Part shown: piece after piece, positions 1 through 64,000 of the stretch
Layout of the letters: every line of letters begins with the position of its first letter
How positions within the stretch are numbered: the stretch's first letter is position 1
Origin: Rotaria socialis
Lineage: Eukaryota
DNA length: 64,000 nucleotides
Direction: 5' to 3'
Assembly: GCA_905331295.1 (NCBI GenBank)
Contig: CAJNYD010000550.1
Span: 112,606-176,605, forward strand
The notes under the pieces: model-generated
Told to the model about the DNA's origin: nothing
Databases searched by the model: none
What the model saw: only the letters and a program-made list of their open reading frames with translations
Made by a program: the position numbers and the translations under genes

Positions 1-70
1 AAACTGATCGAGTAAGAAACGAAAATTTTCATTTCTTTTCTTTGGTATTCTTAAGTTTCGTAATTTTTAG

Positions 71-3000
71 ACAAAACTACTTGACGAAATTGATAAACTT
101 AAAAATGAACTTGAAAATGTTCGCAAAGAATTACAACGTTTACAACAACAACAACAACAGCAACAGCAACAGAAAAAGTAAAACGAATTAATATTAATTA
201 GTTCTTTTTTAAAATAAAACTTTTCTTCTAAGTGAGTCAATACAAACGTCTGTGCCCAACGATTTTGTCACAAGTACAACTGAATCAAATAATCGTGTAT
301 CACCTTCAACACGTGTTGTTAAAACAGTTCCAACAGTAACCGATCATATTTTTAAAGTAATATCTTTAATTTAAGTCCTATTGCTTATATACTTTTCCCC
401 CCATCTAATAGACATCTGAAGCTGATTGGGATACAATCGATCAAGCTCAAGTTATAAATGATGTTCGTTTAGCATTTGAATCATCAGATGTTGAATTAAC
501 AACTGATGATGAAGATTCGTTATATCAACATCATCCGGTGACAATTAATAATGGAAATCTTCCAACACAATCAACGCATAACGACGCGCAAACGTTGGCA
601 CTTGTTCTACAAGAACAACTTGATGCTATTAATAATGAAATTCGAATGATACAAGCAGAAAAAGTCGATGCTGAATTACGTGCTGAAGAACTCGAATCAC
701 GTGTTGTTGGTAATGTTGTTTATCATCTAGCTGATGAGGATATTGATGATGATGATGATGACAATGATAATGATTTAAATACTCACCATCATAGACATCA
801 CCCACAAGGAATATCGAATGGAACAATGCCACATTATCATTCTCATTTATCACAGCGTTATTTAAGAAATGCATCACCGCCAACAACATCAACATTAAAT
901 ACAAATACACATTTCCCAGGACGATTAACACCATATTCAACAACACCGGGAAAATCTTATAAATTTAATACAGTAACATAATCAATTTTTCGAAAAAATA
1001 TCATTATATACATATATATATATATTATTCATTAGGCTCCACCTGGTATGACAGCTGCAAATATGTATCAATATAATCTAGGCTCTGATCCAATCAACAT
1101 GAATGTAAGTAGAATTTCGTTCATGTTCGAACTTTGGTTTGTTTTTTTCATAATATTGTATTCAATAGGAATACGATCATACTTTACATCATCAATCTCC
1201 ACGTACATTTCGTAATGATTATGGACCAGGAACACGCTATTTAAAATGTGAATCAAGTCCGCCAGTAACGCCACCTCGAGTTACAACAAACATTCGAACA
1301 GCTACACCACATCATATTTATCATACATCGTCGAGTATTCAAAATCAGTATAGAATAAATACAAATATGTCGAGAACAAATCCACAACACATCGACGATA
1401 ATACTAGGCACTATTAGTAAGTAACGAACAGCAATGTTCGTTGTAAGCTGTCTGAGTCCACGTTGACAAAGATTAGATGAATCGTGATTTTTACGAACTA
1501 AAATTATTTCGACGTTGATGTATAAGATCATTAAAGTGTTTATTTTACTTGTACAACTGTTGTTCTTAACGGTTGTTGTCAGCGTGTTGAGTGTCAGTTT
1601 ATCGCTGCGACTGACTGCTGATATACAATGTTTACGTGCGACTATTTTTATTCGAGTTTTCACTAATGAATTTCATTAAGCGAGTACGATGAGCTCATCT
1701 CTGTACAGAATTAGCACTAATATTTTTGCTTTTTGCAAACCAATAGTCCGATATAAAAAAGGCAATTTTGAATAGACTCAATATTGATAGAATTTGTTAT
1801 ATCCTTGGAAATCTCATGACAATCTAATTATTATTGATCCTGCCTGTGACTCGTTTTTTTCACTGCTCACCTGGTGCCGTGCGAACCCCTACAGATAAAA
1901 TAAATAGATTACACAATCATATTATTATTTTATCATGGTCATGTGAAGATTTGATTATCATAAGAGCAAACAAAAAATAAATAAAGTTCGACTCAACTTT
2001 GTTTCCCTAGTCTTTTTTCATGGTTGTATCCTTGTGTAGTTTCAAGGTATTTGAAATTATCTATTCTCATCTAATTTTAATTGATCTATAATGAGAAGAA
2101 GACGGTTATGCATAGATGATAGACTGATGTTATCAGTGTACTATACCTCCTATCTTCGATATCCACCGAAACGGACGTGGTTCGATTACTTGCTATAAAT
2201 GCATGATATTACAAGGAATTTTCTCAGCGTCTCGATGAATAAGCGTTTAGGGTACAAGTATTTATCAATAGTCTACTCCAATAATTAATAGTTAAGCATG
2301 ACCGCCACTAGATATTATCAACTTAGTCTTTACAAAGACATATCTCGGAGATAGGCGGTTTTATCTTATAGTTTAATCAGGCTAGTCTACAAGGGGAAAG
2401 ATTTTTATTTCTCTCAAAGAGTAATATAACCCTAAATAAAGTTCTTTTAATAGTCAAGGATTTTCCATGTATTGTTTAATCTTATATGAATACCAAAATA
2501 GAAAATTGAATAATACGCAACAGTAATTTTAATTAATCTATGAATATTTTAGTACAAATTCGTCCATGGCCCAACCAACATCTTTATCGTCAATAACACA
2601 TCAAGATTCTCCGAGTCCTATAAGTTCTCAAAATTCAACATCAGGTGATGAGACTAGTTTCTATACAAGAAATCAACAACAACAGAAAAAGAAAGGCATA
2701 CGAAATTCTCTCGGGCGGTTATTTACACGAAAACCTGGTTCAATCGATAATAAATCCATGCATGAAAGTGTTCATCAGCCGACACCATCTTATCCACAAA
2801 ATTATCCATCACCTTATGTTACTCGTGGTAAATAAAATATTCTTTTTTCTTCTTCTATTTAAATATATTTTCATCGTCTTTAGCATCATCTGTACCGGTC
2901 GATCCTATGGGACCTAATGAAATGAATGAATCGACTACTGGTACATTACTTAGTTTAGGTAAAACAGAATTCGATCGACGTATAAAGAAAAAGTATGTTG

Positions 3001-4477
3001 AATAAATTACTATTGAAATAATCTAACCTATTTTCTTCACTGAAATTTAGACAAGAATTACTTGAAGATGCCATACAAAATAATCGTCCATTTTCAACTT
3101 GGGATGGTGCGACTGTTGTTGCTTGGCTTGAAGTGAGTACTCATCTAGAGTTAGAAGATGTTTAAATATCTATTATTTATAGTTATGGGTTAAAATGCCA
3201 GCATGGTACGTTGCTGCATGTCGTGCCAATGTTAAATCAGGTGCCATTATGTCGGAATTAAATGAAGAAGAAATTCAACGTCAAATTGGTATTAGTAATC
3301 CTTTGCATCGACTTAAACTTCGTTTAGCTATACAAGAAATATTAAATTTAACATTACCAGATGGTCCACGAACATCAGTTACTGTAAATTTTTTGAAGAT
3401 GCGAACTTTGTTTTTTGTTCTAATTTTACTTTTACTTTAAAGTCATTAGCATTTGGTGAAATGGATCATGAATGGATTGGAAATGAATGGTTGCCGAGTC
3501 TTGGTTTACCACAATATCGATCCTATTTTATGGAATGTCTTGTTGATGCACGTATGCTTGAGCATTTAAGTAAAAAAGATTTAAGTAAACAATTAAAAAT
3601 GGTTGACAGTTTTCATCGGTAAGATAATTCTATTTTATATTTTTATGGATTTGAAAGAAATGGTTTTGTATTAAATTTAGAACGAGTTTTCATTATGGTA
3701 TATTAGTATTAAAACGAGTTAATTACGATAAGAAAGAACTTGATCGAAGACGTGAAGAATCTTTAAATGAAAATCAAGATGTACTGATGTGGACCAATGA
3801 ACGAATTATTCAATGGTTAACAGCTATTAATGGATTAAAAGAATATGCTAATAATTTAACTGAAACTGGCATTCATGGTGGTTTGATTGCACTTGATGAA
3901 ACATTTGATCATAATACTCTAGCATTAGCATTACAAATACCAAGTCAACAAACAATGGTAAGAAAATAGAAGAACGAGTTGGTTTCTTGTTCTATGAATA
4001 GTTTTGGCATTTGTAATTTCTGTTTTTAGGCACGTCAAATTCTTGAAAGAGAATTTCGTCTATTAATTGCAAACGGTACAGATCGAAAAATGGATGAAGT
4101 AAGTTAATAGATCTACAAATAGGATCAAATAAATATGACACCTTTTTTCAGCTTAATAGGCAGTCATAACAGCCGGTAAATAAAATAATGTTGTGCTTTT
4201 TCTATTGTGCCTTTCCATGTTCGCTAATAGTTAGAAAATATCTATGCAAAGCAAAGCCCAACGATAAAAATCTTCGCTCTAAACTTTTATCTATCGGAAA
4301 ATAATTTATTAATCGTAAATTTTATTTTTGTTTTAGAACGACCGAGCAAAATTAAAACGTCATCCATCGTTATTTTCTCGAAAACCGAAATCAAAAACAG
4401 TCAGTGACGAAACGACACAGCCCAATGAAGTTGATTCATCAAATGCAACTCCAACTGATGAAAATCAACAATCATAA
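71..4477 (+). CDS. PPFIA: Liprin-alpha (SYD-2/PPFIA family), 3' portion, multi-exon; the 5' end lies outside the window
   Basis: Spliced exons give [37 protein letters not shown] and [13 protein letters not shown], then three SAM domains ([81 protein letters not shown]...[14 protein letters not shown]). Introns are GT-AG and the stop is at 4475-4477. Confidence 0.95.
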
Positions 4478-6854
4478 AATCAATTAATCAAATTTGGCAT
4501 TAAATTAGCCAAAGAAAGTGTCCTTGTTCAGATTTGTGTATTTTCTCTCATGACATCGAAGATTTTGACTTTTTCTCTTCTTCTCGCTTGTATGTATGTG
4601 TGTGCAATTGGTTTTTCTTTCTCTCTCTCTCTCTCTCTCTCTCATTTTCTTGTGTACCCGCACGACTATTATCTTATATACATATAGATATCTATTTTTT
4701 GTTTTTTTCTCGTTGTTGTTGTTAATGATCAACACAGAGACACACACAAGCAAATAAGACTTTTGTTGTGTACGGACCCATGTGTGTTTCAAACAACAAG
4801 AAACGAATTGTTTTCTTGTCGAGCGGCGACTATGCAATAAATAATAAACTCATTCTTAATCATGTTTTTTGTAAATCGGCGAGTGTCGATATAGAGACGC
4901 TGATTTGTAGCGGCAATGTTTATTTATGACAAAACAGAAATAATATGAGTTAAGGATTTTCCACTAAAAACCCTACCCATTGCTCACAGTTCATGTCGTG
5001 TTTCTCTTCCTCTCTCTGTCTCTCTCTCTTATTCTCCTACTTTTGGCAACTGATAGAGTCATGAATCATCATTTTAATTGGCCCGCGATTCATTCTGTTT
5101 TTTTTTTCTTTTGTATACGATATCTTTTTCTTACTCTTTTTTTTCTCCTGCCTATCTCAATACTCACTTTTTTTAAAAGTCCTCTGTCAAGTTCTATTTA
5201 TTATTGAACTCATTCTCATTTTGTTTCTCTCGTGTGTTTCCTGTCATTTCACTTTCAGCGCATTCTTGATTCATTGATCCTCATCTATGCAGATTGATAT
5301 TGATCGTGCACATTAACATTATCCTTGTCTTCTGTATAGTTCGAAAAACGTGTGAAGAAAACTTCATTTTCGTTTTGTTTTTGGATGGTTGTTGTATCAA
5401 TTTTCGTGTTTGCATTTTTTCTTTCTTTCTATGTTGCTCTAATTGTTTGTTTTTGAGAGCATAATTGGAATTTAAATGAAAAATCCCATAATAACAATCT
5501 ACTGAAAAACAAAAGAGTCTCTTGATTCCTGTCTTCTAATTCACAGATCGACTGATAAAGTTCATACAGTACTAATTATATCAAGACAGCAAGAACTGAA
5601 AACTAAAACGGGACTCGACAATACATAGTGAATGAACAGACATCGATATGGATATAACATGTTGATTATAATGATAGACAACGATAGAACTTGAAAAATC
5701 GAACGAAAAGGCATCATACTAGATATTTTGTAAGTATTGACTTACGATGACATGTTTGTTTGTTCGTTGATTTCAGTCAATAAAATTAAGCAATCAATGA
5801 TGATATTATTATTATTATTATTGAAATTACTCATGCGAAAGTGGCTAAATGACAAAAGATATTTATAGTTTTCATTGATTGTAAAACTAGAAATGAATGT
5901 CGATAGATTGTACCAATACGTTTACTGATTTACTACTTGTACGGATGGTTAAATTAGTATTCATCGATATAAAATTTTTATCAATTCTATAACATCATTG
6001 CAATGCATATGAAAGGCTTCGAAAAAAATTCGGAAATACTGACAATTCAGAATGCAAACAATTTTTGTTTTTGTCCAACGAAGGAGTTAAATTAAGATGT
6101 AGCGTATTGAAATATTGTAGTTTTTATTGTATAATCAGTAGATATGAGTCATTTTAAATATGCAGCATGTGTATGTCATAAACTAATGATTATCTTCGTA
6201 TCTATTTATCATTGTATGTATATTTTGTTATCTTAGAATGATCCATTACATCCTTGCCGTGCATATAATATGCGCCAGGAGGATTTCCAGAGGGCTCTGA
6301 GCACATTCTTTCAGAGACTGGTTGTATACTATTTGAGTGAATTGTAAGTGGTTTCCGCACTTTGTGTGAAAGATATTTCGATCTACAGCTAAATATTTAT
6401 TTACCTACGATAGTTCATTTTACGATTGTTTATTTCCATAGACTGCCTTTCTTGACTGCACAGAGATCCCATCTGTGGCTTTTGGTTAGCTATTTACGTA
6501 TAAGTAAAGCAAATATTCATTTTAACATTGCCACTTGTTTTTTTAAACTAACCACTATACAGGAAAGCACGTTACTGGCTCGAAGTTTTCTTTGTGCAAG
6601 GTCAATCTTACAGAGAAAATAGCTGCAATGATTCCGATTGGTTTGAAACTATCGTCTGGCGGGAAAAAAGCATAGTTCATCGTATAGGTCAGTCATCTTT
6701 CTCGTCCGTGTATTTCTAATGCAAAATATCACTGTTTATTATAAGATATTGCTGTATTGCATTTGACCTTTTATTTTATTGCTTCTCTATCGGCGTATTT
6801 AGCAATATTTTATTTTAGTTCTAAATCAAATTCAATAGTAACAACTTCGTGGCA

Positions 6855-9109
6855 ATGAACGCTCAATCATTGAAACGTACTTTCGATCGCCTATCACCCG
6901 AACCCGATGAGCATGAACTTACAAATACAACTGGACTTGCAAAATATATTGAAAAGGAAGTAACAGTTACACATGATTATATTAAATTATGCAAAATAAA
7001 TTCTATATCTACCATTCAAGATCTTTGTACAGAGATTTTTCTTGTAATTTTTCAATATCTACGTCCTCTGGATATTCTCTATTCATTTAGTCATCTTTAC
7101 GATCATCTTGATGCTCTTGTAGAACCATATACACCAGCACTTGATTTTCGTTGTGTAAATAAATCCTATTTTAAATGTTTAACAAAATCATTATTTCCAT
7201 GTTTTACTAATAATTTGCATATACTTCGTTTAAGTAATGCATATACCTTTGGCCAAATAAGAGAAACACTTGATAGACTTGATTGGTCACAAATAACTCA
7301 ACTTGAATCATTAACATTGGATTTCATTGAATTTGATGAATTATTAAAATATTTTCAAACTGTTCATCCATTGCTACAACATCTTTGGCGTTTATCTCTA
7401 ACATTTAATGAAAATGATAGATTAACTGAAAAATTAATCATTGATGAAATTTTTATACCTATTAATTCATTTCAATCGCTCAAACATTGTTTTATTAATG
7501 GTATTATATTCGATTTGAGTAGATTATCCGGTCAAAAATTACACGGAAATTTACGTGAATTAACAATAACTTTAGCAACAATAAATGATTTAATGAGTCT
7601 CTTTCGATCGGCAACACATTTAGAAATACTTACATGTACGATTATGGACAGTACAGCTAATGCAAACATTGATAAAATTCAACCGCTTGACGTCCTAAAA
7701 ATATTAACATTAACTATTCGGAAATCAATGCCATTCAAAATGCTAGAAAAACTCTTAATCTCACATAGCAAACTAGAAAGATTATCATTAAAAGCTATTT
7801 TATGTGATGAGGTAAACTAATGAAATTCTAGAAATTCTATGATATATTCAATCGAGTTACTGAACAATCTGACAGCGTCTACCTTAGATCAAGTACAGGT
7901 CAAATTATTCGAAAATCACACTAAAAATTCTAATTTCAGTTGTTCTCTTGAAAGTTTTTGGCCACTATATCACAGAACTCATTTCTTCAACCATAGACAT
8001 TTTCTTCTAATTCGATTATTTAGTTGAGAGAAATAGCTAATGCAAATAAATAGTTAGACTCTTGAAATTCGATGCTTGTAGCATATTTCATCCTTTTCTA
8101 ATGCATTTGTTTTATTTTGAATTTAGACTACTTCTATCAGTTACGATCAAGAAATAAATGGATATGTTTTAGAAAAACTGTTTCGAACATTTTTTCATTT
8201 AAAAAAATTGGATTTTTATCTACGCCATATACATAGTCATAATAATGTTACAACAAATTTTAGGCCTGACTATTTATTTTTATTTTCATTTACCTCTCGG
8301 TTTTGGCTTGATCGATCTATTGAAGTTTCAACACATTTTGTCCTTCGACCCAATCAACGCTACATTTATACTCTACCATTTGCTTTCGATTCATTTGATA
8401 TTGTTGATGACATAAAAGAGTTTTTTTCCATAGATTATCCGTATCACTATGCCAACGTTCGTCATTTGTCACTTTCTTCAATGTCAAATCTAGATCAATC
8501 TATTTATTCAAATATAATTTTGAAGTTTTTTCCAAATATTCAAACAATTACATTCACTGAAAAACCTGCATTGAACATGACACTGAATATTTTGACTAAT
8601 AACCAATGGATTCGACAGAAGTAAATTTTGTTTTTGCATAAATTAAAAATAAATATATTTCCTGTTACTTCAGATCTGGAACGAATATCTCATCATCCAT
8701 AAGTTATCCATGTGTATATATTCATAATACTCGAAAACAAACCCATTTACATGTTCGAACATTAAATATTCCCCATAAAGAACAAATATTATTAGCCAAT
8801 AGCAGTAAACATATTCGACAAATCACGATTCATGAAATGACTCAAGAACAATCAATGTGTCTGAGAAATTTCTTTCCATGGGTTCAAATTCTTACACTTT
8901 ACATTAGTACGTTAGATGGATGTTTTACATCGAACGATTGGTTATATCATCTGTTGACTGATATGCCATCATTATTTAGTTTAACTATTTATTATCCAAA
9001 GTATCTAATTGATGGAACTTTGAGAGATCTACTTGCTAATACATTATTAACTGTAAAAAAACATTTCTATATTAAATGTAATGATGGAATATTAAATATT
9101 TGGTTTTAA
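6855..9109 (+). CDS. F-box-like/LRR (RNI-like) protein, 3 coding exons (about 6855-7811, 8127-8620, 8674-9109)
   Basis: F-box-like motif IQDLCTEIFLVIFQYLRPLDILYSFSHL, followed by LxxLxL repeats (LESLTL, LWRLSL, LRELTI, LERLSL), YTLPFAF and a C-terminal LNIWF. ORFs 6849-7820, 8208-8624 and 8837-9109 are joined by GT-AG introns. Confidence 0.8.
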
Positions 9110-10338
9110 TCTAACTCAATAACTGTTGTTTTCTTTGGTTTGTTATTGTATTCTGCCATTATTTAATGTCTTATGTATAACACATATAGTAAATCTATTC
9201 CATTTTTGAAATAAAAAATAAGCCCGTTCTGTTTTCTTCTGATTCTATATAATATATTTTAAATGGGCCGATGCCAGATAATTTTCTTATTGAATAATCT
9301 TGACTTCTTTTTCTGCTACGGCAAAATATGACCGAGCGAGAAGATTAGATGATGCAATGAAATAATTAGAAATGTATGTATTAGTTTTTTTTCTTTTCTT
9401 TTCTCAAACATCGGAATGTTCTGGCGCGCTTAATCAAAGAATCTGTTGACTTTTGCTTGAAACGGCAGATAAACGAAATATTACTGTAGAATGAATTCAT
9501 TCATTTATTTTGTAGTTTCGTAAAAATAAGGATTGAGAAATTGCATAAGGTTCCGATAGAACCAAAATAACGTGTTCTTTCCAATGAGAGTATGAGTTGA
9601 ATTTTTATGGAGACACGAAAATTCAGTTGATCGTTAAAATTTAGAAACAATGATTTAACAATGGTCACTTTCATTTCCGCAGTCATTTTCTGTTCGTGTT
9701 GAGAAAATTAGCTTGGTGACGCTTAACGTACTGAAATTGATTCGCACTCTTTCGAGTTGATTGATAACTGTAAAATCAAAAGCTCTTAGCAACGTGTTAC
9801 TAGTAATCCAATGTTCTTTTATTCCCGTAGGCTCGTTGCAGAGAATGAAAAATGTTTTTGTCAAATTACTTTTCAATCACTCCAAATAACAGCTCCAACT
9901 CGTGATATGATTTGTAGGGCATTTGCATAAACCACTCTGAGTCTCAGACATAACAAATGAAAGTTATATCATGGAAAAATTTTCGACTATTTCTAAATAT
10001 AAAAAGAACCCGGTGTTTTTTTTGTAGTCTATCTCATAAATTCAATTCAAATAATGAAAAGTCTTTTTGTTATCTAATATTTCTTACTTTCTATAGCAAT
10101 CAATTGACATAATTACTTTGATCTTTCACATAAAAAAATGGCTACATTTTAAAGCAACCCTATTACATAATTCTGACAAGTCGCTTATCTCTTGCATAGG
10201 TCATTCTCTTAATTATGTTTTTTTTCAGAATAATAAAAAAGAAAAAGAGTGAATGCATTTTTCGCATTAGTATTCTAATATTTTATAAACCAACATATCT
10301 TGATATAGATTAAATCAAAGAAAACTCGAAATAAAAAG

Positions 10339-12254
10339 TTATACAAGCGACACATTCGGTGATATACAAGATGTATTCATTCGGTTAGGTGCGTCATATG
10401 GTGATGATGACATTGATTGTCGTGTTCGAAACTCATATATACGATACTGTTCGAGTAATTGATTAGGCGCAAGAATTGTTGATTCGACTGGTAGATGATT
10501 TTCAGATACATCCGAACTGCCCGAATAACCTTCATCATCACGTGTTAGACTTGACGACGATGATTTTTGTACGAAAAATATCGTTGTATGTCCTGGTGAC
10601 AATGATAATTCGTGATCATCATGTACTTTTAATTTAGATATAGTTGAAATTGCATCATATTCTATAAGTAAAGAGAAAAGCATTTTTTTTAATGATGCAA
10701 TAGAAAAGCTGACAAGAGATAAAAGGATTATTTTTGTTGGCTCAACACATTCAAATCTACTTACTATCATGTATACTTTCTTCACTACCGGATAAAGATG
10801 CTGGTTTCTATATGAAAGGAAAAAACGGTTATAATTAAAGAAAACAATTTTAAAACTACAAAACGTACTTGTTTATTATGACGAAGTTTATTATATTTTC
10901 GTTTTCTAACGATGACCATAGCACACATCATTGCGAAAAGAATTAAAAAAACGCCTAAGAAAATAGGTATGATAATCATCCATTGCGATCGTATGAATAA
11001 TAATAGAAATGTATCATTTGTATCTGATGTTATTTCAAGTAGAAATGTATCTTCATAGGAATTTTTTTCATTAAGTTGTACGTGAAATAAATATTTTCCT
11101 TTGACAGGTGTTGATAATTTTAAAAGTGTACAATTAGTTAAAAGTTGAAAATAATTATAAATTATTGGTTGATAACGACAATAGGTTGAATTAAATAAAT
11201 CCAATGAAGAAAATTCATATTGATTAATTTCTAATCTTTTTCTTATTAAAAATGGTATATGACCATATTCGTTGAATATTCGTATAGTTATATTTGTTTG
11301 TAGAATTTTCTTATATTGATTGATTACTTTAAGATTTAATTTATAAATGCTTTGTCTTTCTCGATTGATACTTGTCGCTGTATATAAATGTCCTGTTGTT
11401 GCGTTAATATAGAAATTCTTTGTATCATCTATTATATAGGATACATTTTGGCAAAATTTATTTGTTAATTGTTGTAAAATTAATGTTCGATTAGGTAGAT
11501 GTTCTTTAATATCTAAGATAAAATTATCTTTAGCAAATGAAAATTGGCATAGATTTCCATTAGGTTCCATATGAAATTCATAGGAGCGATTTGTCCACAA
11601 TGAAGGTTGATCATTATCACATGAATTCAATGACAAATAATAATATTCTTGGTCGATTAATTGTGCATTATTTTTTGTTGATAATATATAGATCGATTCA
11701 GTTACTAGACCGTGCTTTATTTGACGGACAAATTGTATTTGAAAATGTTCAGTATCATTTAGAAGTAGAGTTAAGTTTTGCGTTGATTCATCAACATCTT
11801 TTATATTTATTGTTGCTAATGGTGTTGAATATGTATTTAGATCATATTTAATTAAATTTAATTCAAATAAAACTGATGGATAAAATATTAAATTTATTTC
11901 AGGTAAATTATCATTGATATTTACAACATGAACAATTATTTCACTATAACAAGGTGCTATTGTTGATGATGAACGTGCTTCAATAGTTAATTTATGCATT
12001 GTTATTGTTTCATAGTCAAGTATATTTAATAAACTTAATTCGCCGGTTGAAGAATTAAGATGAAATATTTTATATGTATCACCATGAAGTTCATATTCAA
12101 TTGTTAACGCTGACGATGATGTAGCTTGAATAACACCTATTTTTGTATTTATAGGTGCTGCTTCTGATGTATAAAATTCATATGAATCACGTTCGAAAAA
12201 AAGAAATGTAGCATCCGTTAGATAAATAATTAATAATAGTCGTAAGAAAATCAT
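10339..12254 (-). CDS. Protocadherin/cadherin-repeat single-pass membrane protein, 3 exons
   Basis: Signal peptide MIFLRLLLIIYLTDA; cadherin motifs LDYET, VNINDNLP, DVDE, DNDQP and INRER; TM segment WMIIIPIFLGVFLILFAMMCAMVIV followed by RKRK. The cytoplasmic tail lies in two further exons (donors near 10870 and 10765). Confidence 0.85.
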
Positions 12255-15200
12255 CTGAAACATAGAAAGATAATAGAATTCTTAGTTGTTTCTATGGTCT
12301 CAATACAAAATGTAAGATGATCCCTTGTTGTTTTCATTGTTTTATCATGTATTATACTTTGAACCTATACTACTAGTAGGGTTACTTATGGTGGGATTGA
12401 TTAGCACCTTCACCACTTGCCTCAAATTAATGATGAGACAGGCCTTCTTTTTTTGCTTGTCGAACATACATACTTAATCTCGCTCCGACAACTGTGCACT
12501 GCTGATCAGCAAAAAATCTTACCTTGATCTGTGCGCTAATCTCATGATGCTATCTGACACAATACACGCGTATAGATCATTAGACGAATAAAGAGATAGA
12601 TATCTTATACACCATTATTTTTCTAGACTGAAGATTGTCTTCGCGTGAACAATAGCAATTAGTTTGCATACACATACGCATTTGAACAGAAGCAAGAAGG
12701 AGACAGAGAAAGACGACAGAGAGAGAGAGAGAGAGAAAGAGAATACTCTCTCTCTCTGGAAAAATAGACAGAAGAGAAAAAGTTCATTTATTCGAACAGA
12801 ATGTTGATGATCTGATAAGCACGACGACACCTGTATAGAAGTAGTTTGTCAGGATAATAAATTAGCTTTTCCAAGATATATGTGTGTGTGTGTAAACGAC
12901 AGACGATGAGCACTGCTCGAAGATACGTGTCTTATACGCAGCGGGGTGTCGAACTACTCTCCATATGTCCGTCAAAGAATGAACGAGTGAAACATATTCA
13001 GCTGATTCAATATGGATACAAAGCATATAGAAAAAGCAGTAAGAAAAAACAGAAGAAGTTTGACTTCTTTATTTCTTCCCTTTTTTGATCTGCGTCGATG
13101 AATTAGTATAGTTGCCGACGGCATTCAAGTTTATTTTTCTTTCATAATTGATGTTTTTCAATTATATTAGCCGACGTTAGATTCATGACGATGGTTACTG
13201 GTTCACTGGTCCATATTGAACTGATCGTCCGAGAAGAATTTCTGATGTTATGATAAGGCTAGAAGAGGCAATCTGGACACCGGGAGGTGTGACCGACATT
13301 GGTCAATTACTCTTCATTTTATTTTGTATCCGGTTCGCGATAGGAAAGGAAATTGGCGTCTCAACTAGACTTTAAATGGTCATCTCACGTAATTTCAATG
13401 TCACTTACAGATCGACGAATAGACAGATAATTATCTATCGACTTTTTTTTCTTTTGTATAAATGTATTTGGCGATTTTCATCGTTGAATAGTGCCGCGCA
13501 ACAATGAAACGAAGAGTTCAAAACGACGCTGTTGGAGAAGAGGGAGAGAGAGAGAGAGAAAAAGGCGTTATTGTGTCTGCAACTACCACCTACTGTCAAT
13601 TAGGCACTGCATGTACAAAGGATTGGTCAGTCGGCAAAATGTTTTAAAAGTATAAAATGTATGTACGGTATATATGTATGGCATTGTAGACGTGATCCAA
13701 GCAGTGTAATTTGTCTTGAGCAACCGTCCGAATGGGATTATGAATCACTTTACTGATGTGTACATGCATGTGTCTATACTGAACGAACGGGACAAGAGAC
13801 ATAGTAACAGTAGTAGCAGCTTGCATCGTTTCTCTGTTGTAAGAGTTACTATTAGTGTAATTGCAATAATGCTTGTTGTAAGAAGAGAGACAGAGAAAGG
13901 TTAGACAGAATGAATTCATTGAAATGGAACATTAAAAGTTGAAGAGAACAGAGAAGGAGACATTCGTAATCACTACTTACTGATAGTTGTGATTAATGAG
14001 TCTTTTGTGGGTCTGATAGACGTACCTGCATTTGTCTTCTTTTTTTTCCGTCTGAACGCACGTAGTTAAAAAAATGATATCCTTGCGGCTTCATTTGACT
14101 TGGTCGACACGCACTACGTTCGGAACAAAAGCGAATGTATTACAATAAAAAAGCCTATATGAAAGAGAGCGAAGCGAGGCATTGTCTATTATAAACATAT
14201 TTATCAAAGAAGTTCAATCATGTTTTGTTTTGAGATGTTGTTATCCACTAACCAACTCACTTGGGATATTGAACCTGAATTATGAGTGTGCACACGCCAA
14301 GCATGTACTTTACATATACACCAAGTGGCAGCAATCATTCTTCACTTCCACTGGGCTGTCATCCATTGATACGACGAAAAGGGGAAAAATAGTTCATTCG
14401 TTCACCCTCTCACCTTAAAACAAATTAAGTGAACAAGACTACATACATGTCTTCTTTGTTTCTCTCTCTCTCTCTCTCTCTCTCCTTCTCTCGTAAATCT
14501 TATAACAATACATAATCACAAGGACTCTTTTGGGTGCTCTTTTTTTATCAGTCTTGTGCTTCTACGCGCCCCGTATAGCTGATAATCGACAATCAAAATC
14601 CATGAAACTAATTATACGGTAGATTGTAAATAACAATATTAATCGAAAGAAAGAAGAAATGATTATATTCTCTCTCTTTCTGCAATCAAGGTAATAACAG
14701 AAGTAGCCATCGTAATGCTTCGTTCATGACGAAAGACTCGATTTTTTTCTCATTTACTGATGATGAGTGTTCAATTGCCGATGTCTGACTTTTCTTTTCC
14801 GATAGACATACACATACACACACATGTTTCTTTATTTTTTGATCGTGTTCAACGTAATTATCTTGCAATCGCGATCGTACATATTTATATATGAGCACAA
14901 GTACATATTCAGCTATGATCATTACAGTTCCGAGAATAGCTTACGAATCTTTTCTTTTTTAGCTATAATGAACTATTGCAAGCTGTTTCCATGAGATACG
15001 ATTTTCGATAACTAAAAAGAAATGTACTCTAGTTATATACATTGTTCTCAATCATTGTTATTATTGATTGAAATCAGAGATGATTGAATTGGATTGAAGG
15101 TTATAATGATCATAAGAATAATTATTCATTCTTTCGCACAGTTGTCAAACGTTAAATTTCACACTTTTAGAGAAGCAATTCATGGAGAGTAGCAGCAAAA

Positions 15201-15647
15201 TTTATCACCTTTCAATTGATCGATTTGTTTTGTCTTTTCTTTTTGAGCACCTGAAATAATAGATGCAATTATTTTCTTGAAATTACTAATTCATTTCAAT
15301 GCATTTTTAAATATAAACGTTTGAAAGTAGAGAAAAAATAACAATAACAAAAAACTTCATATCGACAAAAGTAAATGATATGCATGATTAGAGACTTATT
15401 GGTTTAAGAGAATCAATTGTTTTCTGTTTGCTTATACACATACAGCTATCGATAAAACATTATTCAGCACAGGAAAGAAAGTTGATGTTTTGTTGTTCTT
15501 TTACGACAAATGTTTTCTACCGTGAAATTACTTTTCCTTTATGATGTGTTAGTACTTCTTGTGTCAATAAAAATAGACAAACACTTACAAGAATTCACTG
15601 TTTTATGCATTATACAAAATTTATTTGATAAAAAACACTAATAAAAA

Positions 15648-16569
15648 ATGTTTATTAAGATTTCTATATTTTCTATTATTTATTGTTGGTCTATAATGGC
15701 TTTATCATCGGTCAAAATACCTAAATATTTAGTTAACTATTATGGATGGTCATGGTTAGTTGAGCATAGTTTTAAGGTAGTGCCGTAACAGTCAGCTAGT
15801 TGGTTTGCAGAATTTGATTTAATCATTTTCGGTGATGGAATCTAGAAGAGTACGCACGGTGATCTTATGAAAACAAATGATATTATGAGAAATTTGATTG
15901 TTCATGGTAAACAAATATTTGGATATGTTGATCGAGGCGTTTCAACGAAAAATTCAACTGAACAAAAAATGAAGGAGGCAGTTGATGGTTAGTTAGCGAT
16001 GGGTGCGAACGTACGAATATAAATCAAAATTGAACAGTAGAGTTTTTCCTTCTTCTTCGCTATTCGATCCTTTCATAAAGGGGAATATTTTTGGATGATG
16101 CTACTTTTGACTATGGCATCACATGAGTTCGTCAATCAAATATTATTCAGTATTGTCATTCTAAAAATATGAATGCATGGAATCCTGATGATGTACTTGC
16201 TGAAGCTCATATTCAACTGAATTCAAATAAGTCGATAAATGTGCCCGTTATCAAAAACAGCTTCATGTTAAAGTGGTATGTTTAGCAACAATGACATCCA
16301 ATGATCCATTTACACAAGCATGGTTTGGTACAGCCATGCATCATTTTTGATTATTTTCAAGCAACGGATATAACATATAGTGCTAGTAATAATCAACTCG
16401 TGTATATACACCTAAGCCAAGTTCACAGTATGGAAGTCACTGGGAAAGTGATACCGCAGCGTCAAATGCAGCTAACAAGTATTTTTCATGTTCAATAGAA
16501 TCGTCGATGTTGAATATTACTGGAGATGGCGCATCATGGGGTTATGGTACATTTACTGCCAAGGGATAG
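15648..16569 (+). pseudogene. Disrupted secreted TIM-barrel glycoside hydrolase-like gene (spherulin-4/GH135- or GH114-like, bacterial type) with one intron (about 16011-16080)
   Basis: Manual translation gives signal peptide MFIKISIFSIIYCWSIMALS, then YYGW, FDLIIFGDG, HGD, IFGYVDRGV, MGAN/GIFLDDATFDYGIT*VRQ, MNAWNPDDVL, FDYFQATD and GDGASWGYGTF. In-frame stops at 15786, 15843, 15990 and 16124, plus frameshifts. Confidence 0.7.
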
Positions 16570-17995
16570 AAAGAGAGGACTGGTTAATCTTTTTGTAAAT
16601 TCATTATTCCAATGAGTAATGCATTGATGATAATCAATATTATGACATTATATTTTTGACTTCCTTCAAATCTATGAAAATATGGTGCAAATCTGTCGGT
16701 AATATCAACATCTCAAGCCTAAAGATAGATCAAAGTCGACTTTAAAATAATCGATGACTAAATTTGTCTTTTTATACGTTCTAATAGAGTTGCATATAAT
16801 TTTAGTTTCCAAAGTCCATATATATATATATATATATATATCTTTAGTTGATGTCCACATTGACTGGAATGAGTGTTGAAAGATAAGAAAATAATGTATT
16901 AGGTTAAGTATTAGAAAAATACCCAAAACTCATTCACAAAATGAAGAATTACACATCGCTATCTGTTAATCTCGTGTAGATGCATTTTGTTCATTTAATA
17001 GATAGCTTATCTATATCTCGGACTGATCTTGATGATTTACTGAGACAATTCAAAAATTATTTACTATATCCATAGCTTTCACTATAATCAGCTGGTAACT
17101 TCTAGTTCTATCAGACGTTTTTTTTTAGCCATTCATAAAATCAAAGTTGAAAATCTACCTCATTGAAGCTGGTATACGGCAGCTGAGAGAGTGAGAGAGT
17201 CTCAAAACAATGTCGCTTGAAGATGCGTGACCTAGTATTTTACGACAAGGTTGTCATTGAATCTTCTTCATCATCAAATAAAAATTTTCTTTATCTTCTA
17301 TGGCGCAGATATCTCATGGTCTATCCATTACTATAGAGTGACGATAATATCTGTTGTTGTTTTTTACATTGTAATAGGTTTCTTCGAGGTCCAAAGAATT
17401 CTTTTCCCAGATTTTGTAGCTTTTTATGTTAGTTAATATGAACTTTTAAATTATCAGAACGGATAAAAACAATACCGATTAGTTTTTCTTGAGAGAGATT
17501 TTCTACGGGTTCATTTAACAATTGAGTAGCTATACGAAGGAGTATTGATTGATAGACTCGCCCAATGCAAAATAGTTTTTATTGAAGAAAATGAAAAACT
17601 AGTTCTGGATGACTGCAACATCGTTTCTAGGCATTGTTAATAGTGTTTCTGTTTTCTGAGTTAATATAATGGCACGCGATGGCTTACGCAGAAGAGTTTG
17701 TTCAGCAATTTTAGAAATTCAATATTCAATCCTTATCTTCATACATTTCTGATGTGTTGAGTAGCGTCAACTTTCTGTATGGAAGTTTTTGTAGATTTTA
17801 GCAATTGTTATTGCTCTTCCAAATGTCAAGATATTGTTTGGTCTATATATAGTTCCCAATCTAAAGTTCAACAGAAACATTTCGTATAGAAAAATGGTCA
17901 CTTCAATCGTTTCTATTTTCCGATGGAACGATTTACATCTCTCATTGTGTTTAATAAAAAGGAAAAATTTATATTTATTAAATTGTCAGTCTTCG

Positions 17996-19261
17996 TTATG
18001 TCTGCGTACCACGTTCATGAGCGTTGATAGAAAGAATTTTCGGGTTTATTGTACTTGTTTTGGGACGCTTCATCGCTTTAAAAGACAAAAAGGTTAATTA
18101 ATAAAGAATTTTATGAATACAAACAAAAACATCATACGCGGATTATTGAGTTGAATATGAAACCTTCTTGTACGTCCTGCATTACTATATATATGATTCG
18201 GGGATACATGTGGCTGTCGATGAAACTCACGTAATATTGTTGAATCAATAGGCGATGTGACTCGATCTATACCTTCATTGTGTACAACAGGTGATGAGGG
18301 TCGCTTTCTAGCGTCCATTGGTCGTATAGTTGATGCAGCTCGATTTCGATTATCAGTTGCTTGAGTCAATGATCCAGGGTTGACTCTCGTCGATCGTTGC
18401 GGTTGTTGTTGTCCTATTGAAATGTTTTATTGGTCAAAATATTTGTCGTATTATTAAATTCTACTTACGACACCACATAAATGCATGAATCAATAGAAGA
18501 GCCGAGTCTATTGTACCGATAGCAGCAATAATTGCCGACCAATAACCTGAGAAAACAAAACGAAAATACTCGAATCAAAATTGATTTGAATAATTATTTT
18601 TTACCATAATCCAATGTTGTCGAAGGAAATTTGATATTATAAATACAATGCAAGGTAAATAGAGCTTGTAGTTGTACACAGCCGACTTGAATCACACATA
18701 ATAGAATAACAAAGAGGAGTAAACATCGTTGATAACGATACTCAACTTTGAAATTGAACGCAACGATAATAAAGATTGAAAACCATAAAATAGTCACAAG
18801 TGCCAATTGAAATGCAATAATTAGAATGGAAAATATGTTAAAACTCAAATCTAAAACATATCAATTTTCAAACAAAACAAAAACCTTCTTTAATAAACAA
18901 TTCTTACAACGAATAATAAAGAGAATAATCGATATAACGAGAAAAACAACCGATATAGTCCAAGTTAGGAACGGCCACCAAAATCCAGTTTTATCTGCAA
19001 TTGATTCAATAAAATAATCATTCAAACATCGTTTCAAATACAATCGAACTCACCTCGATGAAAATTTATAAGATAGAGTGTACCACTAGACAGAATAAAA
19101 AAGTGAATCAAATTCACTAAATAAGTTATCCATAATAATGAACCTGTACATATGCCGTAGGGTGCATTATAATTTGTTGTAGTATCAATATATCCGGTTG
19201 ATACAAAATAATCATACCAAAAGATTTGATATGTTGTATCTGTTGAATCTGTGCAACTCAT
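17996..19261 (-). CDS. Uncharacterised multi-pass membrane protein (about 5 TM) with a cytoplasmic tail, about 6 exons
   Basis: ORF fragments 19034-19261, 18861-19043, 18594-18848 and 18094-18369 join in frame through GT-AG introns of about 55-65 nt. Five hydrophobic helices. The last readable exon ends ERGTQT* at 17996. Confidence 0.65.
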
Positions 19262-22200
19262 TGACTCGGCCCTTATCAGAAAACTACTGAGATTCTATAT
19301 GCTTGAACGTTTTGACAAATTCATCGACGAAGAAAAAAAGGCATAGTTAAGATTATTTTTTGTCGACTCTAATGAGCTTCTTTTTCCTCCATGGTTGTGC
19401 TGGTTTGCAAGGAAAAAATTGGTTGTTTCTCGGCATACAATTCACCGATAGTCAAGGCTATAGTTAAATGTAAAGTAGAGCAATGCTTTTGTCGCTCAAT
19501 CATTGAATTTGACTACTTAGGAAAATGCGATTTGACGTAAATTGTTGGTTAGTAACAGATAAATTGTTTAGAATTGAAATATTTTATCCGTTGTGTTACA
19601 TTTTCCATTAGAGGCGTCTTCATAGAAACATCTAAATCGTCAATATGCTAAGGTCTAATTGATATACAAGAGACTCGCAGACAGAACGACAGTTGCAATA
19701 ATGGCCTTTGGCTTATGGACCTATTTACTGTTCAAGACGACTGATTTGTCGATGACATAAATGGAATTGATGATATGTTGCAGAATTGATATCGCCTAAT
19801 AATATTCGAAAGGGTACGTGTGACAACAGATTATCATTCGTATACGACTTAACATATGTGAAAAACTTGACACTCATTTGAATTGAAAATATAAAATAAA
19901 CTTTCACAGAAATTTTTATTTTTTTCATAACTTCTTTTGACTAAAATCATTTAAATTCGATATATTCATCCTTGAGATAACCTTTCAACCGTGCTTTAAT
20001 GATTTATAAGTTTGAATATATATATATATATATATATTTTATTATGCTTGTACATCCTCAACTTTTTGTATAGTAATGAAGTCGCCTGTATTTTGATAAA
20101 GAACGAACAGAACGAAAGAAAGAAAGAGAAGAAAAAGAAAACGATTGTAACGTAATAGAAAAAAAACAAATTTTCACCATTAGTTGTTTGTATTACAAGT
20201 TGAAAAAAAAAGGAAAAGTTTAGTGAGTGATCATTTAATCATTATAAGGTCTCATAAAGAAACATTTTGTTTTTATTGTTTACATTAATCGCTATGTTGT
20301 ATATTCTGCAGGGAACCAACTAAAGCTTAATAATATCAGAAACAATTTTTAGAATATCTGTATCTTTGTATGATATTATGTCACAAATAGACACTGAGGC
20401 AAAAATCGATTACTCATTTTTCTTTTTTTCTTGTTCTTCTTCTTCTTTTATGCTTCCCATATCGGCCATATCGTCTCAACGCTAATCGAATTATATATAT
20501 ATATATACATAAATGTTATGCGTATAAAGCCTTTTCTTTGTCTGTCTCAATCGTGCAACATATAACGATATGTTTGTTAGTAGCGCGTGTGCGCGCAAGC
20601 TGGATATTATCTATTATGCGATGTGCGGACTGGCACGATCGGCATCATCATCGTCATCATCATCCGCTGTCATAAGATCGAATGATGTTAGTAGCTCGTG
20701 TTACATTCATTAATAGTAGTCGTCGTTTTCTCTTTTTTCTTCGCGTTCTTTTTATTCGCTCGAGCCTATCTTTCTCATCCGGTCTGTCTTGCAGGTAGGA
20801 GAACAAGAAGAAAACGCTCGTTGTGTCGAACAAGAAAAAGAGAACAAATCGTCTCCTAGTTTCTCATATGCACCACCACACCACAAACAACGCCAACCCC
20901 CTCTCCGAAAAAAAAAGAAAGCGAAAGAAACATTTGACAAACAGAGTCGCGAAAAAAAAGATCCCTATTTGCTGGCAACTTCTTCATATTTCTGCTGTTG
21001 CTTCTTCTCTTGCAATGTGTTGTTGACAACAGAACGTCACAATTATACAACATATATATGTATATGTAGTCGTTTGACATTATTGATTGAATCCGTACTG
21101 ATGATGACTGTGCTTACAGTGGCGCTTACACATTCTTCACTAGTGTCCGCCAAAGAAAAAAAGTGTTTGTAAAAGAATGAATAAATGAAGAAAAAAGAAA
21201 CAAGAGAAGAAACGAAACACCAAATCAATGACAAATATTCTCAATGTTTAGAATCATATGTCTTAGGCGAATGTAATCGTTTTCTTTTTTTTGAGTTACA
21301 ATAGATGCACTTGACGGATTTGTATAGTAAACAAGTAAAAATGTGATCAAACCGAATAGAAGAAAAAAAGTCGAATGATACACGATTGACAACTTTCTTT
21401 CGTTTTCCGTTCTTTGGCAACTAAAGTATATTTTCAAATGCACAGAAGAATTGTAGTTGAACTCTTAAATGTTAACATGATCATAGTCATCAAACTGGTC
21501 TAGATTTTTTTTTTTGATTCTGTGAAAATGAGAAGAACGTAAGAGAAAGTTTGACATGGTCACCTACGCAATTGGTCATGATGTAAAGCAAGTTCGTTTA
21601 TAGTGGCATTATCGAGTTATTGCTTCATTACATCATTGTCCTTGTCTTTACATTCTTTCATTTCTTTGTTCTGTTTTTTCGTTGTCGAACATGACAGCGC
21701 CAGTTTGACTGATTGAAATTATACTAACTCAAAACAAACTACAAACAATACCGGTAAGCAATTTCCGCACTTAAACTATTTTAATTCATGATTGCAGACC
21801 CAACTAGTCCTTCCTCTTCTCTTTGTTTCCTTTTTCTTTTTATTTACATCGATTACATAATTAAAAACTGGTTGGAGGAATAGAAAAAAAGAATCTCAAC
21901 TATAATTAAGACTAAATAGTCGACCCATTCAAGCACACGTCGACATTGTTCAGCAGATCATCATTTTGTTATTTTTTGTGTTAGAAACGCAACAAAAAAA
22001 AACTGCGCCGATACTAAGACATTCCGGCTGTTTTTGCCTTTTGCACCTTCCTACAACTGGTTTTATTTGTCTATCTCGTTTTTCTCCATTCATTTTTGCC
22101 CCGCTTTCTCTTTCTTTCTCGTTGATTCTTGTATTTATTCGTGATGCTATCGATGTTGTTATTGTCATCATCGTTGCTATTACTACGCTTCGTTCGATTA

Positions 22201-23950
22201 TTTTTCTTTTTTGTTGCTCATCTTCTTACAGTTTTACCCTTCATAACAGCAACATATCCAAGAGTAGCTTTTATGTCTTTCTAATCTCCACTCAGTCCAT
22301 CATCTCACCGATAACTTGGTTTTTTGATTCTTCCGAATTTAACGTTTTGAAAAAAAGGAAAAGAATGATGCTAATACATAAATGATGATGATGAAGCGGG
22401 AGAAAGTCAACACAGCAACTTATTTTATTTTTCAACTACGAAAGAAAAAAAAGTGAATGGACCGAACAATACTTATATTCAGACAGTTGTACAATTTTGA
22501 CATTCAAAAGCATGAAAGGAAAAGTACTCTGTATTTTAAAATGCCTTGCTGAATGTGTACGAAGAATCATAAATAAAAACCTACAAAAAGAAAACACAGA
22601 CAAACATTGTTATAGGATATGCATCAATCGTGTTGTCATGATTGTTCAAATTATTTAACATATAATCATCAATAAAAATGTCATCCATTACTATAACTTC
22701 TCTTTAACTTTCAAAGAGTGATTTCAACTAAAGATTAACATATTTTTACTTGAGATGTTGAGACATGTTTAACAAATAAAGGGTCAATCATCGAACTCTA
22801 TAGGTCACTATTTTTCTCTCTCATTCAATCATGTCATATTGAAACTGTGGCGATGACCTCTGTACTCTCTATTCGCCATTTATACTCGCTCCTTATTATA
22901 CCTCACTAAATAACAATACAACGATGATGACGACGACGACCTCTCATCCTCCATCCTCGTCTTTTCGTTCTGTTTCTTTAGCTGCCCTATGCCCTATCTT
23001 CTACCTAACCATTCATATACGAGTTCAACCATAATATGTATTAAACAAATCGGCGTGTCCGCTGAGAGAAAGAGAACAATTGAAAAAATTTAGATAGAAA
23101 TATGTATATATATATATATATGAACTTAAACTGATAGTTTTTTTTGTTATTTTTTCTTTATTGATGAATATGACAACAACGCAAGAAAACGAGGTAGCTC
23201 TTGCAAGGAAGAAAATGATTTTTTTTATCGATGGAAAAAATCACTACGATCGTTTTGTGACTATTTTGCTGCTTTCTTTCACTCCTCATTTCACGTTTGT
23301 ATAGCAAGTCAAAATGCAAGAGAACAAGTGCACGTTTCCCCGCTATTTTGATGTGCAACAGCCAGCCAGAGAAGAAGAACAAGAAGAAGAATTTTTTCCT
23401 CTCTTTCTCTTCGTCGTTCGTTGATATAGGCAGACGAAGCAACGCGAACCTTTTTGATAGTTTTTGATCGATTACATTTCTTTCTTTCTTTTGCTGCTGC
23501 CCGTCGAGCAATGAAAAGAGACCAGTGACAGTGACATATCGACGCCAAGAGAAAGAGAAGTACCTATCTACAATTCGCGAATCATCGACGAGCAAGAGAA
23601 GAAGAAACATCTAACGCCACCATCATCAACACAAAAGAGAAAGACACAGATAGACGGGTTTGGCTGGTGCAAGTGATTCTTTCTCGTTTTTCTTTTTTTT
23701 TCTTCCGTTCGTTCGCTTCTCTGCTACTGCTGTACGACGTTTTGACGTATGTCTTTTTTTTCTTCTTCTCTTTCTCGTCTGTTGTGTTTCGACCAGTCGT
23801 TCTCGTCACTACATACGGACGCGATTATTACCCTTTTAGATGATTTAGTCGATTATTTTTCTTTAAAAAAAAACACACAAGGAATTGAACATTTCCAACA
23901 GGTGAATTATATCATTACAGATTTTCATTAATATTCGTCCAATTGTATCA

Positions 23951-25928
23951 ATGGATGAATGGCGAATACAACAGCATCATAGAATGGTATCAGGTGGCGT
24001 CGGTCCAATACTCAGTTATCATACAGTACATTCAAGAACTTCTCCATATCCATCACCACATCAAATGAGTGAACTAAAACAATCATATCAATATCAACAG
24101 AATTCCTCAACAGCATCTTCGAATCCTATGTCGCCTTCAAATATGGCACAATCACCAAATCCGAATGCAACACAAATGTGTGTTAAAAACGATTCAGAAG
24201 ACACAACATCGTCATCATCCTCAACATCATCATCTGATGAAGTTTCTAATACAACAACAACATCATCAAATCCTGTAAATTTTTAAATAATTTTTCTTAA
24301 TATTTATAAAACTTTAATTTTTCTTAGAATGTTTATACTCCTAATAATACAAATGTTTCATATTCACCAGCACAAATGGAACAAATTCAACATCAACAAC
24401 AACGCATGATGGCTACTAAAACCCATGGTCCCATGGTTGGCTATCATCCAGGCCAACAACAAATGATGGCAGCGCGAGCACGTTCAATGCCATATCCAAT
24501 GCCTCCACCTCAATCTCATCATCATCCTCAGCCTCATCAACATGCATCCATGTATCCGCATCCACCTAATGCAGTTTGTCAATGTAGTCAACATATGCAT
24601 ACAACTAATGGTCATTATCCGATGCATCCTTCACAACATCCAATGTATTATCAACAACAGCAGCAACAACAACAACAACAACAACAACAGCAGCAGCATG
24701 AAGCATGGTATCGATATCAACAACAGCAAGCCGCTTGGAGACAACATCAAATGCATCAACAACAACAGCAGCAGCAACAACAGCAACATTTACATCCTCA
24801 ACCGATATCTATTGAACAGAGTTACAATGCTATTTTATCTGATACAACATCTACAACAAAATTAAAAGCAACAAAAACGAAATCGAAAAAGAAACAATCA
24901 ACAACATCTTCATTAAATGAGGAGCCCATGATGAAATATCAACCAATGCCGCCAACATCACTGAATTTATCTGTGCAACAGCAACAATCACGTGTATGTA
25001 TTCCATCAACGGCAACAGCTTATTATCCATCAGTTTATTCAACATCAAATCCATATCTACCAGCCCAACAACTACCTCCAACATCATCTTCATCTATTCC
25101 ACAAGATCATCCGCTGTATGCTCAAACATCTCCAACAACTCTTTCACATCATCAATCTCAAATATTCACAAGTCCATTGAGTAATCCTGGAACACCACAT
25201 CAGATACATAGTAATGGAGAATTTAATGGTACTGCTGAATTTGGTGTACCCTATCATCATGTTGCCCCAGGTTCAGTGAATTCACTGACAGATGCTCTTT
25301 GTCCAGGTGGTGATGCAACTGATCGACAAATGACACCTGGTCCACCGGTAAAGATTCTAGTTGTTTTTTTTAAATTCAAAACAGTTTTTTAATACGGAAA
25401 TTCATTTTTTTCAATATCTAGAGTGTTGGTACACCTCGTGTTGCACCACATCAATATTCATTTCCGCATACGCCACTAACTCCTCAAACAATAAACAATC
25501 AAAATGCAAACCCTCATACACCAGTTATGATGCCACCAACACCAAATCCATTATCAGCTCCACCGACACCTCTAGCACGTCCACGTTCATCAAGTGATCA
25601 AACACAACTTCTATCAAATACAATTCAACAATATGAGCAAAATAAATCAATGAATAATGTTGATGATCTTGCTGCTTATCTTAAAGATCCGACAAATGTC
25701 TATTTAACTGATGATGTATCATCTGTAAGCTTTCTTCAAAATTCATTTACAAGAATAAAAATATTTTGTTCGTCATTTTTTTTCTAGACATTCTTCGATG
25801 ATATTGATGCACTAGCCGATACCTATTTGGGACCACAATCAAACAATCAACAACAATCTCATGTTGAGCGTAACTCAGCTGAAGATATTCTCTTGAATTT
25901 TCTTTGTTCAGATGATTTAACAGCATAA
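23951..25928 (+). CDS. Q/P/H/S-rich low-complexity protein, probable transcriptional co-activator (ZMIZ-like termini), 4 exons
   Basis: Exons at about 23951-24274, 24329-25348, 25422-25724 and 25788-25928 splice in frame. PolyQ tracts; acidic-hydrophobic C-terminus (NNVDDLAAYLKDP...FFDDIDAL...EDILLNFLCSDDLTA*). Confidence 0.8.
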
Positions 25929-26488
25929 ACTCAACAACAAAAAAAGACAATATTCTGTACGTTTCTGTGTTTTTAAAATTAGTTCTGAAAAAAGAAGAGA
26001 AAATCTGTCGTTATTGGCCTATGTATATTTTGCAATCGTTTATTTGCTTTCAAAATTTGTTTCGTTTCATAAACAAAAAAGAATTTTTTTCTGTACGCTA
26101 GTGCGTTGTTCATTGTACAAAGGAAAAAAAACGTTTATTAATTTAAAGAAGAGTTCTCTCTGTATAGTTTCTCTCTCTCTCTTAAACAAATTTCTCTCTA
26201 TCTCTGTTTTTTTTCTCTTTCTTTCTCTTTATTATTTATTGTGTATGTGCTAGAGTTTGCCTCTATCCCTATTGAAAAATTATTATTATTATATTACTTA
26301 TATCATGTTTTTGTTTTGTTCTTATTGTGAATATGATGAATTCTTTTTGTTTTTCTTTTTCTCTTCAATATTTCTTTGTTCAAGAAGAGAAAGAGAGAGA
26401 GAGACGTCGAGCAGAGCTATTTTCGTATTTAATAAAAAATAATGATGAAAGATGAACAACTGATTAGTCTAAGACATGTTTTTTTTAT

Positions 26489-27888
26489 TTATCGAAGTTT
26501 CGGTATTTGATGATCTGGTGAAACATAGAAGAGTAGAAAAATGATGCAAGAACAATATCTAAAAGAAAATAAATGATGAAGAATTTTTATCGAAGAATCT
26601 AAATGGTTACGATATCCGGAAAGTGTTTGCAACGTCGATGAAAACAAGTTCATATCTAACAACATGGTGAATACTATTGGTATGTAATGGAAAAATTATG
26701 ATGTAGAAATTTGGCCATGAAGAAAAGGACGAACTCGAAGAATTATTTTGGACAATGTTTTTTTTTTTGTTTGAAAATAAAGAAAACTAGGTCAAGAAAA
26801 AGAATGACTAGAGAAACCTACCAAAAGTAAAAGACATGTAATAGAGAATGTATAATATATCAACATTGATTTCATATTCAATTTTACTTAATCAATTGGA
26901 GAAAATAGGTCATTCATAGTTTTCAGCGAAATTCGTTTCCTTGAAATTTCGAAACCAATAAAATTGAACTAAGACTATCAAAATTTTTATCATGTGTTCA
27001 CCTTCGTCGTGAAATGGAGTACTGTAGAACAACAAAGTCTCAATCGTTTCTTGGTATGTCTAGGAAAACATTTATCATATTAATAATAAATGTAGAAATC
27101 TCCATCGAATAATATAATTAATATTTAAAATTAATAAACATCAAATTTCGATGTTTGACACAAATAAAAATCAAGTCGGGATAATAGAAAATAAATGAGG
27201 AATTGTAGGTGTTGATTTTTCTACTTATATCCTATGTTTTTCTATTTTTATCATTGAAAGATAAATCTTATGGCATGTTAAACAGATTTCATTAATATAA
27301 TTTTAGACTCGAACCCGGTTATTTGAAGATCTTTTTGTTTTCGATAAATATCAACTGTAGTATTGTTATGTTAGTTTACCATGTGATGTTTCTCAATTTA
27401 ATCAATTATTTCACCTAGAGTTGCAAGATTTTGTTTAAGAAGAAAGAGTGCATTTAAAACCGCGCCCCTTGTTTTTTTTCTCCTATGGCTTACATATTTC
27501 CATTATTTTGAGTGATTGAAAGATATTTGTCAGTTCTTTGATCGAAACGATATGAAGCATATAATTTAAAATTCTGAGAATTAAAATTTTTCGATATTTT
27601 ACCAACAAATGTTTGAATAATAATTTTATAAAATTTATATTTATCAGAAAGTTCTTGACGAATTGTTTTAGCAATATTTTGCGATAGTTGAATACTTAAA
27701 TTTAGATTATAAATTTTTTCATCAAGCTGATCAAGAATATATTTTGATACAAAATGTTTTATTTCATTTTCATCTAATCGATTTCGTTGTCGTTCAACAG
27801 TGGTTTCATAATTTGAAAATATTTTCAAATCTCGTTCATTTATTTTCCAAGGATGAGAGTCATCTATCCATGATTCAGTTATCAACAT
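26489..27888 (-). CDS. Tctex-1 family dynein light chain (TCTEX1D-like), 2 exons (27888-27494, 26558-26489)
   Basis: Fold pattern ILDQLDEKIY...LSQNIAKTIRQEL...YKIIIQTFVG...ASYRFDQRTDKYLS. A phase-2 splice supplies the expected final strand NNGNIYCSCIIFLLFY. Confidence 0.75.
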
Positions 27889-28237
27889 GCTAGAGACAAG
27901 AAATAATAAATAATAAATACAAGCGGGAATCTTTGATGAAAACATCACTGATGAAAAAATGTTGTCATATTTTTCTTTTCGAAAGAGTCCAGAAAAATAA
28001 TATTTATTCAACACTACAATATCGCTGTATTTACTTTGACTTTATAACCAAACATACCGTTTAACAAGGGTTGATAACTAGACATGAATATTTTCTCTAG
28101 CTTTTTACTTTTCTTTTTTTATTTCAAGGCTATGATAGTGAATTCTTATCTATTTCGTTTCTTATATAAGGATGCATTATTTCATAAATGGTCAATAAGA
28201 TTCTATCCGACTTGTTGTTATTTGTATTCAAAGACAA

Positions 28238-28939
28238 ATGCTCGCCATTCTTCTTCTCTGTATAGTTGGTTTTGTTGCCGCCCAACAACCTCAACCATGT
28301 GTAACACCACAACAATGGGAAGCTAACATTTTTGACTACAGTGAACCAAACAGATTCATGGTACGTGGACGATTGAGTTACGATGCTACCAATCACCGTG
28401 AACGTCTCCTTGAAGAAGTTGAAGTTGGAGATGACCGAGAATACTATGATGTCATTGCTTTGTTTGATTTACAAACCGAATTTATCTATAATTACAAAGC
28501 TCACAATTGTTCACGTCAACCATTAACTCGACCATGGCGCGATTTCGGTATTCGACCAGATGCTCGTTCATTCGGTGAAGCTTACATTGGTACATCGGCA
28601 TTACCAGGCTTAGGTTTATTAGTCACCATGTGGTAAATTTGCCTTTCTATGTTATTGTATCAAATTAGAATTGATTCTATTTCTAGGGGTACAAACCATA
28701 CAACACCCACAAACGACACTGTTCGCACATTCGGAACCTGGACATATCGAGCATGTCTTCCAGTCAGTTTTATTAGTCACAGCACTCAAATGGGTCGTAC
28801 TCAATCATCATTCTTCGATATTGTTGCTGGTATCAGTGATCCAAATGTATTCATTCCACGACCAGAATGTCTTACAGCCAAAGAATATGCTATGCGAGAC
28901 ACCCTTTTCGGTACACCCGCAAAAAAATTAAATAAATAA
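28238..28939 (+). CDS. EPDR1: Ependymin-related protein, copy 1 (2 exons)
   Basis: Signal peptide, PCVTPQQWE, YDATNHRER, NCSRQPLTRPWRDFGI, GEAYIG, CLPV and GISDPNVFIPRPEC, which form the EPDR cysteine/proline pattern. Intron at about 28633-28686. Confidence 0.93.
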
Positions 28940-30515
28940 ATAGACAACTTCTTTTTATTGACTATTTTAATGTAAACCTAGTTTTTAATCAATAAAATAA
29001 AACAAAGTTTCCATCTATGAAAAACATAATCTTTATCTTGCATGTAATTTTACAAGATGATAGCCATTCGAACAACAAGCACTTTTTGGATTCTCATTCT
29101 GCAGTCATTTTAAACTTAAGACAAGTATAGCGTAGAGAGAAAAAAAAGAATGGAAATTTGATTGCACGCTTTGCGTGTTAGTACTATTGTTATTGATATT
29201 TATAGAGTTCTTCACATATGTACATCATGCTAATCAAGATTAAATAATTTCACGGTAGACAGAATCCTTGAAAACAATATTTATTATTTTTGTTTTGTTA
29301 CTTTAATAGCACTAGCCAGACGCAAATCGAACTATTCGATTAGAAGGTCACACAATCTGCGAAATTGTTCGAGACGATTCTCGATTACTAAACACGAAAA
29401 TGATAACCTATTTTTGACTGTGTCATTCTTATAGTATGATTTTTAATTTTCCTTCGCATCATCTAAATGATTATCCAACACGATATAACTTTATTTACTT
29501 GTACTTTCATGCACTTCAGTAACACCCTTTACCAGTCTTGATAATACCTATGTGTCATCTTTTTTTTAAATTTATTTTCTTTCTAAGGTGATAATATATG
29601 TACTTTAGTATGTGGTCTGTTTGAGTCGATGCTAAATATGAAAAAGATATCTTTTTTATGCTTATCTATTCCTATGAAAAATAACCAAAGAAGATGTTTG
29701 TGGTTCTCTTGTGTTGTATGCTGGCTTGTTTACTTGTATTTTTTTTGTGGTAGGATAAAAAGCCACCCAGTACTTTTAGCTTTACTAAAACATGAAGGAC
29801 ATCTTATTAATATTCATATAGAATAACAATTTACGCCATTATCTAAATTAGGTTATTACATTGTTTAGGACAAAGAACTTTCTATTGCGTATTTTGAAGT
29901 CCTTCTTCAAGTCGAAATCAACCATAAAATTTCAGCTAGTGCTTTTCTATTAATATTACATGGTTCTAATAAATATATTCTTTAAAAGAAATTGTGTATA
30001 AACAAAAGCTGCTTTATGCAATGCGCTTTCTTCAGTTCACAAACAATCCACGCACATCTAAAGAACCTGATAAGCTTTTTCGTGGCTTGCCTTTTCTCAT
30101 GTTAATAAAAATCTTTCGATTGTTCCCTTAATTTGATGTTTATAGTTCGTTTTCTTGTAAATATAAGCATTCTGATGATATTTTCATGGATGATCAAGTA
30201 TCTCAGAACTCTTGTGATCATTTGTTTGATGGTGATTCAAATCTCACAAAAAAAGTATTTTGCACAATATTATTTTTTTTCCTTTAGTGGCCATCGTAAG
30301 TGTGTTAGTGTTAGATTAGACTGCGTTGATAAGAGAAGATACACTGCTGTTTGGTTTCTTTTTGTTGAAACAAGTTAACTGACAACAATGTTGACAATAC
30401 ACTCTGTTTTCAGTATTACATATATATATATATATATATAGGCAAGTCATTTCTCAAAATCTTCAACAGAATAGTTTAGTCTTCGTTTACTATTTCATTT
30501 TCAACAAACTAAATA

Positions 30516-31221
30516 ATGCTTGTTGCTCTCGTTCTTTGTTTGGTTGGCATTGTAGCTGCACAACGACCAATTCCATGCACGACTCCATCACAATGGGAAG
30601 GAAATGTTTATGATGTTAATGAAGAGCAAAAATTCCGATTAAACGGAAGATTAAGTTATGATGCAGTTTATCACCGTGAACGAATTGCTGAAGATATCGA
30701 AGAAGGTAGTCAAGATGATTTCTTTGAACGACTTGCTCTTTTTGAATCACAAATTGAATTTGTTTACAACTTCCGTGCTCGTAACTGTACTCGTCAACCA
30801 ATAACTCGACAATGGCGTGATTTTGGTATTCGTCCAACAGATACTTCATACGGTGAAGCTTACATTGGTTCATCTGCTTTTCCTGATACAGGTTTATTAG
30901 TCACAATCTGGTAAATAATCTTTCAATAATACTTCTCAATTAAATACTTCTTTGTTTTTTTTTATATCTAGGGGTGGTAATTTCACTTTACCAACAAATG
31001 ACACAATTGATTATACATCAACATGGACCTATCGAGGATGTATTCCAGTTACTCGAACAAGTTTCAGCCCTAAATTCGGTATTTCACACTTGTCATTCTA
31101 TGATGTAACAGCTGGTATCAGAGATCCAAATGTGTTTATTCCACGACGAGAATGTCTTTCAAGTGAAGAATGGGCTAGCCGATATACTCTCTTTGGCACA
31201 CCAGCAAAAAAGCACATTTAG
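30516..31221 (+). CDS. EPDR1: Ependymin-related protein, copy 2 (2 exons)
   Basis: Same motifs and intron position as copy 1. Confidence 0.93.
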
Positions 31222-31957
31222 AAAACATTTTTTAAATGAATTATATCATAATATTTCTTTTACAAAATAAAAATTTTGTGTAGTTTCGATAAACTAACGC
31301 ATACTAGAAACTGATATCATTTGTGTGATGTAATCAAAGGAATAAAAGCTAACTTTCGCTGAGGTTTCATCTTTCGAAAAACATCATGTGTGATGATTAT
31401 CAGCCAATTGATTGAAAGTGAATTTGAAAAATTTTGCACAATGCATTGAAATAATTCTTATGCAGATTTAGCATCTATATTAAACGAACAAAAACTAAAA
31501 GAAAATCAACAGAATAGAAAATTCAATAATCGAAGTTATATTATTTTGAAGTGAGAATCTGTTCTAACCATTTTGCAGTGTAATGATTTCTATCATCCGG
31601 TGTGACTAATTAATTCTTCAGTGGCAAAAATCTGTTTTGTGTTTTTTATCAAGATTTTGACGCAGAAGAAATTGTTTAAACATACTATTATTATTTTTAC
31701 TCTTTATTAGCCAATGTAAATGTGTTATCTTGCACAGAACTGTACTGATAACTGCAATCTACACTGACGCCCCGGGTAGTTTTTTTTGCTAGAATCAAGG
31801 TGAGTGACAACAATCTTGACTAAATTCTTCTCTCAACGTTGTATATATATATATAGAGAGAGAGAGACAGACAGAGAGAGACGAATCATTTTTCAGCATC
31901 TGCAACATAAGAGTTTATTCTTCGCTTACTACTATTTCATTTTCAGCAAACAAAAAA

Positions 31958-32654
31958 ATGTTGGTTGCTCTTGTTCTATGTTTGGTTGGTATTGCCGCTG
32001 CACAAGTACCCGCTCCATGTACATCCCCACCACAATGGGAAGGTCGTGTTTTCGAAATTAATGAAGAACAAAAGTTTTCATTAGGAGGCAGATTAAGTTA
32101 TGATTCACTGTATCACCGTGATCGCTTTGTTGAAGAAGTTGACGAAGGTGGTGAACAAAATGTTTATGATCGACTTTCCCTCTATGATCAAAAAATTGAA
32201 TATGTTTACAATTTCAAAGCCCGCAATTGTACACGACAACCATTAACTCGACCATGGCGTGATTTTGGTATTCGTCCAACAGATACTTCATACGGTGAAG
32301 CTTACATTGGTTCATCAGCTGCAGCTGATACAGGTTTATTAGTCACAATCTGGTAAATAATCTTTCAATAATACTTCCTAATCAAATATTTGTTGTATAT
32401 CTAGGGCTGGTAATTTCACTTTACCATCCAATGATACAATTGATTTCATTTCGACATGGACCTATCGAGGATGCATTCCAGTTTCTCGAACAAGCTTCAG
32501 TCCTAAATTTGGTGTATCCCATTTATCATTCTATGATGTAACAGCTGGTATTAGTGATCCAAATGTATTCATTCCACACCGAGAATGTCTTTCAAGTGAA
32601 GAATGGGCCGCGCGAAACACTCGCTTCGGTGTACCAAGCCTGAAAAAACATTAG
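31958..32654 (+). CDS. EPDR1: Ependymin-related protein, copy 3 (2 exons)
   Basis: Exon 1 is ORF 31958-32356. Exon 2 (about 32405-32654) encodes AGNFTLPSNDTIDFISTWTYRGCIPV...GISDPNVFIPHRECL...KKH*. Confidence 0.93.
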
Positions 32655-32994
32655 AATAAATTCTTCAGTACTTGTAGTTCCATGAATTCTTTTAAAATTC
32701 CTAAATAAAGAAAATTTTGTCATCGTATTTCATATTAATACTATAAGTAATTCTGATTTTTCAATAAAGTCATCTCAATTTTAAATCGAACTGAGATTTT
32801 AGTTATTTTGAAAAGCGAAAAAAATGTCAACTGTTGAACAAAAAGATCTAATTAAATGGTTGCGAAGTATATCATTTCAATAAATACTGAGAAGTTCAAA
32901 ATAATTATTGTGAGAGAGGAATACTGGAGACTTTATTTATGCGAAATCTGTATTGAAAACAACAAAATTAAATGGCCAGTATACTCTAATGTTC

Positions 32995-33380
32995 CCCATG
33001 TAATAAAAACCGCATGAAAATCGGCGGTTAACCGCGGTTTTACCGGTCCGGTTACCGGCTCTCATTACCGCAGAACGGATAAATACCGTGGTTTACCACA
33101 AAAAATGAACTGGCATTTACCGCGGTAAACCGCCGGTTTTGATTAATACCGTGGTTACCGCTAAAAAACGCGGTTAACCGGTTCATCTATAATTTTTGAC
33201 AGAAAAAGTCTTCCAAATCATCAATTAAACTATTTTAAAGATCCTTTTTTTACTTTTACATGTGATAAACATGCGCAAAAAACCGCCGGTTTTACCGGTC
33301 CGGTTACCGGCTCCTATTACCGCAGAACGGATAAATACCGCGGTTTACCGCAAAAATTGATCCGGTATTCGCAACATGGG
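32995..33380. mobile_element. Non-autonomous DNA transposon (MITE), CCCATG...CATGGG ends, 2-bp TSD TC; CMC/EnSpm-like
   Basis: Inverted termini, TC on both flanks, palindromic subterminal motifs (CCGCGG, ACCGGT) and an internal direct repeat of about 70 bp. Confidence 0.8.
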
Positions 33381-33391
33381 TCTGTACCAGC

Positions 33392-33772
33392 CAGAGAGCG
33401 AAAACGAACCGAACCGAACCGAACTCGAGCCGACTTTTTGAAAAGTCAGTCGAACCAAACCGAACCCGAACCGATTTTTAAAAAATGCACTCGAATCGAA
33501 CCGAACTCGAAAAAGATATTGAAAAAATGAACAAATACAAGTCAATGTAGAAAAAAATCTAATTAGGTGCACTATCATCTATTTCTTAAAAATATATGCT
33601 GCTGACAATGGTTAAAAGACCTTTGATCAGTTCTTTTAGGTAATTAATTCAACCTGTGTACAATATTTTGTTCCTTATTCATATTACGTACACATTCTGT
33701 TCGTGACGGTCGGTCACTTGTAAGGGTCATACATTCTTAATTTATCTCTCTTTTTTTCTCCCATTGTCTTAC
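33392..33772. mobile_element. Probable hAT-like transposon end with GAACC subterminal repeats, running into the assembly gap
   Basis: CAGAGAGCG start followed by tandem (GAACC)n/CGAAC arrays at 33404-33510. Confidence 0.5.
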
Positions 33773-34441
33773 NNNNNNNNNNNNNNNNNNNNNNNNNNNN
33801 NNNNNNNNNNNNNNNNNNNNNNNNNNNNNNNNNNNNNNNNNNNNNNNNNNNNNNNNNNNNNNNNNNNNNNNNNNNNNNNNNNNNNNNNNNNNNNNNNNNN
33901 NNNNNNNNNNNNNNNNNNNNNNNNNNNNNNNNNNNNNNNNNNNNNNNNNNNNNNNNNNNNNNNNNNNNNNNNNNNNNNNNNNNNNNNNNNNNNNNNNNNN
34001 NNNNNNNNNNNNNNNNNNNNNNNNNNNNNNNNNNNNNNNNNNNNNNNNNNNNNNNNNNNNNNNNNNNNNNNNNNNNNNNNNNNNNNNNNNNNNNNNNNNN
34101 NNNNNNNNNNNNNNNNNNNNNNNNNNNNNNNNNNNNNNNNNNNNNNNNNNNNNNNNNNNNNNNNNNNNNNNNNNNNNNNNNNNNNNNNNNNNNNNNNNNN
34201 NNNNNNNNNNNNNNNNNNNNNNNNNNNNNNNNNNNNNNNNNNNNNNNNNNNNNNNNNNNNNNNNNNNNNNNNNNNNNNNNNNNNNNNNNNNNNNNNNNNN
34301 NNNNNNNNNNNNNNNNNNNNNNNNNNNNNNNNNNNNNNNNNNNNNNNNNNNNNNNNNNNNNNNNNNNNNNNNNNNNNNNNNNNNNNNNNNNNNNNNNNNN
34401 NNNNNNNNNNNNNNNNNNNNNNNNNNNNNNNNNNNNNNNNN
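33773..34441. other. Assembly gap (669 N)
   Basis: Run of N. Confidence 1.
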
Positions 34442-34789
34442 AGTCATACTCGATCGCTGTATGTAAGAAATAATATTTTTCTCTTGGTTTTGTGAAAAGC
34501 AAGCATTATTTTTTGACAGCGTATGTTTTTCGGGCAAACCTTTTATCTTGTGTGCCATAAAGGAATCATCTTCGGCGTGTATATGAAAGGTAAAATATAT
34601 AATTTCTCATATTGCTGTGAAAACTGGGTTAAAATGTTTTTGATTCCACACTATTCGCATAAACTTTCAAAGCCCTGTATTAAAAAGGTGCTGCCTTCAG
34701 TGGCATATTCACTTCGTAAACTCGTGAACTGATAGTTCCAATACCGTCATTTCAGTATTACAGAAGGAATATTTTTGGGAAGATAAAAA

Positions 34790-35054
34790 ATTTTTCGAAA
34801 CAGCAGCTTTCCACTTTTTCCCGCTATTTGCCGCTTTTTGGAAGTGATGAGGTGGCAACCCTGTTTTCAATCGTCATCCAATAGAAAATACGTAAGAATC
34901 TTTCGTCATCTTTATCTTTATCATAGCTAGCAGTCGTATGCTGGAGCATCACTTGTATAAAATGATCATTGATTTTTTCAGAAGCCTTAAAAAATTTCTG
35001 GGTGGGCTCAAAACATTTTAGGGTGGGCTTAGCCCACCCCTGGCGCCGCCACTA
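34790..35054 (-). mobile_element. Two adjacent hAT-like terminal fragments
   Basis: The minus strand reads CAGGGTTGCCA from 34863 and TAGTGGCGGCGCCAGGGGTGGGCTAAGCCCACCC from 35054. Both resemble hAT-superfamily termini; the partner ends are not visible and may lie in the gap. Confidence 0.5.
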
Positions 35055-35249
35055 GTTTATAATCAATCATTTTTGCTATGATTTACTGTCGTTAATAGCC
35101 TACTGGGAAGAAAATTATTTCTTTTTGAAATCCAAACTCTCTTACTATGACCTAATATCTTGTGATGTAGTTGTATTATATGCTGCCCCAGTATGTTGAT
35201 ATTCTATTGCTTCTGTGGTATCTTCTAGATGAATGAAAAATCGAGACAG

Positions 35250-35774
35250 CCCAGGTCCATCATTCAGACCGCCTGAAAGAGGGCATTAAACTGCCTGAAA
35301 CGGTCAAGAAACGGCGTAATTGATGCCGTAAACGATGAAAAACGACCACCGTTTTTTAACCGTTTTCCGCCAGCTCAGATTATGGACCATTTTTCCGCGA
35401 AACGTTAACGACGTCGTTTAAGGCCGTTTCGGATGACAAACGTAGTGTGATAAAAGGACTCTATTTTCGCCCTTTATCGTCTCAATCTCGTCGCTTTTCA
35501 CCGTTTAAAATGAGTGTTGCATTGGCGATTTATATTTTATTCCTCAAAATAAAATAAAATAAAATGAATAAAACAATTTGAACGACAGTGGTTAAGTATC
35601 TATTTTATCCATATTTATATCACAAAACAAAAGAGATGTAAAGCGGTAAAAAAAACGTTGGCTTTAGAAGGTAGTCGTTTCCTGCAACATGGAAACCGCC
35701 ATATAAGAGGCCACCGGTTTTCGCCGTTTTACAGTCGTTTAAGTTCGTTTACGCACCGTTCTATCCAACATGGG
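35250..35774. mobile_element. MITE with CCCAGG...CATGGG ends and AAACGG/CCGTTT subterminal repeats
   Basis: Imperfect inverted termini of the same class as neighbouring elements; flanks AG/AA. Confidence 0.65.
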
Positions 35775-35947
35775 AAAGGAAAGAAAATAGGATAGATTTT
35801 ATTTCTGAAGAATTCCGCAAATGTCAAAATTGACGAAAAAGAATCACCAATAATAAATAATTTAGTTTTAATGAACTAAAAATCTTTTCGGAAGTTGAAA
35901 CAAATAATCTTGAAAGAAATCGATTTCGATAAATTGAATAGAAAAAA

Positions 35948-36082
35948 ACTATGTAATAAAAACCGCATGAAAATCGACGGTTAACCGCGGTTTTACCGGT
36001 CGGGTTACCGGCTCCCATTACCGCAGAAAGGATAAATACCGCGGTTTACCGCAAAAAAATGATCCGGTATTCGCAACATGGG
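35948..36082. mobile_element. Short deletion derivative of the 32995-33380 MITE, TSD AA
   Basis: Near-identical to the 5' end, one repeat unit and the 3' end (TCCGGTATTCGCAACATGGG) of the longer copy. Confidence 0.8.
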
Positions 36083-36713
36083 AAGAATTGTTTTTAATTT
36101 GCCGATATTAATATTTTCGCTTCGTTTGTTAGAAATGTTGTTAGTCTTCAACCACGTAATCGTGTGAAACGTCAATTATCTCAATTATCAAAAACAAAAC
36201 ACTCCAAATTTCAAGCAATTTTCGATGCAAATAATACGAATCAAACATCAACACAATCAGATGTGATTTGAAACGAAACTATTTCTTCGATAAGATTTTT
36301 TTGTTTTTTAATCAGGATAAATATAATCTTAATTCAATATTGCCTTGTCATGGCCGTTTGTTACTTAAAAAAGTCATCCATTGAATGGTTTTATTCCAAG
36401 TAAGAAATTATTCGTGGAAGTTGACGCGTGTATTCTGCATTTTTCGTAGCAAAAGAAAGTTCATTAACTTTTTCAAATAATTTTGAATCAAATTTAAATC
36501 AAAATGGAATAGCATCGTCTTCACCAGATAAATGAAAGATCATTCGATTTGAAAAAGAAAATAATTAAAAGAAGAATTGTATTCTTTATTAAATAAACTA
36601 ATTATATTTCTGTACAGATATGTTTTTCGTTTTACTTTACCATTCTATCACCCAGTGTAATGAACATTTGCTTTAGATAGATTATCTTTATTATAAGTTA
36701 ATTGCGTTAATTA

Positions 36714-37056
36714 ACCAGGACGAACAATCCGATACCTGGATCCAACCGGAATCGATCGGATTTCGATCGGTTCCTGCAGTATTCTAAGCAAATCCGGGTT
36801 GCGGACCCACTCACGGATCCCTAGTGTTGGAATCCGATCGATTCTTGCAGGAACCAGTGAAAACCCGATAGATTTTTTTAGGACCTCGTTGGGATCCGAC
36901 TTCTAAAATTCCTATCGAATTCGGTTGTTGGATTTGGTCAGATGTGCACCGGATTCCAACACTAGGGATCCGTTAGTAGTTCCTCAACCCAGAATCTCAC
37001 GGGACCTTGTCGGCTCGTCGGATTTTACAAGATTCGATCGGATTCATTCACCTTGG
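36714..37056. mobile_element. MITE with ACCAGG...CCTTGG ends, TSD TA, GGATCC/TCCGA-rich internal inverted repeats
   Basis: GGATCCCTAGTGTTGGAATCCG (about 36815) is the reverse complement of CGGATTCCAACACTAGGGATCC (about 36950); TA on both flanks. Confidence 0.7.
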
Positions 37057-38476
37057 TAGGTCAAGTTGTTTTGTTTGAGTAGACTTGCCTTTTTTTCTTT
37101 CTTTCTTTAACAGCATGTTCATAAATTTATTATCGATAATAACTAGTTTTATTTCATTTGAAACTAAACCTTGCATTTTATTTCAGTTAGTGTTCAAATG
37201 TGTGTATTTGCAATTTTTTCAGCAAAAACTCAAAAAAATAATTGGGGGTTCATAGAGAACGTTTCCAAAATGTAATAAAAACACATCGTAAGTAAGAAGT
37301 TGACGCTGTTGAAATATTTGACAATAGTATAGTTTTTATTTTATTGACATTGAATCTTTACTGAATGATTAAAGAAAAATAAATTCTATAAGAATAAAAG
37401 TAGAAAATCTTGTAACTACTAGAGTATCCATTCTCTTTCAGCTGAACTTTTAATGAAGTAAAATTGGGTCAGATGAGATAAATTCAAACATAGAATCCCT
37501 ATTGTTCCAGTAATTTCTATCGAGAAAAATGAACTTTTTTTCATTTAATTAATTTCAAATAAATTTCCTGAACTCGATTATATCTCAAAAGATGTATTTT
37601 GTGTTATCAACATACTCATCAGCTAAAAAGGATATTCTTTGTTGAAAAATATAGAGTGAAAGCACAAACCAATAAATCACCATATGCTGTCGTTTTATTT
37701 TTTAAATGATTTAAACTGTTTTGTTGAATTTGCCGATTATTATTTATTGTCTTGTTGCTGCACATTGATCAATTGTTTTTGGTATATCAGCAACAGTAGC
37801 TTTTTGGCTTGGCATTCCTCTCAATTGTTCAACTTCATTCAATTAATTCACAAACTTATGAATAAATATCACTAGTTAATACTTCCAAAATATACGATGC
37901 AGCCCATATATCAATTATCTAGAAAATAAAGATTTTTTTCGATTTTATTTCTGTGTTGAGACTGAATCGCGCGAAAACATAATAAGAAGATTGATTTTAC
38001 CAAGAAGCAATTTTTTATCATTGCTTTGTCTTTTAGTTCAATATGAAGAGCGAGAAATAAAATTCAATTTACAAAAATAATGTAAAACAACATGTTTCTT
38101 CTTTAACTTAAATGAATAGAGAGAAGTGTCCTTTTCTTGTTAAAGTTTATACTAACATATGGATAATGATTAATTTCTTTCGTATTATATGAATAGCTTG
38201 TTGCTGTGCTGTAACTTACTATTTCGTAGTTTTGTGAATCGTGATAGTCACTCCAAACTGAATAGAGATACACCACACAAAATAACAATATAATAATATC
38301 TACTGGTGATGTAATGAGATAGTTTTGTTGGTCATAATTTGAAACTAAGGCAGTTAGAAAACCAAGTACAGAAATGGCTAGTGCTAAACCGAAATCAATA
38401 TTCATACAATAAAGTAGATAGAATGCTCTTTTAACCGGTGCACTGCTACATGCAGTAGTTAGATAGATTAATACCT

Positions 38477-38763
38477 CCCAGGTCGAACAGTCCGGTCTGG
38501 AAACAGCCGGTTCCGAGTAATTCCGTTGATCTTGTGGAAGCAGTATTCCGATTGGAAAATTTTCCGGTGATTTCCGGTCAATTCCTGCCGGAAAGCACCG
38601 GAACTTGGCAGGAATTCGCCGGAAAAGTCCGGCCGTATTTTTGACCGGAATACTGCTTCCATGTTCCAGCGATTTCACATGTTTTACTGCAGGACATGGT
38701 GACTTTCCCGCATATTCCCTGGAGTATCCTACGGGATCCGGTGACCGGACTGTTCGATCTGGG
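38477..38763. mobile_element. MITE, TIR CCCAGGTCGAACAGTCCGG, 2-bp TSD CT
   Basis: TIRs of about 20 bp, CT duplicated at 38475-38476 and 38764-38765, CCGG-rich body; second copy at 39487-39783. Confidence 0.85.
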
Positions 38764-39486
38764 CTTAGTTGATATCGTGATTTAATCATATGATGAACCT
38801 TTTCTGCACAACAATGAAATTTACTAATACGGTCAGTGTAGTAAGAAACGGTATCAGCACGTGAGAGATAGAAGGCACCAGCATAATAATAGTACACGTG
38901 AAGTCATTATGAAATATCTTTTATATCTAAAAATAATAAAATAGCATTGCCTCATGTTACGATGAGAAAATTTAGTCAAATAATATATCTTTTTTTCCTA
39001 TTGAATGCATCAAAAATGAAATTTTCATTTTAGCAATGGGTATATTTCTTGCATTCACATCATATGTGGGTTATACTGAGAAGTGTACATTATTTCTTTG
39101 TTGTGCACGTGTAGAAACGGAAAAAATCTATGTATATATTAGCGGAAGATATTTTTCTCCCGTCTCTTTATTAAATCACTACTTAACACGTACGGATACA
39201 CATACACACAACGGCTACACTACATCAGACCAACTAAAACAGAAATAAACACTCGTATATATATGTCCGTTCTGCACATCCAGGTAAACGAAAGAGAAAA
39301 CGAATACAAAAAAAGAGGATAATGTGATCGAAAGATATTGCACCGAAGAAAGAAATATATCTTAATATGTAAAGAATGACGTCACATCGATGAAACAGAA
39401 ATGATACTAGGATATGTGAGGGCAGGCCCCTAACAGTATATAACGCACATATGAAGTGAAAAACTATAGACATTATGCATTATCCT

Positions 39487-39783
39487 CTAAGGTCAAACAT
39501 TCCGGCCACCGGATCCCGTAGGATACTTCAGGAAATATGCGGAAGAGTCACCATATCCAGCAGGAAAACACGGGAAATCGCTGGAACATGGAAGCAGTAT
39601 TCCGGTCAAAAATACGGCCGGAATTTTCCAACAGGATTCCTGCCAAGTTCCGGCGTTCTCCGACAGGAATTGATTAGAAATCACCAGAAAAATCCTAAAA
39701 TTTCCCAACCGGAATGCTGCTTGCACAAAATCAACGGAACTAATTGGAATCGGCCGTTTCCAGGCCAGACTGTTCGACCTGGG
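39487..39783. mobile_element. Second, inverted copy of the 38477 MITE family, TSD CT
   Basis: Reverse-complement match along its length (e.g. CGCTGGAACATGGAAGCAGTATTCCGGTCAAAA); ends in GACTGTTCGACCTGGG followed by CT. Confidence 0.85.
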
Positions 39784-40161
39784 CTAATAACAACACTAAA
39801 AACATGGCATGATTTGATTGGCTTGGTGTACAGTTATTTTACACTCGATTGAAATTATTCTTACGCATGCATAATCCTTGGAGCGTTTCCTTTCAAATGG
39901 TGAAACAACCGTTTTTAACTGAAGTGAGGCGCGGAGAAATCAGCGATCTACGACAACAAGGACCTATATCTGTTGTTGTTAGAAGCCATTTTCCTAATAA
40001 CAACAGTCAGCTAATCTTTGACACCAATAACAGCATTTGCACCGAAAAACCTTCTAGCACTTAAAAAAGACAAAACTGTCACACAAATGAATAGCCCGAT
40101 GGATTCTGAAAACTTTTCATAACTCAGTTCAGTAAATCAGAAAATTTGAAATTGTCGTGCC

Positions 40162-41083
40162 TTATATGTGATTGAAAAGTCAGTTTTTTGTAGGAAACGC
40201 TCATTATTTTCGTCGAAAGCATTCAGAAAATAGATTCATTCGACGCAGAATTGTTTTCTCTACTACAATATATAAAAGATTTTCTCATGCAAAAATGATT
40301 TTAAAATTTTTATACTGGGATATCGACCCCAATGGTCATACACTCAAAAATAGTGCATTTTTCGCACTCAATGGAACTTCACGGATTACACTCAACCATG
40401 GAGATTTTTATACCAAATGTGTATAAATCAATGCGTTCTTTCTACTGCGAATCATTTCTTTGCGAAATTTCAGGGCTCACGTAGTATTGAACGACACAAA
40501 TATTCGGATTCTATTGTATATGGAATAGTTCAAGAAGGAGACAGCAAAAACAATCAACATGGTCTCGTTTGAAAGCTCTGCCCAGGTCGAACAATACGGA
40601 CCGTATAATGGGCGCAGTATTACGGACCGTACGATGCTTACATTTGCGTCGTATACGGTCAAGATTTCACAGTATATGGCTCCCCGTTTTACGGTGCTCC
40701 AAACCAGTCTCGGTTTAAGGCCGTATTTGACCCGTAACTAACACCTTTACGGTCCGTAATACTGCGCCCATTAATACGGTCCGAAACGGAGTTCCGTTTT
40801 GATCGACCTGGGTAACTCAGTTGCACATTTGATATAAAAATCTCTATGGTTGAGTATAATACGTGGAGTTCCATTGGATACGAAAAATGCACTACTTTTG
40901 AGTGTATGACCATTGGAGTCGGTATTCCAGCGTGAAAAATTCAAAATTGTTTTTGCATGAGAAACTCTATCATATATTATAGTAGCGAAAACAATTATGC
41001 TTCGAATGAATGTATTTTCTGAAAGTTTTCGACTAATATAATGAACGTTTCCTACGAAAAACTGATTTTTCAATTACATCTAA
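40162..41083. mobile_element. Foldback-like element with diverged inverted arms of about 260 bp (40162-40425 / 40822-41083)
   Basis: The arms are reverse complements (e.g. CCAATGGTCATACACTCAAAAATAGTGCATTTTTCG vs CGAAAAATGCACTACTTTTGAGTGTATGACCATTGG). This explains the mirror ORFs 40172+ and 41073-. Confidence 0.75.
40581..40812. mobile_element. CCCAGGTCGA-terminated MITE nested inside the foldback element
   Basis: CCCAGGTCGA...TCGACCTGGG termini, with ACGGACCGTA/TACGGTCCGT subterminal repeats. Confidence 0.8.
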
Positions 41084-42343
41084 CTGAATCAACAATACTA
41101 CTACAGATAATTAACTATCCAACTGAGGAAATAACCTAGTAATTTTCATCATCTTCCTAGGTGCTGATAATCAATACTATTGTTTTATCTAGTTTTTATT
41201 GGACAAAGTGCCTGCCATAGTGGGCATGACTATGAGTCTCAGTGAATTTGATTAGTCTTATGCTTAGAATACATCTTGCATTTAAACAGTTAACCACAGT
41301 GGCAATAATACATATACGCCATCGTCACTATATCTGTGCATGGCACACCTGCAAATGCATTATCAAATATGATGCGCGTTGAGAGGGTGTGAATGAGATG
41401 CGGACAACTATCCCCATCAGATTTGATCGAAAGCAAAATTTTAGATTGGTGTAAATAGGAAAATACAAACGATGCTAATAGATTTTCAAACCAATTCGAA
41501 TACGAAATTTTCATGAGCCTACTTCAAATTGTACTATTACGTACTTATTCAGAGTTTAATATAAAAAATAGTAAAATTGCATCTATATATGAAAGAAATT
41601 ATTTGATTGATGATTGAACAACAAATTTGACTCAAATTGTTTAACTTTGAATTCCTATCGGTGATATCGGAAATCGCCCGGGAAAATTGAATTTAGAACT
41701 ATTCAGATGACACAAATTCGTAGCTATGGAAGAGAAAAAAAAATCGTTCTAGAAGCTATTGATGTTGGTCTAGTAGAGTTTATTTTGAATATTGTTCAGC
41801 TGAAGATTTATTAGGAATAAAGAACTAGGTATGACTTTGCAGTGTTCTATCCTATCGAGATTTTGGATCTCTAATAAAAAAAGGTATGCAATGAAATTTT
41901 GCAGTATGAGAAAAATAGTGACACAATAGACCAAATATTTGTCGTCAGACAGTTGCGATATGATGTCAAGCGTCAGAGTTTATCAATAATGGCTAATATA
42001 GATTAGAACAACTCACAGTTTTGTATTGAGTAAATACAATAGCGTCATTTCAGTTATACTAACATGAATTTCACAAAAGAGAAGAACCTTTTTTTTATCT
42101 TATCGCTTCTTCGCTTATTTCTTAATAGCCATTGAGAGGTCATTATTTGTCATAGTTTATCGAATAATTGAATACGGTGCTTCTTTCTCATTGTTATCTA
42201 TTTCAGTTATCTGAAGGCCACTATACTAGACATTGATAGCGATCTTTTCTATTACTATTACATGCATATAAAGATGCACACTTTCCTTGTCTGCATTTAA
42301 AATCTTTACAAGTCTTTTATTTCAATTCGAATAATACAAAATC

Positions 42344-43045
42344 ATGTTAACAATTCTGCTTCTCTGTTTGCTTGGTTTTGCTGCTGCACAACAACCACGT
42401 CCATGTACAACTCCACCACAATGGGAAGGGCGTATATACGACAGTAATGAAAAACAAAAAGCATCATTAAGAGGACGAATAAGCTATGATTCTGTTTATC
42501 ATCGTTCACGAATCGTCGACGATCTTCAAATCGGTACTGAAGAAATAGCGAATGATATTCTCTCCCTGTATGATGCTAGAATTGAATTCGATTATAATTT
42601 CAAAACTAAAAATTGTACACGCCGAGAAATAACTGAACCGTGGCGTGATTTTGGTATTCTTCCAGATGCAACTTCATATGGTGAAGCCTACATTGGTTCA
42701 TCTTCTCTTCCGGACACTGGTTTACTCATTACAATTTGGTTAGTACAAAGTCTTTTTCCATTGATTTGAAAAGTGCACTATTTTTTAAACATACGTAGGG
42801 GTGGCAATTTTACTTTATCAAACAATGAAACTATTCCATATATAGGAACATGGACATATCGAGGATGTCTTCCAGTTTCTCGAACAACTTACAGTGAAAA
42901 ATACGGCAATGAAGTGTTATCATTTTATGATCTCACTGTAGGTATTAGTGATCCAAACGTATTTATTCCTCGAAGCGAATGTCTTACAGAAAAAGAATAT
43001 GTCATGCGACATACTCTTTTTGGCACAACTACCAAGAAAAACTAA
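42344..43045 (+). CDS. EPDR1: Ependymin-related protein, copy 4 (2 exons)
   Basis: PCTTPPQWEGR, YDSVYHRSR, NCTR, WRDFGI, GEAYIG, CLPV and GISDPNVFIPRSEC; intron at about 42739-42798. Confidence 0.93.
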
Positions 43046-43885
43046 TCTATTATTATTTGTGTATGCCTGTTTATTTTTTTCATACTTTTCTTTTGTTTCT
43101 TAAAATAAAAAGATGAAAAGTAGTGTTTCGTAGTTCTTTTTTTTGAAAATGATCTAATTACCATGAATATTACGAAAAATCAATAATAATCTTTATAAGA
43201 ACCTTCAGAAATCATCCAATAGTTAGAAACATTAATCAGTAAGTTATTAAATACAAACATAGACATATTTTAAAGATCATACATTATAAAGTCAATCTAT
43301 TAAGAAATAATTTAGAGAGATAATAATAAAAGAGTATTCACATATTCGTTATGTATATTTTTTGCATGTCAAGGTTCGTGTTGATCTTTCTCTTCATTCA
43401 GTCAAACCTAGTTATACGAAAGAGATGAATTTATTGTCAGGAAAAGAAACTTTGTTTCAAAATCTAGTAAATTGATAAGATACGAAATATACAGTTGCTC
43501 CTTCTTTTTCTGTACGTCAATTAACTTAGAAGATTCATGACTGTCATTTGTTTCAAGATCTCATTAGAATTTAAGTAGGGTTCAATTTTCAGTGTTACAC
43601 TGAAATCGTTCTGTGATTGTCGCTGAGAAAGTGTCTTCCATAAGAACGAAAAATGAATAAAGTGTATAGTGAGATGCCAACGAATTCGAACTAAATGGAA
43701 TCGTTATATTATCAGAACGGACAACTTTTGACTAGTCTACAGGTAAAACTAAGAAGTCAACAGATAAAGAAATATTGACGATATTACATGTAGCGTCATC
43801 TATAAGCCTCCATTTTAGATTGGCAACTACTATGTATACCTTAAACACTTTTAATACAAAAAGAAAATTTTATTTCACTTTCATC

Positions 43886-43903
43886 ATGCACTATGGATTC
43901 TAA
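43886..43903 (+). promoter_or_regulatory. Short uORF (MHYGF*) overlapping the PSMG3 start codon out of frame
   Basis: ATG CAC TAT GGA TTC TAA; extendable in frame to an ATG at 43832. Whether it lies inside the mRNA is unknown. Confidence 0.45.
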
Positions 43904-44363
43904 ATTTCCACAAACAACAACTGTAAGAGTCATAAATTCCTAATATTATTTTGTATTTGGCATACTTCTAGGCACAAACAACACTGAGCAATCACATTAC
44001 TGATCTTGTTATAAGTAGTTTTGCTAATAAACTTTTTATATCGGTAACTCAATTTGGTAAAATCGGAAGTTTAGTAAGTCAAAAATAGAGAACCTAATCA
44101 TATTTATTTCCATATGAATTGTGTAGGTTCTCGTTCGTCGTGACGTTAATCTAGAAGAAGATTCAGCACCAGTCTATTCAGTAAAATCTCTTCTTGGTAA
44201 AGATCAAGCTGAATATCATATACTTGCTCGTCATCTTTACGAACGCTTACAATTAAAAAAACAACTTCTCTTTGGTTTTGCATTACATTCATTCGCTAAG
44301 AAAGATCTTGCAGAAATCGAAGAATTTATCTGTTCTAATATTAAAAAAGTAAATCAACAATGA
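43893..44363 (+). CDS. PSMG3: Proteasome assembly chaperone 3 (PAC3), 3 exons (43893-43922, 43972-44073, 44127-44363), 122 aa; absent from the ORF track
   Basis: Spliced translation MDSKFPQTTTAQTTLSNHITDLVISSFANKLFISVTQFGKIGSLVLV...VYSVKSLLGKDQAEYHILARHL...LLFGFALH...QQ*. It matches the PAC3 motifs VTQFGKxGxL and KxLLGxD. Confidence 0.9.
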
Positions 44364-44635
44364 ATAAAAGGTTTTTGAAAAATTTTCTTCCATACATCAC
44401 ATTAATGGGTGTAATCTATGTAACAATACGTAGTGCATCTTGGGTACGTTACGATCGTCGACGACAACAAGTTAAAACATATTCACGTGATGAAATTAAA
44501 GCTAAAGGTCTTGATTATGGTGAACCAACAACGTTAGAAGAAGAATATGAGCAAATGGTTAATCATCAAAATTTAGATGCATGGGAGCAAACACGAATCC
44601 AACGACCATGGCATGAAGAACCAGATAAACCCTAA
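44360..44635 (+). CDS. COX16: Cytochrome c oxidase assembly protein COX16, single exon
   Basis: N-terminal TM (FLPYITLMGVIYVTI), then VRYD, TLEEEYEQM and LDAWEQTRIQRPW, the COX16 signature; AATAAA at about 44686. Confidence 0.9.
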   Translation: MNKRFLKNFLPYITLMGVIYVTIRSASWVRYDRRRQQVKTYSRDEIKAKGLDYGEPTTLEEEYEQMVNHQNLDAWEQTRIQRPWHEEPDKP

Positions 44636-44754
44636 ATGTTTTCTTCCTTTTTTTTCTGTATTTTAAAATATCTATTAAAACTAACAATAAAAAGAATGAG
44701 TCGACGATCTAAGACTAGACAATAAAAAAGATTTTACTAATAAAAGTAATTCAT

Positions 44755-46084
44755 TCATTTATCACTGAGACCAGTTACACCAGGAAGATCTTTTCCTTCG
44801 AGAAGTTCAAGACTTGCACCACCTTAAAAGGAGTCGATAGATCAGTATAATACTCTCTAATTTAACTTACCTCCAGTTGATACATGATTCACTTGATCAG
44901 CAAAAACAAATTTAGCACTAGCAGTCGCTGTATCCTCTCCGCCAATAATTGTTATAGTATTTTGCTTTGTTTGTTTGACCACAGCTTTGAGTAATTCTTG
45001 TGTTCTATTAGCAAATTGATCTTGTTCAAAAACTTCCATAGAATCATTCCATACAATTGTTTTAGCTTTTTTAATACCAACTATAAATTGTTTTTATGGA
45101 TTCTTTGCCGATGTCAAGGCCAAGATAATCATCGTCGATACCATTTTCTTTTGTTGCTTTTTTCGTTTCTGTTGATTTAATATCATGAGCAACAATAAAA
45201 TCAACTAGCAAATAGATTTCAACATTTTTTGTTTTAGCTTTATCGAGAATCTTTTGAAATCGATTTCGATCCTTGTGAATCAAATAAAGATTTAACAATT
45301 TTCATATTCTCTTTTTCTTCGAGGAATTTAATTTTAAATATAAATATATATAAGAAATTCAAGAACAAACCAAGAATAGCAAGAAAACGTCGTTCAGGAT
45401 TTTCAAGTACTAGACCAAAATAATCAAGCTCTTTTTTCATTAAATAACCGGCTGCACGTTGATCAAGTTTAACTCCGACAATTGAACTGTGAGCACAAAG
45501 CTGCTCCAAAAGCATCATGAATATCTATAGGGAAAAAAACCAATCGGATCGTATTCATGTAAATATAAGACAAGAAAAAACTTACAAACATCACCAAATT
45601 TTGATAGACTAGCTCGAAATTTATTGGTAGCATCTTTGCCAGCTTTTGTTTTATTGCCTTGTTTATCTTCAACAGAACCTTCTTCAAGATGAAATTAGAG
45701 ATTTTCAAGTATAATAATTTGTCCATTATCGGATTCACCAACGACACGTTCAACTTCTTCACCAACACAATCATTCAGAAACGTTACATATTTGCCAAGT
45801 AATCTTTTTAATTCTTCAGCAACGGGCTTTAAACTTTCTTTTTCAGCGCGTTTACCATCAGGTCGACCCAAATGAGACATAAGAATAATTGCTTTTGCAT
45901 CTTTATCAAGAGCATATTTTATTGTTGGTAATGCACCTTCAAAATGTGTTGCTTATCTTTTACTTGGCCATGATCCAATGAAACATTGAAATCAACACGC
46001 ATTAAAACTCGTTTACCTTTTAGGCCGAGATCTCCAATAATTAATTTATTGCTAATACTACCTTTACTAGGTTGTAGATACCAT
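44755..46084 (-). pseudogene. PGK: Phosphoglycerate kinase pseudogene, introns retained
   Basis: [59 protein letters not shown]. There is a stop in ENL*FH (about 45695), frameshifts near 46070, 45942 and 45500, and the AKVxDK...GGGMA block is missing. Confidence 0.88.
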
Positions 46085-46536
46085 TGAGAGAATGTTTTTT
46101 TCTAGGGCGATTATTATTGAAATAAACCAAAAACCCGAAAGAAAGAACCGATACTCAAACCATGCTTTTATGTTTCAAAGAATAATTAATACGGCAAGAA
46201 AAAAAAATGCAATTCTAGAGCGGCTATGCAGACAGAACGAACAACAATGTTGGTCGAGAACGATAAACTAGGAGGCAAGTGTTATTGTTACCAACATCGT
46301 AATGGTAAAATTGGCAACACATTGGATTTTGTTACTATTTGCTTTTTGATTAAGTGTACACAATGAAAGAAAGAAAAAACGCTAATGCTATACTTGTATT
46401 TAAGTATGATGAAAGAAAAAGTCGTTTTTTATCGAAGAAAAAACCATGAGAAAAACAACTAATTTCTAAAGGAATCAAAAGTTTAAAGTATTTTCCATTG
46501 TTTTTTGTTTTGTTTCAGTAGTTCATCATATTGATC

Positions 46537-48110
46537 ATGGCTGCTACGGGTTTTGACAGAATGCCGGGACAAGGTTTCTCATCGAGAACAGCCAGGTAGA
46601 AGATATTTTCGTTAATTAAATTTTCATTTCTTTTTTGATTATTATTAAATATTTAGATTCCAATCACTTGGTTTACATCCAGAATTATTAACTGGGAGTC
46701 AACATCAAAGTACGCCTAATGTTGCACCAGGCTCTTATGATCTAATGCAATATGGTGACTTTAGTGAACAAACAATTCAAAAACGTATGGAAGGTCCCAA
46801 CTGGCAACAAGCATTATATACAGAACAGTTAGCTAAATTTCCTCATCCGAATTTTCGAGAAACATATGAAAAACGATTAGAAGATCAAAAACGTCTTGGT
46901 CCTGGTACGTATCCGATAAATGATTTTATAACAGAAGCTGACCGACGGCCACGTTGTGCACGAGGTGCACTTGATCAACTTTCACCACGATTTCCCAAAG
47001 AACAATTAGTATGAGAAAGAAAAAAAAGCTCATTTTGCTTTTCATTTCTACAGTGTTAATACTTTTTCTTTATTAATAGGATAAAGCACCTCCGCCAGGT
47101 GCCTACGGCATTCCTGATGAAAAAATTCACCGAAAACGATGGGAACAAGGTAGTAATATTCCATCACTTGATTGGAATCAAGGCCCAAGAACATTACCAC
47201 TTCAAGTACTGCAAAAACATCGACTTTTTGCTTTTCTTTCTGATCAATACATTTTTTTAGGGTTCAAAAATCGGCCCAGGAACATATAATATAAAAAATT
47301 CAATAGATGAATTAATTAATAAACGTGTCAGTGAAAAAGGTCCATATCAAATATTTTCATTAGATCGTTCAGCACCAATAGCAACTGGACATTATGCTGT
47401 TTTGGATACATGGGATTTGTCACCTGATTTTCCATCAAAAGATTATCCAGAATCAACATCGATCACACATGAATTAACAAAAAGTAAACATGGAACATTT
47501 AGTAAATTGAATAGATTTCAAAAGAAACCTACAAATCGATTAGCTATCGAACATCCAGGTGGGTACGTAGAGAAAATAAAGTAACTAAATTATTCTTTTG
47601 ATTTTTGTTTCTTAAACAAAAAAACAGGTCTTGAACCTAAAAATGTTGATTTCCCTGGACCGGGCGCATATGTCGTAACTCGACCATGGGAAAAACATGA
47701 TTATCACGCGAAAAAAGTTGGATTCAATTCATCATCAACAAGAAACGATAATCGTTCATTTACTAGTACAGGTGGTCATAATGTATGTTATTTATTAATA
47801 TTTTTTTTTCCATTTATCCATCACTTTGTATCTTTTTCATAGACGGTCGGTGTTGGTCGATATAATATTGTATCGCCCGTTCGAGATGAAACTATAGCTG
47901 ATAAACGTAAACGACCTAAACGACGAAATATTGCTTTTTCTTCCACAACATCCCGTTTTGCAACTGTCGATGGTGAATCGTTATTGAAGTAAGTCGCAAT
48001 CTAAAAACCAAAGTGATACAATGCATCTTGTATATTTTAGTGAACGTTTGAAACCACATAATCTTCGCCTGGAACAACGACAACAGTTATTCCTCAAAGG
48101 TCATATATAA
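46537..48110 (+). CDS. LEXM: LEXM/C1orf177 (CIMAP2)-like ciliary microtubule-associated protein with PGPGxY (SHIPPO-type) repeats, 7 exons
   Basis: VAPGSY, LGPGTY, PPPGAYG, IGPGTYNIK, GPYQIFSLDRS, KHGTFSKL, FPGPGAY, VGVGRY and NERLKP; all introns are GT-AG. Confidence 0.82.
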
Positions 48111-50869
48111 GCATAAATTATCTATGCGAAACCACAGACCATCAAAGTTTATCTGATACCTCATTGCTTTCTCTTTCGTTATTAGCTTCTTTTGCCTTAT
48201 CAGTATTATCAACGCGAACTTTTTTAATTGTATATTTTTTCTTGTGAATCAATGAAACGAAAGCCTTAATGTTGTTGTACTTCCAAATCGATCAATAAAA
48301 TTTTTAATAAATGATTTCAATATTTTGGTTACTGCAGTCCTCGAAGGTGCACTTATAGAACAAATCAGCTAGAATGTTCATCGATTTAGATTTGAAAATG
48401 AAACTATCAATGATTTCTCTTATTTTTTCAAAGAACTATTTTCATCTGAAAAATACTACAATTTGATATTCTATTGAAAGATGCTTTCTGAGTCGTTATC
48501 TTTCCTTTTTACGATTCGAACTAACCCTGATGCGTACAAATTATTTTCTATTCGTACTTGACTAACCCAGTTATGATATATATGTGTACTTTTAGTTCGA
48601 ACTCTTAGCACTTTTGTTTGTACTCATTTATGATGGTGTCCTACTCTGAGAGTTCGGAGTTTTCTCAATGATATAATGACCATTTTTGACTTTGTGTGCA
48701 GTTCAGCAGAAACAGAATGGGCGTATCTAATTATACTTGTCGTAGATGTTAAAAGTTTCAATTGTCGTATTTTGATTGAGATACAATATAAAAACAACTA
48801 TGCAGTACAGATTAAATATAATACTTGTTTACTTCTAGTTTCATTGGATCAGTTAAACCATTAAAATATCCAGGCATTATATTTTAATTTCGACTAAGTT
48901 TCAATGCTTTTTACTAAATTAAAAATAATCAAAATGAATAGTTTACTCATCATTCTTTGACATATCAACAAACAATGTCTCTAATTTGCATCTTTAACCA
49001 ATAAAAATGACAGATTTTGCGAGAAAATCCCGACGCATTATCTATTATTAAAAAGTTTAAGAAATAAACTAAGCCCCGTCAGGGTAATATTGAAAACTAT
49101 GAATCACAGCCCAGGACTATTCATTAACATCACGGATTTTGTTTTTTCGGTAGACAAATCAATGTCCCATCTATTGATCGATCGACCAACCAACGAGTAG
49201 AAAGAAATTATTGTCATCAAAACAATAAGCATAATGTCAAAACGATTATTTTTCAATGAATGAAAAACGTTTTCATGACTCAAAATCAGTTAAATCCAAT
49301 TTATAAAATAAGTTTTGCATTATTCACATCAATGATTATAAAATATAAGCTCGACTTTGCTTTTATTGTTATTTTACTTTCAGTTCATTATCAGTGAATA
49401 GCTTTATGCTTCGTAGTAACTGGCACTACTCAAAAACCATTTCATTGAATGACATGCATATACGTAAAACCTTTCAATACATGAATAAAGCTGTATCCAA
49501 TATTTTTTGCCCCTCCCCGCCCCCCTCCACGATATGTTATAGGCATGACGCAATCGTTATACTTTTCCATCGAGATGAGTCAAACACATTGTGTGCCATT
49601 TTTATAGAGTTCTTCAAATTCGTATCACAACTGGCAAGAACCGACATCTCTGTCGATAGAGCGGAAGAAAAAATGTTTTCTTTGAAATTCGATCTGTCAC
49701 AAACAAAATGTTCGTATTTTCAAACTGCAGAGAGACACTTATTGACAGGAAAACAAACCAAGTGTTTCCATCGAAATTTAATCTATTGACTACTTAACTA
49801 CATTCCATGACTAAGAACGTTCACGTCAAAACAATATACGATTTATTCACTAATATTGAGTTCTTTCAGATCAACACCTACTGTGACCTATATGTTCTCT
49901 TATTAAAAAAAAAAGAAGTATGATCTTGCTTCGATAGATAATTATAATACAATGATGAGATCGTTTTCCTTAAAAAGAAAAATGTCCTTTTCATGAGTCT
50001 ATGACGTATTTCTGTATTATTTATTCATCCTTATAGGAATCATATTGATCTTTTACAACCCCTATCACCTTCTCATTATCTGTGGTCTGAAGCCTTTTTT
50101 GGTTTCTTTCAACGATGTAGAAATTCAATCGTCATTAAAACGAAGATCTTTGTTGTGAAAGACTATACAAAAATATGATGCTCATTGGTTTCTACATTGA
50201 TGAATATTTATAGCAAATAAAAGTTTTTGTTTTGCTGTCCTCTTATTCAAATTAACTAGAGCCTATGCATGATAATCACTTGACTGGTAAACATGTATAA
50301 ATAAACAATTTAGGCTATTGCGAACGCCATTTAAGTGTACAGGCATGTTTGCGAAACATTTCTTCTTTTTTGTTTCTGGTAAAATGAAATTATCGATTGC
50401 AATCTGACCTTATATTGACAGAAATACTATCTATATATAAACATTTGAAGAACGATGGAATATATATTTCTGAACAAGAAGAAATATACGAGAAAATTGT
50501 GTAAGAAATTTTCGATAGTATAAAATTACTTTTGATTATTCTAGAAATGTCAAAAAAGAAAACGCAGTCTAATCTGTGTTCTAAGTAAATTGGATAGAAG
50601 AATTTTTTTTATAAATCCTCTTATCAAATATTACTCATTCGACTGATTGATTTGGTCATTTTTCAGTCGTATTTTTAGTTGGAAGGTTAGTGAATTTTTC
50701 ATATACTATTCATAATTCTCTTGCATTTGACTGAGATGTAGCTGTGTATCCGAGAAAAGAAAAGAAAACAGTAATCGTATTGTTTTTCTATAATCGAGAT
50801 AAATCGGTATGAGAAATTTTTAGATTAATCTTCAAAATTAACCAATTTGATCAAGTAGATAAAAAGAAA

Positions 50870-51806
50870 ATGGGAACTTGGATTGGTCACACTGCGCCTG
50901 GTACGCTTTCGAAAGCATTATCTACTGTATTTAGACTTAAATCTTTCTTTAAATTTAGGCGTATTCTTTATTTTATTTGCTTTGTGGTGGCATATAAATA
51001 ATTGCATACGTTATATGCGATCACTGGCTAGTGAAACGGGTAGAGAAACATTACCGAAAAAAGTAACGTTTCTAGGATCAACAACGTATCCATGTGCATG
51101 TTTACCGGGTAAAACTTTTCGACAAGTACCAGCAGAAAGTATTTTAAAAATTCTCATAACATCCATTCATTTTGCCATTGAACTTATAACCGGCTACTCC
51201 AGAGATCCAAGACCTCATATTGGCGATGAAAATGCTCATCATACAGCTATGCTTTTTGGCTTTTTTCTTGGTGCTTGGATTGAAATACTTGTTCATTATA
51301 GATTTGCATTACCAAAACGTATAACACAATTTATGGGTTTCTTAGCTTTTTCTATGGAAGGTTTAATGATGGTATTTCATTTGCATGCTCGAAGTATGGT
51401 TGATGCTCATATGCATCAACTACTGGCCTTGACAATAGTCTGTTCAATGATAGGAGCTTTGTGTGAATGTTTTGATCCAAATAATTTTTGGTTTATTGTT
51501 GGCCGAAGTTTTTTTGCTTTAACACAAGGCACTTGGTTCATTCAAGCAGCCTATGTCATATGGCCAGCAACAACAAATCCGTTGTTTGTTTGGGATCCGG
51601 AATCTCATCGATCAGTTTCATTATTAACAATGTCATATGCATATCATTTAGCGGGTAATGCTTTTATATTAATAATTGTTTATTTATTAGTGCACATGCG
51701 CATTAAACCACGTATAGAATCAGATACTGATGAAGTCCATGATGACGAGACATTTTCGGGCTATAAATTGATTCTAAATACACATGATGAAGAAAATCAT
51801 GTGTGA
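50870..51806 (+). CDS. TMEM45: TMEM45 (DUF716) family multi-pass membrane protein, 2 exons
   Basis: Exon 1 MGTWIGHTAPG splices to VFFILFALWW; HHTAMLFGF, EGLMMVFHLH, DAHMHQLL and QGTWFIQ. Confidence 0.88.
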
Positions 51807-51997
51807 AATAATAAGAACCTCATTTCTACCTAAACAAATTATTTTTATGTCTTTTCGTGCTGTAAGATTTTCATATTTCTGGAATTATTGATATTGTCAA
51901 AGTGCGTTATTTTTCTTTTAATAAAGATTTGAACAGAAAAATCGCAATTATTGTTGTTGTGGTAACTTATTTTGCGCTTAATAAATTTATTCGACTA

Positions 51998-54180
51998 ATG
52001 AGTATGACCTATGTCTGTCTATGCCTATTGTATATTCTAATCATCACTGCTCAAAGTAAGTCATGCTTATGAATTAATCGATCAATAAAATTTGCATCTA
52101 TAGAAGATGATTTATTGCTTAATGGATCGAAATTTCCATCGTCTATCTATGTACCAATTGATGAATCTTATTTATTGAAATGTAATTCAGAGAATATTGT
52201 CCATTGGAAATTGTATTTGAATAATGGAAGAATTGAGTTTGTAAATGATAAACTAATTCGTTTAGAAGAATTTAATAAAAACCGTGATGGATTTTATCAA
52301 TGTTACACAAATGATGAATCATCACAGCCACGTGGTGTTTTTATTTTTTCTAATGGTAATCTACAAAATATTTGACAGCTCCTTTCCTTTTATTATATGC
52401 TGCTAATTTTCATGATAAGTATTAGTTAAAGATATCGCGATCTTGCAATACAATGAAAGCATTACAGTTTCGACATACAAATCTTGTCCTTTTAATTTAA
52501 CGGGGTGGTTCGTTACCAAATCGATAGGATCATTTTCTTAACTATGAAACCAATAAAAAAAAACAACGTGGGCACCTGTAGATAGTTAACTATATGAGGT
52601 CTTCTCAATCGTGATAAAAGAAGTATTTATTTACAGGTGCACGCTCGATCGACCGTACTTGGACAAAATTAACAGAATTTCATGAAAATCTAGTAACTAG
52701 TTGTCGACCTAGTCATTTTAATTATGGCTTTAACGAACAATTCATTGAATTAATCGATACTAAACAGACCATTCGTTATAATCGTAGTGCTCTATTGATT
52801 AAACATATTCGAAGTACTACACATCTTTTTTGTAAATTATATATGGATACCACCTGTGTTGGTGTACGTGTACAAACATTAATTGGAAAAAGTTTTTTTT
52901 TTTATAGTACATACTTAATAGTTTTTACATATAGCATAATTATAGATCTTGATAGTCCACTTTTATCAGATGAATATTTAAAAACCAATGATTATATTTC
53001 AATGAATACAAATGAACGTGATACGCATCGTATCGCTTTTGAGGGTATGAAGAATTTAATTTATTCTATTGAAACTGTTAAAATGAATTATAGGTGATTC
53101 TGTCTATTTTCATTGCCCATCAAATGAGTCATCATCTATTCAATGGAATTTTCTTTCGGCTAATTATTACTCAATGATAACGCTTGCAGTCTTGTATGAT
53201 CAAGATACTAAAATTCAATCAGTAACTAGAGCTGACGCCGGACTCTATACATGTCAAACAGAGAACACTATTTATCAACGAATCGTATTAACAATTATTC
53301 GTGAGAATTTTAATTTCATTTTGAAAAAAAAATGTCATAGATTAAGCTTGAAGATCCTCCTAAACCGCCTGATAACATTTACGAGCGTACATATAATGCT
53401 AATTTGTATTCGAAATATCTGATTTGCTGTAATTTGGATGCTATTCCTTATCCAACCTATTCATGGTCAATGATTACTGAATTTCAAAATACATCTTTTG
53501 TTTGGTGTTCTAAACGTTGTTGTTGGTTACACATTATCTATAGGAGCTATCAAAATGTTATTTGTACATCAACTAATCAAATTGGAATGGCGAAATATAG
53601 CATCCATTTAAATGTGCAAGGTAAAACAATAGGAATCAACTTCTAATTCGAATTTTTCGTTCAAATCTTAGAGACTGATTCACATTCTACAATTGTTTAT
53701 GATGAAACAGAATTTCATACTGATACGAATAAATCTACAGTTATTAGAAACACAACAGAATATCAATCAATTGTAACTATGGAAGAAAAGTTAGTTTTTT
53801 AGATTAATACCTGTTACAAAAATTTTCGAACACCAGTCATTCTAAAAAATAGAAATTCTGTTTTGTTTTTGGTTTCTGCAACCACGCTGACGGAAAATCT
53901 GCAGTATAAATGACTAAATTTTGTTCAAGGAATTTTGCAGCAGTCATTATTTGAATTCTTTGGTTTATTTAAATATTTATTAGGACCCACATCTCCGAAG
54001 AGAAAACAACTATTACAGTTTGTATAATAGTATTAAATGTATAATTATCAAATTTTTTTTTAATAACAGATAAATGATAAAGCTGAAACAGCAACGGCTT
54101 TCTTAGACTATGTATTGTCTTCGTCCCATGATTCTGATATAAATACAACTGACAAAACTCTAAATAAAGTAATTCCATGA
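51998..54180 (+). CDS. Immunoglobulin-domain secreted/cell-surface protein, multi-exon; 3' end approximate
   Basis: Signal peptide MSMTYVCLCLLYILIITAQ; Ig motifs LKC...VHWK...DGFYQC, IQSVTRADAGLYTC and CNLDAIPYPTYSW...CTSTNQIG; Thr-rich tail exons. Confidence 0.75.
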
Positions 54181-54313
54181 GAATGAATAATTGTACGTAA
54201 AGTAGTTACATTGTGAATTTAATCAAAATATAGAAATTCTTTTTATATTGTTTTTACATTGATAGAGATGTTAATTATGAAACAAGAAGAAAAATCACTA
54301 AACTTGATGCTAT

Positions 54314-55297
54314 TCAATCCCAAACAGTTTTCTGTTGTGCTTGTTTACGATCTAATGATGATGTACGAGTCGGTTCAACGTCAACGAAACGTTTACGAAA
54401 TAAATATAAGAGTGCTAAATCATTCATTTTAAGTTCCTTTGGATTGATCAATTGATGGTCGGATTTATTTTTTGATATGATTTGTTCTGATGTGGTACGT
54501 GCAATAGGTTTTGAAGCGAACAAAGAATAATTAGAATATTTTTCTTGACGCTCAGTGCTTGATTGTGGATGACTCCATGCAGCATGAGAAACTTCTTTGT
54601 TCCGCTTGAAATTAGAATTTTCAAAGGTTTCCTGTGTTGTTGCGTTGAATTTCTCGGTAGTTGCACAAGGAATAATTGGAGGTAGTATGGGTGCATCATT
54701 TTCTTTACGAATAGCAGATTTTTCATCATGATCTGAAGAAGAATGTTGTTTAATTTCTTGTTGAATCGAATCGGATTCCTCGATAGTTGTAGAGGTTTTA
54801 ACTGGTGATGGTCCCGATGAAACTATTCGTTCGGTTATGACAGATTTTTCATTTGATTTCTGTTCGATTGAGGGAAGCGACTTTGTTGAATCTTGTTTCT
54901 CGTTTTCTAAATCGATAGATTGATTTTTGAATAAATATGGTAGATGAGGAGAAGACTCGATTTTATCGTTTGTTGGAGTGTGGTTGGTTTTTAAAGACGA
55001 ATTTTCTATTGGTGGCAATACTAGATTTTCATTGACTATTAACGATGATTTCTGTTGATCAATGTATCTTACAGGTGAATTAGAAGATTTCTTCGTTGGA
55101 GATATTGTTCGTTTACTTGATTGACGATCGAGTGATTGCGTTTTTGTTGGAAAATAATGATTTAATCTTGTTTCTGATTCATCATTCAACGATTTTCTAT
55201 CTAAAACTCTTCTATTATGTATACGACGTCGTCTGTTTAAACGCTGCGCTAATGTTTCGTCTTGATAACCACCATTCAATATTTTCCTATTCAACAT
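54314..55297 (-). CDS. Uncharacterised, largely disordered S/K/E-rich protein (327 aa)
   Basis: Uninterrupted 984-nt ORF in AT-rich DNA with protein-like composition; no recognisable domain. Confidence 0.65.
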   Translation of the reverse strand: MLNRKILNGGYQDETLAQRLNRRRRIHNRRVLDRKSLNDESETRLNHYFPTKTQSLDRQSSKRTISPTKKSSNSPVRYIDQQKSSLIVNENLVLPPIENSSLKTNHTPTNDKIESSPHLPYLFKNQSIDLENEKQDSTKSLPSIEQKSNEKSVITERIVSSGPSPVKTSTTIEESDSIQQEIKQHSSSDHDEKSAIRKENDAPILPPIIPCATTEKFNATTQETFENSNFKRNKEVSHAAWSHPQSSTERQEKYSNYSLFASKPIARTTSEQIISKNKSDHQLINPKELKMNDLALLYLFRKRFVDVEPTRTSSLDRKQAQQKTVWD

Positions 55298-56549
55298 AAT
55301 TTTATGAAAATATCTTTGAAAGAAAAGTTACTTGATTTTTGTTATCAATTCTGTTTTTATGACTTGTAAAAAGTATGAAGAAAAAAAAACGTTTATTTCT
55401 TAATGACAATTAAATATATTTCACGGCAACAATTTCCCATCGTTTCTATGACGAACTTATTCTTCCTTTTCTACTTTTGAGAAGTCTTAAGTTTATTCTT
55501 CATAGAAGCAAAATAGCATCAATCACTTTTTCATCGAAATAAATACATGAATTCAACGGTCTCAAACTGAACTAGAAGATTGCATAAATAAAAAGATGAT
55601 GCGTGAATTCGTTCAATTGTGTGCACGATGATGAGATGAAATATAAAATGGAGCCAACATTATATTGAATGAATGCACCCATACAAGTTTCTTTTTACTT
55701 CTTCATCGGTAGACAGTCAACTGTTCCTCGCATGATGATAATTGAACTATAGGAGAATCTATACTAAACAAAAAAAAATGTACTTTGAATACTATTTTCT
55801 GTTTTATTATGAAATCAAAGAAGTTTGCGATGATATTATTTATACGAAAGGTATTATATATCATTAACTTTAATCTTTTGTTGATTTAAATGCAGAAATA
55901 ATCAAAAATCAACAAGAAATGTTGAAAAAAAATCTATTATTTATTCAAGATTCAAATCAAATAGAACTTTACAAAATTTTAACGTGTCATTGGCAAAATG
56001 CAAACGGATATAAATAACGTCAACTTCGAACGGTAAGAAAGAAGGATGGTGAAAAGAACCTTTCACGCTTTTTAAAAAAAAACTATACGAAGACTTTAAA
56101 AATCATTCATTCGAAATAGCCTTCATAAGAATATATATATATATATATAATACGTTCGAAAGGATACTATTATTGCATTCAGTGACAATATAAATGTAGG
56201 GATGCTTTAGAACAATTTCACTTTTTTTTCTTTCTCTTTCAGACTAATGAAATTATTGAGAATAACCAACACTTGTTGGCACAAGGTAACACATTCTCTA
56301 TCGTAGAATCAACGAGTCAGATATATCCTTGAGCTGACGAGTGATCACACATACATCTATAGTGAACATGCGAGAAGAATGCGAGTCTATTAGACACGGA
56401 GGGTAATGTTTATTCTAATATAAACGTTGTAATTTTCTTTTGCTTATGTAATTCTTGAGTCGTGCATATGGAATATATGTATATGATTTTCATCGCAATC
56501 TACATCTCATTTCTAGATATAGACATTAATCGATGTCTGATCATTTCAC

Positions 56550-57236
56550 ATGTCATTAACATATCTTTTTATTCAGTTTGTAATGTTTTCGACCTATATT
56601 ATTTGTTTCGCAAATCGTCGTCATCATCGGCAACATTTAGAAATCTATTGGAATTCGTCAAATGTAATTTTTCATTCATCCGGTTTTTTCACTGTTTATC
56701 TAGGAGATTCAATTGATTTTATTTGCCCCTATTATGAAAATGAATATGCTAGTGTTGATATTGAATATAATACACTTTATCTTGTGAATGAAAATGATTA
56801 TTATAATTGTAATACAATAAATTATAGTTCATTAATAAAATGTAATAAACCATTTGATATGCAACGATTAATTTATACATTATCAATATCAAAATATTTG
56901 CCTTATCCGAACTTACCGGAATTTACCGAAGGACATTTTTATTATTTTATTTCGACATCATCCGGTCAATTATCTGGTATTGATCAACGTGATGATGGTT
57001 TATGTCATAGGAAAAATATGAAATTGATCATTAATGTACAAAAATATTATCGACACTATCATCAAGAACATCGACGTTTAACAAAACCTACAGTAGCGAA
57101 ACGAACAAATATAACTTTTATCGATTCAGATCAACAATATCTTTTTCTCTCATCATTATCTTCAAGTACTAGTCAAAATTTTTATTTGACTTTTCTGTTA
57201 TTTGCGTTTTGTTTACGGGCTAAATCGAAAACTTAA
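56550..57236 (+). CDS. Efn: Ephrin, intronless CDS with a hydrophobic C-terminus (probably GPI-type)
   Basis: IYWNSSN, GDSIDFICP, LYLVNENDYYNC, CNKP, EFTEGHFYYFISTS and GLC...NMKLIINV form the ephrin receptor-binding domain. Confidence 0.93.
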   Translation: MSLTYLFIQFVMFSTYIICFANRRHHRQHLEIYWNSSNVIFHSSGFFTVYLGDSIDFICPYYENEYASVDIEYNTLYLVNENDYYNCNTINYSSLIKCNKPFDMQRLIYTLSISKYLPYPNLPEFTEGHFYYFISTSSGQLSGIDQRDDGLCHRKNMKLIINVQKYYRHYHQEHRRLTKPTVAKRTNITFIDSDQQYLFLSSLSSSTSQNFYLTFLLFAFCLRAKSKT

Positions 57237-57431
57237 TTAATTGTTTGCGTTTGTGTGTTTTATATTTTCTACTTTAATAGTATTGTAATATGATCTAATG
57301 AAATATTTTTCAATAGACAACTGTTGAGAAGAAATACGAAAGAAAAAAAAACGAATCTCAGTTGGTTTGTCTATGCCTGTTTATCTTTATTTTCATTCAC
57401 CTCCTTCCTCCTAGTTCAAAAACAATTCATC

Positions 57432-59823
57432 ATGAATTTCTCGTCATTAATAATCATCGTCTTGTTTGTTATCTATTGTACAATCATTAGAATATCATCA
57501 GATGCAATATTTTTTCACACACAAACTCGTTCAACACAACTTATCAATAGAATGTTATTTGGTTCGACAACTGAATGCAGTATTCGTATAGGTGGTAAAC
57601 AATTTACATCAAAATTTTATAAAATGATAACATGTCGTTTTGTTGAAAATCTTGCAAATATATATCCCTATCTATTAAAATATTCTCATGACATAACCGC
57701 GCTTGAAATAACAGATTCGACTATTAAAAATTGGAATATAAATCAACATGCAAAAGTATTTCGTAAATTTGAATTTTTAATATTTCATCGAACAACGATT
57801 ATTAGTAAAAGCGTATGTCCATTTGATTCTCTAGCGTCGAATTTGTTTTATTTACATTTTACACATTTTTCACCGAGTTTAGAAAAGTTTTTTTCTAATC
57901 AATCATGTTCAATTATGAAACGTTTACGTGTTCTTATACTTGATCATGCTGATTTAGGCAATGAAAATCTTTTAGCAGATAAATTTCCAAATTTACATAT
58001 CTTACGATTAAATTTTTCTTCCTTCGATAATCCATTGAACTATTCTTATGTTCGTTCGTTTCCGTACTTACAAGATTTTTTCTTAAAAGTTAATGATGAT
58101 TGCCATCGATGTGAATATGAATGGCTAAAATATGCAGCACGAGATGGGAATTACGTGTTTTTTCGAATTAGTCCCAATTCAGGCTGTATGGATTGGAATA
58201 GAGGCGGCAGTTTTCTTAAATGGCAGCATGCACCACTCTGCGGTATCTGTTCATTACCATTAATCATTGATAAAATGCAAACAAATGGCATGTGTAAAAT
58301 TGAAGATGGAATAACAGAGCACTACTGTAAAGCTTATTATGGACGACAAAGTATATTTCAACCTTGGACAAATATATTTGAAAAGAAAACTACACAAAAC
58401 TTGCCATTACCTCCGACGATGAGGCCAAGAAAAGAATTTATGAAACCAAAATATACAAAATCGATTATTAAACAACATAAAAGAGACATAACTAGTAGTG
58501 TACGTAGATTTGCAACCTTGTGAAAATTAATTTCGTTAGAAAACTTAGACGAACAATAGTTTCAAACAGAATATAAAGTGAGAAGATGTTTTGTTTGTTG
58601 TTGATAAATTATGGCACGTTAGAAAGATCATTTTAGTCTTCTTCTTTTTTTTTTTTATCTCAATGGGAATCTAACTCTTAGGCTATATACTGGAAATATC
58701 TCATTTAATGATCATTTTCTGTTCCCTTATTACCGATAGAGATATTTCTATATTTTTTGGTGTATCTTCAAAACACCGTTTAAAATTTATATGAAAAATA
58801 AAATGCAGCAAGACCTTTCTGATACTTCCGACAGCAAGCATGAATCATTGGCGGCTTATAAAAAATAGTATCGCAGCTTCTGTTTTGTATGATAATAATG
58901 TTTGTTTGTAGGTACCAACGACTACTCGATCAATGATCATGAATAATGACTCAAACATAATTTCTCCGCCGCCTATAACGAATACAACAACATCTCAAAC
59001 ATCAACAATATCACTTTGGCAATCTCGTATTGTTGTAACACGTAAACCAACTGATTTATTCAATCGATCCTATTGCAATCCTATCAATACTAGTTTATAT
59101 CAACCGAAAGTTCGCTCGAATCTTCCACCATTGACCGAACAATTATATAATCTTTCTCAACAATATGCACCGAATTGCTCAAATATTCAATGTAATATTA
59201 TTCATTCCGATTATCTCGGTCCACTGTGTTTAAAAACAGGTATAACATATGCGAATATGTGCGAAGTACTACTCGCATTGTGCACGAAACAGCTTGATCC
59301 TTACAATCTACGAATTGATTATTTCGGTTCGTGTGTAACAAATTGTTCATTAGTATCACGTTGCTACTCGAATAATGAAATATGCATCATGACTCCTAAG
59401 CCTCATTGCATACTTCGCCAAAGAAACTGTACTGGTTTTTCGCCTGTATGCGATACATATGGTAAAACATTTGTTAATCGATGTCATTTATCGGATTCTC
59501 TAGTATTTAATCAGCCAAGACAAATAGCGTATCGTGGACCATGCCGATTAAATCGACAGTGTACGAAAGATTTATGTCAGCCGAATGAAATATGTGTACA
59601 AACAATCGATAAATATCATCATCCTGTTTGTATGAATTGTAGTTCAAATAAACCGTTGAAATTATGTCCATTTGAATTATTTTGTGGCAATAATAAAAGA
59701 CAATATATTAATCGTTGTCAATTACATTATGAACGTTGTCAAACGAAAACATATATTCAAATTGAATACTATGGTCTTTGCCGTACTCAAGAGCTCGATG
59801 ATGAATATGACAATGGAAATTAA
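57432..59823 (+). CDS. Secreted LRR-like plus Kazal/follistatin-repeat protein, 2 exons (57432-58499, 58912-59823)
   Basis: Signal peptide, LxxLxL repeats and an LRRCT-like CHRCEYEWL. A phase-0 intron (GTACGT...TTGTAG) joins in frame to Kazal motifs PLC...TYANMC...YFGSC, PVCDTYGKTFVNRC...YRGPC and FCGNNKRQYINRC...YYGLC. Confidence 0.8.
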
Positions 59824-62800
59824 GATTTTTTTTTCAAATTAGCTTTTGTAGTTATGTACCGTTATCTTTCGCTTGTGGTTTATATATAATAAAATAATAA
59901 ATCTGATTAGTTTGAATATTTCCTACTCGTGTAATTCGCGTTGGCGATTCTATAGATTTTGTGCAAGACATAAACCATTTACTTTTAGCATATAAAGTGT
60001 TAGTTATTTCGATGTCGATCCGATTCATTTTACTGTTCACGTAGGATATCTTAGGTTAGTATTCGAATATCTTGTGAATGGATTTACTACAGTCAACACT
60101 TCAACATAGACCATCTGCGCTCCGATTAGATTTAGAGTCCTCGTCTGATTTGTTCCGATCATATGAAATCGTTCTCTCAGAAAGGTGCTAATTAGTCCAA
60201 TATTTCTGAATTATTTATTGTAGCATTGTCTTGTTTATCTCTCTCTCTCTCTCTCCTAGTTCAGCAATCGATTGCAGATACATGAAGAATGAATGACTGA
60301 TTTATTGCTTCGATCAAATTTACTCATTCAATGAACCCAAACGTTGCCCGCCCTCTTTCTTGCCATTCATTCAAAAATTTCTCTTCTTTTTTTGTCGCTC
60401 GTTTATTACATTGCACCATCTTTTTTTTCAGTCATTATTTTGCATATATACGTTCCTTGTTAAAGTACTGAGTTCAGGGTATCCAATCTGCCTAACAGAA
60501 TGCGTTGAACTCAGTCCGTGCACTAGCGAGTAATTAGGAATTTTTTTCGATGACTGGACCCTCAATCTGGACTATTGAGGCGTCTGTTTGATAGAGCTCA
60601 CGTACGTCTTCTTGGAGCACAGGTGATCTTAGTTGGAGTGCTTGTTTGTAGTGAATATATTCGCAAAATACTCTAGCATCGACTTAGATTATCCTGCGTT
60701 CATGTAATTGAATTTCGATAGACTTTTGCGATACATTTTTTTTGTTTTGCTTCTGTTATTGGTCTACTCAAGTGCAACCAAAACTAAAATGTACCACATT
60801 TAAGTGGACATCAATTAGTGCGTCACAGAGTCTCTCAAGAACATATGTCGCAGTTTGAATGGTCCCTTAATGTCTTCTCAATTAATTCTTTATTAAATAT
60901 CACGAAAGATGGATTTAAGATCCATAGTGAACAGTTTTGAAATTATCTGTTGGAAATTAGATGAGCATCAAAATCTGATTGTCTGAAATTTTAAGAATGT
61001 TATGATCGGTGCCAATCAAAGTGAAATATAGTAGCTTCAGAATGTGCTGTACTTTGTGTCGCAAAGTACGATACATGCGACACATTTTAACTAAGTGCGT
61101 GTATGTCTAACCAAGCAAGAAAAAGAAACGAAAATAAATATTGCACCAATCTCAAAACGTTAGAATCCTTCAAAAGCCTAGAGAATATCTACGAAATATA
61201 GACAATTTCATGTATTAACAAATATTTCAATAATGCCTTCTTTGTGAAATTAATGTAGATGCTCTATGGTCATATACATTTATATTGATAATGTGTATAT
61301 GCATAGAGCAATAGTGGAAAATAGAGTGAATTCAATCAAGGTTTAGTGCTCTTACTTGCTCATTTCACTGGCAGTTTACTGAGCAAATGAAGCAGCATAA
61401 TTTCTCTTCTTTCTCTCATTGTTACTTGAAATGGTGAGTTGTCTAGCGTTTTTTTCTGTTCTGAAAATTTATATTTCTGTTATTTTGCTTCTGGATTTTT
61501 GTCGTGTAGATCGCTCTCTACCATGATTCTTTCTTTTTTTCTTCTCCTATCGATAAATTATTTGAGAGTTCTTCAACTTTGTTTCCACAGGTAGCATGCA
61601 TTTTTTTGTCTTTTCAATTCTCTTCTGGTAAAGAATGAACATGGTAAGTTAAAAGCAAGAAAATCACAATTTCTTTTTCTTTCTCTATTTGACTCCTCTC
61701 TGAGCTCTATTATTTCGAATACGACAACTGAATATGTATAGAATCGATCAACTCATTATATAAAGGAAATACTAATATTTGGTAATGGTAATTGGTAGGT
61801 AAATATCATCGCCACAATAAAAAGCAAAGTTTTCAACTAGAAGACATTTTTCGTTATGTACACTGATTTTTTTCAACCGTACAAAATTTTGTAAATTTTA
61901 AAGCAAATCAAAATAAGCACGTGGCAAATATAACATTTGACAGTGTAAGCATGAAAATCTTTTTCTTTTTCATTCTCTATACTATGGCAATCATTCTAAT
62001 AAACATAGTCGGTATACATTGAAGCTGAAGATCTATCAATTTTTTTTTGATTATGCGTATTTTATTCGTGACATCCATATATATATTTTTTTTTTTTCGT
62101 TTTTTATACAATTTTTGCGGACGCTTACGAAAATAGGCACAAGAAACAGCGAAAGAATCACATGGAAGAGAAAACGAATAGAATATAATCGAAATCGAAA
62201 CAGTGGTGACGCAATTGGCGTGCATTGCTGTTCTCCCTTTTTGTTTATTCTTCCGATACCGTATATCTTGTAAACGATGACACCGTGCCGGTGCAAGGAA
62301 TCAAACCTTCTGATATCTAACTTAGACACATAGAACCCCTACGTCATCCCCGACAGAAGATCTATCAATGAGTAGCGTATAGCACAATGCATTCTTATTG
62401 ATTGCTCACTGTGGGAAGTCATATAGTTACTTCAAATGATTTAGGTACGAAGGGTAAGGTTCATAAAGATAGTGACGCGCCAGTTAACGACACATAGACA
62501 TTGATGGGTTTTTTTTATGATCGATAGATGTAATTTTATTTTATAGTAGTCTACCGTAATGAAAGATTGACTTTGATTTAGCTACATTAGAAGACGAGAG
62601 TATTGTCATTTCTGTATATTTTCATCTATTCATCTTCAAGGGAAAAGAATAGATACTAACTTTTATCGTTTAATTAAAACATAGAGTTAGAATAAAGTAA
62701 TATTACATAGAGAACGAGTAAATAGTTATAAAACATTACAACATAGGAAGAGCATAGAATAAAATTCGATTGTTTCTTTTTCTTTTTTAGATACTTCGCA

Positions 62801-64000
62801 ATAAACTTGTTCGTATTGTATACTGAAATATCCTGGTATTCCTTATTTAATAAAAATTCTTCAAGTAAGTAGAACACAGACAACATAATACTCATTGCCA
62901 AATCAAATCTGTTTCGTCTCAAAATTGACTTTTTTTTGTTTTTAATATACTCAAGTAAAACATCAAAACGTTCGATCTCACTCCAGCTGCATCCAGCTGA
63001 GGCAAACTGTGATATTATTGATTACTCCATGAGTATCTTTACTTTTCTTATATATCCAAGGACATCCCGACTTTCCGGTATCGAATCATTTATAGTAATA
63101 CGATATGATTTTGTTTGCTACTGTTTGATAGCATCAGTTCACGTTAGAATACGAGCAATGCAGCTATGTTTTTAAAGCTTCACAAACCGCGACTAATGCA
63201 TCGAACTCAATCTCTTAGACAATGGTGTGTATTAGTCTAGTATAATTGTTACAAATTGAGTTCTATAGTGTAGTGACATTTTTTACAACGTCAAACAACA
63301 ATAGAATAATACAAATACTCTGCTGTTTTAATAATGCAAAAATATCGAGTCAGTCGAACTTTATTAAGATGCGGGGAGACCGTATTATTGTAACTGTAAT
63401 TGTTTCGTGACCTCTTACTGCTCGGCGATTTGAAAGAGAGTAAAGTTGAACCTGAGACGAGGCTCATTTAATTGCTTGACACATTCCGTTCTTTCTTTCT
63501 ATGCAAACAACTACGTAGCATACCCTGTGGTATTTTTTGTAGAAAAAAAAGCAGTTTGTAATGAATACAATTCGAAGAAAGAAATTTATAACGAAGCAAA
63601 TCGTCTAGTATATTACATTACACTTTACGCAAACCTAAAAATCAAAATCATATTTTTATTGTATGATGATCAGTTTGATAATTAATGCATTGAATGTGCA
63701 AACCTAAAGACGAAGAATATCTAAAGAAGCAAAGGAAATGAGTGTACTTTTTAATTAAATATTCAATTCAGATTACATTGTAATGGTCCGCCATAAGTCC
63801 TCGCATATGGTTATTTTCATACTAATCCTCAATAGGTTTTTTTTCTCGATGGTTGTATCGAATTTATGCTCTTCAAGCATCTAATTCATATAGATAAAAG
63901 AATATATACACCACTTGCGATTATTTAATCCTATTTTGAGTGTTTACGGGATTTTATAGAAACAGGATACGTCAAAACGCCATCGTAAAAACATTCGATC

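Follow-up and report, generated by a model that had tools for sequence, protein, structure and literature searches.

Neighbouring genes are co-transcribed in the SL-resolved operons of nematodes and tunicates. In Drosophila, 159 dicistronic gene pairs have been described, of which the exclusively polycistronic ones have spacers of −34 to 319 nt (PMC4528330), and because such pairs are known, neither bicistrony nor an overlap of reading frames is new in animals. In green algae as in Drosophila, bicistrons read by scanning are recognizable by their depletion of AUG (PMC11892635). The second ORF of the Drosophila stoned/Snapin mRNA is reached by scanning past a first ORF with a weak start context (Wall et al. 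2005, as given in PMC11892635), and green-algal bicistrons are tuned by a weak Kozak sequence of ORF1, with neither an overlapping uORF nor a stop/start overlap reported for them in the accessible part of PMC11892635. KSHV has two uORFs, of 9 and 11 codons, and a uORF lying over the strong start of ORF35 lets ribosomes move on to ORF36, 332 nt away (PMC3561293). The TURBS sites of caliciviruses and influenza B combine stop and start in AUGA and UAAUG overlaps and need no AUG-free ORF1 (PMC10275272, PMC5972666).

We analyzed a 64,000-nt stretch of Rotaria socialis DNA (hereafter, the window) in which the genes for PSMG3, a proteasome assembly chaperone, and COX16, a mitochondrial complex IV assembly factor, follow each other on the same strand, and we propose, with a probability of about 0.65, that the two genes form a scanning-type bicistronic mRNA whose COX16 frame is reached by reinitiation after a uORF, by leaky scanning, or by both. 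The pair would resemble stoned/Snapin as a nuclear mRNA with two full ORFs and no internal AUG in the first, and in the scanning proposed here for its second ORF; it differs in its stop/start overlap, its genes and its phylum, and its first start is not weak, PSMG3 having a purine at −3 and G at +4 under a conserved uORF. With the green-algal bicistrons it shares a short ORF1, AUG depletion before ORF2 and conservation across species (PMC11892635; PMC7896298), and with KSHV ORF35–ORF36 and HBV C0 a short uORF over a favourable first start and a Met-poor ORF1 (PMC3561293), the scanning distance being 351–354 nt as compared with 332 nt in KSHV. Unlike this viral system, where the route was shown by mutation (PMC3561293), the rotifer pair is cellular and spliced, has a single uORF of 5 codons very close to the apparent 5' end, and would follow a route that we infer. 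Its junction takes the AUGA and UAAUG forms of the TURBS overlaps but has no UGGGA and no conserved structure (PMC10275272, PMC5972666). It is like SL-resolved operons in that its two neighbouring genes are probably transcribed together and that SL trans-splicing occurs in the phylum, yet it has no intercistronic spacer or conserved acceptor, and its spliced contigs keep both ORFs. Judged by sequence, the pair has the features of scanning bicistrons except a weak first start, and lacks both the motif and structure of TURBS and the spacer of SL operons.

The gene pair and its transcripts

The downstream ORF matches Pfam COX16 from residue 10 (E 2.8e-12), exon 3 of the upstream gene matches Pfam PAC3 (E 1.2e-10), and the upstream frame has human PAC3 in the PDB as a match (E 3.9e-8). 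The 122-aa PSMG3 protein is identical to P0051, which is labelled Rotaria socialis. These Pfam matches, together with the relatives described below, agree with the first-pass annotation of this DNA, which had claimed two complete, conserved ORFs on one strand with zero spacer, and the sequence confirms the sharing of bases that it reported between the COX16 ATG (44360-44362) and the PSMG3 TGA (44361-44363). It was mistaken in placing the PSMG3 start at 43886: the ATG there is out of frame and opens a uORF, and the true start is at 43893 (Table 1). Upstream of the pair, a conserved block that aligns in the window and in four related loci (L002-L005; the sequence of L001 stops short of it) contains stretches that we take to be TATA-like and CCAAT-like, and is likely to be a promoter common to both genes.

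Table 1. Features of the PSMG3–COX16 pair, in positions of the window.
Feature	Position	Strand	Evidence
Conserved upstream block with presumed TATA-like and CCAAT-like stretches	43788..43822	+	aligned in window and L002-L005
uORF, 5 codons, ATG 7 nt 5' of PSMG3 ATG, out of frame	43886..43903	+	6/6 sequences
PSMG3 CDS	43893..43922, 43972..44073, 44127..44363	+	
PSMG3 exon 1, coding part; start ATG with −3 purine and +4 G	43893..43922	+	X1, X2 RNA contigs
Intron 1, 49 nt, GT-AG	43923..43971	+	joint 43922-43972 in X1, X2
PSMG3 exon 2, without ATG	43972..44073	+	gene model, relatives
Intron 2, 53 nt, GT-AG; contains ATG (44114), lost on splicing	44074..44126	+	contigs
PSMG3 exon 3, coding part, without ATG until COX16 start	44127..44363	+	Pfam PAC3
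ATGA, COX16 start over PSMG3 stop	44360..44363	+	sequence
COX16 CDS, 91 aa, single exon	44360..44635	+	Pfam COX16, alignment
AATAAA at junction, COX16 codons 2-3; place not conserved	44363..44368	+	sequence, relatives
Common 3' UTR, AATAAA at 44686-44691	44636..44723	+	RNA contigs end 44720-44723

Transcript evidence comes from 8 of 18 runs, all in the form of assembled contigs, with the RNA nature guessed for five of the eight. A single contig crosses the junction in five runs, and four of these contigs, from four studies, are spliced. Both introns are removed in the contigs of X1 (43890-44723, depth 130) and X2 (43885-44720), each 734-735 nt long; intron 2 is removed in X6 (43972-44720), the loose end of the X7 contig (44127-44643) is the end of exon 2, and X9 contributes a contig at 44322-44641. 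The junction is not spanned in the other three runs, X5 having nothing in the stretch and X8 and X10 only short pieces; runs without cover (X5, parts of X8 and X10) were counted neither way. We conclude that a spliced mRNA of ~740 nt common to PSMG3 and COX16 is likely. The first-pass annotation held that one mRNA yields both proteins, a view that gains from the spliced contigs across the junction and from the conserved linkage, and that falls short of proof, since a contig is not one molecule: transcripts that overlap would be joined in it, and short SL tips may have been lost by pruning. Nor can cap sites be read from the contig starts (X1 43890, X2 43885); the X1 contig begins after the uORF ATG, and only X2 reaches past it, by one base.

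The same annotation had argued that the pair is not a classic SL-resolved operon, and this gains support, in that there is no conserved internal acceptor near the COX16 ATG and that the 44126 acceptor is used in cis. The spacer is negative; the nearest AG before the COX16 ATG lies at −10 in the window only, and at −34 and purine-rich in the five relatives. SL addition at 44126, raised as a possible refutation, was checked against the contigs, and that acceptor is cis-spliced in X1, X2, X6, X7 and X8. There is no SL loose end among the contig ends listed, from which such tips may have been dropped.

Conservation of the pair and of its start sites

A metagenome scan recovered at least six related loci, L001-L006. 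L006 is cut and begins inside COX16; the other five of the six loci listed contain the junction and, together with the window, make up the six sequences compared below, which are related to each other and differ between loci by 9-33 synonymous differences per ~100 codons. PSMG3, with the same two introns, lies directly 5' of COX16 in L001-L005. The adjacency and overlap that the first-pass annotation proposed to look for in relatives recur in all five junction-holding loci among those listed, the overlap as ATGA in four (L001, L002, L004, L005) and as TAATG in L003, a recurrence that points to more than chance. In an ungapped alignment the stop and the start of the window both lie 3 nt further downstream than in L001-L005, and the protein pair P0040/P0023, from contigs of equal length, has the same junction register as the window.

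The linkage extends to annotated proteins. For 12 of 14 CAF-numbered COX16 accessions there is a PSMG3 accession 14-20 numbers away, the paired species being R. magnacalcarata, A. ricciae (both COX16 variants) and A. steineri; accession numbers this close would place the two genes side by side. A divergent bdelloid lineage (P0123/P0121) seems to retain the pair, the contig of each protein being 2184 nt long. Its COX16 (P0121) begins M-V, which rules out ATGA, and L-F before the PSMG3 Met of P0123 rules out an ATG at −7; because both are absent from this lineage, neither the −7 ATG nor the ATGA is universal in bdelloids. As read from the proteins of the P0123/P0043/P0121 lineage, the L-F codons imply a pyrimidine at PSMG3 −3, and a weak start context may there stand in for the uORF. 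The COX16 of Didymodactylos (P0076) begins M-N; its PSMG3 was looked for among proteins and not found, and for R. sordida no COX16 partner was identified. No monogonont protein was among the 8 of 46 matches that were looked up, and the prokaryote genomes and viral contigs scanned held no relative. The PSMG3–COX16 arrangement is real and is kept across several bdelloid genera.

The surroundings of the pair are also partly conserved, with the order ependymin, PSMG3, COX16, PGK and SHIPPO-repeat gene kept in L005. The window has four ependymin-family genes, three of them clustered (28199-32651) and one just 5' of PSMG3 (42344-43045), and L005 has two tandem ependymin copies 5' of PSMG3 (1368-3149). 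The ends of COX16 and the convergent PGK are separated by no more than ~120 nt (window 44636-44860). COX16 has no intron in any of the six sequences, leaving no exon junction after the PSMG3 stop; one may speculate that, with COX16 intronless, the long mRNA would escape nonsense-mediated decay, and, equally speculatively, that the lack of introns could hint at an origin as a retrocopy.

Between the PSMG3 ATG and the COX16 ATG, 362-365 spliced nt contain no ATG in any frame in any of the six sequences; COX16 itself contains 7-12 ATG in the same six. As controls we used 23 coding stretches picked by hand from the window, 10,272 nt in all, in which ATG occurs 9.3 times per 362 nt and none of 17 non-overlapping segments is ATG-free. 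PAC3 is Met-poor in fish also: the two fish proteins compared have a single internal Met each. Codon choice is informative here in that a T at the end of an Asn, Asp, His or Tyr codon before G would create an ATG. At such sites in PSMG3 the six sequences have 22 C and 0 T, counts that represent four codon positions (18, 50, 54 and 82) in related sequences and not 22 independent events; the ratio is 4 C : 101 T in the same kinds of codon elsewhere in PSMG3, 2 C : 34 T before G in COX16, and 25 C : 151 T before G in the control genes. With each of the four positions counted once, Fisher's test gives 5.6e-4 versus the controls and 1.4e-4 versus 18 other PSMG3 positions. The window alone has two such sites, GAC before G (44142-45) and TAC before G (44238-41), both of which avoid an out-of-frame ATG, and under a same-protein null 480 of 20000 were ATG-free (2.4%). 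Codon 18 (43993-43995) is CAC in the window and has C before G in all five relatives; because this site is in exon 2, the corridor begins 5' of the 44126 acceptor. Intron 2 has at least one ATG in five of the six sequences, and the RNA that needs the corridor is therefore spliced.

Two lines of argument were dropped. We had considered that Met was replaced in bdelloids (human QFGKMG) to avoid ATG, and two fish proteins also have Ile; a first null, in which 8 of 52 long stop-free-frame windows were ATG-free, was compromised by antisense frames and a presumed repeat at 33.7-34.6 kb. That region (window 33707-34606), which is open in all six frames over 220-290 codons and ATG-free for 850 nt, is probably a simple tandem repeat.

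An ATG at −7 of PSMG3, with an in-frame TAA from PSMG3 codons 3-4, is found in all six sequences. All three of its columns are invariant, versus 3 of 26 other leader columns; the uORF extends to 43903, which is 11 nt inside the PSMG3 CDS, and its ATG has a purine at −3 throughout the six. In eight control genes no ATG occurs in the 35 nt before the first Met, a thin control in which six of the eight starts belong to ependymin paralogues and two to PGK. The conserved −7 motif could instead be a core-promoter element. The favourable context of the PSMG3 ATG is common to all six sequences, so that by the vertebrate rule the first start is not weak. By this rule a pyrimidine at −3 makes a poor start for scanning ribosomes, and the COX16 ATG has one in four of the six. 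In L002 a second upstream ATG lies 17 nt 5' of the PSMG3 ATG; it is in the third frame, as judged by eye, and this frame too crosses the PSMG3 start.

Proposed routes to COX16 and their alternatives

Under the scanning model that we favour, the cap would lie ~10-30 nt 5' of the uORF. Ribosomes that skip the uORF ATG would start at 43893 and translate PSMG3. Those starting at 43886 would translate five codons, terminate and resume scanning; such ribosomes could not start PSMG3, and the next ATG that they would meet is that of COX16, 354 nt on (351 in the relatives). Others would pass the two cap-near ATGs without initiating and continue scanning as far as COX16, and we weigh reinitiation and leaking about equally. 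Both need an ATG-free corridor, and scanning would thus account for the corridor and the uORF, two features that scanning predicts and that the first-pass interpretation overlooked. In place of a weak PSMG3 start context, the model needs either a short leader or the uORF. The ATGA overlap would be either a minor extra route or an outcome of the tight packing of reading frames.

It is conceivable, and in our judgement unlikely, that COX16 is the first ORF of an mRNA of its own, which would begin at a second start site within exon 1 or intron 1 or arise by addition of an SL onto the intron-1 acceptor (43971), with the PSMG3 exons as an ATG-free leader. Such an mRNA would account equally well for the avoidance of ATG in exons 2 and 3; intron 1 is ATG-free in five of six sequences, as many as have an ATG in intron 2, and the low-depth contigs of X6 and X8 start about at the start of exon 2. 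SL trans-splicing exists in rotifers (PMC3795323), and only 45 of the 159 Drosophila dicistronic loci are without monocistronic alternatives (PMC4528330). However, a separate COX16 mRNA leaves the conserved uORF unexplained, and the contigs of X2 and of X1, the deepest, run continuously through exon 1. None of the four X1 records starts at 43972, and the three letters that precede 43972 in X6 mismatch the intron AG; an SL with AG at its end would have matched there. SL addition further downstream, at 44126, would leave the C-before-G site of exon 2 unexplained.

The first-pass annotation likened the ATGA to translational coupling and viral stop-restart, and a bicistronic mRNA might indeed yield COX16 mainly through coupled termination-reinitiation at the overlap, as in caliciviruses and influenza B. 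The likeness in form stands: the overlap is present in 6/6 sequences, takes just those two forms that are known, AUGA and UAAUG (PMC10275272), and remained intact when stop and start of the window shifted together by 3 nt. The PSMG3 tail is variable in sequence and hardly so in length, the second residue is compatible with ATGA in 24 of 26 full-length bdelloid COX16 proteins, and the weak −3 context of most COX16 starts would also fit. The joint shift, however, need not mean selection for coupling, because a TGA arises anyway wherever an A follows an ATG of the −1 frame, and M-V in P0121 breaks the ATGA. No TGGGA or GGG occurs within 120 nt 5' of the junction in any of the six sequences, and no junction fold is significant (z −0.2 to −1.75). 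The consensus fold (−7.3 kcal/mol), including a small hairpin just 5' of the stop that is not significant, has an unfavourable covariation term with 1 of 30 pairs compensatory, and an Rfam search of the junction gave no match above the gathering score. Coupling also offers no reason for the uORF or for the avoidance of ATG 100-310 nt upstream. Scanning is better supported, and we regard coupling as the main route to COX16 as improbable; stop-restart may still contribute alongside scanning. Highly implausible, and already largely refuted, is that PSMG3 and COX16 are spliced into a fused protein from the GT at 44349, or that COX16 starts at 44405 and the overlap is incidental. A 165-aa R. socialis model (P0053) does fuse PSMG3 to the C-terminal half of COX16, and NCBI COX16 models are mostly of 75-76 aa, but none of the eight runs has a joint in the region, the donor G at 44349 is missing in L001-L005, and the N-terminal 15 residues of COX16 are conserved, whereas the second Met is missing in 3/6 loci and is replaced by I or V in 9 of the 26 full-length proteins from bdelloids.

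Several public models (P0007, P0025-P0027, P0046) start at this second Met (44405), without the conserved N-terminal 15-16 residues; truncated COX16 models of this kind probably arise since gene callers avoid overlap. A PSMG3-only isoform made through the AATAAA at the junction, a caveat of the first-pass annotation, is possible and would not refute the bicistronic reading. An AATAAA at +3 of the junction is present in the window only; AATAAA or ATTAAA occurs within −30..+40 in five of the six sequences, in differing places, and AATAAA has a frequency of 1.7 per kb in control coding DNA.

Meaning for bdelloid gene expression

Bicistronic mRNAs as a class are not new, being already known from flies and algae. 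Among open-access articles, represented mostly by titles, we found no report of a bicistron in rotifers or of PSMG3–COX16, nor, in the accessible part of this literature, of a cellular mRNA that unites an overlapping uORF with an ATG-free ORF1 and overlapping stop and start codons; similar cases may sit in FlyBase's File S1. Skipping to a second gene by means of an overlapping uORF is a strategy whose described cases are so far mainly viral, and if the uORF route is true, the rotifer pair would be a cellular instance of the mechanism described for KSHV and HBV. More tentatively, and with some doubt, we suggest that a cellular animal mRNA here follows the whole KSHV ORF35-36 strategy, in which the uORF would split the ribosomes, COX16 would be expressed without an mRNA of its own, the corridor would be kept across bdelloids, and the overlap would serve as a second, TURBS-free route of restart.

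The ~740-nt mRNA would bring together three routes (uORF, leak and stop-restart), each of which could be removed by point changes. Public bdelloid COX16 models are truncated or fused, and by their C-ending codons before G further hidden bicistrons could be searched for in these genomes. If the KSHV-like strategy does operate in these animals, desiccation or another stress could change how much proteasome assembly factor is made relative to that for complex IV, because reinitiation depends on the supply of initiator tRNA.

Follow-up and report, generated by a model that had tools for sequence, protein, structure and literature searches.

The locus raises the question of how ribosomes would reach a second gene whose start codon lies within the end of the first. 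In the window, by which we mean the whole 64,000-nucleotide stretch of Rotaria socialis DNA that was analyzed, the PSMG3 (PAC3) and COX16 genes lie in tandem on the + strand. The spliced PSMG3 coding sequence comprises 369 nt (122 aa) in three exons. Exon 1 (43893-43922) opens with a start codon in strong context, and its joint to exon 2 (43922-43972) is present in RNA contigs. Exon 2 (43972-44073) includes codon 18 (43993-43995), and exon 3 (44127-44363) carries the Pfam PAC3 match (E 1.2e-10) together with Asp50 (44142-44144) and Tyr82 (44238-44240). Both introns are short and of the GT..AG type; intron 1 (43923-43971, 49 nt) is absent from contigs of runs X1, X2 and X4, and intron 2 (44074-44126, 53 nt) from those of X1, X2, X3, X4 and X6. 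Compared by eye, the spliced product is identical letter for letter to the R. socialis protein P0049.

COX16 (44360-44635, + strand) is intronless and encodes 91 aa in the next frame, with a Pfam COX16 match of E 2.8e-12 and an N-terminus that aligns with relatives of 91-92 aa. Its start codon and the PSMG3 stop codon share the four letters ATGA (44360-44363). The 3' untranslated region shared by the two genes spans 44636-44723, where contigs of three runs end at 44720-44723, a weak hint of the mRNA 3' end, and AATAAA occurs at 44686 and 44721. Near relatives of the PSMG3 product belong to Rotaria and Adineta. Many public COX16 models begin at Met16 (75-76 aa) and are thus 15 residues short, and the R. 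socialis model P0051 fuses PSMG3 to COX16; in both cases the overlap seems to have affected the annotation. A true PSMG3-COX16 fusion protein was rejected, as such a joint is absent from the RNA contigs of eight runs. Separately, one low-depth X4 contig skips 63 nt within COX16 (44369-44433; GT..AG, in frame), which would delete about 21 codons, a hydrophobic stretch included.

Contigs from 8 of 17 listed runs were compared with the window, where X4 proved fragmentary and X5 had no matching contig. X6 is the run recorded as RNA; for the others with spliced joints, an RNA origin follows from the introns having been joined out. Spliced contigs bridge the PSMG3/COX16 junction, with at least 31 letters on each side, in six of the eight runs (X1, X2, X3, X6, X7 and X9), which come from five studies. 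Near-full-unit contigs with both introns removed extend over 43890-44723 in X1 and 43885-44720 in X2, while the X3 and X6 contigs start at the exon 2 boundary. A contig cannot establish that its letters come from one molecule or where transcription starts, and contigs drop rare forms; their depths along the unit were not counted as evidence. No spliced leader joined upstream of COX16 was listed among the loose ends of contigs from the eight runs, within that same limit on rare forms. Early polyadenylation after the PSMG3 stop was considered and set aside: the window has an AATAAA past the stop, yet in the relatives this signal has no fixed place, and the contigs run through. It is likely that PSMG3 and COX16 share one mRNA.

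A metagenome scan returned at least six related loci. The counts given here use five of them (L001-L005) plus the window, with L006 excluded since it comes without upstream DNA. Among the matches listed, PSMG3 lies directly 5' of COX16 and has the same two introns in 5/5 loci with upstream DNA. The overlap is kept in all six loci, even where the junction is shifted by one codon; it takes the form ATGA in the window and four of the five related loci, and TAATG in L003. All compared loci are bdelloid and are kin, with third-position differences of 8-33%, so that counts of conservation among them are not independent. Near-adjacent accession numbers and identical contig sizes indirectly suggest that the linkage also exists in R. 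magnacalcarata, A. ricciae and A. steineri. Scanning of genome contigs gave a single chance bacterial match (L007), and scanning of viral contigs gave no match.

The path between the two start codons avoids ATG in all frames. The first-pass annotation had claimed that the spliced 369-nt sequence contains no ATG besides its own start and that of COX16, and this is exact: ATG occurs at nt 1 and once more at nt 366, where COX16 starts (44360). The sole ATG between both starts on the genomic sequence, at 44114, sits in intron 2 as that annotation had it, and this intron is missing from the RNA contigs, such that the first ATG encountered past the PSMG3 start in spliced RNA is that of COX16. Its expectation of several ATGs by chance likewise holds, where base composition predicts 5.9 in the PSMG3 coding sequence of the window (probability of none, 0.003) and 373 of 100,000 codon shuffles lack one. 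The check that it proposed, a count in linked orthologs, returned zero internal exonic ATGs in 6/6 loci among the matches listed, whereas the introns of the six loci together hold seven ATGs and COX16 holds 7-12 in each. With the protein preserved, synonymous resampling puts the probability of none at 0.011 in the window and at 0.00005-0.00025 in the five related loci. None of 163 control stretches (overlapping, 362 nt each, drawn from 19 ORFs hand-picked out of the 39 long ORFs in the window) was free of ATG.

The protein itself contributes little to this argument. Internal Met is absent from all 14 full-length bdelloid PAC3 proteins checked, but 30 of 139 non-bdelloid PAC3 proteins (the 100-175 aa subset of 149 non-query matches) also lack it; because these relatives share the trait, the missing Met carries little weight and was dropped as evidence for selection. 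At the TQFGK-x position, too, Ile is the most frequent residue elsewhere.

Synonymous codon choice is decisive. An out-of-frame ATG forms wherever a Tyr, His, Asn or Asp codon (NAY) that ends in T meets a following G. NAY codons of PSMG3 that precede G are C-ending in 22/22 cells, distributed over four sites (codons 18, 50, 54 and 82), while at other places in the gene they are T-ending in 101 of 105. Before G, T-ending codons fill 34/36 cells in COX16 and 170/195 in the control ORFs, counts that rule out a CpG-type bias behind the C-ending codons. Since cells share ancestry, the fair tally is by site, and this stands at 4/4 versus 0/19, or about 1 in 8855 as worked by hand. In the five related loci, the His at codon 18 ends in C and averts an ATG ahead of Val; Asp50 and Tyr82 are likewise C-ending ahead of G. 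The protected sites, codons 18 to 82, are located 120-310 nt from the PSMG3 stop and span the gene, which argues that the constraint acts on the whole path. Exon-3 variants of other strains, inspected by eye in the RNA contigs, create no ATG. This pattern of codon use shows that the AUG-free PSMG3 path is selected and not a product of chance. The broader proposal of the first-pass annotation, in which selection keeps the path clear for subunits scanning to COX16, is upheld as to selection (0/6 loci with an ATG, 4/4 sites). Plain leaky scanning, one of the routes it named, fits less well because the PSMG3 start is strong in 6/6 loci and a conserved upstream ORF (uORF) overlaps it.

This uORF begins with an ATG at 43886, which precedes the coding sequence by 7 nt and which the first-pass annotation had overlooked. 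It opens a 5-codon frame (MHYGF-stop, 43886-43903, + strand) that is out of frame with PSMG3 and stops 11 nt inside it. Start, frame, length and stop position are alike in the window and L001-L005, and the consensus reads M-[H/Y/C]-Y-G-[F/S]-stop with a second codon of CAC, TAC or TGT, never a stop. The uORF stop and the COX16 AUG are 351-354 nt apart. Outside the uATG, the stretch from -29 to -1 has 26 columns, of which only three, all T, show no variation across the six loci. The base at -3 of the uATG is a purine in 6/6 loci, alternating between A and G. The PSMG3 start combines a -3 purine with a G at +4 in all six; six control starts from the window, themselves putative, likewise have a -3 purine, and the COX16 start has a pyrimidine there in 4/6 loci. 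Other upstream ATGs are not conserved, occurring at -61 in the window (in the uORF frame) and at -17 and -96 in L002. P0068, a more distant bdelloid-like protein, is modeled with Leu-Phe ahead of its Met, which implies, from protein letters only, a weak start and no ATG at -7.

Conservation of the uATG could in part be a promoter matter. A conserved C-purine at -11/-10 could serve as the transcription start, which would place the uAUG 3 nt from the cap. Further upstream, a block at 43790-43827 (+ strand) aligns in the window and L002-L005 with diverging flanks, lies 60-95 nt before the uATG and is a likely set of promoter elements. Among them are a CCAAT-like pentamer in reverse orientation and, at some of the loci, a TATA-like hexamer; in its first part the block looks like a reverse-strand CTCF or YY1 site.

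In the route that we infer for COX16, a single capped mRNA would begin upstream of 43886 and present scanning subunits with two competing AUGs, 7 nt apart and each with a -3 purine. Initiation at the second would yield PSMG3. Initiation at the first would lead to termination 11 nt beyond the PSMG3 start with the 40S subunit retained on the mRNA, which would then rescan the 351-354 nt, pick up initiator tRNA again and initiate at COX16 as the first AUG met. Leakage past both AUGs would probably add to this flow. Close-set AUGs are described as competing (PMC9743702, PMC8593136), and in the available text of PMC9743702 a uAUG at -7 in yeast cut downstream output by only about 42%, so both proteins would be made. 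Routes to a second ORF can also coexist (PMC10742948). Several points count against the uORF route: X2 supplies the sole contig that takes in the uATG, with a single base ahead of it, conservation of the uATG may partly reflect the promoter, the conserved start-stop overlap is superfluous to the route, COX16 has a -3 pyrimidine in 4/6 loci, and P0068 appears to lack the -7 ATG. On balance, we give an even chance to the claim that COX16 is made mainly by ribosomes that take the uORF and then rescan an AUG-free PSMG3. The broader claim of a scanning path to COX16, whether by uORF bypass or plain leak, is quite probable, since the two share that path.

Should subunits simply miss both AUGs of one mRNA with a very short leader, they would reach COX16 by plain leaky scanning, and the uATG would be a promoter-start element or a damper of PSMG3 only. 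The AUG-free path is explained equally well in this way. Short leaders are described as favoring leakage (PMC11892635, PMC8593136), RNA contigs, one of them at a depth of 130, start at -3 and -8 relative to the PSMG3 ATG, a weak hint of such a leader, and the weak start implied by P0068 would suit leakage in one lineage. The PSMG3 context is nonetheless strong in 6/6 loci, which differs from the algal bicistrons discussed below, and a conserved uAUG with a -3 purine would form a second trap unless reinitiation follows. We consider this explanation possible but unlikely.

COX16 could alternatively have its own mRNA with a leader of PSMG3 exons, starting just past the PSMG3 ATG or carrying a spliced leader on exon 2, where AUG avoidance would amount to ordinary leader cleaning. 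All four protected sites do fall within exons 2-3, the X3 and X6 contigs start at the exon 2 boundary, and spliced-leader trans-splicing occurs in rotifers (PMC7986045, PMC12460157). Yet no loose 5' ends at exons 2 and 3 are listed, bar exon-2 letters, an acceptor-like site in exon 3 is found in 2/6 loci and is thus unconserved, and the conserved uORF would be left without explanation. A separate mRNA is accordingly doubtful to us.

A further alternative is that ribosomes which complete PSMG3 reinitiate at the COX16 AUG that overlaps its stop, a route used by caliciviruses and influenza B segment 7. The overlap is present in 6/6 loci, and ATGA and TAATG are both known forms according to PMC10275272. 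In each of the six loci, folding of the final 104 nt is slightly favored over that of shuffled versions (z -0.3 to -2.5), but the consensus fold shows a two-sided change in 1 of 31 pairs with a positive covariation term, leaving a structure unsupported. The UGGGA core of the ribosome-binding site upstream of termination (TURBS), as given in PMC5972666, is found in 0/6 coding sequences, and AUG avoidance distant from the stop would be superfluous. We judge stop-start reinitiation improbable. Finally, that independent genes abut through chance and genome compaction with AUG under no selection is scarcely credible and already largely refuted, for although internal Met is often absent in the family (30/139) and the loci share ancestry, rare C-ending codons occur exactly at the four AUG-prone sites, ATGs are tolerated in the introns and COX16, and the poly(A) signal after the PSMG3 stop has no fixed place.

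The nearest known relative of the proposed uORF bypass is the KSHV ORF35-ORF36 mRNA, in which uORF2 lies across the strong start of ORF35 and ORF36 is reached after a rescan of 332 nt, as demonstrated by mutation (PMC3561293); by the account in that source, HBV C0 was the sole earlier case as of 2013. Both systems place a short out-of-frame uORF across a strong first start and have overlapping ORFs; the stretch rescanned is 332 nt there and would be 351-354 nt here. The KSHV case is viral and mutation-tested and uses two uORFs of 9 and 11 codons (PMC3561293), whereas the rotifer candidate is a cellular, spliced housekeeping pair with one 5-codon uORF at -7. An AUG-poor first ORF is a published signature of scanning bicistrons in green algae and, as cited there, in Drosophila stoned/Snapin (PMC11892635), with FlyBase holding 159 dicistronic pairs (PMC4528330). 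Like the rotifer pair, the algal and fly bicistrons have a short AUG-depleted first ORF, and scanning gives access to their downstream ORF, as is proposed here. Their first start is weak, with plain leakage and spaced ORFs (PMC11892635); here, in contrast, the first start is strong in 6/6 loci, a uORF overlaps it and the two ORFs overlap.

Human POLG/POLGARF, ATF4 and C/EBP provide cellular mRNAs in which a short uORF redirects ribosomes past the first start to a later one (PMC10742948). POLGARF begins at a CUG that closely follows the uORF stop, in a frame other than that of POLG, which it overlaps, and C/EBP yields isoforms (PMC10742948), which differs from the rotifer arrangement of two unrelated full tandem proteins, both with AUG starts, and a uORF stop beyond the first start. 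The pair also shares with the TURBS elements of caliciviruses and influenza B an AUGA or UAAUG overlap (PMC10275272, PMC5972666), but the UGGGA core and covarying structure were not found in the rotifer loci and AUG is avoided across the whole first ORF. With spliced-leader operons it shares tightly packed, co-oriented genes in a trans-splicing phylum (PMC7986045, PMC12460157), yet intergenic space for an acceptor is absent and RNA contigs cross the junction. Within titles and the opening parts of abstracts, mostly of open-access papers, we found no earlier report of the PSMG3-COX16 pair, joint mentions being confined to cancer-signature literature. Under the same limits, no rotifer bicistron was found, nor any tandem pair of cellular genes laid out in exactly this way.

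Several neighboring features were also recorded. A PGK-like gene (44760-46100, - strand) converges on COX16 and occupies the same place in L001, L003, L005 and L006; the window copy looks broken by a shift of reading frame near 45950 and by a stop codon in frame near 45695. Upstream, at least four ependymin-like genes lie on the + strand at 28199-32353 and 42335-43045, the last recognized by Pfam and the others by sequence likeness, and copies also precede PSMG3 in L005 (two) and L004 (one). An assembly gap of 669 N spans 33773-34441. Downstream, a multi-exon gene at 46649-47900 (+ strand) has weak SHIPPO-repeat matches under the Pfam cut-off and is syntenic in L005.

Polycistronic mRNAs are unreported in rotifers according to a 2021 paper (PMC7986045). 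Should it be borne out, the proposed uORF bypass would stand as a naturally occurring and conserved example, in a cellular mRNA, of a design whose tests come mainly from viruses. Leakage and reinitiation could be told apart through three point changes in a 750-nt unit, and many COX16 annotations are correctable for the 15 residues lost by Met16 starts. C-ending Tyr, His, Asn and Asp codons before G in an AT-rich genome offer a screen for further bdelloid bicistrons. More tentatively, and with somewhat less than an even chance of being right, the 18-nt uORF may act as a ribosome splitter in a cellular animal mRNA that sets the PSMG3:COX16 ratio, with a signature that could reveal a wider class. 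One mRNA would then tune the ratio of proteasome to cytochrome c oxidase assembly factors, and because initiator-tRNA supply would govern reinitiation, stress such as desiccation could shift that ratio.
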